Of a DNA stretch of 64,000 nt, positions 1-64,000 are shown in pieces. The notes under the pieces were generated by a model. The model was not told the DNA's origin. It was given only the letters and a program-made list of their open reading frames with translations, and ran no database searches. The DNA is taken from the IMG/VR virus record IMGVR_UViG_3300036861_000806, positions 1-64,000 of that record. One strand, written 5' to 3'. This DNA is from a virus. Position numbers and translations under genes: made by a program. Every line of letters starts with the position of its first letter. Position 1 is the first letter of the stretch.

Positions 1-1415
1 GCGAAGCTGCGGTTCGTCCCGCCCGTGTAGGTCACGCTGACCGAGGCCGTGGGCGACGCCAAGCAGGCGCCGGTCGCCGTGTTGGTTTCACACACCGTCA
101 GCGTCAGCGGAAGCGGCACATCGCCCGTGTCCGCGTTGACGTCGATCACTCCCGTCGACCCCACGTTCGAGCTGCTGATCGCGAACACCTGGATACCGTT
201 CTGCGCGGGAATGCGCACGACGCCATCGTTGCTGATGGTCGCCATCAGCGCGATGGTGTCCGGGGTGGGAAAGAAGTCGGCCACGATGAAGAGATTATTG
301 ACGCCCGGCGTCTGGGGCGCCGGCGCGGCGTTGTCACAGAGGAATTGAATCGCCAAGCTCGTCTCGGGGATGACGTCGGTCGGAAGGAAGCCGAAGACGT
401 AATTTTGAATCGCTCCGGGCGCGATGTTCGCCCGCGTGTTCGGCGCCCCGGCCAGCGCATTGGTGGGCGTCGTCGTCTGGTACGTGAGTACCCCGAGCCC
501 GGCGGGCGCGCTCGACGGCCCGGCCGGAGCGCAGTTGACGGCAGTCGTGGAGCCCGGGTTGATGATCGCCGCGAACGCGGTCGCCGGAGTCCCGCCGACC
601 TGCACCGAGCGGCTGAGTGGTAACACCGCCGCGAGCGGCTGACTACCCCCGCCGACCCCCGAGATGATCGCCAAGCCGATCTGCGCGTAGGTCGCCCGCA
701 GAAATGGCAGGTTAGCGACGCCGGTCGCCCCGGTCCCGTCTGGCCAATGCCGATCGGGCCAGTCGAAGACGATCAAACCGATGACGGCGGGATCGCCGAG
801 TGCGTACTGATACATCCGATTGGCCTGGGCGACCATTGCACTCTCGTCCGTGTACGTGAGCCCCCGCAGCCCCGGCGGCAAAATCAGAATCTTCTGGTGC
901 GGCCAGAGGAGCGATTTGAACCACGGCATCGCGTCCAAGGGAGTATCACCGTTGTTGTCCACGGAGACGATGTCAAGGTCTTGCGTCGGGCGGTAGCCGG
1001 GGAAGAAGCGAGCCAACTCCGTTGAGAAGTTTGTCCACAGCGGCACGCCGGGGAGCGCGGCCCGGAACTTGGCCACGCTGGCGTCGAACGCGGACAGCGG
1101 CATCGCGAGTTCCGGCTCGTCGGTGACCCAGACGGCCAGCGGCGGCACCAGCGGATCCGTCACGGACCGAAACCACCGCTGGATCGCCGCCGCGTCCAGC
1201 AGGTCGGGGCGCGAAACGTCGAACGTCGATTGAACAATGTACGGCAGACCTGGCCGGATCGGGCCGGAGGAGCCGAACGAGAAACTGACGGTCCCCTCCT
1301 GCGCCGGGTCGTACGAGTAGTACCCGAAATACTGGGGAGCCGCGGTGGCCGAATCCTGAGGCAGGAACAGATAGCCTAAGATAACAACGCAGAGCAGGGC
1401 AATCTTTGCCGTCAC
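1..1415 (-). CDS. Secreted two-domain protein (signal peptide, glycoside-hydrolase-like N-terminal domain, beta-rich C-terminal domain); runs off the window
   Basis: Manually read ORF absent from the track: GTG at 1415 overlapping the upstream stop, MTAKIALLCVVILGYLFLPQDSATAAPQYFGYY..., open to position 1. Motifs VTDEP, PLWTNF, DIVSVD; C-terminal LAAVLPLSRSVQVG...CETN domain. Confidence 0.7.
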   Translation of the reverse strand, partial: MTAKIALLCVVILGYLFLPQDSATAAPQYFGYYSYDPAQEGTVSFSFGSSGPIRPGLPYIVQSTFDVSRPDLLDAAAIQRWFRSVTDPLVPPLAVWVTDEPELAMPLSAFDASVAKFRAALPGVPLWTNFSTELARFFPGYRPTQDLDIVSVDNNGDTPLDAMPWFKSLLWPHQKILILPPGLRGLTYTDESAMVAQANRMYQYALGDPAVIGLIVFDWPDRHWPDGTGATGVANLPFLRATYAQIGLAIISGVGGGSQPLAAVLPLSRSVQVGGTPATAFAAIINPGSTTAVNCAPAGPSSAPAGLGVLTYQTTTPTNALAGAPNTRANIAPGAIQNYVFGFLPTDVIPETSLAIQFLCDNAAPAPQTPGVNNLFIVADFFPTPDTIALMATISNDGVVRIPAQNGIQVFAISSSNVGSTGVIDVNADTGDVPLPLTLTVCETNTATGACLASPTASVSVTYTGGTNRSF

Positions 1416-1669
1416 GGCTTCTCCTTCGGCGGCGTCACGATGCCGTCGCTCGCGTAGTCCCCGCTGCTCAGTTCACACGCGCGGCTCTCGCCGCGCCGCT
1501 TCCCCCCGACGAGGACGTAGCGCGTCCAGCAAGTCAAAAACCCGCAGCGTTCTGTCTGGAGGACACGCATCGTGTCGGGGGGCACGAACATGAGCTGCGC
1601 CATGTCCCGTTCACACCCCGGCGCGACTGCGAAAAGGAAGGCGAATTCGGCGGCCAGGAGCGCCGTCAC
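1412..1669 (-). CDS. Small hypothetical membrane/lipoprotein
   Basis: Hydrophobic N-terminus ending APGC; coupled to both neighbours by overlapping start/stop. Confidence 0.5.
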   Translation of the reverse strand: MTALLAAEFAFLFAVAPGCERDMAQLMFVPPDTMRVLQTERCGFLTCWTRYVLVGGKRRGESRACELSSGDYASDGIVTPPKEKP

Positions 1670-2166
1670 AGTTCCGCCAGTTCCACGACGTTGCCGCCTC
1701 GCCCCGGCGCGTGGGCCGGCGAGCGCCCGGGCTGCCAGACAATCGGCGTCCCAGCTAGCGCATCGGTTGCCATCCTCGCGCGCGTGGTCCGCGGGCGCTC
1801 GCAGAAAGCGCAGAAGTCCGACGACGGAAGGCTCGCGCCCCCGCGCGCGAGGTGGTGATGGTAACCCCGCAACTCGCGATAAACGCGCGCGAGCGAGTCG
1901 GCGAGGCGGCGCTCACAGTCGACGCAGGCCACGGCCCCGCACGCGTCGACATGGCAGCGCGACAGTGGATCGACGGGCGGCCCCTCGGACAGCGCGAGGG
2001 GGGCGATACTCACGGTCGGCGTTCGCGTAGAGATGCCCGGCACGTGGAGCCCGGCGTGAACGAGCCGCGACTCGACCGCCTGCCGAGAGAGACCGACCCG
2101 CGCCCCGATTTTGGCAAACGTGAGCCCTGCGGCGCGAAGAGCGGCGAGGCGCTCCGTCGCGATCAC
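1666..2166 (-). CDS. HTH and Cys-rich (Zn-binding) protein
   Basis: GTG at 2166; LRAAGLTFAKIGARVGLSRQAVESRL helix-turn-helix; CxxC pairs downstream. Confidence 0.6.
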   Translation of the reverse strand: MIATERLAALRAAGLTFAKIGARVGLSRQAVESRLVHAGLHVPGISTRTPTVSIAPLALSEGPPVDPLSRCHVDACGAVACVDCERRLADSLARVYRELRGYHHHLARGGASLPSSDFCAFCERPRTTRARMATDALAGTPIVWQPGRSPAHAPGRGGNVVELAEL

Positions 2167-2282
2167 CGCCGCCCCCAGAAGAGAATCACGAGGCCGACGA
2201 CGGCGAGCACGACCCACAGGCCGTACAACCAATCGGCGTTGGCGTCGACGAACACGAGGAGTGCGCGCTCAGCGTCCGTCAC
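2163..2282 (-). CDS. 39-aa single-TM protein (holin/lysis-accessory candidate)
   Basis: MTDAERALLVFVDANADWLYGLWVVLAVVGLVILFWGRR, GTGA-coupled to the endolysin stop. Confidence 0.45.
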   Translation of the reverse strand: MTDAERALLVFVDANADWLYGLWVVLAVVGLVILFWGRR

Positions 2283-2794
2283 GAGTCTTCCGCTCCGTAA
2301 CGCAGATCGTTCGCGAGCCGGCGCGCCCAGCCTCGGCCCTGCGTTGTCCAGGCGACGAGGCGTGAGAGATAGTCAAGTCGCTCGGCCACGAGCCGCATGA
2401 TCGCGTCCGACTCGCTCGTCATGTCTGCTGCCGCCTGGCTCACCGGCCCCCAGCGCCCATCATCGGCGACGCCGAGCGCCCGCTGGAAGTGTCGGATGGC
2501 CGTCTCGACTCCAGAATTATAGGCATAATCGGCAAGCTGCCAAGCCACACCGTCGGGAAGCTTGTCAGCGTTAATTCGGCTCCAGAAATCCCGGCGAAAA
2601 ATCACCTTGGCATCGTCACGAGTCAGCGCCTTAATATTTAGAGTTGCATAGCTCGCAGCGCTGACACCGTACTTGGAGCCGCGCAGTTCACCGAGCCCCT
2701 TGCCCCCTCCAGTCCAGTTCCCGGCGTCCTCGGGGTCGAGGGAGAGAATACCCTCATGCCCCATCAATCGGTCGAACGCGTCGTCGAAGGTCAT
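2279..2794 (-). CDS. Endolysin, glycoside hydrolase family 108 with C-terminal peptidoglycan-binding domain
   Basis: MTFDDAFDRLMGHEG..DPEDAGNWTGG..GSKYGVS, YNSG, ALGVADDGRWGP, GRGWARR motifs typical of GH108 lysozymes. Confidence 0.9.
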   Translation of the reverse strand: MTFDDAFDRLMGHEGILSLDPEDAGNWTGGGKGLGELRGSKYGVSAASYATLNIKALTRDDAKVIFRRDFWSRINADKLPDGVAWQLADYAYNSGVETAIRHFQRALGVADDGRWGPVSQAAADMTSESDAIMRLVAERLDYLSRLVAWTTQGRGWARRLANDLRYGAEDS

Positions 2795-2991
2795 CCCGCC
2801 TCGCCGGTGTGCGCCCAGAACTCGTCGGCTCGCTCGTGCTGTGAGAGCCGTGGCGGGACTTTCCCACGGTAGAAGAAGTTGCACATGATACGATTCGCGA
2901 CCGCCCAATCATCGCCGTATACGCAGTGGTGATGCGGGCATAGGCCGGCGTCTCCCGCGAGCCGAAGACCGCACGATGCGCACAGGCTCAC
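2791..2991 (-). CDS. Small Cys/His-rich hypothetical protein
   Basis: CASC...CPHHHC; overlapping start/stop with neighbours. Confidence 0.5.
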   Translation of the reverse strand: MSLCASCGLRLAGDAGLCPHHHCVYGDDWAVANRIMCNFFYRGKVPPRLSQHERADEFWAHTGEAG

Positions 2992-3453
2992 GGTTGATCC
3001 GCCGAGGCCGCGAGGGCGAGCACGAGCCCCGCGAGCTTCAGCGCGTCGTTCGCGCTCACGTCGCCCTTGGCGGCGACAAACTTCTGCGCCGCGTCGCTCG
3101 CTCGGCGGAGCGTGTCGAGCCGCACGGTCACGAGCTTCGTCTTCACTCTCATTCCAGCCCTCCCGGCTCGAACGCGAGCGGCAGCCGGATCATCCGGTGC
3201 ACGTCAGCCGGCTCATGTCCGAGCGGCAGCGTGCAGACGGAGATACCGTTGCCGATGCGGCGATTGTCATTGACGCGCCCGCAGCCTCGGATCTCGGCGA
3301 GCGGCCCGGTGCGCGCGAGCCCTTCGCGGGACGCAAGGAGCGCAGCCCACGAACGCGCGGCGTCGGCACCGGCGATGGCCTGTACAAACTCGACCGTCGT
3401 CGCAGGATGCTCCGTCATCGCGTAGGCACCGCGAGTCGCGCCGGGCAGCTCGC

Positions 3454-3576
3454 TCATCGGCACACCAACCGTTCAGGTCCTCGCACGAGCGCCACGCGCC
3501 CGGGACACGTTTCCCAGTGATAGGCATACCGCGCGCAGCCGGCGATGAGAACGGCGAAGATCAGGAGCACCCTCAT
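3454..3576 (-). CDS. Small lipoprotein (outer-membrane spanin-like candidate)
   Basis: MRVLLIFAVLIAGC lipobox-like signal, 40 aa. Confidence 0.4.
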   Translation of the reverse strand: MRVLLIFAVLIAGCARYAYHWETCPGRVALVRGPERLVCR

Positions 3577-4799
3577 CGGTTGTCTCCGTAGGCGGCCAGC
3601 GCCAGGATGGCGCCAACGAGGGCCGCGGTCGTGATGCTGACGACCCAGGCGACCTTGATTAAGACCCAGAGCCACGACAGGCCGAGCCCAGACCCACTCC
3701 ATCACGGCGCCTCCAAATCCAGCGCCCGATCGGGGATGATCACCGGATGTTTCACCGAAGCAGACGACGGTGCGACGAGAGTCTTGACCCACCCGCCCCA
3801 GCACTGGTCTGCGGACATTGGCATCGGCCCGCAGTCGAACAGGAGCGCCGTGCCGATGACGAACCCGCAGCCGGCGAGGGCGAGGGCGCAAAGAGGCGCG
3901 CACACCCGTAGTAAACGCTGTCTATACTGGTAGTTGAGTCCTCGTATACTGTCGCGCCCGCGGGTCATTGCGGCGCCTCCGGCTCTCGGGACGCTGGCAC
4001 GACGGAGCCGACACGAACGGCATTGTCAACCCGAAGCCACGGGCGCGCCGGGTCAAGCCGCCAACGACCCGACACGATCATCCGGGCGATCACTTGCTCG
4101 GCCGCGTTGTCGGCCCCCATTAGTGACCTCTCGGCCACGGCGGGAACAGGTCCTCGTGCCGCATCTTCTCCGCGATGTCCTCGAAGTCGCGCCGGGTCTC
4201 CTCGTCCCGGTCCAGGTCCACGACCTTCCCGTCGACCACGCCGATGGCCGGCTGGGCGGGCCGGGAATGACTACACACGCGACGCCAGGACTCGCGGACC
4301 CAAGCGGGGATCATGGCGTCACGGGCAAACCAGCGTCGCTGGGCTCTAAGTTGCGTTTCCCGGTCGTGGGCACTGCCCAGATGAACCGCTCGCCCTTTCC
4401 GGGCTTAACTGTGATTCCATCGAAGCCCATCCGTTCCCCGAGTGCACGCCACGCGACGTTGATGGGTCCGTTCCACGGCCCGAGCTGGCCGTGATAGAGA
4501 AGACCGTACGCGTAGTGGGGCGACGCCGCTGCGGGTCGCTTCGCGCAGGAGCGCCAGGTCCTCGGCGCTCATCTCGAACATGTTGACCGCGGCCGCCATG
4601 TGCCGGCACATCCCGGGGCGGTACGACGGGTGCAGCGGGTCCAGGCAGTTGCCGACTTCCCCGCTCATCGCGATCCGCTCCCAACCCGCGCACCAATAGC
4701 ACATCCCCGCGACCTGCCGCTCGATAGCCTCGTCTCGGGTGAGCGCCCGTGGCGACAGCCCGAACACCCAGCGCACCAGCGCAGCCAGACCCCAGAGCG

Positions 4800-4931
4800 T
4801 CATGGGACGAGCGTGCTCCCGCACCACAACGCCAGCCCGAACGGCACCATCGCGACGCCGGGGTTCACGCCGAACATCGAGAGGACAAACGCGATCGTGG
4901 CGACGAGGCGTATTACGGAAGAGACGGTCAT
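4800..4931 (-). CDS. 43-aa two-TM membrane protein (holin candidate)
   Basis: MTVSSVIRLVATIAFVLSMFGVNPGVAMVPFGLALWCGSTLVP with AGGAG RBS. Confidence 0.45.
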   Translation of the reverse strand: MTVSSVIRLVATIAFVLSMFGVNPGVAMVPFGLALWCGSTLVP

Positions 4932-5478
4932 GATCGGGCTCCTTTCAGTTGCTCAGCATGGCGGTGGCTCAGGGATCACCAGCGCATGCCAATGGCTTGC
5001 TGCCCGGTGAGCATTCAACCCATGGTCCTCGGCGACGATCCACGGGACCGCGTTCGGCTCGGCAGCGTCCCAGGCGTAATAGATGGAAAATGGGCACGGC
5101 ACGTCCGCGAAGGTCTGCCAGCCGGTCATGGATTCCCCGCCTGGATCCCGGAGATGGTTTCGGCCATGGGGTCATGGTCCTCGTCGTCGAACGCGCGCCC
5201 AGGATCGCTTCGCTCGAGGAGGCGCCAGCGGGCGATGCCCCAGCTCCGCTCCGACCGCTCCCGCTCTAGCATGCGTTGGATCGCTGCGTTCAATCGAGCG
5301 GTGGCGTCGAGGAGCTGAGCCTCAGCGTCGAAGCGCTGCTCCGCTTCCGCGGCGTCGCGGGCCACGGCCGACCCGTCCGGCGTCGCCGGCGCGTCGGCAA
5401 CATGTACCTGCGCCGACGACGCGCCGCCGAGGAGGAGCGCGACCGTCAACAGGCTGACCGGCGCAAGACCATACAGCC

Positions 5479-5832
5479 CTACCGCGACCGCCGCTCGACC
5501 TGCTCGCTCAGCCGTTTGATCCACTTGTTGATCTCCTCCAGCACCGCGAGGCGCGTCTCCGCGGCGGCCTGTCGCGCTTCGCACTGCCCCACCCTCTGCT
5601 CGAGGTTCTCGACCCTCTCGGATCGCCTCGTCGCGATCGCCTTGACGTAGTAGGTTTCGGACCGCAGGGCGTCGAGGTCGCTCCGGAGCTTCTTGACCTC
5701 GCCCAGAATGATCCCGCCGAGCGTCGTCAGGGCCAAGAAGACCAGGCCGACGAGGCCCGTCACGATCGCCTTCCGCAGGGTCCCGTTCACCCCACGCTCC
5801 TGTTGGCGAACGCCGTCGTTCCATCGAGCCAT
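5479..5832 (-). CDS. TM plus coiled-coil protein (spanin/holin-like)
   Basis: ATG at 5832; single TM (AIVTGLVGLVFLALTTLGGIIL) followed by heptad-rich helix; located between tail and endolysin. Confidence 0.55.
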   Translation of the reverse strand: MARWNDGVRQQERGVNGTLRKAIVTGLVGLVFLALTTLGGIILGEVKKLRSDLDALRSETYYVKAIATRRSERVENLEQRVGQCEARQAAAETRLAVLEEINKWIKRLSEQVERRSR

Positions 5833-6185
5833 TACCCCGCGTGTTCCTCGCGACCCTGCGCGAGCCCGCCGGAGACGAGTCCTTGCCACTCGTCCGCGCG
5901 TTGCTGCTTTTCCTGATGCTCTCGCAGCAGCCGCTCCGCGATCACCGCCGCCGTCAGGTCGACGGGCTCGCGCGTGAGGTCCGCCTTGCTCCGCGCGGTC
6001 TCCGCGGTGAGTCGCAGCTGGGCCCCCATCGCGCTGTTGACGAGCATGTGCGTCGAGATGCCGATCCGCTCGGCCCGCGCCTGCGACCGGGCCACCGTGA
6101 GCATTAAATATCCGATGCCCAGAACGCCGAACGCCGTGACCCCCGAGAACGCCACCCCGATCCCCCACAAGACGTCAGTGGACAT
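5832..6185 (-). CDS. TM plus coiled-coil membrane protein (lysis-region)
   Basis: N-terminal TM and helical C-terminus. Confidence 0.55.
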   Translation of the reverse strand: MSTDVLWGIGVAFSGVTAFGVLGIGYLMLTVARSQARAERIGISTHMLVNSAMGAQLRLTAETARSKADLTREPVDLTAAVIAERLLREHQEKQQRADEWQGLVSGGLAQGREEHAG

Positions 6186-6233
6186 CGGCGGATACCCCCT
6201 GTCTCACGGGCTCTTTTCGTTTGCGGGCGGCAC

Positions 6234-6263
6234 TTGACTGAGTGTGTAGGACATGTGTATACT
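6234..6263 (+). promoter_or_regulatory. Sigma70-type promoter for the RHH gene
   Basis: TTGACT-18 nt-TATACT, 7 nt before ATG 6271. Confidence 0.55.
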
Positions 6264-6270
6264 GCCCGTC

Positions 6271-6477
6271 ATGGAGCGCTACCAGATCCACCTCACGAGG
6301 CCACAGTTGATCGCGCTGAAGAAGGTGGCGAAGGCATCCGGAACCAAAGTGGCGGAACTGATCCGCCGAGCCATCGACGACTACCTGGTTACTCGCTACG
6401 CGCGCGTCCGGAGCACGGACTTCACCGGCAACCCGGGGCCCTTCTCCCACAGCGAAGTCGTGCCCCGAACGAAGTAG
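6271..6477 (+). CDS. Ribbon-helix-helix (CopG-like) DNA-binding protein
   Basis: MERYQIHLTRPQLIALKKVAKASGTKVAELIRRAIDDYL fits the RHH pattern. Confidence 0.75.
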   Translation: MERYQIHLTRPQLIALKKVAKASGTKVAELIRRAIDDYLVTRYARVRSTDFTGNPGPFSHSEVVPRTK

Positions 6478-6486
6478 GAGAACTCC

Positions 6487-6690
6487 ATGAAACGACTGGT
6501 ACCGATCGCGGGCTGGATCTTTTTCTCTCTCGCCCCCGCCGCCACGTGCGACGAGGCGCTGCAATCCGCGGGGATGTGCACCGCGAGTGTCGCTGAAAAC
6601 GAAACGGCGGCGCCGAGCGCGGACGCGGTCAACGAGGGGAACGGCGATTCGAACACGCGACCAATCCTTCCCATCGCTCCGGCCAAATAG
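6487..6690 (+). CDS. Small secreted protein
   Basis: AGGAG RBS; signal peptide MKRLVPIAGWIFFSLAPAA. Confidence 0.5.
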   Translation: MKRLVPIAGWIFFSLAPAATCDEALQSAGMCTASVAENETAAPSADAVNEGNGDSNTRPILPIAPAK

Positions 6691-6695
6691 CATGG

Positions 6696-9600
6696 TCACC
6701 GCTTCAGCTCCACGATGTCGATCTCCCAATCGACGTTCGAGTCCAAGAACGCCGTCGTGCTCGATCCTCCGGCCTTGATCTGAACTTGATAGGTGTACGT
6801 GGCCCCGATGGTTGTCGATGGGAGAATGGTCATCATCGTCACGGTCCCGACGATAGATCCGCTGGCCGGCACAACCTCACCGGCCACGCCACCGTTTGAA
6901 CGCACGGTCGTCTCGACGAGCTGGGCGAGCGCGGCGACCGTCGCCGCGCTACCCGACGTGTTCCGCACGCCCAGAGGGAGCTTCACGAGCACGACGAGTG
7001 CGCCGCCCGCCACGGAGTCGTAGCTTTTGGTCACGCCCGTGGCATCAACAAAGGACGTGCTCGTAGTCGAAAACGATGAGCTGCCCTGCGACCGCGTAGG
7101 GGAAATGCTGATCGCGTTCGCCGCGACTTCCGTCGTACCCACCGTCCCCGAGCCGAGGTTCGCGCTCCCATCGATCCGCACGAGTGAGAACGAGATCGTC
7201 GCGGACCAGAGCGCGCCCGCGCCGTCTGCCGTGGTCGGGTTGCCGGTGTAGTCCTTCGCGCGGAGTCGGAAGTGGTACGTCGTCCCGTAGGTCAGGGCCT
7301 CCAGGGTCAAGCTCTTGTCGGTCGCCCGCGCGCCGGCCTTCCCGCTCTCGCTCAACGACCCGGCGCCGCTGGCGTTGGCTGACGACGACGCCGTGCGGAT
7401 CTGGTACTCGTATTCGCTGAGGTCTACGTCCGTCGGCGGCGTCCAGCCGAAGGTAATGTTCTTGCCGTTCTTGTTCTTGACGACAATGCTCGTCGGCGTG
7501 CTCGGGGACGTCGTGTCGCCGGGTGCCGTGATCACGAGCGCGGTGCTCCACGCGGACTGCTTGCCGAAGGCGCCGACGGCGCGCTGCGCCACCTCGAACT
7601 TCCAGCCAGGCAAACCGCCGTCGATGCGGAGCGTCCCGCCGCCCGCCGCGAAGGACTGCCCGACGCTCACGTACTCACCGCCGCCGAACACCCGGGCGCC
7701 CGTCTCCATGAACGCCGTGTCGGCGCCGAGCGCGGCGACCGTGACGACGGCGAACGCGAACGTCGTGCCGTCGGCGTTGCCCGGCGTGTCCGTGCCCTGG
7801 TACGTGCCCGACGAAGAAAGCGTGGGCGCGGCCGGCGTCGCGGGCGTCGGACCGGACGCCGCGGCGGTCGGCCGCTCGCTCACCGTCGCGGTCGGCGCCG
7901 ACTTGTTGCTGCTCGTGTCCTCGGCCAGGATGCGGTAGTAGCGCAGCGCGCCAATCGGGGCGTTCACGTCGACGAACCGCGACGCCTTGATCTTGGCGAT
8001 CAGGAGCGTCGCGTCCGTGTACGGGGCGACGGGCCACCCGCTGTCAACCGAGTTCGCGAACACGAAGTACTCGTCGAGATCGGTTTCCGCGTTGTCCGCC
8101 CAGTCGAGGGAGACGCCGGCACCGGTCCCGAGCGACGCGGCGAGTCCCGTTGGCGTCGCGGGGGCCACCTGATCGCGCGGCGCCGTCTGGTTCTCGAGGA
8201 TCGTGGAATCCGTCGTCAGGGTACCTGGCTGGTTGACGGTCCGGACGCGGTAGTCGTACACCTTGTTCGAGATCAATCCAGGGATCTTCGCCGTGAGCGC
8301 CCCCGTGCCCGTGATGGGCGGGCCTGTGACCCACGTCGACTCGCCATCGATGCGGTACATCGGTAGCGAGTGCAGGAGGTTCGTGGTCGGCGCTGTCCAC
8401 GCGAGGATGCTGAATGCGCTCCAGTTCCCTTCGGCATCCTGCTCGACGCCCGATGATGAGATCGAGAGGCCAGTCGCAGCATTGGGGGCCGTCCGCGAAT
8501 AGTCCGTGGCGAATCCGTCGGGGCCATTCGGGGGCAGCGTGCCCGCGACGTAGGCGTAGATCGCGTTATAGTCAGCCTGCACCCCGCCCTGGAGATGCAG
8601 GTCGACCGTGGTCAGGCGATCCTCAACCTCGCGGATCTCGAAGATCCCGTTCGTCACATTCACGGGCGCGAAGGTGAGCGTGACGACCTTCCCAACGTCG
8701 GCCTCCCGCGCCTCCTGGGGCGTGGTTGCTCGGATCGTTGATTCGGACCACCCGATGCGGCCCTTGAGGTAATGCGTCGTCTTGTCGGCCGTGGTGTGGT
8801 CACGGATGAAATCGTTTTCGAGGATCAGGTCCTTGCCGCGGTTGGCCGTTACCGTGCGTCGCTGCTCGTAGCGCAAAGTGCCGTCAATGAGGTCGCGTCG
8901 GTATTTGAGGATGACCTCCTTGGTACGGTCCTCCTCAGCGATCCGCTCGCGGTCCTCACAACTCACGAGGTTCGTGACGCCCTCGCCCGCGCCGTCCCGA
9001 AGCGTCAGAAACGACGTCTGCTGGGCGTCGACGCTCTCGGTCCACCGCCCGAGGAGGTCGAGGCCCAGCATCAGACCGCGAGGCATGCCGAGCTGGGCGA
9101 GCACGTCCTGGGCTTGGCGTTGCTCTGACAGGACGCCATCAGCATAGAGGGAGCCGATTGCGTCGAGCGCAGCCTCAGCAGCGTCCCAACTCTCGGCGGA
9201 TACCGTCTGGTTCAATCCGGCCCATGGCCGGGTCAGTATATTGCGCCGCGCTCGAGAGAAGTTACGGTCAGCGGCAGGCCCGGAGAAGTCCCCCCAGAGA
9301 TCGTGCAGCTCCGTGCCCCCGAAGCGCGTCTGCCTGAGCGGGAATACGATCACCGTGTAGCCCGGGTAGAGCACGGTGTTCACCGTGTACTCGCCCGCTC
9401 CGATGTTCGCGAACTGCTGGCCGCCGACGCCATCACGTCGGAGTGCGTTGACGGTGATCGACCCGACGCCCGCCGCGAGCGGCGCGAGATAGATGAACCG
9501 GCTGCCCGGGAGATCGTCGACGATGCAATACAGTGGCACATTGGTCGCCGTCCCGAAGAGCACGGGGATGACCTTGCCCAGCGACACCGATGGCGCCTCC

Positions 9601-10103
9601 GGGAACAGCGTCGTGGTGATTGTCGCCGAAGGGATTACCTGTTCTAGAACCGCGCGCTTGACGTTCTTCGACGCTAGGGTCAGCAGCGTCGGCGAGAGCG
9701 ACGCCTGGGTGATCTGCCCGACGAAGCGGGAGAGGACGAATCCCGATTCCTCATCGTAGCGCTCGACCTCGATGGTGTTTCCGCGCGGGTCCGCATCATA
9801 GGCGCTGGTCAGAGATCCGTCGGCGTTCACGAGCGCGAAGCTCGTGGTCTGCGTATCGAGGGCGCGAAAGATCGGATCCATGCGTCGGGTGATAACGGGG
9901 AGATGGCCTTTCGCAATTCGACCCGTGTACGCCCGCGACGCCTCGCGATCTGTGGTACGCGTAGCAAAGTAGCGTGTGACGCCCTCAAGGATGGGGCGGA
10001 CGCGCCAGCCTGGGCGCCACGGCACACGTCGTTCTATCGTCTGAAACCACGCGGGATCAAACCACGCGGGATCAAACCACGCGGGGAGGATTTGTTGCGC
10101 CAC
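6696..10103 (-). CDS. Tail tip/baseplate-hub protein with fibronectin type III repeats
   Basis: 1135 aa downstream of tape measure and fibre; FN3-like motifs (LAWTAP..YDYRVRTVN, LDWADN..YYRILAED, FGWTPP..YHFRLRAKD). Confidence 0.8.
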   Translation of the reverse strand: MAQQILPAWFDPAWFDPAWFQTIERRVPWRPGWRVRPILEGVTRYFATRTTDREASRAYTGRIAKGHLPVITRRMDPIFRALDTQTTSFALVNADGSLTSAYDADPRGNTIEVERYDEESGFVLSRFVGQITQASLSPTLLTLASKNVKRAVLEQVIPSATITTTLFPEAPSVSLGKVIPVLFGTATNVPLYCIVDDLPGSRFIYLAPLAAGVGSITVNALRRDGVGGQQFANIGAGEYTVNTVLYPGYTVIVFPLRQTRFGGTELHDLWGDFSGPAADRNFSRARRNILTRPWAGLNQTVSAESWDAAEAALDAIGSLYADGVLSEQRQAQDVLAQLGMPRGLMLGLDLLGRWTESVDAQQTSFLTLRDGAGEGVTNLVSCEDRERIAEEDRTKEVILKYRRDLIDGTLRYEQRRTVTANRGKDLILENDFIRDHTTADKTTHYLKGRIGWSESTIRATTPQEAREADVGKVVTLTFAPVNVTNGIFEIREVEDRLTTVDLHLQGGVQADYNAIYAYVAGTLPPNGPDGFATDYSRTAPNAATGLSISSSGVEQDAEGNWSAFSILAWTAPTTNLLHSLPMYRIDGESTWVTGPPITGTGALTAKIPGLISNKVYDYRVRTVNQPGTLTTDSTILENQTAPRDQVAPATPTGLAASLGTGAGVSLDWADNAETDLDEYFVFANSVDSGWPVAPYTDATLLIAKIKASRFVDVNAPIGALRYYRILAEDTSSNKSAPTATVSERPTAAASGPTPATPAAPTLSSSGTYQGTDTPGNADGTTFAFAVVTVAALGADTAFMETGARVFGGGEYVSVGQSFAAGGGTLRIDGGLPGWKFEVAQRAVGAFGKQSAWSTALVITAPGDTTSPSTPTSIVVKNKNGKNITFGWTPPTDVDLSEYEYQIRTASSSANASGAGSLSESGKAGARATDKSLTLEALTYGTTYHFRLRAKDYTGNPTTADGAGALWSATISFSLVRIDGSANLGSGTVGTTEVAANAISISPTRSQGSSSFSTTSTSFVDATGVTKSYDSVAGGALVVLVKLPLGVRNTSGSAATVAALAQLVETTVRSNGGVAGEVVPASGSIVGTVTMMTILPSTTIGATYTYQVQIKAGGSSTTAFLDSNVDWEIDIVELKR
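10044..10085. repeat. 15-bp tandem repeat x2.8 encoding PAWFD-PAWFD-PAWF
   Basis: AAACCACGCGGGATC repeated. Confidence 0.9.
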
Positions 10104-10135
10104 GTGCTACCCTTGGAGCCCCTCCGCGCTGAGGC

Positions 10136-10570
10136 TCATGTGATATCTTCCGATGGCACGTCTTCGGCCAGCCGCGCCGTTATGTAGTCAACAATCATCG
10201 GCGCCCACACTGAGCAGGACATCGGCACCTTGAGCTCCTCGTCTTTCAAGAATTTTACGGCCCACTCCAGCACGCGACGGGTCAGCATCGCGGTCAGGGC
10301 ATCATCGTCAAGATCTTCTTGCAGTGGGCCCCAATAGAGGCGGCCATCGCGCTGCGACATACGTCCCTCGTTCGCGCACTCCACGTAACGACGGATCGTC
10401 AGTTTGACGGCCCGAACCTTGACGAGAACACCAGTCGTCTCTCCCTCAGGGACCGGGTCCCACAACATCTGCGGACGCTCAGACCGCGAGATAGTTAGCG
10501 GAATGGCCGTCCAGTCAATCTGAATATTGTCATGCGCGCGTTCTTCCCTTGCCTTATGCTCGCCCATCAC
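10136..10570 (-). CDS. Hypothetical protein (tail region)
   Basis: 144-aa ORF with AGGAGG RBS. Confidence 0.6.
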   Translation of the reverse strand: MMGEHKAREERAHDNIQIDWTAIPLTISRSERPQMLWDPVPEGETTGVLVKVRAVKLTIRRYVECANEGRMSQRDGRLYWGPLQEDLDDDALTAMLTRRVLEWAVKFLKDEELKVPMSCSVWAPMIVDYITARLAEDVPSEDIT

Positions 10571-10637
10571 ACGCCTCCTTCTTGCGAAGTTTCGTGTCCC
10601 GATTCCTGATAGAGATGCTCTGCGCCGCGATCATCTT

Positions 10638-12965
10638 CTAGTTCCTCCCGGCTTCGAGATCAGCGATTCTGACGCGCATGGCCTCGATCGTCCGCTCGTG
10701 CTCCTGCACGATGAGCAAGAGCGGCACGGCGGCGACACGATCGTACTGCACCCCGTCGGGACGTCCGACCGCGTCGTAGTGCACGAACTGCGGGAAGCGC
10801 TCGGCAACATCCTCGGCGACGAGCCCCTGAAACCAGCGGTGCGGATCGTCGGCCGGCGCTAGCGAGCGGAAGTTCACGGGCACGAGGTCCAATACTCCGC
10901 GCGCCTGGTCGAACGTCATGGGCCACAAATCCGTCTTGTAGCGACGCGAGGAGGTGGAGCGCAACACCTGATTCGTCGCCGCATTGTCGATGAAGGCGTT
11001 GGCGGCAGTGGCCGTGGTCCCGATGGTCGGCAGAAAGAAGGCGCCGTCCCCGCGCACCTGGAGATAGGTCGCACTTCCCGCGCGATCGCGGATCAGGAGA
11101 CTGTTATCGCTGCTATTGCCGCCCGCATCAATGAGCAGGCCGTAACTATTGCCGGCCGTCGCGGTGTTCTGGTAGTACGACGTATAGGAGCCGGAGGCCC
11201 CGACGGCATAGAGCGCCTTCGTTGCATCGGCCGCAACGCCGAGCCCCAGTCTCGTCCCCGTCGCCACGCCGAGAGTCGGCGTGGTGAATGACGGACTCTC
11301 AAGGAACGCAAACGTCTTGCGCGCCGCACCCGTCGTGATCGTGCCATAAAACGCATCAGTGAGAAACTCGACGGCACCGGCTGCTGGCGCTGTCAGGAGT
11401 GATCCGCTCGTGAATTTGAGCGGGGCGGTACCCGCCGCCGCCGTTCCCGCCTTGAGATGCACAACGGCCGTGGGCGTCACGCCAATCCCGAGATATCCAC
11501 CGTCGAGGATCGTGACAATATCGACACCGCCGTACTGGAAGTGATAACCGCCGGTGGACGCGGTCGTCCGATCGAATACCATGCCTCCCGAGCCGCTGTA
11601 GGGCACGACGAAGCCGTAGTGCGAGGCGTCGTCGAAAAACCCCAAGGCGTCGCCCGACGCGCCGAGCGAAATACGGTATGTCGTCGTGGTGGCCCCAACG
11701 CCGACGTTCCCCCGGAGGAGCGTTTGCGTGATGCTAGCGTTGCCCAGCACCACCTGATTGCTGGCCGTCACACGGGCGAGGCTTCCGATGGCGATTGCGT
11801 TGTCCAACGCGGCGGCATTGTCCTTCGTGGCCCCGCGCCCGACGAGCACCAGATCTGTATCCGTCGTCACGCGATACTGGGCGAGATCCGAGGCTAAGTT
11901 CCACCCCGACGTATAGCCGATCAGGGTGTTGTGGGCGCCGGTGGTGTGGTACTCTCCGCCTCGCGCACCCAGGATCGTGTTGTTCGTACCGCTAAGATTG
12001 CTTTTGCCGGTGAAATAGCCGGCGAACACGTTGTAGTCGCCGGTCGTGTTCGAATTCCCTGCCTGTCCTCCCATGAACGTATTCTGTGCGCCGCTCGTGT
12101 TGCCGTTCCCGGCCGTGTTCCCGAGGAACACGTTGTTGCTGCCGGTGTTGGCGAGGCCCCCGCTGCCGATGCTCGTCGCCCCGGCCCCGGCGCCATCGCC
12201 GACGAACGTATTCAGGGTACCGGTCGTGTTGTTGCGCCCCGCGATGGTGCCGAGGAATGTGTTGTTATTGCCCGACGTGTGGTACTGCCCCGCCTGCACG
12301 CCGATGAAAACGTTGTCTGGCGCGCCGATGTTGGAGTACCCAGCCTGGAACCCGATCATGATGGTGTCGTAGGCTGTCGTCGTATCGTGGCCGGCGTGGT
12401 ACCCGATGAACACGTTGTTGAGCGCGGTGGTGGCTAGGGAGCCCGCGTTCGTCCCGATGAAGATGTTGGCCGACGCGAGCGACGACGCCCCGCCCCCGGG
12501 GCTCATCGTGAAGTTCCCGGCGTTGAGGCCGAGGAAGATGTTGTTTCCGTCCGCAGTCGCGTGACTGTAATCGTGGAAGAAGGGCGTGGCGTCCTTGAAC
12601 AGAACGCCGGCAGTGCTTGCGGTGGTGTGAACAAGCGTTACCGCGCCCCCGATGCCGACCGTGAACAGCGAAGCCCCCGCGGCCGTCTGGAAGTCGAGGA
12701 AGTTTCCGGTCGGCCCGGTGTCAGTGAAGCGTTTGATGCGGATGCCGGTGGCTCCGTTGGCTCCAAGAGTGGAAAAGATTTGCCCGATGGTCGCCGGCGT
12801 TGCTTCATTGAGCCCGATCGCCTGCTTGAAATCCCACTTCTCGGCGGCGGCGGCATCGTAAGTGAAGAGGCCACCAGTGGGGCCCGTGTCGACGACGTGC
12901 GCTTCCTTCCACTGCACCTCGCCGATCAGGGCTGGTGTGAGGGTCTTGTGCTTCATCGTTGCCAT
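10638..12965 (-). CDS. Tail fibre/spike with beta-helical repeats and C-terminal intramolecular chaperone (peptidase S74)
   Basis: ATG at 12965; about 14-aa NxFxGxxAG repeats; C-terminal SSRRYK...GLVAEDV..FP.FV...GVQYD plus coiled coil. Confidence 0.85.
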   Translation of the reverse strand: MATMKHKTLTPALIGEVQWKEAHVVDTGPTGGLFTYDAAAAEKWDFKQAIGLNEATPATIGQIFSTLGANGATGIRIKRFTDTGPTGNFLDFQTAAGASLFTVGIGGAVTLVHTTASTAGVLFKDATPFFHDYSHATADGNNIFLGLNAGNFTMSPGGGASSLASANIFIGTNAGSLATTALNNVFIGYHAGHDTTTAYDTIMIGFQAGYSNIGAPDNVFIGVQAGQYHTSGNNNTFLGTIAGRNNTTGTLNTFVGDGAGAGATSIGSGGLANTGSNNVFLGNTAGNGNTSGAQNTFMGGQAGNSNTTGDYNVFAGYFTGKSNLSGTNNTILGARGGEYHTTGAHNTLIGYTSGWNLASDLAQYRVTTDTDLVLVGRGATKDNAAALDNAIAIGSLARVTASNQVVLGNASITQTLLRGNVGVGATTTTYRISLGASGDALGFFDDASHYGFVVPYSGSGGMVFDRTTASTGGYHFQYGGVDIVTILDGGYLGIGVTPTAVVHLKAGTAAAGTAPLKFTSGSLLTAPAAGAVEFLTDAFYGTITTGAARKTFAFLESPSFTTPTLGVATGTRLGLGVAADATKALYAVGASGSYTSYYQNTATAGNSYGLLIDAGGNSSDNSLLIRDRAGSATYLQVRGDGAFFLPTIGTTATAANAFIDNAATNQVLRSTSSRRYKTDLWPMTFDQARGVLDLVPVNFRSLAPADDPHRWFQGLVAEDVAERFPQFVHYDAVGRPDGVQYDRVAAVPLLLIVQEHERTIEAMRVRIADLEAGRN

Positions 12966-12966
12966 G

Positions 12967-13773
12967 TCAGCCCGCCACCTCCTCCCACTCGAAATCGCGC
13001 TCAGAGAGCCCCGCGTGAGGCTTCCACCGGATCGGGGAGAGATCACGCATGACGCAGGTCCAGAACGCGTGATCATCGGAGAACGACACGAGCGCGATAT
13101 CTGCGTTCTTCCATGCGCGCTCGAACGTGTGCCAGGATGCGATCTCGTCGGCGAGCATCGGCACGGCGCCGGTGGCGGCCTGCACTCGACCGGAGAGACG
13201 GAAGAGTGACGCACCGAGGTCGAGCCGCTGACGGCGCTCGCTGAGCGTGAAGACGTCCTCAAGCGGCTCAACCTCCTCGACATCGGGGTCCCAGAGGATG
13301 TCCCGCGGCGGCGAGGTTAATGCGGAGCACGCCCAGACGGCGCCGAGCCGGAAGCGGTCGGAACTGGATACCTGCCCGGGCACCACCGTCGGCGTCTGGC
13401 TCGGAATGAAGATGCGGTTGTAGCGGAAGTTCTGCGCCGATCCTGGCCGGTGGAATAGGCAGAGGCGCCCATTCCCCGGGTTCGTGCCGATAGTCAGGGT
13501 TCCCGAGTCGTAGGACGGAGCGCCCCATGAATCGGTGGCGTTCGCCTGGACTTTGACGCTGGTGAAATTGGCGTAGAGCAGTCCCCAGGCCGCGACCGAC
13601 TTCGCCGAGCCGTGATCGATGACCCACCACGAGTCCGTCGTCACTGTCGTCTTCGCCGGGTTGTCCGGCTCTTCTGGCACCCGAAGGTTGGTCCGTGGGT
13701 AGGACGCGTCCTCAGTGGACGCAGTAATTGTCGACGACGCCGTGAGGTTCGTGGTCGAGGCGCGGAGGGTCAT
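12967..13773 (-). CDS. Distal tail-like protein with discoidin/carbohydrate-binding-like N-terminus
   Basis: Immediately follows tape measure; ITAST..YP..NL, WWVIDHG, FRYNRIFI motifs. Confidence 0.6.
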   Translation of the reverse strand: MTLRASTTNLTASSTITASTEDASYPRTNLRVPEEPDNPAKTTVTTDSWWVIDHGSAKSVAAWGLLYANFTSVKVQANATDSWGAPSYDSGTLTIGTNPGNGRLCLFHRPGSAQNFRYNRIFIPSQTPTVVPGQVSSSDRFRLGAVWACSALTSPPRDILWDPDVEEVEPLEDVFTLSERRQRLDLGASLFRLSGRVQAATGAVPMLADEIASWHTFERAWKNADIALVSFSDDHAFWTCVMRDLSPIRWKPHAGLSERDFEWEEVAG

Positions 13774-16700
13774 CGCAGTCCTTTGACCATCGGCCGCAGA
13801 TCGCCGCCTTCACCACGCAGTTCGCGCTTAATCTCACGGACTACGACGCGCGCAGCCCTGCGGATCATGGCCTCGTCGACGGGGCCGGTGAAGTTCTGCG
13901 TGACCTCGACGGTGATCGTGGCGCCGGCACCGGCGGCGTCTGCCCCGCTCAGTGGAATCACGGCTTCCGCGCCCGACTCGCCGAGGAGCGCGTAGGTCGG
14001 GCCAGTAACGATGCCGCCTGCGGCGAGCGGGACCGGAGGGGTGCCACCCGTGAGGGCGGCGTAGAGCATCTGCTGGAGGCCGAGGAGCCGATCGGCCGTC
14101 AGCTTCGCCTCCAGCGCGAGGAACGATTGCGGGTCGAGCCCGCCCGTGATTGCGTTCTGCAGGTCGATCTGCTTGGCGATGAGCTGACCGATGAGCTCGG
14201 CCTGCTTCGCGGCGATCTGCCCCATGATGTCGCCGACGGCCTTGTTGATGCCCTCGATCGTCGCCCGCGCCGCGTCGTGGATGGCCGCGACCTGGGCGTC
14301 GCGCGCCTGCTCGATTGCGCTGACGTTCGCGTCCCGCGCCGTTTCGATCGCCTTCACCTGCGCGGCGGCCTGCTCGCGGATCGCCTCGCTCGAATCGTTC
14401 AGCGCCTTGATCTGCGCGTCGATGTCATCGAGCGCGGCCTGCGCCTGCTCCTCGGGCGTCACGCGAGCTTCCGCGATGGCCTGGAGCGCCTGGAGCTGAG
14501 TGACGACGGAGTTGAAGATCTCGACGTACTCAGGGCTCGGCCGCGTAAAGACGTGCGAGGCCGCCTCCAGGTACGCCTGCGCCGCCTGCTGAACTGCAGC
14601 AAGGTTTTCGGGCGTCTGATTCGCGGCGAATGTCGCCCGCGCCTGCTCGTAGAACGATCGCGCCAGCGCGAGCTGATCGGCCGGGTTGATCGGTGCCGAC
14701 GTGCCCAGGAGCAGGCCGCGAATGAGCCCCTTGAGCGACTCGGCCGCGCGCGCCCATTCCCGGGAAAGATTGATCTGTTCCTGGAGCGCGGACTTCTGTT
14801 CGTTCAGCGCCTCGATCTGCACATCGTTCGCGTCGATCTGCGCCTGCATCGTCGCGTTGATTCGGTCGATCTCGGCCTGGGCCCCCGCGTTGATCGCGTC
14901 AATTAACGTCTGCGCCGTCGTGTTCGCCGCCGCGACGGCCTGCTGTTCCCACTGCTGGACGGCCGCGACCGCCGCCTGCCCGAGGGCCTGAATCGCCCCG
15001 GCGCCCTGGTTCAGAATGGTCAGAGCGCCTTCCAGATCTCCAGCGCCGAGGGCCTGCCCGAACAGGTCGGCGAGGGTCGTGAGCGACGGCAGGGCCGCTT
15101 GATAGATCAACGCGGGGATCTGCCCCACATTGCTGGGCTGAATCAATCCTCCGAATCCCGTCATCGCCGACGGGACGGCCGCAACGATCGCGGCGAGGGC
15201 GGCTTCCGCCGCCCAGAGCTTGACGGCCGCCGACGCTGACGACTGCTGGATCGCCTCGAGCGCGAAGAGCAGGCCCGTCAGCGCCTCGTGGTGTCCCATC
15301 GCCAATTCGAGGTTCACGGCGACTTGCGCCGTCGCGAGGAGCTGCGATCCGAATGTCTGGAGAATGGTCGCGATCGTCGCTTGGATCTCCTCGATCAGCT
15401 TCTTTTCCAGCGCGTACCGTTCGGTTGATGCCTTGGCGAGTTCCTTGATGGCCGCGAGCTGATCGGCGGGATCGATGGCATCCCGGAGCTTGTTCTGCGC
15501 GTCTTCGACCGCGAGATCCATCGCCGCGAGCTGCGCGGTCACCGCCGCCTTCAGGGATACCTGCATACCCTCGGCGTCCATCGCCAGAGCCTTGATCGTG
15601 AGGTCAATCTGCCCGAAGGTGATGAGCGCGTCCGTGAGGAGCGCCATCTTCGCCTTGATATCCTCGACCGTGGCTCCGTTGCTCTGCGCGTTGGCGATCC
15701 AGTCCGTGAGCGGGGTCAGTATGCGATCGACGAATGCCTGCATAGCTTCGGCTGGGAGCGCCGAGGTGGCCAGCGCGGCGGCCTGCTCGGAGAACTGGTC
15801 GGCGAACTTCCGGAGCACGATGCGGATAGCCGCGTTGAGCTGGTCGATCCCGGGTCCGAAGTTGACCGAAATCCCCCCCTCATGCTCCGTGCCCGTCGCA
15901 CCGGGGATCTGCGGGATGCCAAACGAGCCAAGGTTCGTCTGTCCGGTCGCCGCAAGAAACCCGGGGATTGCGGCCTCGATTGACTGCTTAAAGGCGTCGA
16001 CAGTCTTTGCGAAATCGTCGAGGGTTGTCGCGCCGGCGAGGCCCGCAGCCAGCGCATTGGCCGCGTCCGCTTCCTTCTGAAGCGTTTCTGCGAGACGGTT
16101 GTGGAACGTGAGCCACTCGGCCGACGGCCCAGACCCGAAGAGTCCGCCGAGCAGGTTGCCAATGAAGCCGCCGATCGTCGCACCCAGGAGCGCGCCGCCG
16201 GGGCCACCGAGAGCAAACCCGGCGATCCCGCCCGCCGCCATGCCGCCGAGACCGAACGCGCCCTGTGTGACATTGCCGTTGATGATCGACATGATGTTGT
16301 GGAACGCACTGAGAGCGACGCCGGCGACGCCGAGCGCGGTATTAAACCCGCCCAGCGAGTCGAACAGGGAGCTGAACCGATCACTGACGCCGCGGAGCGC
16401 TTCTTCGAAGAAGCCGGGCACCACGCCGGGACCGAGCACGCTCTGGCCGCCGGTGCCGAACAGGTTGTCGAGCCAGCCGCCGAACGACGAGAGAAAGCTC
16501 TGACTGTTGCCGATCGCACCGCCGAAGCCCGGGATACCGAAGCCGCCTCCGGACGTGCCCCCGTTGCCGGGGACTAACTGAAGCGGCGCTGCCGTCCCCC
16601 CCGCCGCCACCGCCGCGTTGTTCAGGGCCACCGCGAGGGCCTGCGCCGAGGCGGCCGTGCTCGCCATGGCGACCGCAGCCGCCGCGCCCGCCGTGGCGAG

Positions 16701-19106
16701 GTCCGTGCTGCCGAGATTGAAGACGCCGGCGAACGCTTCCCCAATCTTGCGCATGATCTGAGACGAGAGGAAGTCGGCGAACATCCGCCTAGCGGCGTTC
16801 GCGAGGTCCGCGAATTGGACCTTCGTCGGGTCGACGAAGTGGTCCGAGAGGAACCGCTGCATCGTCTGCGCGCCGTCCTGGGCCAGCCTCGTGAGTCCGG
16901 ACCAGAGGTCATTGCCTCGGGTGAGCGCGGTCGTGAACTCTGCCTGGAAGAATCCGGCAGTGTCACCGATGGCGCGGGATTGCGCGGCCCAACCCTCAAG
17001 ACCCTGCTGAAAGAAGCGCTCTTGGGCGGTGGCGATAGTGTTGAGGGCGTTGATCTGGAGTTGGCGGTCTGCGAACGCCTTGTCGAGCGCGTCCGCGAGG
17101 GCGATCACTGGCCCTTTGATCTCGACGAGGCGCGCCTTGAGTCGAGCGACGTCTTCTGTCAGCCCCGCGACGCGGGCCTTGCGAATTGCGAGCTCCACCT
17201 CCCGGATCTGGGAGGTGAGCGTCTCTCCAAAGCTGTGACCGAGGTCGATCGCTTCCTGCTCGACTTGGCCGAGCGCGGTCGATAACTCGGCCCAAATATC
17301 GGTTGACGCGCTAGCTGCGGTCGCAGCTATTTCATCGGCCTCCGCCAAATCAACGAGACTTGCCCGAAGTCTCGCGAGGTCTTCCTTTGCCGCGGCGGTC
17401 ACCGCGCCACCGGCCGCCGCAATGATGGTCGTGATCTTTGTTAGCGCATTGGTCCAGATCGCGATGGCCGCCGCGGCGCCCTCTTTCGTCGCCAGCGACT
17501 CCTCGCTCAACGCTGCGATGCGCGCCTGAGCCTCGGCGTTGATTGCGGCGATCTGCGCCTCTTCCGTGGTTGACGCGAGTTGGATGCGCTCTAGTTCCGC
17601 GTCGCGCGTCGCATCGATAACATCCTGCTCGGCCTTCGCGACCACCTCCGCATAAGCCGCTATCGCGTCGGCGGCTTGCTGCGCGTAGGTGTTGCTGATC
17701 TGGAGTCGGGTCAGGGCGACGAGACCGCCGTACACCGCCTTTGCGTCGGCGACGGCCTTCGGGCTCAGTTGCTCCCACTTCTCCGCAAAGTCTTCGAAAT
17801 CCTGGCGGAGCTTGACGAGTGGGCGCTCCTCCTCGACGGCGCGGAGGAGTTCAAGCTGCTGGCGGAGCTTCTTGATGGCTTCGGCCGCCTCTGGCGGGAC
17901 GCGCACGTCGGCTGTGGCTGCGGCTGGGACGGTCACGGAGGTGTCGGACGTGAGCCCAGCATCGCGAAGCCGCTTGATCGCGTCTTCGACGGCCGCCGAC
18001 CCGCCTAGGAGCTTTGCCAGCGTCGGAGAGTTCGCAAGGAAACGATCGAACGAGGTACTGATATTGGCGAACGTGTTGCCCAAGATGTCACCGAGACGCT
18101 TCGCTGCGTCAATCGTCTCGTTGATCCATTGGAGAATCCCTGTCCCGGTGGATACTAGCGGGGTGCCCACGGCAATCCAGAATCCCTCCCACTGCTTGGA
18201 AAGCAATCGGATCTGGCGCCCATATTCTTCGGTCGCCTTCTGCTGATCCGCCGTCCACGCCGACACGTCCCCGGCGATTCCCATCCACCGTTTAAATTCC
18301 TCGCGTGACATCGCGAAGACGCTGGCGAGCTCCCGCCCCTGACGCCCAAAGATTGCCATGAGGGCGCCGCTGCGCTCAGACGCCGTGCCCATCTCGGAGA
18401 TGCGGTCACGCACCTCAAGGAATAGCTCGCCTTCGCTCTTCAGCTCGCCTGTGTTCTTTCGCAGGTTGATGCCAATGTCCCGCAGATCCTTGCCGCCGGT
18501 GTCGATCGCCTGTCCCATCTTGAAAAGAGCGCCAGTCAGCGCGCCGACGTCATGCCCGAGAACCTCGAAGGTATCGGCGAGATTGTCGGCCTCGGCGGCG
18601 GCCAGTCCCGAGACGGCCATCAGCGCCTTGACCTGCCGGGCATTCTCCAGTACCGCCGACGTCGCAGCGTGGAAAGCCACCGCCACGCCAGCGAGGCCGA
18701 CCGCCACGAGTCCGATCGGACTCGTCACAGCCGCCAGTGCGCGGCCAAGAAGCCCCGTATTGATTCCAGACGATGCGAAAGCCGTACTCAGAGAGTCGAC
18801 GATATTTCTCGTCCGGCCTGTCTCGGTTCCCAGCTCGACGAGGTGTTTCTTAAGGAAGGTTGCGGTGTCACCTGTCTTCGCCCAGGACACCATCCGGGCG
18901 GTGATCTGCTCAATGGACTGATCCGTCTTCTTGATCGGCGCGTTTACACCATTCAACGCACTCCGTAGCCCACTGAGCGCCTTTCCGGTAGAATCCGTCC
19001 CGCTCTGGAACCTCCCGAGTGTATCGCGCGCTTGGTCTACCCCGCGCTTGAACCCGCTCGTCTCAAGATCGAGCGTTGCGCGCAAATCCCCCACGCTCAC
19101 AGCCAC
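13770..19106 (-). CDS. Tape measure protein
   Basis: 1778 aa, Ala-rich helical; VGDLRATLDLETSGF start; C-terminal LAAGGIVTGPTYALLGESGAEAVIPL. Confidence 0.92.
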   Translation of the reverse strand: MAVSVGDLRATLDLETSGFKRGVDQARDTLGRFQSGTDSTGKALSGLRSALNGVNAPIKKTDQSIEQITARMVSWAKTGDTATFLKKHLVELGTETGRTRNIVDSLSTAFASSGINTGLLGRALAAVTSPIGLVAVGLAGVAVAFHAATSAVLENARQVKALMAVSGLAAAEADNLADTFEVLGHDVGALTGALFKMGQAIDTGGKDLRDIGINLRKNTGELKSEGELFLEVRDRISEMGTASERSGALMAIFGRQGRELASVFAMSREEFKRWMGIAGDVSAWTADQQKATEEYGRQIRLLSKQWEGFWIAVGTPLVSTGTGILQWINETIDAAKRLGDILGNTFANISTSFDRFLANSPTLAKLLGGSAAVEDAIKRLRDAGLTSDTSVTVPAAATADVRVPPEAAEAIKKLRQQLELLRAVEEERPLVKLRQDFEDFAEKWEQLSPKAVADAKAVYGGLVALTRLQISNTYAQQAADAIAAYAEVVAKAEQDVIDATRDAELERIQLASTTEEAQIAAINAEAQARIAALSEESLATKEGAAAAIAIWTNALTKITTIIAAAGGAVTAAAKEDLARLRASLVDLAEADEIAATAASASTDIWAELSTALGQVEQEAIDLGHSFGETLTSQIREVELAIRKARVAGLTEDVARLKARLVEIKGPVIALADALDKAFADRQLQINALNTIATAQERFFQQGLEGWAAQSRAIGDTAGFFQAEFTTALTRGNDLWSGLTRLAQDGAQTMQRFLSDHFVDPTKVQFADLANAARRMFADFLSSQIMRKIGEAFAGVFNLGSTDLATAGAAAAVAMASTAASAQALAVALNNAAVAAGGTAAPLQLVPGNGGTSGGGFGIPGFGGAIGNSQSFLSSFGGWLDNLFGTGGQSVLGPGVVPGFFEEALRGVSDRFSSLFDSLGGFNTALGVAGVALSAFHNIMSIINGNVTQGAFGLGGMAAGGIAGFALGGPGGALLGATIGGFIGNLLGGLFGSGPSAEWLTFHNRLAETLQKEADAANALAAGLAGATTLDDFAKTVDAFKQSIEAAIPGFLAATGQTNLGSFGIPQIPGATGTEHEGGISVNFGPGIDQLNAAIRIVLRKFADQFSEQAAALATSALPAEAMQAFVDRILTPLTDWIANAQSNGATVEDIKAKMALLTDALITFGQIDLTIKALAMDAEGMQVSLKAAVTAQLAAMDLAVEDAQNKLRDAIDPADQLAAIKELAKASTERYALEKKLIEEIQATIATILQTFGSQLLATAQVAVNLELAMGHHEALTGLLFALEAIQQSSASAAVKLWAAEAALAAIVAAVPSAMTGFGGLIQPSNVGQIPALIYQAALPSLTTLADLFGQALGAGDLEGALTILNQGAGAIQALGQAAVAAVQQWEQQAVAAANTTAQTLIDAINAGAQAEIDRINATMQAQIDANDVQIEALNEQKSALQEQINLSREWARAAESLKGLIRGLLLGTSAPINPADQLALARSFYEQARATFAANQTPENLAAVQQAAQAYLEAASHVFTRPSPEYVEIFNSVVTQLQALQAIAEARVTPEEQAQAALDDIDAQIKALNDSSEAIREQAAAQVKAIETARDANVSAIEQARDAQVAAIHDAARATIEGINKAVGDIMGQIAAKQAELIGQLIAKQIDLQNAITGGLDPQSFLALEAKLTADRLLGLQQMLYAALTGGTPPVPLAAGGIVTGPTYALLGESGAEAVIPLSGADAAGAGATITVEVTQNFTGPVDEAMIRRAARVVVREIKRELRGEGGDLRPMVKGLR

Positions 19107-19110
19107 GGCG

Positions 19111-19491
19111 TCAGTCCTCTTCGTCCGCGCTGAATGGCGGCAGCCCGAGCCGCCGCCGCTCGGCGTTCTCGCGCTCGATCGCGGCCTCGGCGGCGGCCCG
19201 ACGACGTTCGCGGCGCGCCCAGACGCCGGGGATCATCGTCGCGAGACTAATCGGCGATCGCATGGCACGGGAGACTCGGTTGATGCACTGGAGGGCGACC
19301 CACGCCGCCATTTCCCACGCGTCGTCCCGCCGGTCGCGCAAGCCGCGCTGGTACTCGGCCCAGTCGGCCGGGGTCAGCTCGTCGAAGTCCCGGGGCAGCA
19401 CCCCGGCCCGGAGCGCGGCTCGGCGCGCGGAGAGGTACGCCGCGTCGAGTCCGCCTACTGAGGGCGGGTCGCCGCGCCGCCGTCCTTCTTT
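19111..19491 (-). CDS. Tail assembly chaperone, frameshifted (gpGT-like) C-terminal part
   Basis: The -1 frame relative to the upstream chaperone is open from about 19495; LPRDFDELTPADW motif typical of gpT-like segments. Confidence 0.65.
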   Translation of the reverse strand, partial: KEGRRRGDPPSVGGLDAAYLSARRAALRAGVLPRDFDELTPADWAEYQRGLRDRRDDAWEMAAWVALQCINRVSRAMRSPISLATMIPGVWARRERRRAAAEAAIERENAERRRLGLPPFSADEED

Positions 19492-19814
19492 GACCGGTCA
19501 CGGAACAGCCCGCAGTTCTGGAGCGCCTCGTTGATCGCCGTCAGCACCGTGGCGAGTCGCCCCTCGTCCGAGCGAAAATAGGCGTCGAGGATCTCGTCGA
19601 TCCGCTCACCCGTCAGCTTTGGCTCCTCGTGTCGGAGTCCGAGCAGCAGGGCCGTGGAGAGGGTCTCGGGGTCAGCCTCGCCGAGCTTGGCGAGCAACCC
19701 CTGAAGCGTCGCCCCACCGAGGCGACGCGATAACTCCTTGACGTCCTGCCAGCGGTAGCGTACGTGCCGCGGCTTGTCGAGCGTGAGTTCCGCGTAGTCC
19801 TTGTCGATGTCCAC
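19455..19814 (-). CDS. Tail assembly chaperone (gpG-like)
   Basis: GTG 19814 with AAGGAGG RBS; lies between tail tube and tape measure. Confidence 0.75.
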   Translation of the reverse strand: MDIDKDYAELTLDKPRHVRYRWQDVKELSRRLGGATLQGLLAKLGEADPETLSTALLLGLRHEEPKLTGERIDEILDAYFRSDEGRLATVLTAINEALQNCGLFRDRSKKDGGAATRPQ

Positions 19815-19952
19815 GTCTCTCCTCCTTCTGTCAGGGGAGTCAGAAAGTCGAGCCGCCCGGCCCTCGGAACGCCCGGACGCTACGGGGCCATTCGCGTCCC
19901 TGCCCAGCCGTTGCTCGGCCGGATCCGGTCGTCCCATGGGCGGCTTCGCTTG

Positions 19953-20360
19953 TTACGACGCGACCGCGCAGTGCCGAAGCGATCCGGCCGGATCGAGCCG
20001 CACCGCAACCGTCATCAGGTCGCCGACCGTGCCACCGGCGGGCGGGTAGGACTGGACCATCACGGTCTGTTCCCAGATCGGATTGCCGGCCGAGGAGCAG
20101 GCGTTGCAAGCTCTCATCTCAATTGAAGTTTGACAACCTATAAGTCCGAATAGAGTGGCATCCACGCAGGCGTAGTTCTGAAAGAGTGTGATGTCCCAGC
20201 TCACGTTCTTGAGTCCGCCCTTCATCTTCCGTGTGTCGGCGCCCATCGCCGTCTCGTCGAGCGACTCTGCCTCGTAATTTAGTTGGAGGCTCTGGACGCT
20301 TGCTGATAGATCGACGCCGTTGATGTTCCAGTAGCAGTTCTTGAACACCTGGCTTGCCAT
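19953..20360 (-). CDS. Major tail tube protein
   Basis: MASQVFKN..INGVDLS..ESLDETAMGADTRKMKGGLK..YPPAGGTVGDL; position before chaperones. Confidence 0.75.
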   Translation of the reverse strand: MASQVFKNCYWNINGVDLSASVQSLQLNYEAESLDETAMGADTRKMKGGLKNVSWDITLFQNYACVDATLFGLIGCQTSIEMRACNACSSAGNPIWEQTVMVQSYPPAGGTVGDLMTVAVRLDPAGSLRHCAVAS

Positions 20361-20428
20361 TTTTAGATCCTCCCCCCATGAGTGCCGCTTGGCCGCGACG
20401 CTCCGCCTCTGTGTGCTATCATTTCTGC

Positions 20429-21274
20429 ATGAGTGCGCCAGTTGGCTCCGTTGACTGCGCGTGCGGATGCGGACGGTCGGTGAAGACCACGACGCCGCAC
20501 CTTCCGCACTTCGCCCGAGGTCATCGAGGCCAGGCGGGCGAGACCGCCTATCACGCCTCGTGGTACGCGCTGAACCGCGAGCGGCGATGCGCAGCCGAAC
20601 GCGCCCGCCGGCGCGCGAAGGCCGATGAGATAGCGGCCCAGGGCCGTGCCTACCGCCAAACACATCGCGATGAGATCCGAGCACGAGACCGCTCCAGATA
20701 TCTGCGGCGACGAAGCGACATTCTGTCTCAGCAACGAGAACGGAGAGCGACGAATCGTGAGGCTGTCCGTGCCTATCAACGGGAGTGGTATCGACGCAAC
20801 CGAGACCGTGTATGCGCCGAGGTGCGGCAACGGCGGCGCGCCGATGAGACGTTCCGCGAAAAGCAACGCGTGAACGCCCGACAGTGGCACGCAGCTAATC
20901 GAGAGCGCGCGATCGCGGCCAACCGGGCGTGGCGCGAGGCCAACCCAGGGAAGAACACCGAGCACTATCGGCGCTGGCGCACCGAGAACCCTGAACAGGC
21001 CGCGCGCAAGGCTCGCATCGACAGGACGACTCGGCGCGCGCGCGAGACCGGCGTCCCCTCCGAACCCATTGACCTTCTCGACATCGCCGAGCGAGACGGA
21101 TGGTGCTGCCACTTGTGCGGCGATTCCGTCGCGAGAATCGACGCCTCCCTGGACCATCTGATTCCGCTCTCGAAGGGCGGCCCGCACCTGAAGACGAACG
21201 TGGCGCTCGCCCACATCCGCTGCAACAAGCGGCGTGGAACGAAGCCGTTGCTCGCTGTCGCGTTCCCGAACTAG
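20429..21274 (+). CDS. Free-standing HNH homing endonuclease
   Basis: N-terminal CACGCG, Arg-rich repeats, C-terminal RDGWCCHLC...LDHLIPLSKGGPH..TNV..AH..CN. Confidence 0.88.
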   Translation: MSAPVGSVDCACGCGRSVKTTTPHLPHFARGHRGQAGETAYHASWYALNRERRCAAERARRRAKADEIAAQGRAYRQTHRDEIRARDRSRYLRRRSDILSQQRERRATNREAVRAYQREWYRRNRDRVCAEVRQRRRADETFREKQRVNARQWHAANRERAIAANRAWREANPGKNTEHYRRWRTENPEQAARKARIDRTTRRARETGVPSEPIDLLDIAERDGWCCHLCGDSVARIDASLDHLIPLSKGGPHLKTNVALAHIRCNKRRGTKPLLAVAFPN

Positions 21275-21287
21275 CGTCGTCATCTCG

Positions 21288-21695
21288 CTACGGTCGCTTG
21301 AGATCCAGATCCATCGCGGCCAGCCATTGATCAGTGTCGGTGCACGTCTGCGACCACGCCGCGCGGTACCAATTGCGCTGCGTAGATGTTGCCGAGGCGC
21401 AGTTCCACGGGATCCGCACGAGCTGTCCGTCGCGGCAGGCCCGCGAGGTGAATGCGGCGACGTCGGTGCCCGGGTTGTTGCAGGTCCCACCGGTGAAATA
21501 CCCAGACGACGAGTTCGCCTGAATGAACACCTTGATCCCGTCCGCGCCAGAGGAAAGGACCTGGAGTCCGGCATACAGCACGAGATCGCACGCGCGACCC
21601 CCGAGGTCCACGACGGTACCCTGCCCGAACCCGGTGCAGGCGCAGGCCGTCCCCGTCACCGAGGCGTTCTTGAGTGCGACCGCACGGACGATCAT
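21288..21695 (-). CDS. Virion tail-associated beta-sandwich protein
   Basis: ATG 21695; GTVVDLG..LYAGLQVLS..WYRAAWS; Cys/Thr rich. Confidence 0.6.
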   Translation of the reverse strand: MIVRAVALKNASVTGTACACTGFGQGTVVDLGGRACDLVLYAGLQVLSSGADGIKVFIQANSSSGYFTGGTCNNPGTDVAAFTSRACRDGQLVRIPWNCASATSTQRNWYRAAWSQTCTDTDQWLAAMDLDLKRP

Positions 21696-21937
21696 CTCGG
21701 CACCTCGATCCCGTCGACGAACAGCACGGCGCTCGTGATGTTGATACGCCCATGAATGGCGAGGATCGCGTCGCTCATGACCGAAGCGAGGACCACCTCG
21801 GGCACGTCCGCCGCGTCGCTCTCGATGACGATCCGCACGTGCGGCTGAGACGGCGGAGATTGGAGTCGGAGTGTTGTTGTGTCGATATCCCACGCCGGCG
21901 GCGCAGCGTGCCCCTCGCCCGGCTCGCGCGCGCTCAC
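21692..21937 (-). CDS. Small hypothetical protein
   Basis: 81 aa, coupled by overlaps to both neighbours. Confidence 0.5.
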   Translation of the reverse strand: MSAREPGEGHAAPPAWDIDTTTLRLQSPPSQPHVRIVIESDAADVPEVVLASVMSDAILAIHGRINITSAVLFVDGIEVPR

Positions 21938-22332
21938 AGCCCGGCCCCCCGACCCTGCGCCGTGACGGTAAATGGATGTAGGTCGCCGACCTGGCCGCCG
22001 TGCTGGTACTGGAGCTCGACGGCGCGCATCATGTAGCCTGATCCCGTCGACGTCGCCCCTTCGCCGATCGCCTCCGGGAAGACCATCACGACGGCGTCGG
22101 CCACCGCGTGTGAATCCATGAAGACTTGGTGCACAGAGTTGGCGCCGGCGTTGAAGAGGCCCTCTCCGGTCAACTGCGAGACTTTCAGGCCCCCCTTCAT
22201 TTTCCGGGTATCGGCCCCGAAGGTCGTCTCGTCGAGCGACTCGGCCGAGTAGTCGAGCGCAATGCGATTGTGCTGCGCCGCCAGCGAGTACCCGCCGTAG
22301 AACAGGCTCGCGTTCGTGAAGGTGACGCTCAT
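21934..22332 (-). CDS. Second tail-tube-like protein (paralog of 19953-20360)
   Basis: Shares ESLDETxxGADTRKMKGGLK and GGxVGDL with the tube protein. Confidence 0.7.
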   Translation of the reverse strand: MSVTFTNASLFYGGYSLAAQHNRIALDYSAESLDETTFGADTRKMKGGLKVSQLTGEGLFNAGANSVHQVFMDSHAVADAVVMVFPEAIGEGATSTGSGYMMRAVELQYQHGGQVGDLHPFTVTAQGRGAGL

Positions 22333-22563
22333 TTACTCTCCTCCCTCATGTCCGCAGTCGCCGCAGACCCACGCGGCCAGATGTCCCATGCGAGCCGCCA
22401 CGATGCGCCGCTCCGGCGGGTGCATACAGACTTTCGATTCTGCTGGTGTCTCGGTCGGCATCGGGGATGGCGCAGTCGCGGCAAGCAACGCATCGGCCAT
22501 CGCCGCCTGCGCGAGCGCCGTTGCGCGGATTGCTTCTAGCTGGGCGCGGAGCGCCGTCGCCAC
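22333..22563 (-). CDS. Small Zn-ribbon protein
   Basis: CxH...CxxC. Confidence 0.5.
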   Translation of the reverse strand: MATALRAQLEAIRATALAQAAMADALLAATAPSPMPTETPAESKVCMHPPERRIVAARMGHLAAWVCGDCGHEGGE

Positions 22564-22994
22564 TACGAACTCGTGGCCGGCGACCGAGTCGCCTCGAGGT
22601 TCATCGCAAACACCGTTCGGTTCGTCGAGTCGCGTTCTAGAAAAAAGGGTTCTGACACCTCGACGATCTGGTGATATCGGACTCCGTTCTTCGTCACGTT
22701 GTAGAGCCCACCGAGCGCATACCGGAGCGCCACCGCGTTCTTCTCGGCATCGTCGTAGCGCACAGCCCGTGAGAGCGCCTGCACGCGTGGTCGCTCAACC
22801 TGGGGCCGCCCGCCCGCGCCGACGCCGGGGGACATCGCCCATACCGGCGGGAGTCCGCCGTACGGACCGAGGAGCGCGAGGCACGTGTCGGGGGTCGAGG
22901 GCATCGGCCCGAGGAAGACATTGGTCCCGATCGACCACGTGGTGGTGGAGAGAGCTGAGGAAAGGATTTCAGATAAATCGTCCAGGATCACCAC
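22563..22994 (-). CDS. Tail terminator protein
   Basis: IGTNVFLGPMP..PD, ERPRVQ..SR, PFFLERD..NR..F..N motifs; synteny. Confidence 0.75.
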   Translation of the reverse strand: MVILDDLSEILSSALSTTTWSIGTNVFLGPMPSTPDTCLALLGPYGGLPPVWAMSPGVGAGGRPQVERPRVQALSRAVRYDDAEKNAVALRYALGGLYNVTKNGVRYHQIVEVSEPFFLERDSTNRTVFAMNLEATRSPATSS

Positions 22995-23196
22995 GCCACC
23001 TCACTCAAGGCCTCATGGGCCGCCTGCGCGGCGAACCACAGCGACCCGGACATATGCAACTCCGCGCTGAAGGCGACTCGGGCCGCCTGGCATTCCTGAT
23101 CCGTCAAGGAGCGCCCGTTCCACGGTCGTGCGGGAAGCCCGAAGATCGCGGGGAGCGATGCGGAAAATGTGTGGACGACATCAACGATCTCGGAGG

Positions 23197-23445
23197 TCAC
23201 TGACCTACCTGCCCCTCGACCAGAATCCCCGTCCAGATGTCGTGCTCGCACGTCTCGACGCGGTAGACCGCGTGCCCGTTGGCGACGCGGATCGTCAGGA
23301 AGGGGTAGCGCAGCGTGAGAAACCGGGGGTCTGCCTCTCGAACGAGACCGGCGGCAATCCTCGCCGACGGCGGCCACTCAGGGCGGTCAAGAAACATCTC
23401 GCCAGCCTCGCACCGCAATGGAATGATTCCCGGGACGGTGGTCAC
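23197..23445 (-). CDS. Hypothetical protein
   Basis: 82 aa with GTGA overlaps. Confidence 0.45.
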   Translation of the reverse strand: MTTVPGIIPLRCEAGEMFLDRPEWPPSARIAAGLVREADPRFLTLRYPFLTIRVANGHAVYRVETCEHDIWTGILVEGQVGQ

Positions 23446-23828
23446 TGGCCCAGCCTCTCGACTTCACGTCGCACCTCGGCGGCGAGCCGCTTGTCCATAT
23501 CGCGAGCCGCCTCTAGGAGTGGCCGCTCGAGGAACTTCGCCTCGCCGTTCATGTGCCGCGCCTGAAGATCTTCGTGCACGAACACGGCGTAAGTCGCCGC
23601 TGCGTTACCGAACGCGAGCACGACGCGCGTCGGGCCATCAGTCACGACTTGGCCCGATGCCCGCAGAGCGCCGGTAGCGACAGGCGTCCGCCGCTTGGCC
23701 TCCGTCATGATCCGCTCGCCCTCGCGGTAGAGCGCGCCCAACCCGGCCCGAGGGCCTCGGTCGCCCAAGCGGCGAAGCGCTGCTTCGAGTTTCGGAAACC
23801 CCGTTACGGTCAGCGTTTTGTCCGCCAT
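23442..23828 (-). CDS. HK97 gp10-like tail completion protein
   Basis: AKRRTPVATGALRASG, YAVFVHE, AKFLERP motifs. Confidence 0.85.
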   Translation of the reverse strand: MADKTLTVTGFPKLEAALRRLGDRGPRAGLGALYREGERIMTEAKRRTPVATGALRASGQVVTDGPTRVVLAFGNAAATYAVFVHEDLQARHMNGEAKFLERPLLEAARDMDKRLAAEVRREVERLGQ

Positions 23829-23830
23829 CG

Positions 23831-24172
23831 TTAAGCCATGAATAGGGTGAGATGCCGGTGGCCGAGATCGTCCATCGACTCACCGACTGCTATGATCGGC
23901 GGCTGGCGCGCCCCCGTCTCCGTGGAGTTCACATCGCCCGTCGAGAGCGTGATCCGGTCGTGCGGTCCCACCACGCCCGCATCGGCGAGGTAGATCTGAT
24001 GCGTCGAGATCACTTGCTGCCCCTGCGCGTTCGTCACGGTTCGCAGGCGGCCCGTCACCCGAGCACGGCGCGCGACGTCGGCACCATAGAGAATCTCACC
24101 GTATCCGTCGATACCAGTCCGAGGCGCGATGTTCACCGTTTGACGGCACAGGGCGACGAGTTCAGGGAAAAT
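23831..24172 (-). CDS. Head closure (stopper) protein; start uncertain
   Basis: QTVNI..DGYG...G.QVIS..QIY..DRITL pattern; synteny between adaptor and gp10-like gene. Confidence 0.7.
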   Translation of the reverse strand: MFPELVALCRQTVNIAPRTGIDGYGEILYGADVARRARVTGRLRTVTNAQGQQVISTHQIYLADAGVVGPHDRITLSTGDVNSTETGARQPPIIAVGESMDDLGHRHLTLFMA

Positions 24173-24538
24173 AGCTAAGCCCTCCCGACCTCGCGCGTCG
24201 CTCCGCAGCCACAGCAGATGGCCAGCGGCACGGGCAGGATGACGTTCACCGCCCCGGCGAGGATCTCGCGTTCGGCCGGGCGGCAGAAGCAATGGTCGCC
24301 GTTCGTATAGGGCGAGCGAGGGCAGTCGGGCATCACGCGTTCTCCCGACGCCACCGCGTGATGTGGCAAAGGATCAGCCCCTCAATGCCCAACTCACGCT
24401 CGAGCCGACGCCGACGACGCCGAAGTTGGCGCATCTCGAAACGCAGCAGTGCCACCTCGATGCCGAACCGCTGTTCGATGCGAGCAGCCTCGCGGTCGGC
24501 CCATTCGCGAACCGCAGCGATCGCGGCGTCGGCCCACA

Positions 24539-25288
24539 TCACACGAGCCTCTGATATCGCGACAACGTCGCCCACGTGGCCGGCGCGACTCCCGCAGGTG
24601 CCCCGCTGCCGGCCGGCCCCGCCGATCCATACTCGACGGCGAGATCGCCGACGCGACGCGAGGTCACGCCGAGCGGGTTGCCCTGCTGGTAGGCGGCCTG
24701 CGCCGCGACAGCCTGCACGAGATCATCTGGGAGTGTGGCCTGTGTCGTGTAGGCATCGTGGGCGAAACAAACACCCATGCATGTCACCGTCGACCCGGCG
24801 ATCCGATAGCCGGCGACGTACTCGACGAGCCAGGGGCGCTCATCACGTCCAGGCAGGTACGCGGGCTCGAGCCCGAGCGAGAACGGCGTCTCACGGAGCG
24901 AGCGCTGTGCGGTCCAGGTGAATCCGCGATCGCGCGAGAGGATCCCCGCCGCCGCGTCCTCGACGCGGTAATCCGTCGAGCAGAACTCCGTCGCCTCCGA
25001 CGTCGCGGTTGAATCGAACAGGCGGAGAACGCGCACGATCGGCGTGCGCGACACAACGAGGCTGAGATCGCCCGCCGCGGCCAGCGTCTCCGAGTACACC
25101 TGGAGTCCGAGCGGCTGCCCGATGATCGATTCCGCCATCGCCGATGCGCGTCGGGCCGCACGTCCAGCGGCCTCGATGTCGAACGTCGACCCGACCGCAG
25201 CGGTGCTCGTTGCTCCGTAGAGTAGGAGGAGGACATCGCCGCAGGTGCAGAATGTTTCGTCTGTCGCGGAGACACAGGTCACCAACAT
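24539..25288 (-). CDS. Head-tail adaptor/connector protein
   Basis: AS.MAESIIG, DYRVED..AGIL, VEYVAGY, LPDDL.QA, S.RVGDLAVEY, LSRY motifs. Confidence 0.8.
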   Translation of the reverse strand: MLVTCVSATDETFCTCGDVLLLLYGATSTAAVGSTFDIEAAGRAARRASAMAESIIGQPLGLQVYSETLAAAGDLSLVVSRTPIVRVLRLFDSTATSEATEFCSTDYRVEDAAAGILSRDRGFTWTAQRSLRETPFSLGLEPAYLPGRDERPWLVEYVAGYRIAGSTVTCMGVCFAHDAYTTQATLPDDLVQAVAAQAAYQQGNPLGVTSRRVGDLAVEYGSAGPAGSGAPAGVAPATWATLSRYQRLV

Positions 25289-25852
25289 TTAGCCGGTGCT
25301 CTGGTAATGCAGCGTAAACAGCGCGTCGACAGTCTCCGAGCAGGTCGACGTGAAGAGCTTGCAGAGCACAGGCGTCCCGGCCGCGAGCGCAACCTGAGTC
25401 AACCCGGCGATCGCCGTCCGTGTGCCGCGGAGAATGCCCGTGGACACCGTCTTGAGCGGGAAGTGCCCAATGCACGTGCCGGCGTTGCCGTAAAGCGTGA
25501 AATTGTCACAGGTGGCATTGCCGTACTTCCCGCCGATCGGTGTCAGCTCGACATCGAGGACGTTCACGGCGACGGACGGGCGCCAGACTTCGATGGCCGT
25601 GGTGCCGACCGCCGCCTCGCCCCCGGTTTCGGTCGACGACGCCTTCGAGAAGACGAACGATGCCGTCCGGCGCTGCAGCCCGCACGATGCCCGTTCGCTG
25701 ACGACATGCCCCGCCGCGATCTTTGAGCAGGTGACGGCGCAGGACGCGATCTCGCTTTCCTCGACCTCGGCCGTCACCGCCCCGGCGCGAGCCTGGAGGA
25801 GTGGGCGTGTCCCCTGATTCCACCACGCTCCCCCTGAAACTATCGGGGCCAT
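25289..25852 (-). CDS. Putative virion structural/decoration protein
   Basis: ATG 25852 with GGAGG RBS; Ser/Thr/Cys-rich; head module position. Confidence 0.55.
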   Translation of the reverse strand: MAPIVSGGAWWNQGTRPLLQARAGAVTAEVEESEIASCAVTCSKIAAGHVVSERASCGLQRRTASFVFSKASSTETGGEAAVGTTAIEVWRPSVAVNVLDVELTPIGGKYGNATCDNFTLYGNAGTCIGHFPLKTVSTGILRGTRTAIAGLTQVALAAGTPVLCKLFTSTCSETVDALFTLHYQSTG

Positions 25853-25862
25853 CAGACCCTCC

Positions 25863-26192
25863 TCACGCGCTTGCCCACGCGGTGACGCCGTAGAGTGGTT
25901 GCCCGCTGGTGGCCGTCGAGGTCGATGTTGACGAGAGTCCGAGGCCGCAAGAGCGGAACCCGGGCGCATCGAGCGTGTACGCCTCACCACAGGCGAGGTA
26001 TCCATCAGCGGTTGATGCAGCCTGCCCAGACGGGTTGAAGAACATGCGCGGTCCGCACGTGTTCACGACGCGCAGCCCCGCCGCGGCGAACCCGAACTCG
26101 AAGATGGGTTGCGGTAGTGCGGCAGCACCACATGAGGAGGCCGCGAGGCTGCCATTTGTCGAGAAGACTGCGGAGGCGATCTGGATGGTCAT
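25863..26192 (-). CDS. Putative virion structural protein
   Basis: 109 aa, Ser/Thr/Cys-rich. Confidence 0.55.
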   Translation of the reverse strand: MTIQIASAVFSTNGSLAASSCGAAALPQPIFEFGFAAAGLRVVNTCGPRMFFNPSGQAASTADGYLACGEAYTLDAPGFRSCGLGLSSTSTSTATSGQPLYGVTAWASA

Positions 26193-26195
26193 GCT

Positions 26196-27155
26196 CTACG
26201 TATCCTCATTCAACTTCACAGCTGCGCCTTTCGCCCGAAGATCCACAACCTGGCACCAATAGTTCGATTCTTGTAGTGCCCCATCGATCGTCTGGAGTCG
26301 CGCAATCAGCTGTGCGCGCTCGTTGCTCAGCGCCCCGTTGCGCTTGCGGAGTTCAGACATCCGGATCAGCTGGTTATCCGGCTCGCGGAAGTACCCATAG
26401 CGCCACCGCTGCTTGAGCAACGCCGACTGCGGCGGGATGCGCACGGTGATCCCACGCGCGTTGGCGAGGCCGAGGATGTACTCCACGCACGCTTTCTGGA
26501 AGTCGTACTCCTCGCCGACGACGAGATCGATGCCGAAAATGGCGATCTCGCGCTCGGCGTAACGGTCCTTCTGCCAGGCGAGAAGTTTCCGAGGATCGCG
26601 AAGAAACTCGGGGCGAGGGTCTTCTTTGTCGAGCGGCCCGGCGACGGCCTCGAGGTCGGCCTCGACCTGATCGTCGATCATCATGATCGCCCACGCGACC
26701 ATGAAGGCGACCGTGGAGGTGAAGTAATCCGCGCCGAGAACGCGCCGGATCACTTCGTCGACGGGGTAGTTCACGGCGGTGGGGATCGATGGCTCTCGGG
26801 TAGACATGAAGACCGGCATGCCGGACTTCGCGAGATACCCAGGATGATCGGTACCAGCGACGTTGTCCTCGAAAAAGTTTGTGTGAATATCCCACCATAG
26901 GTCCGCGCGCGGAATGTGTCTGTACAACTGGTTCAAACCTGCGATGTAATACTGTTTGTCCTCGAAAGGTGCTGCCATCCTCGATGAAGCTGCGAAGCCG
27001 CAGATAGCAAACTTCTTGCGCCATGGCTCGCCATTCGCTGGGCGGATGATGCCGCGTTCGGCATCGACGATCTCGAAGCGAGCGCGAGCGGGATGCTCTG
27101 GGTCCACGCCAGTCGCTCCAGGGGCCTGAGCGGAATAATCAACGTTACTCGACAC
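26196..27155 (-). CDS. Sialyltransferase/Maf-like (GT29/GT42/DUF115-type fold) protein A
   Basis: KKFAICG...AP..D...GLN, YFTSTVAFMVAWAI, IAIFGID, CVEY.LG.A..RGI; C-terminal coiled coil. Confidence 0.55.
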   Translation of the reverse strand: MSSNVDYSAQAPGATGVDPEHPARARFEIVDAERGIIRPANGEPWRKKFAICGFAASSRMAAPFEDKQYYIAGLNQLYRHIPRADLWWDIHTNFFEDNVAGTDHPGYLAKSGMPVFMSTREPSIPTAVNYPVDEVIRRVLGADYFTSTVAFMVAWAIMMIDDQVEADLEAVAGPLDKEDPRPEFLRDPRKLLAWQKDRYAEREIAIFGIDLVVGEEYDFQKACVEYILGLANARGITVRIPPQSALLKQRWRYGYFREPDNQLIRMSELRKRNGALSNERAQLIARLQTIDGALQESNYWCQVVDLRAKGAAVKLNEDT

Positions 27156-27966
27156 GCGACGCCTCCTTCGTGATCAGGGATGTCACCGCATGCCTTTCGG
27201 CATGCCGACGCCGAGCGGACTCCGACATCTTTTTCTTCGTCTCCTCCGAGTGTGAACGCGATTGCCCACGATGCGAGATCGACAGTCGCTCACGCCAGAG
27301 CGCTTTATCACGGATGCGGATGCGGTAGCCTTTAGCGAACCGGCGACGGTTCGACTTAGAGATGGCGGAATTCCGTCGCCCCCGCAACCTGGCCGCCGCC
27401 CGCTCCGATTCCTCGGGCTTCGCCCAACGACGGTGCGCGGCTTCGCTCTGTCGTACCCGTGTCTTAGAAGAGACCGCGTGTCCTTTCAGTCGCGTACTGA
27501 TCTTCACGCGTTGTTCTGGAGACCATCTGCGCTGGCGCATCTTTGCGCGCGTCGACTCGCTCATCACGCGACCACGATTTGCCTCACTGATCTTGCGTCG
27601 TGTCTCGGGCGAGATGACGCGGCCGAGGCACGAGATCTTGTTTTTGGCTCCGACTCGCGCGGCCACCACAGGATCGAACATTGGACAGCGAGTATCGCGA
27701 CTCGTGTTCAGGGCGGACTCGAAGGAATCAAGCCATTCCTGCTCGCGCTCTCGAAGGATCTCGCGGGGACATGACTCCAACAGGACGAACGCAAACGCCC
27801 CCGGTCCGTCAAGGAGCCAGAGGTCGAGGAGCTGGACCGACGAATGTCGGCCTTTGTTGAGATTCCCGACGTGATCGCGCCACCGACGATTGACGTTGCA
27901 CGAACTCCCGACATACACGCGCCCAGTCGGTCGGTGCACGATGCCGTAGACCCCCGAGACCTTCAC
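27145..27966 (-). CDS. GIY-YIG homing endonuclease with NUMOD3 repeats
   Basis: GVYGIVHRPTGRVYVGSS..V.RRW..H; repeated SxETRxKxS motifs. Confidence 0.9.
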   Translation of the reverse strand: MKVSGVYGIVHRPTGRVYVGSSCNVNRRWRDHVGNLNKGRHSSVQLLDLWLLDGPGAFAFVLLESCPREILREREQEWLDSFESALNTSRDTRCPMFDPVVAARVGAKNKISCLGRVISPETRRKISEANRGRVMSESTRAKMRQRRWSPEQRVKISTRLKGHAVSSKTRVRQSEAAHRRWAKPEESERAAARLRGRRNSAISKSNRRRFAKGYRIRIRDKALWRERLSISHRGQSRSHSEETKKKMSESARRRHAERHAVTSLITKEASRVE

Positions 27967-28002
27967 TCACGCCTCCTCGTCAGGGAATTTGGAGGATCGT
28001 CG

Positions 28003-28329
28003 CTACTTCCGCTGAGTCTGCTCCGCTCGGATCATCTTGTCGGCCGGGGGCCCGAACTTCGCCAGCAGGCGCGCCGGGATGCGCTCTCCCTGCGCGTGGA
28101 GCTCCTCGTACTCCGCTCGGTCGCGCCGTTCGCGGAGCTCCTGGGCGGCGCGATTCTCGGCGTCGTTCAGCCCCCGGGCATGCCCGCGGGCGATCAGGCT
28201 CGCCGCAACCTCAGGGTCGAACCCCGCCCGCTCGCCGGGCGCCCACGACCCGGTCCCGTTCGGGGCGACGACCGCCCGGTTGAGCACCACCGTGCGGGTG
28301 CCGTTCTCGGCCAGGATCACATCCGCCAT
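28003..28329 (-). CDS. Head-module hypothetical protein
   Basis: PGERAGF...A..LIARG and PPADKMIR motifs typical of small proteins after capsid genes. Confidence 0.65.
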   Translation of the reverse strand: MADVILAENGTRTVVLNRAVVAPNGTGSWAPGERAGFDPEVAASLIARGHARGLNDAENRAAQELRERRDRAEYEELHAQGERIPARLLAKFGPPADKMIRAEQTQRK

Positions 28330-28390
28330 GGCTCTGTCTCCTTCCGCTCCCGTCAGGGCAGGAGCTTGATTGCATTCGCTCGAGGATCCG

Positions 28391-29131
28391 TTAGGTCGCG
28401 CAGGGCGTGGTCACCAGGAGGCGACGGAACACGTTGTCGGTCGAGTTCAGCGCTGGAGGCGCCTCGCCCGGGCTCCCGAACACGTAGACGCCCGAGAGCC
28501 AGGTGCCCAGCGACCCGCAGCCCGTGGTGTGCAGGATCGGCTTGAGCACACAGCGGATGTACCGCTTCGCCCCGCTCAGATCGAACACGGCGGGCGGCCC
28601 GGCGTAATACGCCTGTCCCGTCGAGGTCGCCCCCGCCGAGACCGAGTACCCCGCAACCGTGGAGGTCGCCGACACCAGCACGCCGCCGAGCGCGTTCGCG
28701 ACACCGAGATCACGCTGATAGGCGAGGTAATCGACGGCGGCCAGATTGCCCGTCGAGGAGGCTGTGGTCTGCCGCCAGAGCCCGGAGTTGTGGATGCCGT
28801 CGCCCGTCGAATAGTCGGCCCAGGTCCCGCCCGTGGCGGAGGTATGCTGGAGTGCGAACGAGACAGCCATCCCGCGCACCTTGGCGTTCTCGTCAGTCGA
28901 GTTCTGCTCGGCGTACATCATCGGCGCGAGCGCGACGGCCGTGTAGTTCTTCGGCAACCCGAGCCGGTCGACGACGAAACCAGGGAAGAAGTTCCCCGAT
29001 GACGGCGACGCGACCGACACGCCGCCGGCGCACGTGCAGGTGCCGAGGTCGTTGGCACCGCATCCCGTCAGCTTCGCGTTGTGCACGAACATCGGGACGA
29101 CGTAGGTTTCTGCAAGCTCCCGCGTGATCAT
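28391..29131 (-). CDS. Putative capsid decoration protein
   Basis: Follows the capsid gene; DLSGAKRYIR motif; Ser/Thr/Cys rich. Confidence 0.65.
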   Translation of the reverse strand: MITRELAETYVVPMFVHNAKLTGCGANDLGTCTCAGGVSVASPSSGNFFPGFVVDRLGLPKNYTAVALAPMMYAEQNSTDENAKVRGMAVSFALQHTSATGGTWADYSTGDGIHNSGLWRQTTASSTGNLAAVDYLAYQRDLGVANALGGVLVSATSTVAGYSVSAGATSTGQAYYAGPPAVFDLSGAKRYIRCVLKPILHTTGCGSLGTWLSGVYVFGSPGEAPPALNSTDNVFRRLLVTTPCAT

Positions 29132-29161
29132 CTTTCGTTCTCCTCCTTCGCCGTCAGGTGC

Positions 29162-30427
29162 TTACACCGAGCCCGGCTGCCATTTGACCTGCGTGAGGAC
29201 TGCGATGGCCTTGTCATATCGCAGCCCGAAATCGTGTTCGGCGATGGCGCGGACCACCGTTTGATCGCGATCGAAGGCAGAGACGACCGCGCCCCCTTCG
29301 GTATAGGACGCCTCGGCCGAGGTGTCGATGACCAGATTCATCGACTCGCCGATGACCGCCTGCGAGAAGTCGGCGAGGTAGATCTCCGATTCGTTGTTGT
29401 TCCCGGCGAGGGAGGCATCGAGGTTCGTCGGGATATTCGTGGTCACCCCGTACGGGAACCCCCAGAGCCGCCCGCCCGCCATCTCCTCGCGGAACACCGG
29501 GTAGCCGTTAGCGTTCAGGAGCGTCATCAGGTAGGTCTGCACGCGCGGCGCCATGATCCAGCCCGGGGCGATCATCGGGATGTTGGCCTCGAGGAGCTTC
29601 TGCCAGAGCTTGCCGAGATCCGTGAACGTGTTCTGCACCGACGCGGTGCCGTTCGCGGCGATGATGTTGTCCGGGTGCGCCCAGTAGCGCAGGCCCTTGG
29701 GCGTCGAATCGGTCCCCGTGTCGCGGATGAACCCCTGATCCTCGCGCACGCGCATCGCGTTGACGGTGTCGTCGCGCACGATCGTGTCAGCACCCGGCGA
29801 GGCATAGCGGATCAGATCGTTCGAGATGGGGACGAGGGTGACGAGCTTCTTGAACGTCAGGGTGAGCTGGCCGGTCGTCGGCTCCGACTTCGTCGCCGCC
29901 GTGTTCTCGCCGATGTAATACGCAGTCGCCCCGCCCGTCAGCTTCGGGATCTTGATGGTGCCCGTCGGGACCGGCATGGTCCGCGCGTTCAGACTCCGGA
30001 CGACGGCGCGGGCGCGGAGGAACTCGATCACGTCCTGGCTAAACTGGGTCGGGACCAGGAACCCGCCGGCCGTCGCGTCGCCGGCCGCGAGCGCCTTCTG
30101 CCGCGCGTCGGCCCACTTCTCGGCGAGGTCGACCTTGCCCCAGGTCTTGAGAATCTCGATGGCACCGTCTGGGCCAGTCCCCCGGAACTTCGCGGCGGCC
30201 GTCGCCCGGATGCAGCACGCGAAGTCGAGCCCTTTGTCCTCGGGGCGAACAACCGGCTGCGCATGGCCGTTGCCACCGCTCGCCGAGAGCACGCGGAAGA
30301 AATCCCCCGTCTGCGCCTGCGCGGCCTTGAGCGGGACAAGCTCGCGCTCGCCGAACTCGCGGACGGCGTCGGTGACGAGCGGTCCGCACGTATCTCGAAT
30401 GATCTTCGCCAGTTCCTCTCTCGTCAT
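29162..30427 (-). CDS. Major capsid protein, HK97 fold
   Basis: AGGFLVPTQFSQDVIEFLR, AYYIGE, KKL..LVPISNDL, PKGL, AFDRDQTVVRAI..HD motifs. Confidence 0.95.
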   Translation of the reverse strand: MTREELAKIIRDTCGPLVTDAVREFGERELVPLKAAQAQTGDFFRVLSASGGNGHAQPVVRPEDKGLDFACCIRATAAAKFRGTGPDGAIEILKTWGKVDLAEKWADARQKALAAGDATAGGFLVPTQFSQDVIEFLRARAVVRSLNARTMPVPTGTIKIPKLTGGATAYYIGENTAATKSEPTTGQLTLTFKKLVTLVPISNDLIRYASPGADTIVRDDTVNAMRVREDQGFIRDTGTDSTPKGLRYWAHPDNIIAANGTASVQNTFTDLGKLWQKLLEANIPMIAPGWIMAPRVQTYLMTLLNANGYPVFREEMAGGRLWGFPYGVTTNIPTNLDASLAGNNNESEIYLADFSQAVIGESMNLVIDTSAEASYTEGGAVVSAFDRDQTVVRAIAEHDFGLRYDKAIAVLTQVKWQPGSV

Positions 30428-30467
30428 TACCTGGTTCCTCCTCGCAGAATCGACACCGTCAGAATCG

Positions 30468-32066
30468 TTAGTCCACGCGTCCGCGGGCGAGCGCGAGCTC
30501 GCGCGTGAGGCCAGCCAGAACCTGCCCGCGCAGGCCCGTCGCGATCTCAGTCATGACGCCACGTATGTCGGCGGCCGTCAGGCCGCTTAGGGCGTCGTCG
30601 GGGTCGTGATAGGGAATTGCCGCCAGGTCGAACTCAACCTCGGCGTCGAAGCCGTCCAGATCGATCGCGCCGTCGTTCGCGCTGATCGCCTTCGCCACCG
30701 AGAGACTAGCCAGCGCCGCATCCACGGCGTCGCCGCCCGACGCGGCCTCGAACGAACCGTCGTGACTCCCGCAATGGCTCCGCGCGGCGGCAGCGGTCCA
30801 GTCATCCTTCGGGTACCGATACGCCTGCTCCTCCCACGCACCGCCGCTCTTCGGATGGCCGAAGATAATCGAGTAGGTCTTGCCCTCGTGCTCGCGCGTC
30901 CCCCGGCGAAAGCGGTCATAACCATCTGGCGAGTGGAGTCGGCAGCTATGCTCATTGGGGAACGGTTTCGCGATATCCTCGGCACCCTTGCCGCCATCTG
31001 ACATTGGGCAGTCCGCCCCCTTCGGGCACTCTGAGGCGTCGCCCTTTGGGCAGTCGGCACCCATCGGACACTCGTCCATCGCTCCCGTCTCACCGGTAGC
31101 CTCCGGAGCGGCCTCGACCTGGGCGACGACCTCGCGGATCTTTGCGTCGGCCGCCTGCGCCGCATCGGCGGCCTCGCGGAGGCGACGCTCGTTCACGCCG
31201 GAGAGGACACGGCCGCGCTTGGTCATCGCGGCCTTGATGTCGTCGACATCGAACGGAGGCGAGAAGGATATGGTCTGGCCCGGAGAGGAAAACGATGTCC
31301 CGGTGCTCAGCGGCGCCCAGCCAGCCCAGAGCTTGCGCACCGCCTCGGCCGTGCCCTCGACCCGGACTTCGGGGAGGATGACCTCGCCGATCCCGAGCCG
31401 GACCGTGCGCTCGGGGGCGCCGAGCCGATCAAGCACTTTCGCAGCCCACTCGCGGAGGGGCCCGATATCGACGCCCGCTGACCGCGCCTCGACGAGGCAC
31501 TCCGCATTGGCAGGAATCGGCACCACACTGAATTCGAGGAGGGATTGCTCGAGGAAATCTACGCCGCGCCGTTCCTCGTTGTAGGCCATCTTCATCGGCT
31601 GGAAGCCGACCGACACGCCGGAAAGAAACCCCGCGCTCATCATGTCGAGGATCGTGTCGGCCATCGGGTTCATCCCGGCCGGTGTGAAGTCGATCCGCGC
31701 TTTGAGCCGCGCATCCTCGGCCCGAACGTTCACTCCACGACCGATTGGCAACGAACGGTAATCGTGGAATGCGAGCACGACTGGATTGCGCCGGTATTCT
31801 TCAAGCCGCCATCCGGCCACGGTGATCTGATCGCGCTCGCGGTCGGTCGTCTCCGTGGAGATGACGACCGGGACAGACCGCTCAGGATCGCCGGCAGCCT
31901 TGGCCGGGAGTTCAGCCGTGTAGGCGGCTCGGACGATCAGGCGGTCGGGGCTGGCATTTAGTGCATCGGCGGTGGCGACGAGGGGGTCGGCGGACTTGAC
32001 GCTACGGGCGGCGGCGGCGCGGTACTCCTCCGCCGTGACGATCATGCGCTGGCTCATCCGCTCCAC
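30468..32066 (-). CDS. HK97-type prohead protease with C-terminal extensions
   Basis: ISTE..DR, NPVVLAFHDY..LPIG, GVSVGF, LLEFSVVPIPAN. Confidence 0.9.
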   Translation of the reverse strand: MERMSQRMIVTAEEYRAAAARSVKSADPLVATADALNASPDRLIVRAAYTAELPAKAAGDPERSVPVVISTETTDRERDQITVAGWRLEEYRRNPVVLAFHDYRSLPIGRGVNVRAEDARLKARIDFTPAGMNPMADTILDMMSAGFLSGVSVGFQPMKMAYNEERRGVDFLEQSLLEFSVVPIPANAECLVEARSAGVDIGPLREWAAKVLDRLGAPERTVRLGIGEVILPEVRVEGTAEAVRKLWAGWAPLSTGTSFSSPGQTISFSPPFDVDDIKAAMTKRGRVLSGVNERRLREAADAAQAADAKIREVVAQVEAAPEATGETGAMDECPMGADCPKGDASECPKGADCPMSDGGKGAEDIAKPFPNEHSCRLHSPDGYDRFRRGTREHEGKTYSIIFGHPKSGGAWEEQAYRYPKDDWTAAAARSHCGSHDGSFEAASGGDAVDAALASLSVAKAISANDGAIDLDGFDAEVEFDLAAIPYHDPDDALSGLTAADIRGVMTEIATGLRGQVLAGLTRELALARGRVD

Positions 32067-32595
32067 CTCGGGCGTCGGGAGAGGCGAGGACGCCTCCGAG
32101 CGGTTCAGGGACCCGCCCGTGACCCTCGCCCCTCCACGCCCTGTGGAGCGAACCAGCGGTGCTACGTACTACGGTTGCGGACTATACCTCAAAGCCGGCA
32201 ATGCGCCGGGAAGCGGTATATAGTAACTAGCTCATCGGCACGATTCCACCCGCAACTGCGGCTCCACCACCACCGACCTCGGCACCCCATCGGCCCGGAG
32301 ATTGACCGTGATCTTGACCGAGGTGAGCGAGGCGTCGCCGAGGACAGCAGCGAAGCGTTCAAGCTTTTCGGCGACTGCCTGCTTAAGGAGGCAGACGCGG
32401 ACGGACTCGACGGGGGTCACGCCGGAAGGCCCAGCGCCATGGCGATCCGCTTTCTCAGGCGAGCGCGTCTCGGCGAACGCCGGCAACGGGCGCAGATCGG
32501 CCAGCAGTAGTGCGTCACGGTTTTTGAACGCGTGAAGCTCACGTGGCAGCTCTCTGCGGTTGACCCGTTATCCGCAGCAATTGCAATCTTACCCT

Positions 32596-33336
32596 TCACG
32601 GACTCGCCAGCTCCTTCCCCTCGCGCTTCCGCGTCTCACCGAGCACCCAGCGCAGATCATCGAGCCTCGCGTTCACCTCGTCGCGCTCCTCCGCGTAGTG
32701 ATACCCATACAGGTAGGGTCGGCGCGCGAGCCCCGGTGACCCGAGCGTGAGCTTTACGCCCCGGCCGTCGGCGACACCGATCCAGTATTCGAGGCAGGCG
32801 AGTTCAACTGTCCGTTCACGTGCCGACCCCTCATACAGCTCGACACCCCAGAGACCGATGGCTTCAAAGCCGTCGGCAATGGCGAGGGCTATCTGATACG
32901 AGAACGTCGAAGTAAAATACCGCCGCCCGCCCGTCGCCGCGAGGACGCGCTCAAGCGGGTACTGGACGGCGTTGGCTACTCCGGCGAAGGGGCGGAGTCG
33001 CCCAGGTTCTGGGGCCGTGGGGCGCTCGTCGGGCACGTCCCGCGCGGCCGCGTCGGCGAGGTCGAGCACGTAGCACGGGACGCGGCAGCGCTCCAGCCAC
33101 GCCAGTTCCGCGTCGGATTGAACAGAAAGGGGATGGCACTCCCAGTGTCTCTCATATCGTATCTGCCAGATCTCGTTGAGAGCTTGGAAGCACCAGGTAG
33201 GGTCACTCCATGGGGCATCCTTTCGCCCCAGCCCGGCCCCGATGATCGCGACGCGGCGATGTGAGCACTTAACGATGCCGTCGGCGGCGCTGACGATCGT
33301 CTCCCCGTCTGGATACGCCGCGTCGTGCGAGAGCAT
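32596..33336 (-). CDS. Sialyltransferase/Maf-like protein B (paralog of 26196-27155)
   Basis: RRVAIIG...DAPWSD..W...LN, YFTSTFSYQIALAIADGF..IGLWGVE, CLEYWIG.A..RGV. Confidence 0.55.
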   Translation of the reverse strand: MLSHDAAYPDGETIVSAADGIVKCSHRRVAIIGAGLGRKDAPWSDPTWCFQALNEIWQIRYERHWECHPLSVQSDAELAWLERCRVPCYVLDLADAAARDVPDERPTAPEPGRLRPFAGVANAVQYPLERVLAATGGRRYFTSTFSYQIALAIADGFEAIGLWGVELYEGSARERTVELACLEYWIGVADGRGVKLTLGSPGLARRPYLYGYHYAEERDEVNARLDDLRWVLGETRKREGKELASP

Positions 33337-33657
33337 CACCGCCGAGCCACCCGCTCGCAGACGCGCCGATGCTCGTCGAGCGCCAGCGCGTTGGCGTCGG
33401 CCAGCGTCGATGCGTCGATGAGGTGCCGGCACGGGCGAGGCGGCGGATAATGTCCCGTCGGCGCCGGCTCTGTCACTTCGCCGAGCGTGCTCGACCATGC
33501 GGAGCGGTCGTTGAAGACTGAGACCACGACTTTCATGGTTTCCTCACTCACGGCGATGCTGATGGTCAGGCATTGCGCCACCCCCGGCACGGGCAGAGCG
33601 TGCACCCGCCGCCGCTGTCGTGAACGAGTGCCGAATGGCCGCAGCGGCAGATCGGGG

Positions 33658-35553
33658 TCACGAGTCGCTCTCCCCAAAGACAAGACCCGTGCTGCACCGA
33701 CAATTGCTTGCGATGATGCCCTCTGCCATAATGAATCCGTCGACCGTCTGGAGATCATACACATGCCCATGCCACGCGTACCGATTGAGCGCGACCACCT
33801 GATCACGCTGTATTCGCGCAGTCTCACCTACGAGGAGATCGCGCGCGAGTTGCATACCAGCATTGCTGTCGTCTACAGTCGGTTGCGCGAGTGGGGATTG
33901 ATTGGCTCGACCCCACGACACGGCGGGTCGTGGCGACGCGATATTGACGAGGCCTCGCTCATTACGCGCTACCACAGCGGGGAATCCGAGAAGGCCGTCG
34001 CGGACTCGCTGGGCATCAGTAGGACTGCGGTACGCGCTCGACTCCTTGCGGCGGGAGTGCGCCCCCGGACCCAAAGCGAATCCGAGACGCTGAAGTGGCT
34101 CGGACTCAAGCGTGATCGGGCCGCCGTCGAGCGCCAGTGCGCCAGCGCGTGGGCGGCGGCCCGCGGACGCGTCCGATCGTTGTCGGAGTTGCGCGCCTCG
34201 GCGCGAAGTCGTGCTCAGCGTCTCTCTCATGTGGGCCGTTACGAAGAGGCGATCCGCATTGCGTTGCATCGTCTCGGCATGGCCGCCACGCCGCAATATC
34301 AAGTTGGCCCCTACAATCTCGACTTGGCATTGCGCCCATCGCGCGTCGCCGTGGAGATCATCACGGCCTATCTCGACGTGGCGAAGTCCGTCTGCCCGAA
34401 GCGCATCCACTACCTGTTCGATCGGAGCTGGGCCGTTCTGATCATCTGGTGCCCAGCGAAACAGACGCCCGTGATACCGGACGCGCTCGCTCAGTACATC
34501 GTCGCCTTCACGCAGGCTGCTCGCAGCGATCCAGCCGCGCGGCGTCAGTATGGGGTGATTCGGTGTGATGGTCAGCCGGTACCCGCGTCGCGTTTCCAGC
34601 GTTACGACGGGACCCGAGTAGACGGCTTTTAATCCTCGGACGGCACGCGCAACGATGTGCGTGTCCGGGATAAAACAATTGGGGTGGAGTGGCGGTCCCG
34701 TGATGGCACGCCCATCCGATGTCCAGGGTTCGTCGAGCCCGACCTCGACACCGTCGAGTTTTTCACAGGAAAATTCGAGTAAATCATCGTCCGTGACGAT
34801 CCATACCCGCCGCGTCTCTTCACGATCAAGAAGCCCTTGATCGGCCGCCGCCTCCCAGAGCCGCTGTTGTCCTTCGTTCGTCACCGCGACCGTTTCCGTG
34901 CGGGCCAGAGTTTCCGCCCTCGCCTTCAGCTGCGCCCCCGCATATCGCTCCGTCCGCCGCGCAACATCCTCCTCACCGACCCCCTGCGCGACGAGCCGCT
35001 CACGGAATCGCTCGACCGCTGTGACCTGTCGCGAATGCAGCCCAATCACCTCGCGGAGCTCCCGCGCGAGCCAGCGGACCGGGCGCCCCTCGGCCTGCGA
35101 CGCGACGACCAGCGAGCGAACGCCCTCACGCGTTGACGCGGAGATCTCCGTCACCAGCGCGCCAGCGTGCTGATTCGCCCACGCCACGGCCGCCGGGTTG
35201 GTCCGCGCGAAGTCAACCGCGAACCCTGGAGTGCCCCGGAGCGCTTCGCGTCCAGCCTCGGCGCCGACGCCTAGGGCCGCGCCGATGACGGGCCGGATCT
35301 TCGCGCGAAGCGCTTCGGGGAGTCGGTCGAGCAGCAGCGCGGCCTCGACGCGCGAGATCTCGCCAGTCTTCAGCGCCGCTTCAAGGGCGTCGAGGTCGAC
35401 TTGACCGTTCAGCGTGGCGATGGCCGAGAGGAAGGCGCGCCGGGCGGCGGGCTCCAAGCGGGCGGCGAGGCGCGTGACGAGGGGGCGGCGGGCTTTGAGG
35501 ACTGACTGGGCGCCGACGGAACGGAGAAACGCGCCGACGAATTGCGGATGCAC
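33658..35553 (-). CDS. Minor head/head morphogenesis protein (Mu gpF/SPP1 gp7-like) containing an intein
   Basis: RAETLARTE, RRVWIVT.D...C..LDG, PPLHPN|intein|CRC. Confidence 0.88.
   Translation of the reverse strand: MHPQFVGAFLRSVGAQSVLKARRPLVTRLAARLEPAARRAFLSAIATLNGQVDLDALEAALKTGEISRVEAALLLDRLPEALRAKIRPVIGAALGVGAEAGREALRGTPGFAVDFARTNPAAVAWANQHAGALVTEISASTREGVRSLVVASQAEGRPVRWLARELREVIGLHSRQVTAVERFRERLVAQGVGEEDVARRTERYAGAQLKARAETLARTETVAVTNEGQQRLWEAAADQGLLDREETRRVWIVTDDDLLEFSCEKLDGVEVGLDEPWTSDGRAITGPPLHPNCFIPDTHIVARAVRGLKAVYSGPVVTLETRRGYRLTITPNHPILTPRGWIAASSLREGDDVLSERVRYHGRLFRWAPDDQNGPAPIEQVVDALRADGLRHVEIGRDDLHGDARWAQCQVEIVGANLILRRGGHAETMQRNADRLFVTAHMRETLSTTSRRGAQLRQRSDASAGRRPRAGALALDGGPITLESEPLQRLGFALGPGAHSRRKESSAYRSPTDAQRVRDGLLGFPAVVARNERGLVNIASPRPAVSWGRANQSPLAQPTVDDSNAGMQLARDLLVGETARIQRDQVVALNRYAWHGHVYDLQTVDGFIMAEGIIASNCRCSTGLVFGESDS
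33703..34677 (-). mobile_element. Intein (325 aa) in the minor head protein
   Basis: Begins CFIPDTHI; block B LTITPNHPILT; ends HVYDLQT...GIIASN followed by Cys; interrupts the conserved HPNCRC motif. Confidence 0.88.
33766..34632 (+). CDS. HTH-repeat plus Vsr/DUF559-like endonuclease encoded antisense within the intein
   Basis: Two HTH units (LYSRSLTYEEIARELHTS; YHSGESEKAVADSLGIS), then YE..I...L, PQYQVGPYNLDLAL...VAVEI, W.VLIIW. Confidence 0.75.
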   Translation, partial: PMPRVPIERDHLITLYSRSLTYEEIARELHTSIAVVYSRLREWGLIGSTPRHGGSWRRDIDEASLITRYHSGESEKAVADSLGISRTAVRARLLAAGVRPRTQSESETLKWLGLKRDRAAVERQCASAWAAARGRVRSLSELRASARSRAQRLSHVGRYEEAIRIALHRLGMAATPQYQVGPYNLDLALRPSRVAVEIITAYLDVAKSVCPKRIHYLFDRSWAVLIIWCPAKQTPVIPDALAQYIVAFTQAARSDPAARRQYGVIRCDGQPVPASRFQRYDGTRVDGF

Positions 35554-35558
35554 AGAGG

Positions 35559-37079
35559 TCAGCGACGAACCCTCCGGCGCTTCCGTCCGCGTGCGCCGAG
35601 TCGGCGGAGCACGGCGCGTTCCGCCTCATCCATGTCCTCGTCCTCGTCTTCATCCTCGTCGTCCTGATCCATCGGCGCGACGGGCGACGGACTCGTGGGC
35701 GGTGCGGACAGATCGCCGAAGTCATCAGCCTCGGCAAGCTCCGGCTCGAACGACATCGCGGGACCGACGGGGAACAGCTCGCCGCCAGCCTCCGGGCCCA
35801 GCGGATCGAGTCCCTGCGCGGCGCGCCATTCGTCCATCCGGCGCGACCATGGGGCGGCTGTCGCCATCGCCTTGACAAAGTCCTTATCGGTCACGTCGTC
35901 GAAGGCGTAATCGACGATCAGACGCTCATCGAACTCAGGCGCGATTCGCTCCTGGAGCGTGGCTCGGAATGATTCCAATTCTGGCTGAAGCACCCAGTTC
36001 GCGAACAGTGTTTCACTCGCGTCTATGGTGGCGCGATTCGACGATTCAATCACGCCTAATAGCTCGGGCGGAACTCCGGCAACCTGGAAGACGGTGTCGC
36101 GTGAGAACCTACGAAGCGCCTCCATCTGGAGATTGCGGAAATTCGGATCCTTGAATTCCTCAATCCCTAGCTCCGTCTTGCTGAACCTCGCTCGGAAACT
36201 CCTCCAGAATCCTTCGTGGTTACGGCGCCAGTCCTGCTCAAGCTGTCGTACCTGCGGGTCGGTCCACGTCTGTCCGTTCTTCGGGAAGACGACGAAGTCA
36301 GGGCGGGCGCCGTTTAGGAATACTTGACGTTGGGTCGAGGCCGCATACTGATCCGTCTCGATTTCATCGGCGAGCGCTCGCGCCAAGCCGGTGCCCCGGC
36401 CATAGGGGTTTTCCAGATTCGGTTTCACGAACCACGTGATCTCGGTCTCAGGGATTGCGCCCTGCCAGCCTCGGAATGAGACGAAGAACGTCCGGGATGA
36501 CGGCGTTGGAGTCGCACGGATCCAATGCGGGGGGATCGGATAGACGGCGATAGGAACGCCGAGGGCGTTTCGCTCCTTCACCCAGAACGCCTCGCCCTCC
36601 ACGTAGCGGAGCGCAAACATCACGCGCCGCACGTCGAGCCCGGTCAGCACCGTGTTGCCGCCAGACATCAGGTCGAGGAACGGATGTTCGGTCAGCTCTT
36701 CAAGCTGTCCCGCCGCCTTGAGACGGGCGAGGGCAATGCGCCGACGTGCAAATGGCGCCGATTGGAGCATCTTGACCCGCACGGCTGCTCGGCGTCCATC
36801 AGAGAGCGAGCGCCCGGTGCGGACGACCTTAGCCTGCCACTCAATGGGAGCCAGGGCTGAGGCGACCTTGTCGGCGACGGCATGAAGCCAGGGGGCATCC
36901 GCGTAGGCGGCGATCCGCTCGCGGGCCCCGCGGGTGGGGGCGGCGCCGATCGCGCCGGGCCATATTCCACTCAAAAGTCCAAAGGCTTGCTGGCTGGAGC
37001 GGTCGTCGAAGATCCCAACGGCAGCGCGCACAGCGATGTTAAGACGCTGGCGGAACGTCGGGGTCATACATGTCTCCAC
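35559..37079 (-). CDS. Portal protein (HK97-like)
   Basis: HPFLDL, GEAFWVKERN, NPYGRG, FLNGARP, GVPPELLGVIESSNRAT. Confidence 0.92.
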   Translation of the reverse strand: METCMTPTFRQRLNIAVRAAVGIFDDRSSQQAFGLLSGIWPGAIGAAPTRGARERIAAYADAPWLHAVADKVASALAPIEWQAKVVRTGRSLSDGRRAAVRVKMLQSAPFARRRIALARLKAAGQLEELTEHPFLDLMSGGNTVLTGLDVRRVMFALRYVEGEAFWVKERNALGVPIAVYPIPPHWIRATPTPSSRTFFVSFRGWQGAIPETEITWFVKPNLENPYGRGTGLARALADEIETDQYAASTQRQVFLNGARPDFVVFPKNGQTWTDPQVRQLEQDWRRNHEGFWRSFRARFSKTELGIEEFKDPNFRNLQMEALRRFSRDTVFQVAGVPPELLGVIESSNRATIDASETLFANWVLQPELESFRATLQERIAPEFDERLIVDYAFDDVTDKDFVKAMATAAPWSRRMDEWRAAQGLDPLGPEAGGELFPVGPAMSFEPELAEADDFGDLSAPPTSPSPVAPMDQDDEDEDEDEDMDEAERAVLRRLGARGRKRRRVRR

Positions 37080-37265
37080 GCGACTCCGGTCGCAATGAGA
37101 GCAATATTTTGAACTGTTACGCCGAATTCTTCTGCCAGCTCTCTGCGCGGCGTAGTCGCGACGCGTCGTTTGAGTGTGCTCAGGGTCGAGTCTCCCGTCT
37201 CATGATAGCGGGGCGACCGTTGATCGCTGGCTCAGGCTATAGAGTTTGGGGCGCGCCATCTGTCG

Positions 37266-37691
37266 TCACGGGTCCGCCTCGGGCGGCAAGCCGAAGAATC
37301 CGGGCTCGATGGCGTCTGGCGCGACGAGAAGAGCATTGCCGTTCCACTCGCCCGGTATCCAGGGCGATGCCCGGCGCAGATCCGAGAATCGTCCTTCACC
37401 GGCCAGCTCCACGACACGCGAGACCTTCGCTGCCCAGCCGTCTGCGCGCCATCGAAGGGACTGTACGGCGAGCGCCCGCACGTGGGGATCATGGCCGTTT
37501 TGAGCGGCGGCGAGGATTTCGATGCCGATGCCGCCCGCGTCTGGCGTTGGCAACGGGACGTTCGTCACGATTCGGTCACCAACTTCGCCGGCCTGTGGCG
37601 CTGTTCGGCCGTGGTATACGGCGGAGGTTCGTCCTTCATTGGCCACGATTCGAACAAGGTCTGGAACCGCGCGGACCCGCACGGCGCTCAT
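37266..37691 (-). CDS. Hypothetical protein
   Basis: 141-aa ORF coupled to the upstream gene. Confidence 0.5.
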   Translation of the reverse strand: MSAVRVRAVPDLVRIVANEGRTSAVYHGRTAPQAGEVGDRIVTNVPLPTPDAGGIGIEILAAAQNGHDPHVRALAVQSLRWRADGWAAKVSRVVELAGEGRFSDLRRASPWIPGEWNGNALLVAPDAIEPGFFGLPPEADP

Positions 37692-38113
37692 AGCGGCAGC
37701 TCCGAGCCGTGAAGTAGGTCGACTAGGAGTTGGAGGTCTGCACCGAGATACGTTCGCGGCAGCGTGTGCAGACGCCCGCGCCGGATGGCCTGCTCGTAGG
37801 TGAGGCCCAGGAGCCTGGCCTCATGCGCGATCAGTTCGCGGACTTCCTCGGTGCTCAGCGGGTTCCCCTGCTCCAGCGACCGAGTGAGTGTCGTGGCGAG
37901 TTGGCGCCCGGTTCCGTCCTTCGTCCGTTTCAGCGGCATGCGGCGCTGCACAAGCCGATGCGCCGCCGCAATGATCCCCTCTGGCGTCGCCTTGCACCCC
38001 GCAAGGTTCTTATCGAGTTTCTTACGGAAGTCGCGCCGCTTCGAGAGCCAGACGAAGAATGCCAGGAGCTTGAGCTTCGCCTCGGCTGATCGCTTGCGGC
38101 GCTTCCTCTTCAT
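37688..38113 (-). CDS. Basic hypothetical protein downstream of the RAMP-like gene
   Basis: ATG 38113 with AAGGAGG RBS. Confidence 0.55.
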   Translation of the reverse strand: MKRKRRKRSAEAKLKLLAFFVWLSKRRDFRKKLDKNLAGCKATPEGIIAAAHRLVQRRMPLKRTKDGTGRQLATTLTRSLEQGNPLSTEEVRELIAHEARLLGLTYEQAIRRGRLHTLPRTYLGADLQLLVDLLHGSELPL

Positions 38114-38141
38114 CGATCCTCCTTCATGCCTCGGTGTGGCG

Positions 38142-38762
38142 TTAGCGCTTGGTACCGCTCCGCTTCGGTTTCGGCTCATCGCCGCCGTTTTCTTTCGAGA
38201 CCGACCACTCCGTCACGACGAAGCGCCCATATTCCGGGCGCCACGCGCCGGTGCCAACGAGCATCCCAGCCTGCTCGGTCGCCTGCCGCACGGCCTCAGG
38301 CGGCACGGCATCATCCACGACGACGAGGCGCACGCGCAGCAGCCAGCCCGCTTTGAGTGCGGGCCGACGGATGATCGCCATCTTGCCCTTGGGGCCCGGC
38401 GGCTGACGACCCGGAACCTGATGCAAGTAATCGCGCTCGGCGACCATCTTTCCATTCTCCGTCACAAACCGCCCCGGCTCACGCACAAACAGCACGGCGG
38501 CGAGCCTCTGTCGAAGTGGCTTACGATTGAACTTGAGCCCGGCCGCGCTGGCGCCTTCGAGGATGGTCTTCTTGACGGTCCACTGGGGCCAGTAGAGCCC
38601 CGCGTCGTCAGCGTAGGCTCGCTTCTCAGCCAGCTTCGCCCGCTGTTCGTCGGACATGTCGCCGGAGGACTTGCCGCTTCGAAAGTTGGCCATCTCCTCG
38701 TCGGGCATTCGGTTGAACAGCATATCCGCCAGTCCTTTAAACGTCGCGTCGATCGTGTACAT
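38142..38762 (-). CDS. Stand-alone Cas7/RAMP-superfamily-like RNA-binding protein (206 aa)
   Basis: ATG 38762 with GGAGG RBS; N-terminal strand YTIDATFKGLADMLFNR, LYWPQWTVKKTILEGA (equivalent to IPGSSLKG), C-terminal Gly-rich loop AGMLVGTGAWRPEYGRF. Confidence 0.7.
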   Translation of the reverse strand: MYTIDATFKGLADMLFNRMPDEEMANFRSGKSSGDMSDEQRAKLAEKRAYADDAGLYWPQWTVKKTILEGASAAGLKFNRKPLRQRLAAVLFVREPGRFVTENGKMVAERDYLHQVPGRQPPGPKGKMAIIRRPALKAGWLLRVRLVVVDDAVPPEAVRQATEQAGMLVGTGAWRPEYGRFVVTEWSVSKENGGDEPKPKRSGTKR

Positions 38763-38787
38763 GCTCGCCTCCAGGGATTGAGGGTTC

Positions 38788-39031
38788 GCATCGCTGTGCT
38801 TTACTCCGCATCGCTTGGCACGGCTCGGCTGTGCTAAGCTGCGCTTCACCACGCTTTGCTGCGGCTGTTTCATCGCTTTGCTTTGCTACGCCATGCCTCG
38901 CTCGGCTCAACTCAGCCGCGCCTGGCTACGCTCCGGCTGTTTCATCGCTCTGCCTTGCTTTGCTGAGCTTGGCTTCGCTGGGCTAGACTGCGCTAGGCTT
39001 AACTCCGCCCAGCTGCGCTAGGCTGCGCTAC
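38788..39031 (-). repeat. Phased pentamer array (NN+DGY)x44 in three units; putative guide-like ncRNA
   Basis: On the minus strand 17, 12 and 15 consecutive pentamers (38947-39031, 38875-38934, 38788-38862) separated by identical GATGAAACAGCC linkers; the central G is invariant. Confidence 0.9.
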
Positions 39032-39351
39032 GACTCGTCCTGCCTCCTTTCCCTCCGCTCGCCGACGCAGGTAATGCCGCCAGGATCGGCGCCGACGGCA
39101 TCGCGACTTGCACGAATCGGCGGAACTCCGCCTTGTCGTTCGCCAGCTCGCGCGCCAACACGAGGAAGTTGGTTTCCCGGGCGCTCTCGGTCTGCTTGCT
39201 CCGCGTCCACGCCGACAGCGCTGTCGCGGCGATTCGCGCCTTGCCGATGTCGAGGCTTGTGTGTTCAGACAGCGAGGAACTTGCGCAGCGCGGAGATAGA
39301 CTCCGTGCCGAGCAGATCGAGATCAGTTTGAGGTTGACGCATTTCGATCAT
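39018..39351 (-). pseudogene. Frameshifted helical protein gene upstream of the array
   Basis: AGGAG RBS, MIEMRQPQTDLDLLGTESISALRKFL, stop; the coding-like frame continues shifted (LSEHTSLDIGKARIAA...) to TAG 39018. Confidence 0.5.
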
Positions 39352-39596
39352 AGGTGATGTTCTCCTTTCAGGGATTGAGGGAGAGTTGGGGCTTTACCGC
39401 TCGAACACCGGTTCGACTTCGAGCATTTCGTCGTCGTCTCGCAGGACCCGGACACGTTTTGCCCCGAGGCATAGCGGGCAGTCGACGTGCTCCCGTTGAA
39501 GCTGCGCCTCCGTGCAGCCAGGCACCATGCACCCTTGGTGCATGATGATCATAGGGCATGGCCCGACCCAGCCGACCCCGCCGACGCCGACCGCGC

Positions 39597-39917
39597 TCAC
39601 CGCAATCTCCTCGGCGGCCCGAAATCACCGCTCCGCGCAGCGTCACCAGGAAACCACGATCCCTCAGCGGCACACGCGGCCTCGACGCTCGTCTCCGGCA
39701 CCGTCTCGGTCTCAACGACGACCTCGCCCGTCGCTGGGTCAGGCGCAGAGACCGAGACGACGCGCCGTCGGGTCGACCCGTCCGCCGCGACAGCCGGCGT
39801 CCCGTCGGACTCGAAGAGGCGGAACACGTCGCCCGTCGACAGGCGCGCAAGCGCCGCCTCACCGCCAGGCAATGCCTCCCAAGCCCCGGCCCGCCAGACC
39901 TCAGCACAACGGGTCAC
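39597..39917 (-). CDS. Hypothetical protein
   Basis: 106-aa ORF in the operon. Confidence 0.45.
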   Translation of the reverse strand: MTRCAEVWRAGAWEALPGGEAALARLSTGDVFRLFESDGTPAVAADGSTRRRVVSVSAPDPATGEVVVETETVPETSVEAACAAEGSWFPGDAARSGDFGPPRRLR

Positions 39918-40093
39918 GGCATTAGACCGGGCGTTCCGACATGCCCGCCCGCTGATCCCGGGCCGTCATGATTGTCGCTCACGCCGACCACCCATGCACA
40001 CCGTCATGATGTTCGCCCGCGTGCCCGAGCGGCCACGAGCACTCGTGCGTCCCTTCCGTCGGACAACCGGCGCGGCAAAACACTGTCGAAAAA

Positions 40094-40411
40094 TTATGAT
40101 CCCCCTTTTACCCAGCCGCATCGGCTGTGTTGCCGCCAGTCATCAGATCCAAGAACGGGTGCTACTTCAGATCCTGGCACGGCCTGAAATTCCGCCAACA
40201 GTGCGTCACGCGCTTCTCCGAGCCGCTCGACCAGCGCGTCGAACAACGCCTCGACCTGCGCGCAGCGGAGCCCTGCGTCCTTGTGCAGCGACGCGGCGGC
40301 CCGTACCCCGAGCGTGAGCGCAGCGAGCCCAGCCCCGAACCCCGCGTCGATCTGAACTGCCGCCATCACGCGCATCGCCGCCTTGACCGCGTCCGTCGTC
40401 GGCTTCGCCAT
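40094..40411 (-). CDS. Hypothetical protein
   Basis: AAGGAG RBS, 105 aa. Confidence 0.55.
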   Translation of the reverse strand: MAKPTTDAVKAAMRVMAAVQIDAGFGAGLAALTLGVRAAASLHKDAGLRCAQVEALFDALVERLGEARDALLAEFQAVPGSEVAPVLGSDDWRQHSRCGWVKGGS

Positions 40412-40692
40412 CAGGATCTCCTTTCTTTCTTTGGTCGTCGGGTAACTCGGCCCAGCCGCCCGCGCGCCATACCTCGGCGCGGCGGGTCATCGAAGATACG
40501 AACGCTTCCATCGGAGGTCGTACATTCCGCAATTGCATCGTGTCGCCGGAAATGCCGTCCTACAGCGCGACGTCAGATCTCGGATTGTCACGCCGTCATA
40601 GGGGATCGCGATCTGTGTGACATTCTCCAGGGCGACCTCGTGTACAAAGTGCGACCCCTCGTGAATAACGATCAGACGGCGCCCGCCGGTGA

Positions 40693-41613
40693 TCACGACG
40701 CGACCCGGCGAATGACTCGAAACGTCTCGCGCGTGCTCTCGGGCGACGAACCGGCGACATGGATGCCGGGGGCCGCCCCAGCTCGGCGCATAGCCGTCCA
40801 GCAAAAGAGCAAGGACATCAGCGAATCGTATTTCCCGCGCGACGGGTCCGGGTACGCCACCACATCCTCACGGAGCGCGCAGTACGCACACGCACAGAGC
40901 GCGTCGTGCGACTTCAGCGGGGCGCGCGTGTCGTACGCGTCATCCATACAGAGTGCCCACAGCCCACGTTCCATCTCCACGGCGAGCCCCTCCAGTTCCG
41001 GCTGCTTATTCGCCCCCGTCGTCACGTGATCGAACGGGATCGACGGATCCACTGTCTGGGTCAGTGCGGAGATCGACCCCTGCGTGGCGTTGCTCTCCAG
41101 CATGAGCGTCGCGAACTGATGCCGCGCGTGGGCGTTGGCCAGCATGTGCGCGGTGTGCAGGTAGGGGCTCGAGCCCGCCCCTGCGGCCTGATTCGCCCAT
41201 AGATTGCACGCCACGATCACCCGCGTCTGCCGCGACCGCTCCTCGCGCGCGGCCGGGGTCATGTCGTCGAGCGGGACATCTGCCATGAGAACCGATCGCC
41301 CGAGCGCGGCGACAGTGAGAGCGTTCCCTGGTCGGGTCTCACCAGCGGGATCGACGCCACCGTATCGCCGCGCCAGCGGCACCCCGTCCGTCTCTCCGAG
41401 GAGCTGGGCCACTGTCACCCCGTAGCGGAGGAACTTCTCGATCCCCCGCGCGAACAGCCGCTCCCCGTCCTCCATCGGCTGCTGCTGCATTCCGCGCCGG
41501 AACATCCGCGGGCTGTCCCGCTGCACCTGACGGAGCGAGTCTTGATTCCAGCGCGCCTCCCACAGCGGGAGGGCGAACGACTGCCCCGGCTCGAAGAGTG
41601 GTCCATGCGTCAT
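40693..41613 (-). CDS. Terminase large subunit, C-terminal nuclease part
   Basis: PLWEARW...F....QQQP, GGVDPA, LESNA, YP...KYD. Confidence 0.8.
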   Translation of the reverse strand: MTHGPLFEPGQSFALPLWEARWNQDSLRQVQRDSPRMFRRGMQQQPMEDGERLFARGIEKFLRYGVTVAQLLGETDGVPLARRYGGVDPAGETRPGNALTVAALGRSVLMADVPLDDMTPAAREERSRQTRVIVACNLWANQAAGAGSSPYLHTAHMLANAHARHQFATLMLESNATQGSISALTQTVDPSIPFDHVTTGANKQPELEGLAVEMERGLWALCMDDAYDTRAPLKSHDALCACAYCALREDVVAYPDPSRGKYDSLMSLLFCWTAMRRAGAAPGIHVAGSSPESTRETFRVIRRVAS

Positions 41614-41643
41614 CGTTCTCTCATCACGTCCCGGAAGACTCCA

Positions 41644-42492
41644 TCATCGTCGGCTCCGATCACGCATCGTCGTCTGACTCTCGACCCGCGCCTCCAACTG
41701 CGCACAGTCATCGCTCACGCGCACGATCAGCCAGCGCCAGCGCTCGCCGCCCTCGGCCATTAACTTGGCATAAGCGTCTTGTTGGTGATGACGGAATCCC
41801 ACCATGAGTACGCGCGTCTGGGGTTGGAGCCGCTGAAGCCAGAAGCCAATAGACTCGTACACCTTGAGGCGCATACCGGGATTATAAATCGTGTTGTGCG
41901 CCGTAACCGGATCGTCGAACACGAGGATATCGTGCGACGCGCCGGCCCGGATGCCGATCACCGGGCTCGCCTCGAGCGTCGGATCGCGCCCAGGCGACGT
42001 GCGCTTGACGAAGATCTTATGATCAGCCCACGGCTCGCCGGGCGCTGGGACGCACTGCGGAAACACATCGCGGAATTCTGGCATTCTCCGATCGTAGGCC
42101 AAGCTCGACGGGTCGCCGCTCTCGATATACCGCTTGACCGTCATCACGCGCTTGACCGACTCGTCATCCGACCCCGACACGATCCGCGCGCGCAGATTGG
42201 GATCGCGCCCAATCTCCCACAGTAATCGTCCCTCCACGATTACGAGACTTTTCCCCCACTGGACCGGCCCAAGAATGCCGGCGTAATACCCCCGCGTCCA
42301 GCAGTCATCCACGAAGTCCCCAAGTAGCCGATGGAAGAGCGAGTAGTCAACCGGACGCGCCCGGTCATCACGCAGCACGAACGGCACGAACGTGTGAAAG
42401 TCCACCCGGGATCGGAGCACGAGCTCCTGGTACGCGGCGACGCCGGCTCGAAGCATGACATCTTCAGGCGTCGTTTGAGGATTCGTGACCAT
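41644..42492 (-). CDS. Terminase large subunit, N-terminal ATPase part
   Basis: Walker A-like GPVQWGKS, Walker B ILVFDD, VGFRHHQQD. Confidence 0.85.
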   Translation of the reverse strand: MVTNPQTTPEDVMLRAGVAAYQELVLRSRVDFHTFVPFVLRDDRARPVDYSLFHRLLGDFVDDCWTRGYYAGILGPVQWGKSLVIVEGRLLWEIGRDPNLRARIVSGSDDESVKRVMTVKRYIESGDPSSLAYDRRMPEFRDVFPQCVPAPGEPWADHKIFVKRTSPGRDPTLEASPVIGIRAGASHDILVFDDPVTAHNTIYNPGMRLKVYESIGFWLQRLQPQTRVLMVGFRHHQQDAYAKLMAEGGERWRWLIVRVSDDCAQLEARVESQTTMRDRSRR

Positions 42493-43279
42493 CGGTCCCT
42501 GACGTGAGCGCCGGCGTCCACGGGGTCGCGACGTCGGGCGATGGATGCATCGTGAGTCGCACATAGCGATCGATCGCGCGCCGCCGATCATCCTCGGGGA
42601 TCTCCCGCAGTTGATCCTCGATCGTCACTGTCACATTCACCCCCGCCCCCCCGGCCGGCATCAGATTCCGGAGCCTTGCATACAGCGCGATGGCCGCCAG
42701 CTTGTCGTGCGCTGACACCTCGAGGTTGGGCCCATAGGGGCCCTGTGTCTTGCGGAGCGTCTTGATGGCCGCCGCGATATGATCGGGCAGGTCGGCAACC
42801 GTCCCGGCCTCGAGCGCGGCGAGGGCGGCATCGATCTCGCGCGCCCCGGCGAACGCGATCGCCCCGGTCTCTGCGGCGAGGCGCTCTACAGTCGCCCCGC
42901 TGGCCTCGAGCGTGCGCTCCATCGCCTCCTGCACATCCGGCAGGCGCAGCAGTCGGCTGCCGATGACCATGAGGCTCGGATTGCCTCCGCGGTAACCGGC
43001 CGCGCGCGCCGACTCCATTCCGTTGCCAGCCGTTGGCCCGACGAGATACGCCCGGATGAATCGTCGTTTGCGCACCGCCGCCCGCGTGCTCTGCCGGCTG
43101 CGCTGCGGCGCACTGTCCCGAAGCGGCGAGAGTGCATGGCCCGCTTTCGCTCGCTTCAACGCGGCGTCAATCTCCTCGATCTGCGCCACCGCGTGGGCGC
43201 GGAGCTTCTTCAGATCCTCTGGCGCCAGCCGCGCGATCTGCTCGCGCTCGGCCCATTGGGCGTCAGACTCTTGCGCCAA
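42464..43279 (-). CDS. Terminase small subunit
   Basis: RFIRAYL..NGMESARAAGY...GSRLL..PDVQ; HDKLAAI. Confidence 0.85.
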   Translation of the reverse strand: MAQESDAQWAEREQIARLAPEDLKKLRAHAVAQIEEIDAALKRAKAGHALSPLRDSAPQRSRQSTRAAVRKRRFIRAYLVGPTAGNGMESARAAGYRGGNPSLMVIGSRLLRLPDVQEAMERTLEASGATVERLAAETGAIAFAGAREIDAALAALEAGTVADLPDHIAAAIKTLRKTQGPYGPNLEVSAHDKLAAIALYARLRNLMPAGGAGVNVTVTIEDQLREIPEDDRRRAIDRYVRLTMHPSPDVATPWTPALTSGTDGHESSNDA

Positions 43280-43496
43280 GAGCCTTCACGCGCTTCGCGG
43301 GCGCGCCCCAGTCGTGGGAGTTCACAGGTCATCCTCTCGGCCCATTGACTGGGCGGCCTTCACCAACACCGCCTTGAATTCGATCAGCGAGGAGTTCACA
43401 TGCCCATATTCCGAATTCTGATTCGCAAGCTGCGCGGTCCGCCGCTGAATCCGCATCAAGTCGCGGTAGGACTTGCGGACGAGCGTGAAGTCGTCA

Positions 43497-44525
43497 TCAC
43501 CGGGGGCCATGGAGTACCTCGTCACGATAGACATTGTAGATCAGGTCATCGGCGAAGGCGCGATCGGGCTCGGCCCTGAGATCGGAGCTCGCGCTGCTGG
43601 CGTAGAGGCGCGCCAAGCCCTGCTCAATCATCGTGTAGACGTCGTGTCGTTCGCACTGCCCCGTCTTGATCTGCACGAGTAGCGCCCGATCCGGACGCGG
43701 AAACGTAATCCATCCGGTGTCGAGGACCTCAACCGCTTCCTCGTTCACCCGAACCGCATGAGAGAGCGCCTTCCAGTCGACGCCGCCGGCTAGATGAGCC
43801 TTCTTCGCGCGCTCGCCGTACTCGGCTAGAACCTTGCCGTACGTCTCGCGGGCGTACTTCACCGTCGCGCCGAGCGGCAACTTGCGACCGCAGACATGCA
43901 GATGCGTGACCGTCGTGCCGTTGACCCCAGGCAGGTCGATCAGTTCGATGAGCTGCGACTGCTCCAGCGATAGCAGGCTCTCGCAGTCGACGACCAGCGC
44001 GCCGATAGCGACTGCGTGCTCAGAGAGTCGATCGCTCACCGGCAGGGCATTCAGGAGATCGACGACACGCCGAACGGCGTCCATCCGAGAGCCCTTGATC
44101 CCATATCGCGCTGCCTGCTTCCGGGCATACCCCACGAAGGCGTTGACGTTGCGAGACAGGAGCCGATCGCGGCCGTCGAGAATCTGCTGCATGACGCGCT
44201 GGCCGAGCGCCGTTGGGCACTCAGCCCGTTTGTTGCCGAACGCGAACAGCACGTCCAACGCCCACGTCTGACCATCCATGAGATCGTGGAGGAAGCGATC
44301 CAGGCTGAATTGCTCCACGTCCACGTCGTCCTGGCTGTTCCGCTCAAACGTGGCCTTCTTGCGGCTGGTGACGATTGCCTTGTCGTAGGAGCCGAGGACG
44401 ATCTCCCGAGCCGTGGGCACGTAGATGCGCTTGATGTCCAGGTCAGAGTCGGGCGTGTCGGTGCCGTACAGATGGGAACCAAACTTCACTTCCAGCAGCA
44501 CCTTGCCCGTTACGGCGCGCCCCAT
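43497..44525 (-). CDS. Pol-beta superfamily nucleotidyltransferase (RlaP-like)
   Basis: FGSHLYGTDTPDSDLDIK; DWKALSHAVR..., IKTG. Confidence 0.85.
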   Translation of the reverse strand: MGRAVTGKVLLEVKFGSHLYGTDTPDSDLDIKRIYVPTAREIVLGSYDKAIVTSRKKATFERNSQDDVDVEQFSLDRFLHDLMDGQTWALDVLFAFGNKRAECPTALGQRVMQQILDGRDRLLSRNVNAFVGYARKQAARYGIKGSRMDAVRRVVDLLNALPVSDRLSEHAVAIGALVVDCESLLSLEQSQLIELIDLPGVNGTTVTHLHVCGRKLPLGATVKYARETYGKVLAEYGERAKKAHLAGGVDWKALSHAVRVNEEAVEVLDTGWITFPRPDRALLVQIKTGQCERHDVYTMIEQGLARLYASSASSDLRAEPDRAFADDLIYNVYRDEVLHGPR

Positions 44526-44532
44526 GGCGTGT

Positions 44533-44578
44533 ACAGTACGCCGAGAGTCAGACTCAGGTCAACCACGCGGTAGACGGG
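44533..44578 (-). promoter_or_regulatory. Phage promoter copy 1 with conserved upstream element
   Basis: CCCGTCTACCGCGTGG-TTGACC-18 nt-TACTGT; 22 bp identical to 60470-60491. Confidence 0.65.
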
Positions 44579-44651
44579 GTAGCGCCCCCGGCTTACCTGC
44601 CTCGGCAATAATATACTTGACACACAAGGCTAGATCGCCTATGCTTGGGGT

Positions 44652-45143
44652 ATGGACAAGACAGCGAGCGCCCCCGAGACCCTGCTGGAAGCCATCCGCT
44701 ACTTTTCCGACCCCGATGTGTGCCTCTCGTTCATGGTTCAACTGCGGTGGCCGAACGGCGACGTGCGCTGTCCGACGTGCGGGAGCAACGGTACCTCGTT
44801 CATCTCGACTCGCCGTGTGTGGACTTGCCGCGAGAACCACGAGCGCAAGCAGTTCTCCATCAAGGTCGGCACGATCTTCGAGGACAGCCCGATCCCGCTG
44901 GACAAGTGGCTCGCGGCCATGTGGCTTATCGCCAACGCGAAGAACGGGGTTAGCTCCTACGAGATCGCGCGCTCGCTCGACGTGACGCAGAAGACCGCGT
45001 GGTTCATGCTCCATAGGATTCGGCTGGCGATGCAGGATGGTTCCGTCGAGAATCTGCGCGGCACGATAGAAGCCGACGAGACCTTCATCGGGGGTAAGGT
45101 CCGCAACATGCACAAGGCGAAGCGTGCGCGCGTACGACGGTGA
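44652..45143 (+). pseudogene. Truncated IS1595 transposase (Zn ribbon, HTH and first catalytic motif only)
   Basis: CPTCG, GTIFEDS, TAWFMLHRIR, EADETFIGG then stop. Confidence 0.85.
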
Positions 45144-45240
45144 CTCATTTATGTTGTGGCCTATCTGCAACATCCTCAGACCACTGCGGTTGCGGCGTAG
45201 GGTCAATTCTTGATGCCAGGCGCAGAAGGGACAGAGAGAT

Positions 45241-45684
45241 ATGCCGGAGAATGACCGCAAGCCGCCTCACTTGCAAGCCCTCCTGTTTTCACAGGGCGCC
45301 ATGGAAATGGCCGAGGATGAGACCCCAGGCAAGAGTCTTATTGGCATCCTCTCGCGCGTATTCGTGCCGAGCGGAGCAACCCATTTACCGAAGCTGTGGG
45401 TATATCTGAATATGTTTGGCGTCTCCGGACATTTCACGGTGCGTCTTGAGTGGCGCAAGGATGACGAGACGTTATCGCGTCTAAGTAGGGAGTGGGAGCA
45501 CGGTAACCCAAGCCGCGCCGTCGAGATTGCGGCACAGGCGACCCTGCCCGTTAGAGGGGCTGGCGTATATAAAATGTGGGCCATGCTGGGAGAAGAAGTA
45601 CTCGGGCGTACGGCGATGACGGTGGAAGTCATAGACAATATGCAACCGACCCTAGATCGCGAAGAGGGGGACTGGGATGGATGA
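45241..45684 (+). CDS. IS passenger, small beta-sandwich hypothetical protein
   Basis: 147 aa; GKSLIGI, GAGVY. Confidence 0.6.
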   Translation: MPENDRKPPHLQALLFSQGAMEMAEDETPGKSLIGILSRVFVPSGATHLPKLWVYLNMFGVSGHFTVRLEWRKDDETLSRLSREWEHGNPSRAVEIAAQATLPVRGAGVYKMWAMLGEEVLGRTAMTVEVIDNMQPTLDREEGDWDG

Positions 45685-45823
45685 CCTAGAGAAGCAGAAG
45701 ACCGTAACACCATGGGAACGCTTCGTCTCCCTCGCCCGTAAGGTGACGCAGACGCCGAAGACCGAGGTAGAGAAGCGGGAGAAGGAGTGGCGGAGGGCGA
45801 AGCGGCGCCGAGAATCATCGTAG
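45677..45823 (+). CDS. 48-aa basic IS-associated protein
   Basis: WERFVSLARKVTQTPKTEVEKRE, similar to 57282-57449. Confidence 0.55.
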   Translation: MDDLEKQKTVTPWERFVSLARKVTQTPKTEVEKREKEWRRAKRRRESS

Positions 45824-45950
45824 GCGCAGTCTCTTTGGCCGAGGAAGCGTTACGATCACGCGCTCCGCATCCGTCTCCGTCTGCTCTCTGAAGAACCAGC
45901 GCAACGCATCGCCGGTCGGATGAAAGAGCTGGTATCGCGACGACTGACCC

Positions 45951-46580
45951 TCAACAAGCCGCAGGAGCGCCGACTTCAAGCCGCGTCATGATCCATGCCA
46001 GCATGTCCGCTGCCTGTAGACCGTACGCATCCTTCTTATCGATCGCCGTGTGCGAGATGTATCTGTACTGCTGCTTGTGTTCGGGGTTGCTTGTGATGGC
46101 CGTCAACAACGCGTTGGCCTCGCTCCAGAACTGATGACCGCTCTCGAAGACATACGCGATGCGGCTATCGTCGTGTTTCTCATCCATCCAGAAAGCGGTC
46201 ACGCGCAGAACGACCTGGCACGTAGCGGAGTAAATGCTGCCGAAGTACTCCGTCCAGTCGGGCGGCGCCATGGCTTCGAATTCTGCCTGGCTAAACTGGA
46301 CCGAGACGCCAAAGTACGTGTGCTTTCGGACCGCATCGACGGCCTGTCGGAGAACTTCGGCGCGCTGTTCTACTGACCACCCCTTGTATTGATCGGTGGC
46401 CGCATAAAGCGCGGTCATGTGGAAGTGCGTCGTAGGACGCGGGCCAGCATCGCGCAGCATACGTGCCCACTTGCGCTTGAAGTGCTCGTACCCCTTAGGC
46501 CGAAAGATGTAGCCTGCGACGCTGATAGGCTCCGTGCCTTCAAGCCGCGCGCTCTCGTCGAGATAGCCCCCCAGGATCAT
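45951..46580 (-). CDS. DUF3800-like (RNase H fold) passenger protein
   Basis: YLDES, FHM, LQAADMLAW motifs. Confidence 0.75.
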   Translation of the reverse strand: MILGGYLDESARLEGTEPISVAGYIFRPKGYEHFKRKWARMLRDAGPRPTTHFHMTALYAATDQYKGWSVEQRAEVLRQAVDAVRKHTYFGVSVQFSQAEFEAMAPPDWTEYFGSIYSATCQVVLRVTAFWMDEKHDDSRIAYVFESGHQFWSEANALLTAITSNPEHKQQYRYISHTAIDKKDAYGLQAADMLAWIMTRLEVGAPAAC

Positions 46581-46669
46581 GACGAGGCCGGGGGCGCCGT
46601 CACCGAGGATGACCCGCAGAATCTCTAGTAGAGAGTCCTGGGGCGGATGCGCGGCGACAGCTACGGCAC

Positions 46670-47326
46670 TCACCGCACGCCTCCGCCCGCTGGACCTTCG
46701 CGGTCACCTTTAGCCGCTCCTTCGTCTTGCCCCCCACCCGTTGTACCGTCTGGGGCCGTGTGAGTCAAGTATGTTGTTGCCCCTGCCTCATTGGCTGGAC
46801 GCCCTACGTCGGGGCGCGCGCGACGGCGATTCAGGCGGCGGCGTAGGGCGCCGGTTTCGCGCGGGTGGCAGCGCCAACACAGCGTCCGCAAATTGTCGAG
46901 CCCGCAGGCCCCGCCACCCTCAGCGACCGGAATGATGTGATCCGCCTGCCAGAGCGCCGGCAGTCGGGCACTGAGCGGCCAACCCGAGTAGTGGATACGA
47001 ATAGTCATCAGGATGTCCCCGTGCTGAACGCTGACTCGCCATCGCGTCGTCTCAAGCGGCGGCCCTTCGGCGATGCGCCGCCGTAACTCGGCCTCAAGGC
47101 GAGGCTTCACGACCTCCGTCTCGAGACGGCAGAGCACGCACACACCGCGATCACGTCGAAACACTTCATGGCGCGCAGTCGCGGCACTCGCGCGAATCTG
47201 ATACTGGCGCACGCACTCATCGGAGCACCACGTTCGGCGTCGGCCGCTGACGGACGCGCCGCACCAGCGGCACTCGCCCTTCTGTCGCTTGGGGAGTGCC
47301 CCTAGGTGAAGCTGCCGGCGCATCAC
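46670..47326 (-). CDS. HNH endonuclease, 3' end interrupted by the IS
   Basis: CRWC..WCSDEC, RDRGVCVLC, WQADHIIPVAEGGG..LDNLRTLC..CH; the original tail (EAGKPGALPRLPRG*) lies beyond the other TSD at 44559-44603. Confidence 0.85.
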   Translation of the reverse strand: MMRRQLHLGALPKRQKGECRWCGASVSGRRRTWCSDECVRQYQIRASAATARHEVFRRDRGVCVLCRLETEVVKPRLEAELRRRIAEGPPLETTRWRVSVQHGDILMTIRIHYSGWPLSARLPALWQADHIIPVAEGGGACGLDNLRTLCWRCHPRETGALRRRLNRRRARPDVGRPANEAGATTYLTHTAPDGTTGGGQDEGAAKGDREGPAGGGVR

Positions 47327-47525
47327 AGCAAGACCTGGTAGTGCATCAGTTTCAAGTAGTCCGGGTGCTCACGGCGACGCCTCATGGGCATCACAAGTCC
47401 CCACTGTTTACGCGGGTCTGGGGCCGGTGCAGTTGTTCTTGACAGTAGTCATTGCTATGCTGCAGCGCGCACGCAATGGATCGCCCCCGAGGGCGGAACG
47501 ACCGGATACCCGAGGAGGATTTGCG

Positions 47526-48350
47526 ATGCTGAACGAGGATGGCCATTCCGTGAAGGGCTGCACGATTATCTATGCCCCGGCCGGTCAAGCCGGCGAATAC
47601 GCGAAACTCGCCGTGAACCCCTACCGCGGCTGTGGTCACGGCTGCTCCTACTGCTACGTGCCGGCAGCAATCCGCATGAGCCGCGAAGCCTTCGACCGAG
47701 GGGCCGCGCCGAAGCCGGATTTCCTTGCGCGCCTGATCCACGATGCGGAGAAGTACCGGGCGCACGGGGTTCGCGAACAGGTCATGCTCTCGTTCACCAC
47801 CGACCCCTACAACCCTGATGATGTCGAGCATCAACTCACGCGCCGGTGCTTGGTCGCGCTCAAGGATCACGGGCTCGGCATCTGCACGCTGACCAAGGGC
47901 GGCGCACGGGCGCTTCGAGATATTGATCTCTTCCGTCCCGAGCGCGATGCATTCGCCTCCACGCTGACCACGCTCGACCCGGAACAGTCGCGGGAATGGG
48001 AGCGCGGCGCCGCGCTCCCCGCTGACCGCCTCGCCACGCTGGAGCAGTTTCACGCCGCCGGCATTTTTACATGGGTGAGTCTCGAGCCGGTCTACGACAC
48101 GGCGATGACGATCGAACTGATCAAGCGGACGGCCGGCTACGTGGATCTCTACAAGATAGGGCGGATCAATTACCACCGGATCACGCGCGAGATTGACTGG
48201 TGCCAGTTCACCGCCGATGTCCTGCGAGTGGTCAACGACTTGGGCAAGCAGCACTACATCAAGCGCGATCTCCAGCCGTTCTTGCCGTCGGGGTACAGCA
48301 ACCCGAAGTATGTGAATCAGGTGCGCGCTCACGAGACCGCCTCACGCTGA
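47526..48350 (+). CDS. Radical SAM protein (spore photoproduct lyase-like family)
   Basis: GAGGAGG RBS; NPYRGCGHGCSYCY, TDPY, LTKG, WVSLEPV. Confidence 0.85.
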   Translation: MLNEDGHSVKGCTIIYAPAGQAGEYAKLAVNPYRGCGHGCSYCYVPAAIRMSREAFDRGAAPKPDFLARLIHDAEKYRAHGVREQVMLSFTTDPYNPDDVEHQLTRRCLVALKDHGLGICTLTKGGARALRDIDLFRPERDAFASTLTTLDPEQSREWERGAALPADRLATLEQFHAAGIFTWVSLEPVYDTAMTIELIKRTAGYVDLYKIGRINYHRITREIDWCQFTADVLRVVNDLGKQHYIKRDLQPFLPSGYSNPKYVNQVRAHETASR

Positions 48351-48423
48351 CCGCTCGCTTCAAGCACCACGCCGAGATACCGGGCGGCGGCGGTGGTCGT
48401 GTCCAGCGCACGCCACTGCCACG

Positions 48424-49371
48424 TCACGGCGCCGCCTCATGCCGCAATTCCGCTACATCCTCATATCCCAACCGATAGGCCGAGGCCCGGAAGTCCATCG
48501 GCGGGGCTGATGGCCGTCCTGCGGCGGCATCCCGCCCTCCGATGACGAACGCGTCGATGAGTGCCGTGCTGCGGCGCCGGTTGCCAGATCGGCCATGGCG
48601 CGTGGGCCAGAAGATCCGGCGGGCCCGCACGATCGCCGGGTGTGGGTAGGCCCGCACATAGGCGGCGAGGACCTCGCGCCAGCCGAACTGTCGTCGGTCG
48701 GACAGCGCGGCGTATGTTCGGCAGACCCGCTCATAGTCGGCCGCAGTGTCAACCGACAGTTTGATCGCTGAGCGGTCGGCGCCATCGGGACACCTCACGT
48801 TCACGATGTCGAGGGCGTGCTCCACCATCCACGTTGTCACATGCTCGCGTGCGCCATTGCCGGCCGCCGCGGCAGCGGCGAGGAGCGTACGGCGGTCAAA
48901 AGTCTCGACATCATTGCCATCATACCAGCTCGGCGGGTGGACGTTCGACGCGTAGGCGGTCGCCCACACGCCGCGTCGGCGTCTCTCGCGAAACACCCGC
49001 AGCACTTCGCCGGCCACGAGCGGGTCCAGCAGCGGGCAATCGGCCGTGAGCCGGACGATCACATCGGCGCCAATCGTCTCGGCAGCGATGACAAACCGGC
49101 CGAGCACATCCCGCTCCGACCCGCGGGCGACGCGTGCGCCAGCCGCACGGGCGAGATGAGCGATGCGATCATCCTCGGGCCGGTCGCTCGTGGCGACGCA
49201 GACTATATCAATGCCGGGGATTGCTTGAGCACGGTTGATGACGTGGGCGAGGATCGTTTGGGGCGCGCCGCCTTTGCCGCAGGCCGCTGGTGTACGCGGC
49301 AGGAGGCGGAGGACCTTGCCGGGAAGGCGTGTCGAGCCGGTGCGGGCTTGGATGATGGCGGCGGTGGTCAC
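48424..49371 (-). CDS. CMP-nonulosonate synthetase-like cytidylyltransferase (SpsF/PseF type)
   Basis: GTG 49371; IIQARTGSTRLPGKVL, GSERDVLGRF, VRLTADCPLLDP, REHVT, LSVDT..D. Confidence 0.88.
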   Translation of the reverse strand: MTTAAIIQARTGSTRLPGKVLRLLPRTPAACGKGGAPQTILAHVINRAQAIPGIDIVCVATSDRPEDDRIAHLARAAGARVARGSERDVLGRFVIAAETIGADVIVRLTADCPLLDPLVAGEVLRVFRERRRRGVWATAYASNVHPPSWYDGNDVETFDRRTLLAAAAAAGNGAREHVTTWMVEHALDIVNVRCPDGADRSAIKLSVDTAADYERVCRTYAALSDRRQFGWREVLAAYVRAYPHPAIVRARRIFWPTRHGRSGNRRRSTALIDAFVIGGRDAAAGRPSAPPMDFRASAYRLGYEDVAELRHEAAP

Positions 49372-49544
49372 TTTCGTCGCGCCTTCATGTAGCCACGCAT
49401 GTAGCAATTCCGAGAACAATGACGGAGTTTCATGTTGCTCGATTTCGAGATGGTGAACTGCTTCCCGCAGCTCGAACAAAAACGCACGATCGGAAGACAA
49501 CGGCAGTACGGGCAGGTATGGCGGCGGTCGCCGGGGGCGATCAT
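49368..49544 (-). CDS. 58-aa Zn-finger microprotein
   Basis: CPYC, CSSCGKQF, CSRNCY. Confidence 0.5.
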   Translation of the reverse strand: MIAPGDRRHTCPYCRCLPIVRFCSSCGKQFTISKSSNMKLRHCSRNCYMRGYMKARRK

Positions 49545-50173
49545 CAGGTTAGCCGCGCGGGCTCATCGCGCCCACCGAAACCGCCACGAAAGTGCTCGAT
49601 GCTCTGGCCCTTGGGATCTTGCGCTTGACCACGCCATCCCAACTCAGCCCACCGCACCCCGCGCGCTTTCAACGCCATCAGCGCGTGCCAAATGACGGCA
49701 TGCTGGAGGTCGTCATCCACTGAGGCGCCCGACGCATAATAGCTCCAGTCGGCATGGCGGATCGCGTAGGCGAAGGCGAGCGGCGCGGCGCCGTCATACG
49801 CAAGCACGAGGAGCCCAGCGCCCGCCGCGAGCCAGTCGGTCATGAGTTGCCACGTGGCCAGCGGGCGCGTAACGCGGCCAGCGCAGCGAAGATGCAGCAC
49901 GCGGGCGATCTCGGTGTCGGTGGCGAGCCTGAAGTTGAGCTGCCGGTTAGCCCCGTTGATCAGCGCCTTGTAGGACTTCCGGAGCCCGGTCCAGAGTTCC
50001 GCCTCGCTCGGGCTCAAGTCGAGGATTCTCGTCTGCCACGTCGCGGTGGCGAGGAGACGTGAGCGGGTGCCGGGTGGGCCGTCGTGGAGCGCCTCGTAGG
50101 CATGCCACGCGGGGGACGACCACCACGCGGCGGCGTGGGGGCGCCAGGCGGTATCGGGCGGCGCGGTGATCAC
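49544..50173 (-). CDS. FemAB-like/GNAT acyltransferase
   Basis: ILDLS..E.ELW..LRKSYKALIN, YYASGAS, ELGW, F..GFGG. Confidence 0.75.
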   Translation of the reverse strand: MITAPPDTAWRPHAAAWWSSPAWHAYEALHDGPPGTRSRLLATATWQTRILDLSPSEAELWTGLRKSYKALINGANRQLNFRLATDTEIARVLHLRCAGRVTRPLATWQLMTDWLAAGAGLLVLAYDGAAPLAFAYAIRHADWSYYASGASVDDDLQHAVIWHALMALKARGVRWAELGWRGQAQDPKGQSIEHFRGGFGGRDEPARLT

Positions 50174-50475
50174 CCATCCGTCCTCGTCGGAGGCTCCGGT
50201 TCGCGGTCGAATCGAACGTGCGCTTGGAGATCTCCAGCGAGAGAGCCGGCCCGCCGCAGTCGCGCTTCTTCTTCTGCCACGGTCGTCTCGTCTGGGAGCA
50301 GCTCGCTCTGCACATAGAACCGCAGGGTGCCGCGATACTTGACCACCTCGTCAACGAGCCGATAGAGCTTCGCGCGGTCGGCTGGAACGTACGCGTAGTC
50401 GAGTTCGCGTAGCCCCTTCGTCAGCGCGAAGACAGCGTCATCCATCCACTCGTGCCAGTCACAGTGATCGGTCAT
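50170..50475 (-). CDS. Hypothetical protein
   Basis: 101 aa with coupled overlaps. Confidence 0.5.
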   Translation of the reverse strand: MTDHCDWHEWMDDAVFALTKGLRELDYAYVPADRAKLYRLVDEVVKYRGTLRFYVQSELLPDETTVAEEEARLRRAGSLAGDLQAHVRFDREPEPPTRTDG

Positions 50476-51302
50476 GCTCCCACCCCCACCCGGTACCGCA
50501 GGAACGGCTCCTCCGCCGGTGCGGATCCCAGCGTCGAATCGCCCAGCATCATCTCAGCTTCCCGGATCAGTCGCACGTACTCCCGCGCCTCGTCGGGTGT
50601 GCGCGCGACGGCGTAGTCCGCGTTGTTGGGAGACGTGTCCTCCAAACGAACGTGGAATTCCACTACACGCGCACCGGCGGCGACCGCGTAGGCGCCAGCA
50701 CGAGGATTGCGGGAGTGGTCGGAGAAGCCCTGGCGAGGCTGGTGGCCATCATACCCGGTATGTAGCGCGGCAAGCCCGAGCTGGTCATCCGGACACGGGT
50801 ACGCGCTGCGGCAGTGCAGGATGGTGATATCGGGAGCACGCTGGGGATCGTGATTGTAAACCATGTTTCGATATGCATCCCTTGACCACCCTAGACTCGC
50901 GCCCATCCCGGCACTGATGATCAGCGGCTTCTCAGGCCAGCAGCCATGCAGCGCGACGAAGGGGACGTCGGTCGCCTCGAAGGACGAGATCTTGAACCGT
51001 GAGACGTGCTCCGCGATGGTGGGGACATCCTCGGGGAGATAGACCGTGCAGAGGAACTCCAGCCCTTGAGCGCGTGCATGAGCCGCGAGCTTCGGTAGCC
51101 ACTCGCGCGGGAACGCGAGCAGGCGGTAGGCGTCGAGGTACTCGGGGGCGCGGCGACGTTCGGCGAGGCGCTCGGGGGAGGAGCACCACTGAAACTTACA
51201 GGCGTCGGCGTGGATCTCGGCGGCTAATTCGATCAGCCGGTACGCCTTATCGAGGTCGCCGTCGTGGGTGGCGGCGGCCTCACAGACTACAAACGTCGTC
51301 AT
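50472..51302 (-). CDS. NeuB/PseI-family nonulosonic acid synthase
   Basis: EAAATHDGDLDKA..LI, ADACKFQ, FKISSFE, KPLIISAG, LHCRSAYP, GFSDH, EFH. Confidence 0.9.
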   Translation of the reverse strand: MTTFVVCEAAATHDGDLDKAYRLIELAAEIHADACKFQWCSSPERLAERRRAPEYLDAYRLLAFPREWLPKLAAHARAQGLEFLCTVYLPEDVPTIAEHVSRFKISSFEATDVPFVALHGCWPEKPLIISAGMGASLGWSRDAYRNMVYNHDPQRAPDITILHCRSAYPCPDDQLGLAALHTGYDGHQPRQGFSDHSRNPRAGAYAVAAGARVVEFHVRLEDTSPNNADYAVARTPDEAREYVRLIREAEMMLGDSTLGSAPAEEPFLRYRVGVGA

Positions 51303-51691
51303 CGTCTCTCGATCCTTTCACAGGCGACAAGGTCGTTCATGCGATGGACTTCTTTTCCCACCCTAACTATTATCGTTCTTTTCCGGTTCGCAGGTCCTTC
51401 GTAGAATCCACGTCTCACGTTGTCGTCTGTCAGCGGTGCGTCGGACTCGAAGCCGATCTGGGCTCCAACGATGGCGTTGAGCAGCGCGGAGCGGTTGCGG
51501 TCGAGCACGCGCTCAAGGCGCGCCGTTGTCTCAGCGGAAATGGGCTCTGCCGATCCAACAAGGGGAAAGCGAAGCCACACGGCGCCGTCGTGGACCGCCA
51601 CGTCATCATCGCTCGCGATGGCATTGATGCGGAGAGCGTCGTTGTGAAGCACCCACTGGTTATAGATATTTCGGTAGGCGTTCTTCGTCAT
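51299..51691 (-). CDS. Hypothetical protein
   Basis: 130 aa with AAGGA RBS. Confidence 0.5.
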   Translation of the reverse strand: MTKNAYRNIYNQWVLHNDALRINAIASDDDVAVHDGAVWLRFPLVGSAEPISAETTARLERVLDRNRSALLNAIVGAQIGFESDAPLTDDNVRRGFYEGPANRKRTIIVRVGKEVHRMNDLVACERIERR

Positions 51692-52100
51692 TGGCCCTAT
51701 CCTTTCCTTTTCCTCTCCGACGCGATGGCTAGACTCCGGCGCTCATCATCGGTTTCATAGCGGCTCCTCCTCCTCCTGCCACGCGCCGTCTTCTCCGACG
51801 GTGAAGATGCGCGTCGTCTCCCCCTTGAAGTTGACGAGCTTAATCTCAATGATTGGGTATGCGTATTGCGTAACCGTCTTCCCGCTCCCCCGGTCAAGGA
51901 ACGTGATGATGGCGGCTGCGTAGGGGTCGCTCATCGCCGTTCAAGTGCCAGTTCACACGTTTCGTCTATCCAATCGGCCGCCTCGCGCATGATGGCTGTA
52001 TCAACATAGGGCGCGCCGAACTGACCGTAACGCTGACCGCTGACCTCGCGATCCACGAATGTGGCAAGCGCTCGAAGCTCGCGTGCCAGATCTCGAGACA

Positions 52101-53495
52101 TCATCGGGTAATCCTCCATGCGGGCGCCGGGTCGATCGGGTCTCCCTCGACCCGCGCGCGGACGTCGCCGGCCGCGATCGCCTCGATGACGATCGCCATC
52201 GCCTCGTCGCAGGCCCCCAGCAGCGCGTCGACGTCGGCGTCCGTATGCGCGAGCATGAGGTTCATCCCCTCTGGGTGGATCAAGTGGCCGCGCCTCACCG
52301 TCTCCTGGAAGAACAGCGACGCGCGATGCCGGTTCGGAGGAGTGGTGGAGGCCTGCGGACTCGAACCGCTTCTGTATGGCCTACCCGCGTCGGCAGACTG
52401 ATGACCACCATTTGCCTTCTGACTGCGCGGGACTCCCTCGGCCCCCATTTCCTCGTCCCACCGGATCACCGGATGCGGTGGCTGTCCGACCGCGCGCGTC
52501 GGCGCTCCGTGCTTCTCCGCGAGCGCGTTGTACCCCTCGATGATCCGCGCACCGAGCCACGCCATGTGCTCGCAGACCCCGCCTTGCTGGTAACGCGCGA
52601 GCGTCGCATCGGCGGCGGCGAGTCCGATCAGGTCGCCGCCGAACGTGCCAGAGGCCAAGCGCGCCCAGCGCATCGGCTCGGCGCGGCCAACCAGCGCGGC
52701 CAGCGCGTAGCCATTGGCGAGGGCTTTCCCGAACGTCGCCAAGTCGGGCGTTACGCCGCAAAGGGCTTGGTAGCCACCCGCGTGCCAGCGGAAGCCCGTG
52801 ACCATCTCGTCGAAGATCAGGAGGGCACCCCAGCGATCGCAGCGCTCGCGGAGGCCCTCAAGGAAGCCCGGCGAGGGTGGTTCGATCAGCGTGGGCTCGA
52901 CAATGACGGCGGCGATATCCTGAGTGCTGAAGTTCCCGAAGATGTCATCCGCGCCGTCCCGGTCGAGAGCGGCGAGGTCGTTGTACTCGAACGATACTGA
53001 CAACTCCGTCATCGCCTCCGGCACCCCCGGGTGCTCCGGCCGTGTCACCGCATACCAGCTGTGCCAACCGTGATATCCGCAACAGAGAACCACGTCGCGC
53101 CCCGTGTGCGCGCGGGCGACGCGGATAGCTGCCTCGGTCGCCTCGGACCCCGTCTTGAAGAAACGCACGGATTCGGCGCAGGGGATCAGGTCAACGAGCC
53201 GCTGAGCGACGCGCTCCTCTAGTTCGACGTTTGGGAGCGAGAAGATCGGGCCGTCCATGACCTGCTTGATTACAGCCCCTTCGACCGCCTCGTCACGGTA
53301 GCCGAGGCTAACGGCGCCGAGACCGCAGATCCAATCAACGAAGCCGCGGCCCGGTCCAGTCAACCTCCACTCGAACACCCTCGCGCCAGAACCTCGATAC
53401 AAAGACCTCGGGTACACGCCGGGGAATCTGCCGCGCATTTTACTCAGCGTCATCGCGCCGCCGGGGATCAGCTCGACCGCCGCCTCCGTCGTCAT
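52101..53495 (-). CDS. Class III PLP aminotransferase (GSA-aminomutase-like), probable sugar aminotransferase
   Basis: FFKTGSEA, YHGW, LIFDEMVTGFR, PDLATFGKALANG, SGTFGG. Confidence 0.88.
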   Translation of the reverse strand: MTTEAAVELIPGGAMTLSKMRGRFPGVYPRSLYRGSGARVFEWRLTGPGRGFVDWICGLGAVSLGYRDEAVEGAVIKQVMDGPIFSLPNVELEERVAQRLVDLIPCAESVRFFKTGSEATEAAIRVARAHTGRDVVLCCGYHGWHSWYAVTRPEHPGVPEAMTELSVSFEYNDLAALDRDGADDIFGNFSTQDIAAVIVEPTLIEPPSPGFLEGLRERCDRWGALLIFDEMVTGFRWHAGGYQALCGVTPDLATFGKALANGYALAALVGRAEPMRWARLASGTFGGDLIGLAAADATLARYQQGGVCEHMAWLGARIIEGYNALAEKHGAPTRAVGQPPHPVIRWDEEMGAEGVPRSQKANGGHQSADAGRPYRSGSSPQASTTPPNRHRASLFFQETVRRGHLIHPEGMNLMLAHTDADVDALLGACDEAMAIVIEAIAAGDVRARVEGDPIDPAPAWRITR

Positions 53496-54292
53496 TGCGC
53501 CTCTTCCGCCGGAAACACCCAGCCGGCGTAGTCGGCCGCACGGCGCACCGCGCGGCCCGTGCTAAGGATCGCGTCGCGCACGCAGGCGGCGGCCGCCGCC
53601 ACGCCGACGCCCACGAGCGCCACCCCCAGGCCAACGTACCCATCGCTCAGGGCCATCCAGGAGAAGCTGCTAAACAGCAGCAGCATAAAGACGGCGCCGA
53701 TACCGCCGGCGCTCGGCGTCTCGAATTGGTAGCGCTTTCGGACGGCGAGTGCCCAGCGCCCCCGGCGGCTCCGAGACCGAGACGCGATGGCCTCGAACGG
53801 CTCCAGCGCCTCGGCCCAGCGGGCGAGCAGGAAACGCTGGCCGCCCCGCACGCCTACGAGGATCGGCGACAGCCCCGTCGCCGGGGCGCGGCGCAGCTCG
53901 GGCGTCCAGACCTCTAGCGCATCGAAGCTGGGACGCGCCTCCGCGATCGCGTCGCGCACGCGCCTCGGCACCGGCCACTCCAGGGAGGCCCACGCGCGCA
54001 CGGCCTGACCGAACCAGATGCCGGCGTCGCGGTCTCGGTCGGTGTTGTAGCTCGACGGATAGCGCCAGCGCCAGACCGCGAGCTCCGCGTCGGTCAGGAG
54101 GTGGCCGCCCACGCCCGCCAGCTGCCGCGTCCGCCTCGCAAGTGCGGCGAACCCCAGCTCGGTGTACTCCTCCACGTCGCGGTCGATGTCGCCGGGCGGC
54201 GCCGCCTGCGCGGGCATCGGGTCCGCGTAGATCTCCACGTTCCAGGGCTCGCCCGCGTCCCGCGCGACTAGTAAGGTCGAGGCATTCGTCAT
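53492..54292 (-). CDS. Hypothetical protein with C-terminal TM helices
   Basis: ATG 54292 with AGGAGG RBS. Confidence 0.55.
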   Translation of the reverse strand: MTNASTLLVARDAGEPWNVEIYADPMPAQAAPPGDIDRDVEEYTELGFAALARRTRQLAGVGGHLLTDAELAVWRWRYPSSYNTDRDRDAGIWFGQAVRAWASLEWPVPRRVRDAIAEARPSFDALEVWTPELRRAPATGLSPILVGVRGGQRFLLARWAEALEPFEAIASRSRSRRGRWALAVRKRYQFETPSAGGIGAVFMLLLFSSFSWMALSDGYVGLGVALVGVGVAAAAACVRDAILSTGRAVRRAADYAGWVFPAEEAQ

Positions 54293-54993
54293 CGCCGCTC
54301 CTCCTGTAACACCGTGGTTCGGATTGAGTAGTCGAGACTCCGGCTCGCGAGCCAGCGACGCCGGCTCCGCTCCCAAGCGATGAGCAGATCGCCGGCCAGA
54401 CACTCTTCGAGCCCGCCGCCCGTCGAGACGTGGAGGTCCCAGCGCTCGGCCCGCCCCTCACTCCCGCCGATTGACCCCGTGGCGTTCGTGTGATGCGCGA
54501 CCGCGCGCGCGCAGGCCGCACAGCGCCAGCCGGCGACCTCCGTCGCGGTGATCACGTGCGATCGAAACTCCAGCCAGGCCGTCGGGCCGAAATCCCAGAA
54601 TCCACACGACGCGAACGCGCGCCGCGACGCGGCGTTGTCGTTGCGGATGACGGCCCAGACAAACGACGCACCCTCGCGGACGGCGTGCTCGGTCGCCAGC
54701 CGTATCACCGGGGTCGAGAGTCCGAGCCCGCGCATCTTGGGAGCCACCGTCAGAGAGATCTCGACCTCACGGGCCCAATCGAGCCGGTAGGTCGCCACGG
54801 GCTCCGTAGCCTCGACGATCATCAGTCGGCGTCGCGGATCATTGAGGCAGGCGATCAGCCAGGCCGCGTGTTCTTCGGCCGCCACAGGCTGCTGGATGAG
54901 CGAGGCTGCTACGGTCGCCGAATCATTGCGCCACTCGAGAAGCCGAGCGGCGTCGGCAAGGGTGGCCGGGCGAGCGAATAACTCGGGGCTCAT
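54289..54993 (-). CDS. PseH-like GNAT N-acetyltransferase
   Basis: RPAT.AD...LLEWRND, EEH.AW, EISL.VAP..RG.GL, N.ASRRAF..CGF. Confidence 0.82.
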   Translation of the reverse strand: MSPELFARPATLADAARLLEWRNDSATVAASLIQQPVAAEEHAAWLIACLNDPRRRLMIVEATEPVATYRLDWAREVEISLTVAPKMRGLGLSTPVIRLATEHAVREGASFVWAVIRNDNAASRRAFASCGFWDFGPTAWLEFRSHVITATEVAGWRCAACARAVAHHTNATGSIGGSEGRAERWDLHVSTGGGLEECLAGDLLIAWERSRRRWLASRSLDYSIRTTVLQEERR

Positions 54994-55013
54994 TCCGCGA
55001 CCTGCTTATCCGC

Positions 55014-55042
55014 TTGACACAGGCTCGTACTAGGCGTAGACT
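55014..55042 (+). promoter_or_regulatory. Sigma70 promoter in the left end of the outer IS
   Basis: TTGACA-17 nt-TAGACT. Confidence 0.6.
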
Positions 55043-55127
55043 CCTGAGTGTAGGGCGAATCAGGTGACCGGCCCCACGACACGGGCCGGCGGACGCGGGG
55101 ACCGGAGAACCGCAAGGAGCAGACGAG

Positions 55128-55820
55128 ATGCCGACCTACCTGTGCGACGACGGCAACGCCGAAGTGCGTATCGAGGCAACGTCCGCCCGCGAGGCCGCTC
55201 AGCAGTACGTGGACGACGGCGACTGGGGCGTGATCGAGGAAACCTCGTGGATCAAGGTCTACGTCGAGGAAGTCCATGGCGAGGACGAGGATGGCGACGA
55301 GATCCTCGGCGAGCGTGAGGAGCACCGCATTCGCATCGAACCCGAGGAGCCCGAGTGCACCGACGACATCCCGGATGAGCACGATTGGCAGTCGCCGATC
55401 GAGGTCGTGGGCGGCATCGAGAGCAACCCCGGCGTGTGGGGCCACGGCGGCGGCGTCATCATCCACGAGGTCTGCGCCACGTGTGGCGCTTACCGGGACA
55501 CCGACACGTGGGCTCAGGACCCCCAGGACGGCACGCAGGGCCTCCGGTCGCTGACTTACCGAGATGCGGATGAGGCATCGCGGGCGTGGCTGCGACAGCG
55601 CGCCTACGAGGACGTGGCCGAGCGGCTGCGCGACATCATCGAGGTCGCGCAGGATGAGCACAACATCGCGCGCTCCTCTATCGACGTTAGCGGCCCCGAT
55701 GAGGGCGAGGAGATGCTCGCCGAGATCCGCGCGGCTCTCGCGCCGGACTACGTGGCCGATTGGACCGGCAACGGTAACGGCGATGAGATGGACATCGTTG
55801 TCAGCCGGGTCGCCCGATGA
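55128..55820 (+). CDS. Acidic passenger protein
   Basis: AAGGAG RBS; 230 aa, very acidic, contains CxxC. Confidence 0.7.
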   Translation: MPTYLCDDGNAEVRIEATSAREAAQQYVDDGDWGVIEETSWIKVYVEEVHGEDEDGDEILGEREEHRIRIEPEEPECTDDIPDEHDWQSPIEVVGGIESNPGVWGHGGGVIIHEVCATCGAYRDTDTWAQDPQDGTQGLRSLTYRDADEASRAWLRQRAYEDVAERLRDIIEVAQDEHNIARSSIDVSGPDEGEEMLAEIRAALAPDYVADWTGNGNGDEMDIVVSRVAR

Positions 55821-56020
55821 CGCTCGGCGACCTGATCGCGTGGGAAGCGACCTACCGGGTCTGGCTCGTGCGGTCAGTCCATGGCGACCATCCGGCGTCT
55901 CGGGAGATTTGGGCCGAAGCGCCCCTTCACGTTCGCGTCCGGCAGGCGGAGCGATGGCTCCGCCTCGCCGAGCGGGAAGCCAAGCGGCAGGCGACGATGG
56001 CCGCGCGGCGAGGTCGGTAG
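55817..56020 (+). CDS. Small passenger protein
   Basis: 67 aa, ATGA-coupled. Confidence 0.5.
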   Translation: MTLGDLIAWEATYRVWLVRSVHGDHPASREIWAEAPLHVRVRQAERWLRLAEREAKRQATMAARRGR

Positions 56021-56290
56021 CATGACCCCGATCCTCGCCCGTGGCCGTCCCGAGTACCCCAAGACCCTGAAGGACTTCATCAAGCTCTTCCCCGACGACG
56101 CGGCGTGCTGGCGCTACCTCGTCTCCTGCCGCTGGCCGCACGGCTTCATCTGGCAACGATATACTTGGCTCAGTAGCCCCGCCCGCGACGCTGGGCGAAG
56201 TGCCCTCTCTGCGGGGCGGTCGCGGCCCGCCAAACCCAGCCCGATAATAGGCACTTGACTCATCCATCATTAGGCAGTACACTCAGCGGC

Positions 56291-57271
56291 ATGGAAGAGA
56301 CGACGGTCCGCTCCCCGAAGACGCTGATTGAGGCGATCCGCTACTACTCGGACCCCGACGTGTGCCTGACCACGATGGTCGAGGCCCGTTGGCCGAAGGG
56401 CGTGACGTGCCCGACGTGCGGCGCTGCCAACCCGCGTTTCATCTCCACTCGGCGCATATGGGAGTGCCGCGATAAGCACCCGCGTCGACAGTTCTCGGCC
56501 AAGGTCGGGACGATCTTCGAGGATTCGCCCCTGCCGCTGGAGAAGTGGTTTCCCGCCGTCTGGCTGATCGCCAACGCCAAGAACGGGGTCAGCTCGCACG
56601 AGCTCGGCCGCGCCCTTGGCGTCACGCAGAAGACCGCGTGGTTCATGCTCCATAGGATTCGGCTGGCGATGAAGGCCGGAACGTTCCTCAAGCTCTCCGG
56701 CAAGGTCGAGGCGGATGAGACGTTCATCGGCCCGGACCCGAAGAAGATGCACCGCGACCGCCTGGAGGCCCGCCGCAAGGCCAAGGGCCTGGAAGACGGC
56801 TACGTGTCCAAGACCATCGTGGCGGGCCTGCTGGAGCGTCCCACGAAAGGCACCAAGGCCAAGAGCCGCGTCCATGCCGAAGTGGTGGACACGACGCGGG
56901 CCTGGGATCTGATCCCGCAAATCAAGGACAACGTCACGCCCGGCAGCGAGTTGATTACCGACATGAACCGCTCGTATTGGGCCGCCCGCGACGAGTACAT
57001 TCACAGCGTGATCGACCACACGCAGATGTACGTGAAGGGCCACGTCCACACCAACGGGATCGAAAACTTCTGGAGCCTGCTCAAGCGGATGATCCACGGC
57101 ACCTACGTCGGCGTCGCGTCGTTCCATCTCGGCGCCTACGTGGACGAGGAAGTCTTCCGCTTCAACGAGCGCGGCGACGATGACGGCGGGCGCTTCGGCA
57201 CGGTGCTCCGTCAGGTCACGGGCCGGCGGATCGACTACGCGACGCTCACCGGCAAGATCGCGATGGCGTAG
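56291..57271 (+). CDS. IS1595-family DDE transposase
   Basis: CPTCG, EADETFIG, TD, HTNGIENFWSLLKR, YVDEEVFRFN. Confidence 0.95.
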   Translation: MEETTVRSPKTLIEAIRYYSDPDVCLTTMVEARWPKGVTCPTCGAANPRFISTRRIWECRDKHPRRQFSAKVGTIFEDSPLPLEKWFPAVWLIANAKNGVSSHELGRALGVTQKTAWFMLHRIRLAMKAGTFLKLSGKVEADETFIGPDPKKMHRDRLEARRKAKGLEDGYVSKTIVAGLLERPTKGTKAKSRVHAEVVDTTRAWDLIPQIKDNVTPGSELITDMNRSYWAARDEYIHSVIDHTQMYVKGHVHTNGIENFWSLLKRMIHGTYVGVASFHLGAYVDEEVFRFNERGDDDGGRFGTVLRQVTGRRIDYATLTGKIAMA

Positions 57272-57281
57272 GAGAGAGATC

Positions 57282-57449
57282 ATGAGCAAGAAACCGCCCG
57301 ATCCGTCACCGCCGCCGAAGCGGACGGCGGAAGACCAGAAGTTTTTTGGCCTGCTGAAAAAGCTCGTGCAGGTGCCGAAGAGCGAGGTTGACGAGAAGCG
57401 CGCCGAGCACCGGAAAACCCGGAAGCGACGGCGGACGAAGCCGGCCTAA
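57282..57449 (+). CDS. 55-aa basic IS-associated protein
   Basis: KFFGLLKKLVQVPKSEVDEKR. Confidence 0.6.
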   Translation: MSKKPPDPSPPPKRTAEDQKFFGLLKKLVQVPKSEVDEKRAEHRKTRKRRRTKPA

Positions 57450-57475
57450 CGAGCGCGTTTACCCGAAGGATGTTC

Positions 57476-58210
57476 TCACGCATTCTGTAGTATTGGGCGT
57501 CCCTCGGCATCGTAGACAAGATTGAATCGCGCGACTACTTCCGCGATGCCGTCGGCACGTGCAGAGATCGTCACGACATAATTTATTGCCTGCACAACCA
57601 ACGGTGCAAAGAGTCCCTCTATTTGCAGTCGTAGTGGTCGAGTATCCCAGGCGCAGATGATCAGATTTACATGGTCCTCGTTGCCGCCATGCTGAACGGA
57701 ATGCCGAATTATCCACTCTTGTCCTGGACCGCTTCGCCGAAGTGCTTGCTCGCCCATTCTGTCTGAATCAGGATCAAGACGTACGGATACCAGTGGGTTA
57801 TGAATTGCCGGGAGTCCTGGATTGCGCACACTAATTCTCAGGACCCGCCGATTGCCCGAGAGATCGTCCAAACACCACTGACATGCCGGATTATGCGTTA
57901 CCACCAATCGCGGCTCGCGTTCCTGTTCTAGAACACTAATCCGCTGTAAGTGAGAATCAGCGGCAAACCGTTCTTTGCTGATTGCCCGATGCGCCCCGAG
58001 ATAAATACTGGCCATGATTAGCGCAACCGCGAGATAAGGGCTATACGGATTCAGGACCTCAAAATATCTGGCTACAAATGTTCCGGCTTTAGGACCAAGA
58101 ATGCCTTCTCCCAGCACCCACACGATAATACCGGCACACGTGAATGCGATTGATCCAGCGTTAAACATTTCTTTGAGAACCAGACGCGCTGTCTCTCGGT
58201 GTTTGATCAT
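57476..58210 (-). CDS. Low-GC membrane passenger protein
   Basis: Two N-terminal TM segments; visibly AT-richer DNA. Confidence 0.65.
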   Translation of the reverse strand: MIKHRETARLVLKEMFNAGSIAFTCAGIIVWVLGEGILGPKAGTFVARYFEVLNPYSPYLAVALIMASIYLGAHRAISKERFAADSHLQRISVLEQEREPRLVVTHNPACQWCLDDLSGNRRVLRISVRNPGLPAIHNPLVSVRLDPDSDRMGEQALRRSGPGQEWIIRHSVQHGGNEDHVNLIICAWDTRPLRLQIEGLFAPLVVQAINYVVTISARADGIAEVVARFNLVYDAEGRPILQNA

Positions 58211-59095
58211 GGCTCCGGCAACCTCCTACTTGGCCGAGTACAGTAGCACTGTTACTGAGCCAAGTATATCGTTGCCCTTCGTCTGCGCAACATGCGGCGA
58301 GCCGCGGCACTATTTCGTCCAGCAGAGAAAGCTCTTCGAGTGCGCGGCCGGCCACCAAACGAGCGTGACGGCCGGGACCGTCCTGCACCGCACGCGGATG
58401 CCGCTCACGACATGGTTTTGGGCGGCCTATCTCATCACCACGCACAGGCCCGGCCAGTCGGCCCTCCAGCTCGCGCGCCAGCTCGACTTGCGGTACGAGA
58501 CGGCATTCCAGATCGGGCAGAAGCTCCGGGCCGGCATGGTCAACCCCGAGCGCGGTCGTTTGTCGGGCATTGTCGAGGTCGACGACTCCTACATCGGCGG
58601 CCGGCAGGCCGGTCCTGGGGGTCGTGGAGCCCGCGGCAAGGCGATGGTGATTGCCGCCGTCGAGCGCCGCGACACGCGGGCCGGGCGCCTCCGCTTGCGC
58701 CAGATCCCCAGCGCGACCACGACCGACGTGCTGCGCTTCATCGAGGATTCGTGCGAGCCTGGAACGCGCGTCGTCACCGATGGGCTCGGCGCCTACACCG
58801 CCCTCCGCGACACGGGCTACAAGCACGACGTGGTGACCGGTGAGACGCAAGTCGAGATCGCGGAAGGACTGCCCCACGTTCACCGGGTGTTCGGCAACCT
58901 GAAAGCCTGGCTGATCGGCACGCATCACGGCGTCTCCCCGAAGCACTTGCAGGGGTATCTCAATGAATTCACGTTCCGATTCAATCGCCGCCGCATGCCC
59001 ATGGCCGCCTTTCAGACCGCGCTCGGTCTCGGGGCGAGCGTGCCCGGCCCGACGTACCGGCAGGTCTACCGCGTTGGGCGAATCGGGGAATGGCG

Positions 59096-59404
59096 TCACC
59101 CCAACCCCTCGCGCACGCCTGAGTTATTCGGATAAGCATGTTCCGCGATGGTGGTCCAGTAAGCCTCTAGCTCCCGGCGAATCGCGACCGCATGGGGTGC
59201 TTTCCACAGATCGTCACCTGTGACGATATCGCGGACGATGATGGTGGACGGGCCGCCCGCTTTTATAATGGCCTTCCCCTCGGCTATTGCCTTCGTCAAG
59301 GAGCGAGACGCCGCGAACTTCTGCGTAACCCTCCCATCTAAGCTTTCAATCGCACAGACCTGGTAGCGGGTTGTTCGCAATCGACGCCTCCCTCTGTCAG
59401 TCAT
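59096..59404 (-). CDS. Small protein whose original stop was displaced by the IS
   Basis: The empty site would read ...WTTIAE-TGA overlapping the ATG of the PseH-like gene. Confidence 0.55.
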   Translation of the reverse strand: MTDRGRRRLRTTRYQVCAIESLDGRVTQKFAASRSLTKAIAEGKAIIKAGGPSTIIVRDIVTGDDLWKAPHAVAIRRELEAYWTTIAEHAYPNNSGVREGLG

Positions 59405-60386
59405 CGGGGTCCGTCTCCCTGAGCATGTCCACCAGCTCGTCGACCTCAATCCAGCGCACGGGCTGATCCGACGCGTAGATCTTGCCGAACAGCTCGTAGC
59501 CCACTGGCCGCGGGAACGACTCGCGCCACGAATGATAGGACGGCAGAATGATCATCGCGTCGTCGCGGGCCCACGTCCGGGGTGCCTCTTCCGGCGTGAC
59601 CAGCATCTCGTCCAGTTTCTCGCCGCCCCCTCGTGAGCCGATGACAACGATCTCGGGGGCCACAGCGCCATACATCCTGGCGGTGGCATGCGCCAGATCG
59701 CCGACCGTCGCTGCGGGGAGACGCGGGACGAAGATCTCCGCCCCCTCCATCGCCGCGAGGGCGGAGAGGCAGAACTCGACGGCTTGGCGTTGCGTGATCA
59801 CGAAGCGTGACATGGCCGGGTCCGTCACGGTAAGCGGCGCGCCACGCCGGAGCTGATCAAGCCAGATCTCGGTGACCGACCCCGTGGACCCGAGCACGTT
59901 GCCCCAGCGCGTGCAGCTAATCGTCAGACCCCGCGGGGCTGTAATCGCGTTCGATGCGACCGCCTCATGCTCCATCTGGGCCTTACTCGCGCCATAGCTC
60001 GTGCTGGGCGCGGCGGCCTTGTCCGAGCTGATCATCAGCACGCGTTTCACGCCAGCGGCGAGGGCGGCCGAGATCACGTTGGCGGAACCGGCCACGTTTG
60101 TCTTCCGCACTTCACCGGGGTTGTCGGCGACGGCGTCGATGCGTTTTAACGCGGCGCAGTGCGCCACCGTGTCGCATCCCCACATCGCCTCCTCGAGACG
60201 CTCCCGGTCACGCACGTCGCCAAGGAAGAAATGCGCGTTGGCGTATGCGCGAAATCGCGACGCGATGATCGCCTGACGCGATTCGCTCCGGCTATACAGC
60301 ACGACGCGGTCGGCGCCCCCCACCAGCAACGCCCGGGCGAGCGCCCGGCCGAAGAAGCCTGTCCCGCCGGTTATGAGGACTCTCAT
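59397..60386 (-). CDS. PseB/CapD-like UDP-GlcNAc 4,6-dehydratase
   Basis: VLITGGTGFFG, FFLGDVRD, HCAALK, KTNV.GS.NV, SSDKA, YGASK, RWGNVLGSTGSV, TDPAMSRF, GEKL.E. Confidence 0.9.
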   Translation of the reverse strand: MRVLITGGTGFFGRALARALLVGGADRVVLYSRSESRQAIIASRFRAYANAHFFLGDVRDRERLEEAMWGCDTVAHCAALKRIDAVADNPGEVRKTNVAGSANVISAALAAGVKRVLMISSDKAAAPSTSYGASKAQMEHEAVASNAITAPRGLTISCTRWGNVLGSTGSVTEIWLDQLRRGAPLTVTDPAMSRFVITQRQAVEFCLSALAAMEGAEIFVPRLPAATVGDLAHATARMYGAVAPEIVVIGSRGGGEKLDEMLVTPEEAPRTWARDDAMIILPSYHSWRESFPRPVGYELFGKIYASDQPVRWIEVDELVDMLRETDPDD

Positions 60387-60445
60387 CTCGCCTCCTTTAC
60401 CATTCGTTCACGGCATCGCACTCGCCGACAACATTGCTGGTCCGT

Positions 60446-60491
60446 ACATTACGCCAGAGTCTGGATTCCGGTCAACCACGCGGTAGACGGG
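60446..60491 (-). promoter_or_regulatory. Phage promoter copy 2 (drives the nonulosonate operon)
   Basis: CCCGTCTACCGCGTGG-TTGACC-18 nt-TAATGT. Confidence 0.65.
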
Positions 60492-60580
60492 CAACCGGTG
60501 GAGGACCCGACCCCGATACTCCCGCCAACCAGCGGATTCCCCTCACGATATCGCTACTTTACCCGGCAGACGATTTCCCC

Positions 60581-60610
60581 TTGACAGTGGTCATGATTAT
60601 CGTCTATGCT
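60581..60610 (+). promoter_or_regulatory. Sigma70 promoter with overlapping TGAC-N4-GTCA palindrome
   Basis: TTGACA-18 nt-TATGCT. Confidence 0.55.
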
Positions 60611-60697
60611 ATGTACATGATGATGAGCAGCCACGCAGGGACAGCGAGCCTAGAAGACATCGGCCACGCGCAGCACACCATTACACGGGAGGCTCCA

Positions 60698-60958
60698 ATG
60701 CTCAGCACCCCACGGTCCGCTGGGATCACCGCCACACACATCACGTATTTTGCGGTGGCCGAGAACGCCGAGGGAAAGATCGGCCAATTATTCATAACGG
60801 CAGAGCGACGGGCTAACCGCGCCGGGGCAGGGGCTCGCACGGTCTCACAGGAATGGACCGGGGCCACGTACCCGTCCATGCGTGCCGCGTGCAAGGATCT
60901 GAGCCGCCTGAACGCGATCAGCACCCCGGCGGGGGTCGCATCATCGGAGCAGAAGTAA
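60698..60958 (+). CDS. Hypothetical protein
   Basis: GGAGG RBS, 86 aa. Confidence 0.55.
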   Translation: MLSTPRSAGITATHITYFAVAENAEGKIGQLFITAERRANRAGAGARTVSQEWTGATYPSMRAACKDLSRLNAISTPAGVASSEQK

Positions 60959-61013
60959 ACGGCACGGGCAGCCCACGTGCAGCACACCCTACCCGACGAG
61001 GAGATATTAGGCG

Positions 61014-61992
61014 ATGCGTAAGATACAAACCAACATCACGAGGAAGACATGTTCCGCATTGGTTTCAGGCCAGAATGTCTGCACACGGCCCGTCGGTCAT
61101 AACGGAGAGCACCGATGCAAGGCGTCCGACGTGGATGCGCGTCGGCTCCTGGGAGATCACGAGTGGGAGAGCCTGAGCGTAGACCAAGAAGCATCCGGTC
61201 GATGAGCGTCTCCCGCCCCTGCGAGCAGTGCGACACGGTACGGCGCTGCCGGATGTTCATCGACGGCACCACGGGGCGACCGGTCTACCTCTGTGGCGCC
61301 TGTGCGCGGGAGTTGGGGTATGACCGGGCGCCGATGCAGCTAGGCATACCACCCTGCGTGATTGGACAGCGACGGAGAGGAGGACACTCAATGAAGCTGC
61401 CCGTGCTGACCTGCCAGCGCTGTGGCCACGCGTGGATTCCGAGACAAGACAAGGTCTGGGTCTGCGCCAAGTGTCATTCTCCGAAGTGGAACGAGCCGAT
61501 GACGAAACGTCAGACAAAGGGGGTGGCGCGGTGAGCGAATTGTTGCTCCGCGAAGACGAGCGCACGTATTTGGCCGACTCCACGCGCTGCGACGCGTGCG
61601 GTCACTTGGAGGCGTTGCACAACAATCACTGCTGCACGTTCTGCATTGTGCCTGGATGCCGATGCCGGTGGGGAGAATTGTGGTAAGAGCCATTATACCG
61701 ATCGGGTGATCGGGAGGGTGCGGTGAGGTTTTTCGATTGACTCACAATGGATAAGGGGGCTGACGTGACGACTACAACTGAGGCTGAGGCGGCCGAGGAA
61801 CTCCACATCACGATCTCGCACGACGAGTTCCTGGAGATGGTGCGCTCGCGGTATGCCGTTCCAGAGGGATTCGGGTTCCGCATGATTATCGAGAGCAAGA
61901 GATCGTACGCCGACAAGTTCAGCGCGCCGGAGACCATGCGGATGATTTTTCAACGCCAGGTCCCAGTTTCTTCGCTGAGAGAAAAGCCGTGA
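61014..61992 (+). other. Chain of coupled micro-ORFs, mostly Cys-rich Zn-ribbon proteins
   Basis: 61014-61205, 61202/61391-61534, 61531-61686, 61747-61992 with RBSs and ATGA/GTGA overlaps. Confidence 0.55.
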
Positions 61993-62627
61993 CGCGGGCG
62001 GCGCTCTACGCCCGCGTGAGTACGACCGACCAGCACGCCGAGAATCAGCTCGCGATGCTCCGCGCCTACGCCCTCGCGCGTGGATGGGAGGCCATCGAGT
62101 ACGTCGACCACATAAGCGGGGCGAAGGAACGACGCAAGGCGCTCGATGTGCTCGTGGCCGCAGCGCGTGGCCGCAAGATAGACGTCGTCGTCTGTGTGAA
62201 GCTCGATCGCTTGGCGCGCTCGCTCCGCCATCTCGTCACACTCGTTGCCGAGTGGGAGGCTCTCGGGATCCAGTTCGTCGTCACCGATCAGGCCATCGAT
62301 ACGACCACGCCAGTAGGGCGCTTCACGTTTCACGTGCTCGCCGCTGTCGCGGAATTCGAGCGCGAGCTGATCCGAGAGCGCGTCGTGGCCGGCATGCGGC
62401 GGGCGAAGGCGGCCGGGAAACACTGCGGACGGCCGCGGCTGCACATGATCGACGGACGGAAGGCGGTTGCCCTCACGGAGCGGAACGGCGTCAGCGCGGC
62501 AGCTCGAGCCCTCGGGGTCCATCACCAGGTCGTCACCCGGGCCATCGCTCGCACAAAGGGTGCGGTTGAGCAGGCTCGTAAGCGGTCGGCGGCGCAAGCG
62601 CGAACAAGGTCCGGACCGGGGTCATAA
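61989..62627 (+). CDS. Small serine recombinase (resolvase/invertase)
   Basis: LYARVST.DQ..NQ, KLDRLARS, AEFERELIRERV.AG, GRP, C-terminal HTH. Confidence 0.93.
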   Translation: MTRAALYARVSTTDQHAENQLAMLRAYALARGWEAIEYVDHISGAKERRKALDVLVAAARGRKIDVVVCVKLDRLARSLRHLVTLVAEWEALGIQFVVTDQAIDTTTPVGRFTFHVLAAVAEFERELIRERVVAGMRRAKAAGKHCGRPRLHMIDGRKAVALTERNGVSAAARALGVHHQVVTRAIARTKGAVEQARKRSAAQARTRSGPGS

Positions 62628-62863
62628 AAAGGATTTCCTTTGTGCGAGGGATTCGCGCCCCGCGTCGCGTGGCCATTCGCTCCTCTCGTAACGTCGCGCT
62701 CCGTGGCCACCAAGGCCCCTACACGCGATTTGCTCGCGCGCGCGCGCGTAGGTAGATATACCGACCCCCCTCCCGCTATCCTGACCCTCCCCTGACCGAG
62801 ATCTCGCGCCCAGGGAACTCCTACGCTGCGACAGGGGCCTTCCTGGGGGCACCGGGAGGCGCT

Positions 62864-63580
62864 TCATGCCTCCTTAGCCTCTCTCAACGGGGTAGCGACG
62901 CGCTGAGTTTGTCCGGTTCGCATGTCGTTCGCATCTGCTCCGGCTCGCAATAAGGCTGGCAGGATCGCCCTGCCTCGCTCCGCATCTGCTGCGCATGTAG
63001 CGCACATGGACTCGCCGAGCCCGACGTGGTCGCAGAGCGGCCGCTTTTCCGAAGCCTGGCTGCAAGCCACTTCGAAGGGGGTAGGGGGATTAGATTCGAT
63101 AGGATTAGATACTTGCTTGAAGCCATCGTTAAGCTTTGGCTTGCCTGAGGCTGAAGCCTCGGCTTGACCCTTAGCCTTACCAATGGCCTTAGCCCTGGCT
63201 GTAGCCTGACCTCCACGTTGACCAGCCTCACGGAGAGCATTTATAGTCGCCGCCGAGTAGTTGTGCTCCGTGAAGTCGTGGACCTGATAGCCACCGTCTC
63301 GAGGCTCCCACAGACCATGCTCTTTCCGACCACGTGCTCTAACTAGAGCGTCGGCTAGCTTGACCGCCATCGGCTTGGCGACATCAGCATCGGCCGCGAG
63401 TTTCACCACCATGGTCAATGGAATCGCACCGTCCGTACGATGCTTCGCGCACCATGTGTTCACCTTAGCCCACAGAAATCCGGCGGCCATGCGTTCGATC
63501 GGCTTGAGCAGCGCATCGCTCTCAAGGGCCAGGAACTTCTCGTGGTCAAGCATGCTGTCCTTGGTGGTCGCGAAAGCCAC
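62864..63580 (-). CDS. Phage replication initiator-like protein
   Basis: DHEKF, WCAKHRTDGAIP, GLWE...GYQVHDF.EHN followed by a low-complexity linker. Confidence 0.65.
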   Translation of the reverse strand: MAFATTKDSMLDHEKFLALESDALLKPIERMAAGFLWAKVNTWCAKHRTDGAIPLTMVVKLAADADVAKPMAVKLADALVRARGRKEHGLWEPRDGGYQVHDFTEHNYSAATINALREAGQRGGQATARAKAIGKAKGQAEASASGKPKLNDGFKQVSNPIESNPPTPFEVACSQASEKRPLCDHVGLGESMCATCAADAERGRAILPALLRAGADANDMRTGQTQRVATPLREAKEA

Positions 63581-63655
63581 GGCTATGCTCCCCCTACGGG
63601 TGATACATCCCGAACACCTCTCTCGCCCGCTTCCCATCCCGCTCGCTCGGCTCGC

Positions 63656-64000
63656 TCATCGGAACAATCCCTCCATCGGCGTGATCGCCCCACGCTCAGG
63701 AATAACACCCATTGTCCGGAGCCAAGCGAGATCGCGGTTGAATCGACCGCCGTTCGGATGGAGCTCAAGCAGCTCGGCCAATGCTTCGCGGCTCAACGCT
63801 CGACCGGCCTTGATGATGGCGATCAGAATGCGGCGCTTGCTCTCGTCCGGCAGCGCGGCCAAGGCGGCATCGCTCCCCGTGTCCCGCGGTCTGGCGTGCT
63901 GCATCCCCAGCGATGTGAGCGTGAGCCCGTCGAGATAGCCGGCGGCGCGGAGACTAGCGAGCCCGCGGTTGTACCGACCCCCATTCGGGTGCAGATCCTG
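63656..64000 (-). CDS. C-terminus of a protein with tandem winged-helix-like repeats (partial)
   Basis: LHPNGGR[YF]NRxLAxLRxxG occurs twice. Confidence 0.55.
   Translation of the reverse strand, partial: QDLHPNGGRYNRGLASLRAAGYLDGLTLTSLGMQHARPRDTGSDAALAALPDESKRRILIAIIKAGRALSREALAELLELHPNGGRFNRDLAWLRTMGVIPERGAITPMEGLFR

What the first reader, a model, noticed from the sequence alone, without database searches (positions are those of the whole stretch)
38142..39031. Stand-alone Cas7/RAMP-like gene coupled to a phased 5-nt repeat array: candidate non-CRISPR RNA-guided system
Seen: a 206-aa gene between terminase and portal, and directly upstream on the same strand 244 nt made of 44 perfectly phased pentamers NN+DGY (AGC x30, GGC x6, AGT x4, TGC x3, GGT x1), in three units of 17, 12 and 15 pentamers separated by an identical 12-nt linker. 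There is no cas1/cas2, nuclease or canonical CRISPR repeat in the window. Established: Cas7-type RAMPs polymerise along guide RNA with a fixed nucleotide period and carry a C-terminal Gly-rich loop; this protein shows the corresponding motifs (LYWPQWTVKK, VGTGAWRPEYGRF). Inference: each protein subunit grips a constant triplet and displays the variable dinucleotide, so each unit is a programmable guide, possibly used against competing phages or for gene silencing. I recall a recent report of viral RAMP proteins with alternating GGY/NN RNAs (VIPR-type); that recall is unverified, and this array would be an AGC-dominated variant.
Basis: partly seen in the sequence, partly recalled or inferred. 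Interest (0 to 1): 0.96.

Follow-up and report, generated by a model that had tools for sequence, protein, structure and literature searches.

The report
Phage VIPR locus with AGC-type guides
This is a real copy of the VIPR system described in 2026, in which a small CRISPR-like protein and five-letter-repeat guide RNAs let phages silence rival DNA; here it sits in a complete uncultured phage genome, so it is a new example of a known kind and not a new system.

Summary
On the minus strand, 39031→38788 holds 44 in-phase pentamers NN+[A/G/T]G[C/T] in units of 17, 12 and 15. Two identical 12-nt linkers separate the units, and the array lies directly upstream of a 206-aa gene (38762→38142).

The protein is a Vipr. 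A profile of its family matches the solved SUSP1 Vipr (PDB 36pp) at E=2e-24, and hhalign gives 99.5% probability. The AlphaFold model (pLDDT 95) aligns to Csm3/Cas7 at Z≈13. Most homologous loci carry same-strand pentamer arrays next to the gene.

The system is described in four 2026 bioRxiv preprints, and this scan has flagged VIPR-like loci in at least 336 other genomes.

Three points are added here:
- The gene is not stand-alone. A conserved ~95-aa all-helical accessory gene precedes the array. It is broken by a frameshift in this window and is unlike the ORF downstream of SUSP1 vipr, presumed to be vap1.
- The units lack the ~40-nt structured tail of type II vrRNAs.
- The two G1-reading residues of SUSP1 Vipr are replaced (H17→N17, family-wide; D177→A173). 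This fits the A-dominant first triplet letter, but the tree-aware test had too little power.

No target was found for any of the three guides. Verdict: new member of a known kind, of modest interest.

The parts
38142..38762 (-). vipr gene: 206-aa Vipr (minimal Cas7-like RAMP). G-loop is G170-F181 (GTGAWRPEYGRF). The predicted thumb hairpin lies at about residues 112-136.
   Evidence: ORF and RBS. Profile hit to PDB 36pp_D SUSP1 Vipr at E=2.1e-24. hhalign probability 99.5%, E=6e-23. AlphaFold pLDDT 95.2. Z=13.2 to Csm3/Cas7. Single copy in the genome.
38947..39031 (-). vrRNA unit 1: 17 pentamers NN+DGY. Guide dinucleotides: GT GC CT GC TG GG TA CT GC CT CC GA CA TC AA AA AG.
38935..38946 (-). 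12-nt linker GATGAAACAGCC. It shifts the pentamer phase by 2 nt and is a candidate short 3' handle or unit boundary.
   Evidence: Unit boundaries of the two closest loci, L017 and L018, share GAAAC/GAACC...RCC.
38875..38934 (-). vrRNA unit 2: 12 pentamers. Guide: GG GT CA GC TG TG CG GA AT GT AA AA.
38863..38874 (-). Second, identical 12-nt linker GATGAAACAGCC.
38788..38862 (-). vrRNA unit 3: 15 pentamers. Guide: GC AA GT GA GC TT AC CG CG CA GA GG AA AC GA. It is followed by GAACC, which resembles the linkers.
39018..39351 (-). Conserved small all-helical accessory gene (vap-like, type not assignable). In this window it is split by a frameshift near 39265-39270. The N part runs from ATG 39351 to TGA 39267-39265. 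The C part is open in the +1 frame down to TAG 39020-39018. Its last 14 nt overlap unit 1.
   Evidence: Three-frame translation and alignment to intact homologues in L017 and L018. tblastn finds the gene next to vipr on the same strand in at least 35 loci. It is intact in 30 distinct loci. There is no Pfam, PHROG or PDB match. The AlphaFold model of the L018 homologue has pLDDT 89 and 4-5 helices.
38772..38784 (-). Copy 2 of the 13-nt direct repeat CCCTCAATCCCTG, between the array end and the vipr RBS.
   Evidence: Only two copies exist in the 91-kb genome. The repeat is not found in homologous loci.
39369..39381 (-). Copy 1 of the 13-nt direct repeat CCCTCAATCCCTG, just before the RBS of the accessory gene. 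The two copies bracket the accessory gene plus the array.

Best explanation
The locus is a VIPR (Viral Interference Programmable Repeat) system in a complete 91-kb uncultured phage genome. Its gene order is a small helical accessory gene, three vrRNA units, then vipr, all on the minus strand between the terminase and portal genes.

By homology with the solved SUSP1 system, the likely mechanism is as follows. Vipr protomers polymerise on each transcript, one protomer per pentamer. Each fixed triplet (here A/G-G-C/U) is flipped into a pocket formed by the thumb and G-loop of adjacent protomers. The variable dinucleotides are displayed to pair with double-stranded DNA that reads NNxNNx..., skipping one base per step. 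The bound filament then blocks transcription of a competing mobile element.

Shown here:
- the array;
- homology and fold of the protein;
- co-occurrence of protein, array and accessory gene across relatives;
- conservation of the residues that contact G2 and Y3 in SUSP1 (R133, W174, R175);
- replacement of both G1-reading residues (H17→N17, D177→A173).

Inferred:
- transcription and processing of the three units;
- RNP assembly;
- DNA rather than RNA targeting;
- validity of the one-base skip rule in this clade;
- that the Asp→Ala change explains the preference for A at triplet position 1.

The targets are unknown.
For: Protein homology: the family profile A2 hits 'SUSP1 Vipr protein' 36pp_D at E=2.1e-24 over the full length. 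The single sequence hits it at E=4.6e-4. hhalign gives 99.5% probability.

Fold: pLDDT is 95. Csm3/Cas7 chains are the top hits, with Foldseek E=2e-6 and VIA Z=13.2.

Array: 44 phased pentamers, which form the only such runs in the genome. The array RNA has no excess secondary structure (z=-0.04), as expected for a protein-coated single strand.

Co-occurrence: most homologous loci carry same-strand arrays that abut the gene. GGT-type arrays match only on the gene's strand, which fixes the orientation.

Positive control: the same run-finder recovers the four published SUSP1 vrRNAs.

Accessory gene: it is conserved next to vipr in at least 35 loci.

Context: the genome is a complete virus with terminal repeats and has no Cas1 and no CRISPR array.

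Published mechanism. Published non-GGY units.

As the paper reports for other VIPR systems, there is no self-target in the phage's own genome.
Against: - No target was found for any guide under the NNx rule. Eight exact sub-pattern scans of IMG/VR gave nothing. Neither did the phage's own genome, the 79 loci, or 401 genomes searched with up to 3 mismatches. The rule is therefore untested for this clade.
- In SUSP1, GGY>AGY substitution of the guide was among the perturbations that abolished silencing. An AGC guide therefore needs a protein with different specificity, which is inferred and not shown.
- The link between the G-loop residue and triplet position 1 is not universal, and it is statistically unsupported once the tree is taken into account.
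- The accessory gene is frameshifted in this window.
- There is no structured 3' tail like that of type II vrRNAs.
- No sigma-70-like promoter was detected, and there are no expression data.
Confidence: 0.88

Rival explanations
1. The locus is a genuine VIPR module that is impaired or decaying in this genome. The accessory gene is frameshifted, so only Vipr plus guides, or nothing, is functional.
For: The accessory reading frame is broken near 39265-39270, while all 30 other distinct homologues are intact. The large terminase gene nearby also carries one in-frame TGA.
Against: The vipr ORF is intact and fully conserved at family-invariant positions. The array is perfectly phased. The genome is complete with terminal repeats. 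In SUSP1 the accessory gene only enhances activity, and vrRNA plus vipr suffice. A single-base assembly error would give the same picture.
Confidence: 0.2
2. The RNP works by a different rule from SUSP1. It might use a different number of skipped bases, or target RNA rather than DNA, because the fixed triplet, tail and accessory gene all differ from type II.
For: No NNx target was found. The unit architecture and accessory gene differ from SUSP1. The closest solved CRISPR folds, Csm3 and type VII Cas7, belong to RNA-targeting complexes.
Against: Skip rules 0, 2 and 3 gave no better matches than skip 1 or shuffled guides. The paper reports NNx hits for types III and V as well. The thumb and G-loop residues that set the geometry are conserved.
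Confidence: 0.1
3. The pentamer tract is not a guide array. It would instead be translated leader sequence, or a simple satellite that lies next to the gene by chance, or it would be read from the opposite strand.
For: A 243-aa ORF (38873→38142) starts at the ATG inside linker 2 and runs through unit 3. AGC-type pentamers also give partial matches on the opposite strand because GC is self-complementary.
Against: A 5-nt period cannot hold a reading frame. All homologues start at the MY... methionine, which has its own RBS. In many relatives the arrays lie downstream of the gene. Arrays accompany the protein across a family whose members share as little as about 25% identity. GGT-type arrays match only on the gene's strand.
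Confidence: 0.02

Closest known systems
VIPR systems (Vipr + vrRNA + vap), reference type II of Escherichia phage SUSP1 (NC_028808.2; PDB 36pp); bioRxiv 10.64898/2026.04.26.720920, 10.64898/2026.04.26.720927, 10.64898/2026.10.15.759431
   Same: - The Vipr protein is homologous (hhalign 99.5%).
- It has the minimal RAMP fold with a G-loop and a thumb.
- The vrRNA units sit on the same strand and alternate a fixed triplet with a variable dinucleotide, 12-17 repeats per unit against the published 9-16.
- The genome is a phage genome with no cas genes and no CRISPR array.
- There is no self-target.
- The contacts to G2 and Y3 are conserved (R133, W174 and R175 correspond to SUSP1 R138, W178 and R179).
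   Different: - The fixed triplet is A-dominant (AGC 68%, A at position 1 in 77%) rather than GGY.
- The G1-reading residues H17 and D177 are N17 and A173 here.
- The units are joined by a 12-nt linker instead of a ~40-nt conserved pseudoknot tail.
- The accessory gene is an unrelated ~95-aa helical protein placed upstream of the array. It is not similar to the 146-aa ORF downstream of SUSP1 vipr, presumed vap1.
- The locus sits in the packaging module, whereas in SUSP1 it lies next to the DNA ligase gene.
Non-canonical VIPR arrays: YNNNG / NNNGG / NNNNG repeats and 'staggered' arrays (10.64898/2026.04.26.720920, methods and fig. S17-S18 legends); GAC/NN, CAC/NN, WGT/NN and TGH/NN clusters (10.64898/2026.10.21.760802)
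   Same: In the paper's register the unit here is C-N-N-[A>G>T]-G, which is a YNNNG-type repeat. The units are compact and closely abutting, with no large tail.
   Different: An AGC-dominant unit is not named in the text of either paper. The figures and data tables were not available, so I cannot tell whether this clade is one of the seven published types.
Class 1 CRISPR backbone subunits Cas7/Csm3/Cmr4 (type III, type VII)
   Same: These are the best structural matches (Z 12-13 over about 165-170 residues). They share the RRM core, the thumb and the glycine-rich loop, and they polymerise on guide RNA with a fixed period.
   Different: - Sequence identity is only 10-14%.
- The period is 5 nt rather than 6 nt.
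- There is no CRISPR repeat, no Cas6/Cas5/Cas10/Cas11 partner and no adaptation genes.
- The guide is non-contiguous.

Membership tests
VIPR system | Protein homologous to reference Vipr proteins | tested here: met
   Profile A2 against PDB 36pp_D SUSP1 Vipr gives E=2.1e-24 over the full length. The single sequence gives E=4.6e-4. hhalign gives probability 99.5%, E=6e-23, over 172 columns.
VIPR system | Minimal RAMP fold: single RRM core, glycine-rich loop and thumb, with no second RRM | tested here: met
   The AlphaFold model has pLDDT 95.2 with a beta-alpha-beta-beta-alpha-beta core, a hairpin at residues 112-136 and a G-loop at 170-181. Foldseek gives probability 1.00 and VIA gives Z=13.2 to Csm3/Cas7. 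The protein is 206 aa, which leaves no room for a second RRM.
VIPR system | Adjacent tandem pentamer array with a conserved trinucleotide alternating with a hypervariable NN (at least 4 units) | tested here: met
   There are 44 phased pentamers in 3 units. The NN columns carry 1.89 and 1.97 bits, and the triplet columns carry 0.97, 0 and 0.51 bits.
VIPR system | Canonical GGY trinucleotide | tested here: not met
   Triplet position 1 is A in 34, G in 7 and T in 3 of 44 pentamers. The publications accept related consensus units such as YNNNG, so this excludes only the canonical subtype.
VIPR system | Array co-occurs with the protein across relatives, on the gene's strand | tested here: met
   Among the 79 loci, 41 distinct proteins each have at least 10 adjacent pentamers. 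GGT-type arrays match only on the gene's strand.
VIPR system | Minimal locus without cas genes or a CRISPR array, in a viral genome | tested here: met
   There is no Cas1, CRISPR array or Rfam hit. The genome is a complete virus with terminal repeats, and the locus lies among packaging genes.
VIPR system | Accessory vap gene (one of vap1-6) | tested here: inconclusive
   A conserved ~95-aa accessory gene is present, though frameshifted in this window. It is unlike the ORF downstream of SUSP1 vipr, presumed vap1 (hhalign probability 0.15%). The sequences of vap2-6 were not available for comparison.
VIPR system | vrRNAs are expressed and co-purify with Vipr | not testable with these tools
   This needs small-RNA sequencing and a pull-down experiment.
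VIPR system | Targets double-stranded DNA by the one-base skip (NNx) rule; natural targets lie in rival mobile elements | tested here: inconclusive
   No match of 80% or more was found in the phage's own genome, the 79 loci or 401 genomes, and no exact sub-pattern hit was found in IMG/VR. Exact-match scans are insensitive.
VIPR type II (SUSP1 / P. fulva clade) | ~100-nt vrRNAs, each ending in an invariant structured tail, plus the vap1 accessory gene | tested here: not met
   SUSP1 units are each followed by a conserved ~40-nt tail. The window has 12-nt linkers and no excess RNA structure. The accessory gene is not similar to the ORF downstream of SUSP1 vipr, presumed vap1.
CRISPR-Cas class 1 (Cas7 family) | Cas7 encoded within a cas operon next to a CRISPR repeat-spacer array | tested here: not met
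   There is no CRISPR array and no Cas1 in the complete 91-kb genome. The neighbouring genes are phage packaging genes.

The most novel reading that the evidence does not exclude
The fixed triplet acts as a specificity handle that has been re-tuned in this clade. On this reading, loss of the G-loop aspartate (SUSP1 D177 → A173 here) switches Vipr from reading G-G-Y to preferring A-G-Y. That would create an RNP orthogonal to GGY-type VIPR systems, so that decoy or hijacking vrRNAs from rival elements cannot load onto it and its own guides cannot be captured by rival Vipr proteins.
Probability: 0.2. Interest if true: 0.55.

Novelty: new member of a known kind. Interest (0 to 1): 0.3.

Why it matters
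The finding adds a well-resolved natural example of a VIPR system outside the characterised type II. It comes from a complete environmental phage genome and has three distinguishing features:
- an A-dominant fixed triplet;
- very compact guide units without a structured tail;
- a previously unnamed small helical accessory family (at least 167 protein clusters) that travels with this Vipr clade.

If the change in the G-loop residue does set triplet specificity, it would give a natural route to orthogonal VIPR effectors for multiplexed programmable DNA binding. It would also point to an arms race over guide loading between phages and satellites.

As it stands, the locus confirms published biology and does not extend it.

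Tried and rejected
1. Target hunt. Eight exact NNx sub-pattern scans of IMG/VR covering all three guides gave 0 hits. Mismatch-tolerant scans of the phage's own genome under skip 0-3 reached at most 65% NN match. Scans of the 79 fetched loci were no better than shuffled guides. Guide 3 with up to 3 mismatches found nothing in 401 genomes of the phylum of one homologue-bearing MAG. Sixty-six guides from relatives, scanned against all held DNA, also showed no signal above shuffles.

2. Host inference failed. The virus record has no relatives drawn, the window has no tRNA, and the portal protein is at most 33% identical to any cultured phage. The Vipr protein has no tblastn hit in GenBank phages.

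3. Tree-aware covariation between the G-loop residue and triplet position 1 gave only about 4 independent contrasts, with p≈0.5. A distant clade keeps Asp yet has a relaxed position 1. I report this link as suggestive only.

4. Function of the accessory gene remains unknown. Pfam, PHROGs, a PDB profile search, Foldseek against the PDB and viral libraries, and the wide VIA search gave only generic helical matches. The Atlas gave a faint HTH lead.

5. The ORFs immediately downstream of vipr (37688-38113 and 37266-37691) are not conserved next to homologues and were rejected as parts of the system.

6. TGA recoding was rejected as an explanation for the in-frame stop in the large terminase gene.

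7. The 13-nt direct repeat is not conserved in relatives.

The DNA around the closest protein homologues (60-62% identity) could therefore not be examined.

Full report
**Observation.** The minus strand of 39031→38788 reads as 44 consecutive in-phase pentamers of the form NN+[A/G/T]G[C/T]. They fall into three units of 17, 12 and 15 pentamers. Two identical 12-nt linkers (GATGAAACAGCC) separate the units, and each linker shifts the pentamer phase by 2 nt. The two N columns carry 1.89 and 1.97 bits, and all 16 dinucleotides occur there. The G at triplet position 2 is invariant. The pentamer pattern occurs at 9.9% of positions on this strand. Runs of 12-17 therefore have probabilities of 1e-12 to 1e-17, and these three runs are the only runs of 6 or more in the whole 90,954-bp genome. 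Twenty-five nucleotides after the last pentamer, behind a GGAGG, a 206-aa ORF starts (38762→38142). The neighbours are the small and large terminase subunits upstream and the portal and MuF-like head protein downstream.

**What the protein is.** Pfam has no match, and PHROGs gives only an unannotated family. An exhaustive HMMER search finds 427 cluster representatives at E≤0.001. A profile of 113 of them hits one solved structure, 'SUSP1 Vipr protein' (PDB 36pp), at E=2.1e-24 over the full length. The single sequence hits the same chain at E=4.6e-4. hhalign against the SUSP1 gene product fetched from NC_028808.2 gives 99.5% probability. The AlphaFold model is confident (pLDDT 95.2). Its best structural matches are all CRISPR backbone subunits, namely Csm3, Cmr4 and type VII Cas7. 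Foldseek gives E down to 2e-6 with probability 1.00, and VIA-align gives Z=13.2 over about 169 residues. The protein is therefore a Vipr, the minimal RAMP described in bioRxiv 10.64898/2026.04.26.720920.

**Do relatives carry arrays?** I fetched 15 viral, 1 genomic and 63 metagenomic loci that encode homologues. Most of those with enough flanking DNA have runs of NNxG[C/T] pentamers on the gene's strand, directly upstream or downstream of the gene. Where the triplet ends in T (the GGT types), the pattern matches only on the gene's strand, which fixes the transcribed strand for the family. As a positive control, the same script recovers the four published vrRNAs of phage SUSP1, one upstream and three downstream of the gene. 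The association of protein and array is thus a property of the family and not a coincidence of this window.

**Mechanism, by homology.** The published work shows the following for SUSP1. One Vipr protomer binds each repeat. G1 is read by H17 and D177, and G2 by R138 and W178. Y3 sits in a pocket with R179. The NN bases pair with double-stranded DNA that skips every third base. Binding represses transcription, and the natural targets are satellites and rival prophages. In the window protein the G2 and Y3 contacts are conserved: R133, W174 and R175 correspond to R138, W178 and R179. Both G1 contacts differ: H17 is N17 and D177 is A173. N17 is nearly invariant across the family, so only the D177 position varies among relatives. 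This matches the array, where positions 2 and 3 of the triplet are strictly G and C/T, while position 1 is A in 77%, G in 16%, T in 7% and never C. In SUSP1, GGY>AGY guides were among the perturbations that abolished silencing, so a change in protein specificity is needed here.

Across 41 distinct relatives with arrays, the clades near the window that keep Asp have G at position 1 in at least 89% of pentamers. The window's clade carries Ala, Ser or Gly at that site, and a second clade (L009, L011) carries Gly. Both are A-dominant or relaxed at position 1. However, a distant Asp-bearing clade with xGT units is also relaxed. The tree allows only about four independent contrasts, with p≈0.5. The link is therefore suggestive and not demonstrated.

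The gene is not stand-alone. The region between the upstream genes and the array encodes a homologue of a ~95-aa protein. That protein lies next to vipr on the same strand in at least 35 of the fetched loci, either upstream in the order accessory-array-vipr as here, or downstream. The family has at least 167 cluster representatives, all unannotated. It is predicted to be a bundle of 4-5 helices (pLDDT 89). It has no convincing relative in Pfam, PHROGs or the PDB by sequence or by fold, and the Atlas gives only a faint HTH lead. It is not similar to the 146-aa ORF immediately downstream of SUSP1 vipr, presumed vap1 (hhalign probability 0.15%). In this window the gene is split. The N-terminal 28 codons (ATG 39351 to TGA 39267-39265) and the C-terminal ~80 codons (open to TAG 39020-39018) both align to the single intact proteins of L017 and L018, but they lie in different frames. 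This may be a real lesion or an assembly error. All 30 other distinct copies are intact.

**Differences from the characterised type II.** Each SUSP1 unit ends in a conserved ~40-nt tail, published as a pseudoknot. Here the units are joined by 12 nt, and the whole array RNA folds no better than shuffled sequence (z=-0.04). The unit boundaries in the two closest loci share GAAAC/GAACC...RCC with the window's linker, which may be a short handle or a processing signal. The paper mentions 'staggered' compact arrays and YNNNG-type repeats. A second group reports 21 clusters with non-canonical triplets. Figures and data tables were not available, so I cannot assign this locus to one of the seven published types. 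I can only say that it is not type II.

**Targets.** I converted the three guides to NNx patterns. The phage's own complete genome gave no match of 80% or more; the best was 65%, and skips of 0, 2 and 3 were no better. The 79 loci gave nothing above shuffled guides. Eight exact sub-pattern scans of IMG/VR gave no hit. Guide 3 with up to 3 mismatches found nothing in 401 bacterial genomes. Absence of self-targeting agrees with the paper. The remaining negative results are weak, because the exact-match scans are insensitive and the host is unknown. The targets remain unknown, and the skip rule is untested for this clade.

**Context and integrity.** The record is a complete virus genome with direct terminal repeats. 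It has one Vipr gene, no Cas1, no CRISPR array and no Rfam family in the window. Homologous loci also often lie next to the large terminase gene.

**Alternatives.** Translation of the tract is excluded for three reasons. A 5-nt period cannot hold a reading frame. The protein start is conserved across homologues. Arrays lie downstream of the gene in many relatives. Reading the array from the opposite strand is excluded at the family level.

**Verdict.** The system belongs to the VIPR class, published in 2026 (three preprints from the discovering laboratory and one independent preprint). This scan has already noted VIPR-like loci in at least 336 other genomes.

Noticed in passing
window 40693-42591 (-): The large terminase subunit is one continuous reading frame interrupted by a single in-frame TGA at 41646-41644, with an ATG 10 codons later. 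The genome otherwise uses TGA as its main stop codon (53 of 81 long ORFs), so recoding is unlikely. The possibilities are a split terminase, read-through or a sequencing error.
   Followed up: partly
window 38772-38784 and 39369-39381 (-): The 13-nt direct repeat CCCTCAATCCCTG occurs only twice in the 91-kb genome. Each copy lies just before the RBS of the accessory gene or of vipr, so the pair brackets the accessory gene plus the array. It may be a recombination scar or a shared leader or processing element. It is absent from homologous loci.
   Followed up: partly
window 33658-35553 (-): A MuF-like head morphogenesis protein (631 aa) gives a below-cutoff Pfam intein-splicing hit across residues 308-615, which suggests an intein insertion.
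   Followed up: no
window 43497-44525 (-): An RlaP-like / phrog_388 nucleotidyltransferase (E=1e-69) lies directly upstream of the small terminase gene.
   Followed up: no
window 37688-38113 (-): A 141-aa basic ORF with its own GGAGG lies 29 nt downstream of vipr. Only 78-80-aa partial homologues exist, covering about 55% of it, and it is not found next to other vipr genes.
   Followed up: partly
L001, L005, L007, L015 (viral contigs): VIPR loci of this family repeatedly sit within a few kb of the large terminase gene, on either side of it. This suggests a preferred insertion site at the edge of the packaging module.
   Followed up: partly
L057-L075 (metagenome contigs): A distant Vipr clade keeps the G-loop Asp-His pair but has NN-x-G-T units with a relaxed first triplet letter (G 24-78%, plus T and A). 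This runs against a simple rule that Asp reads G.
   Followed up: partly
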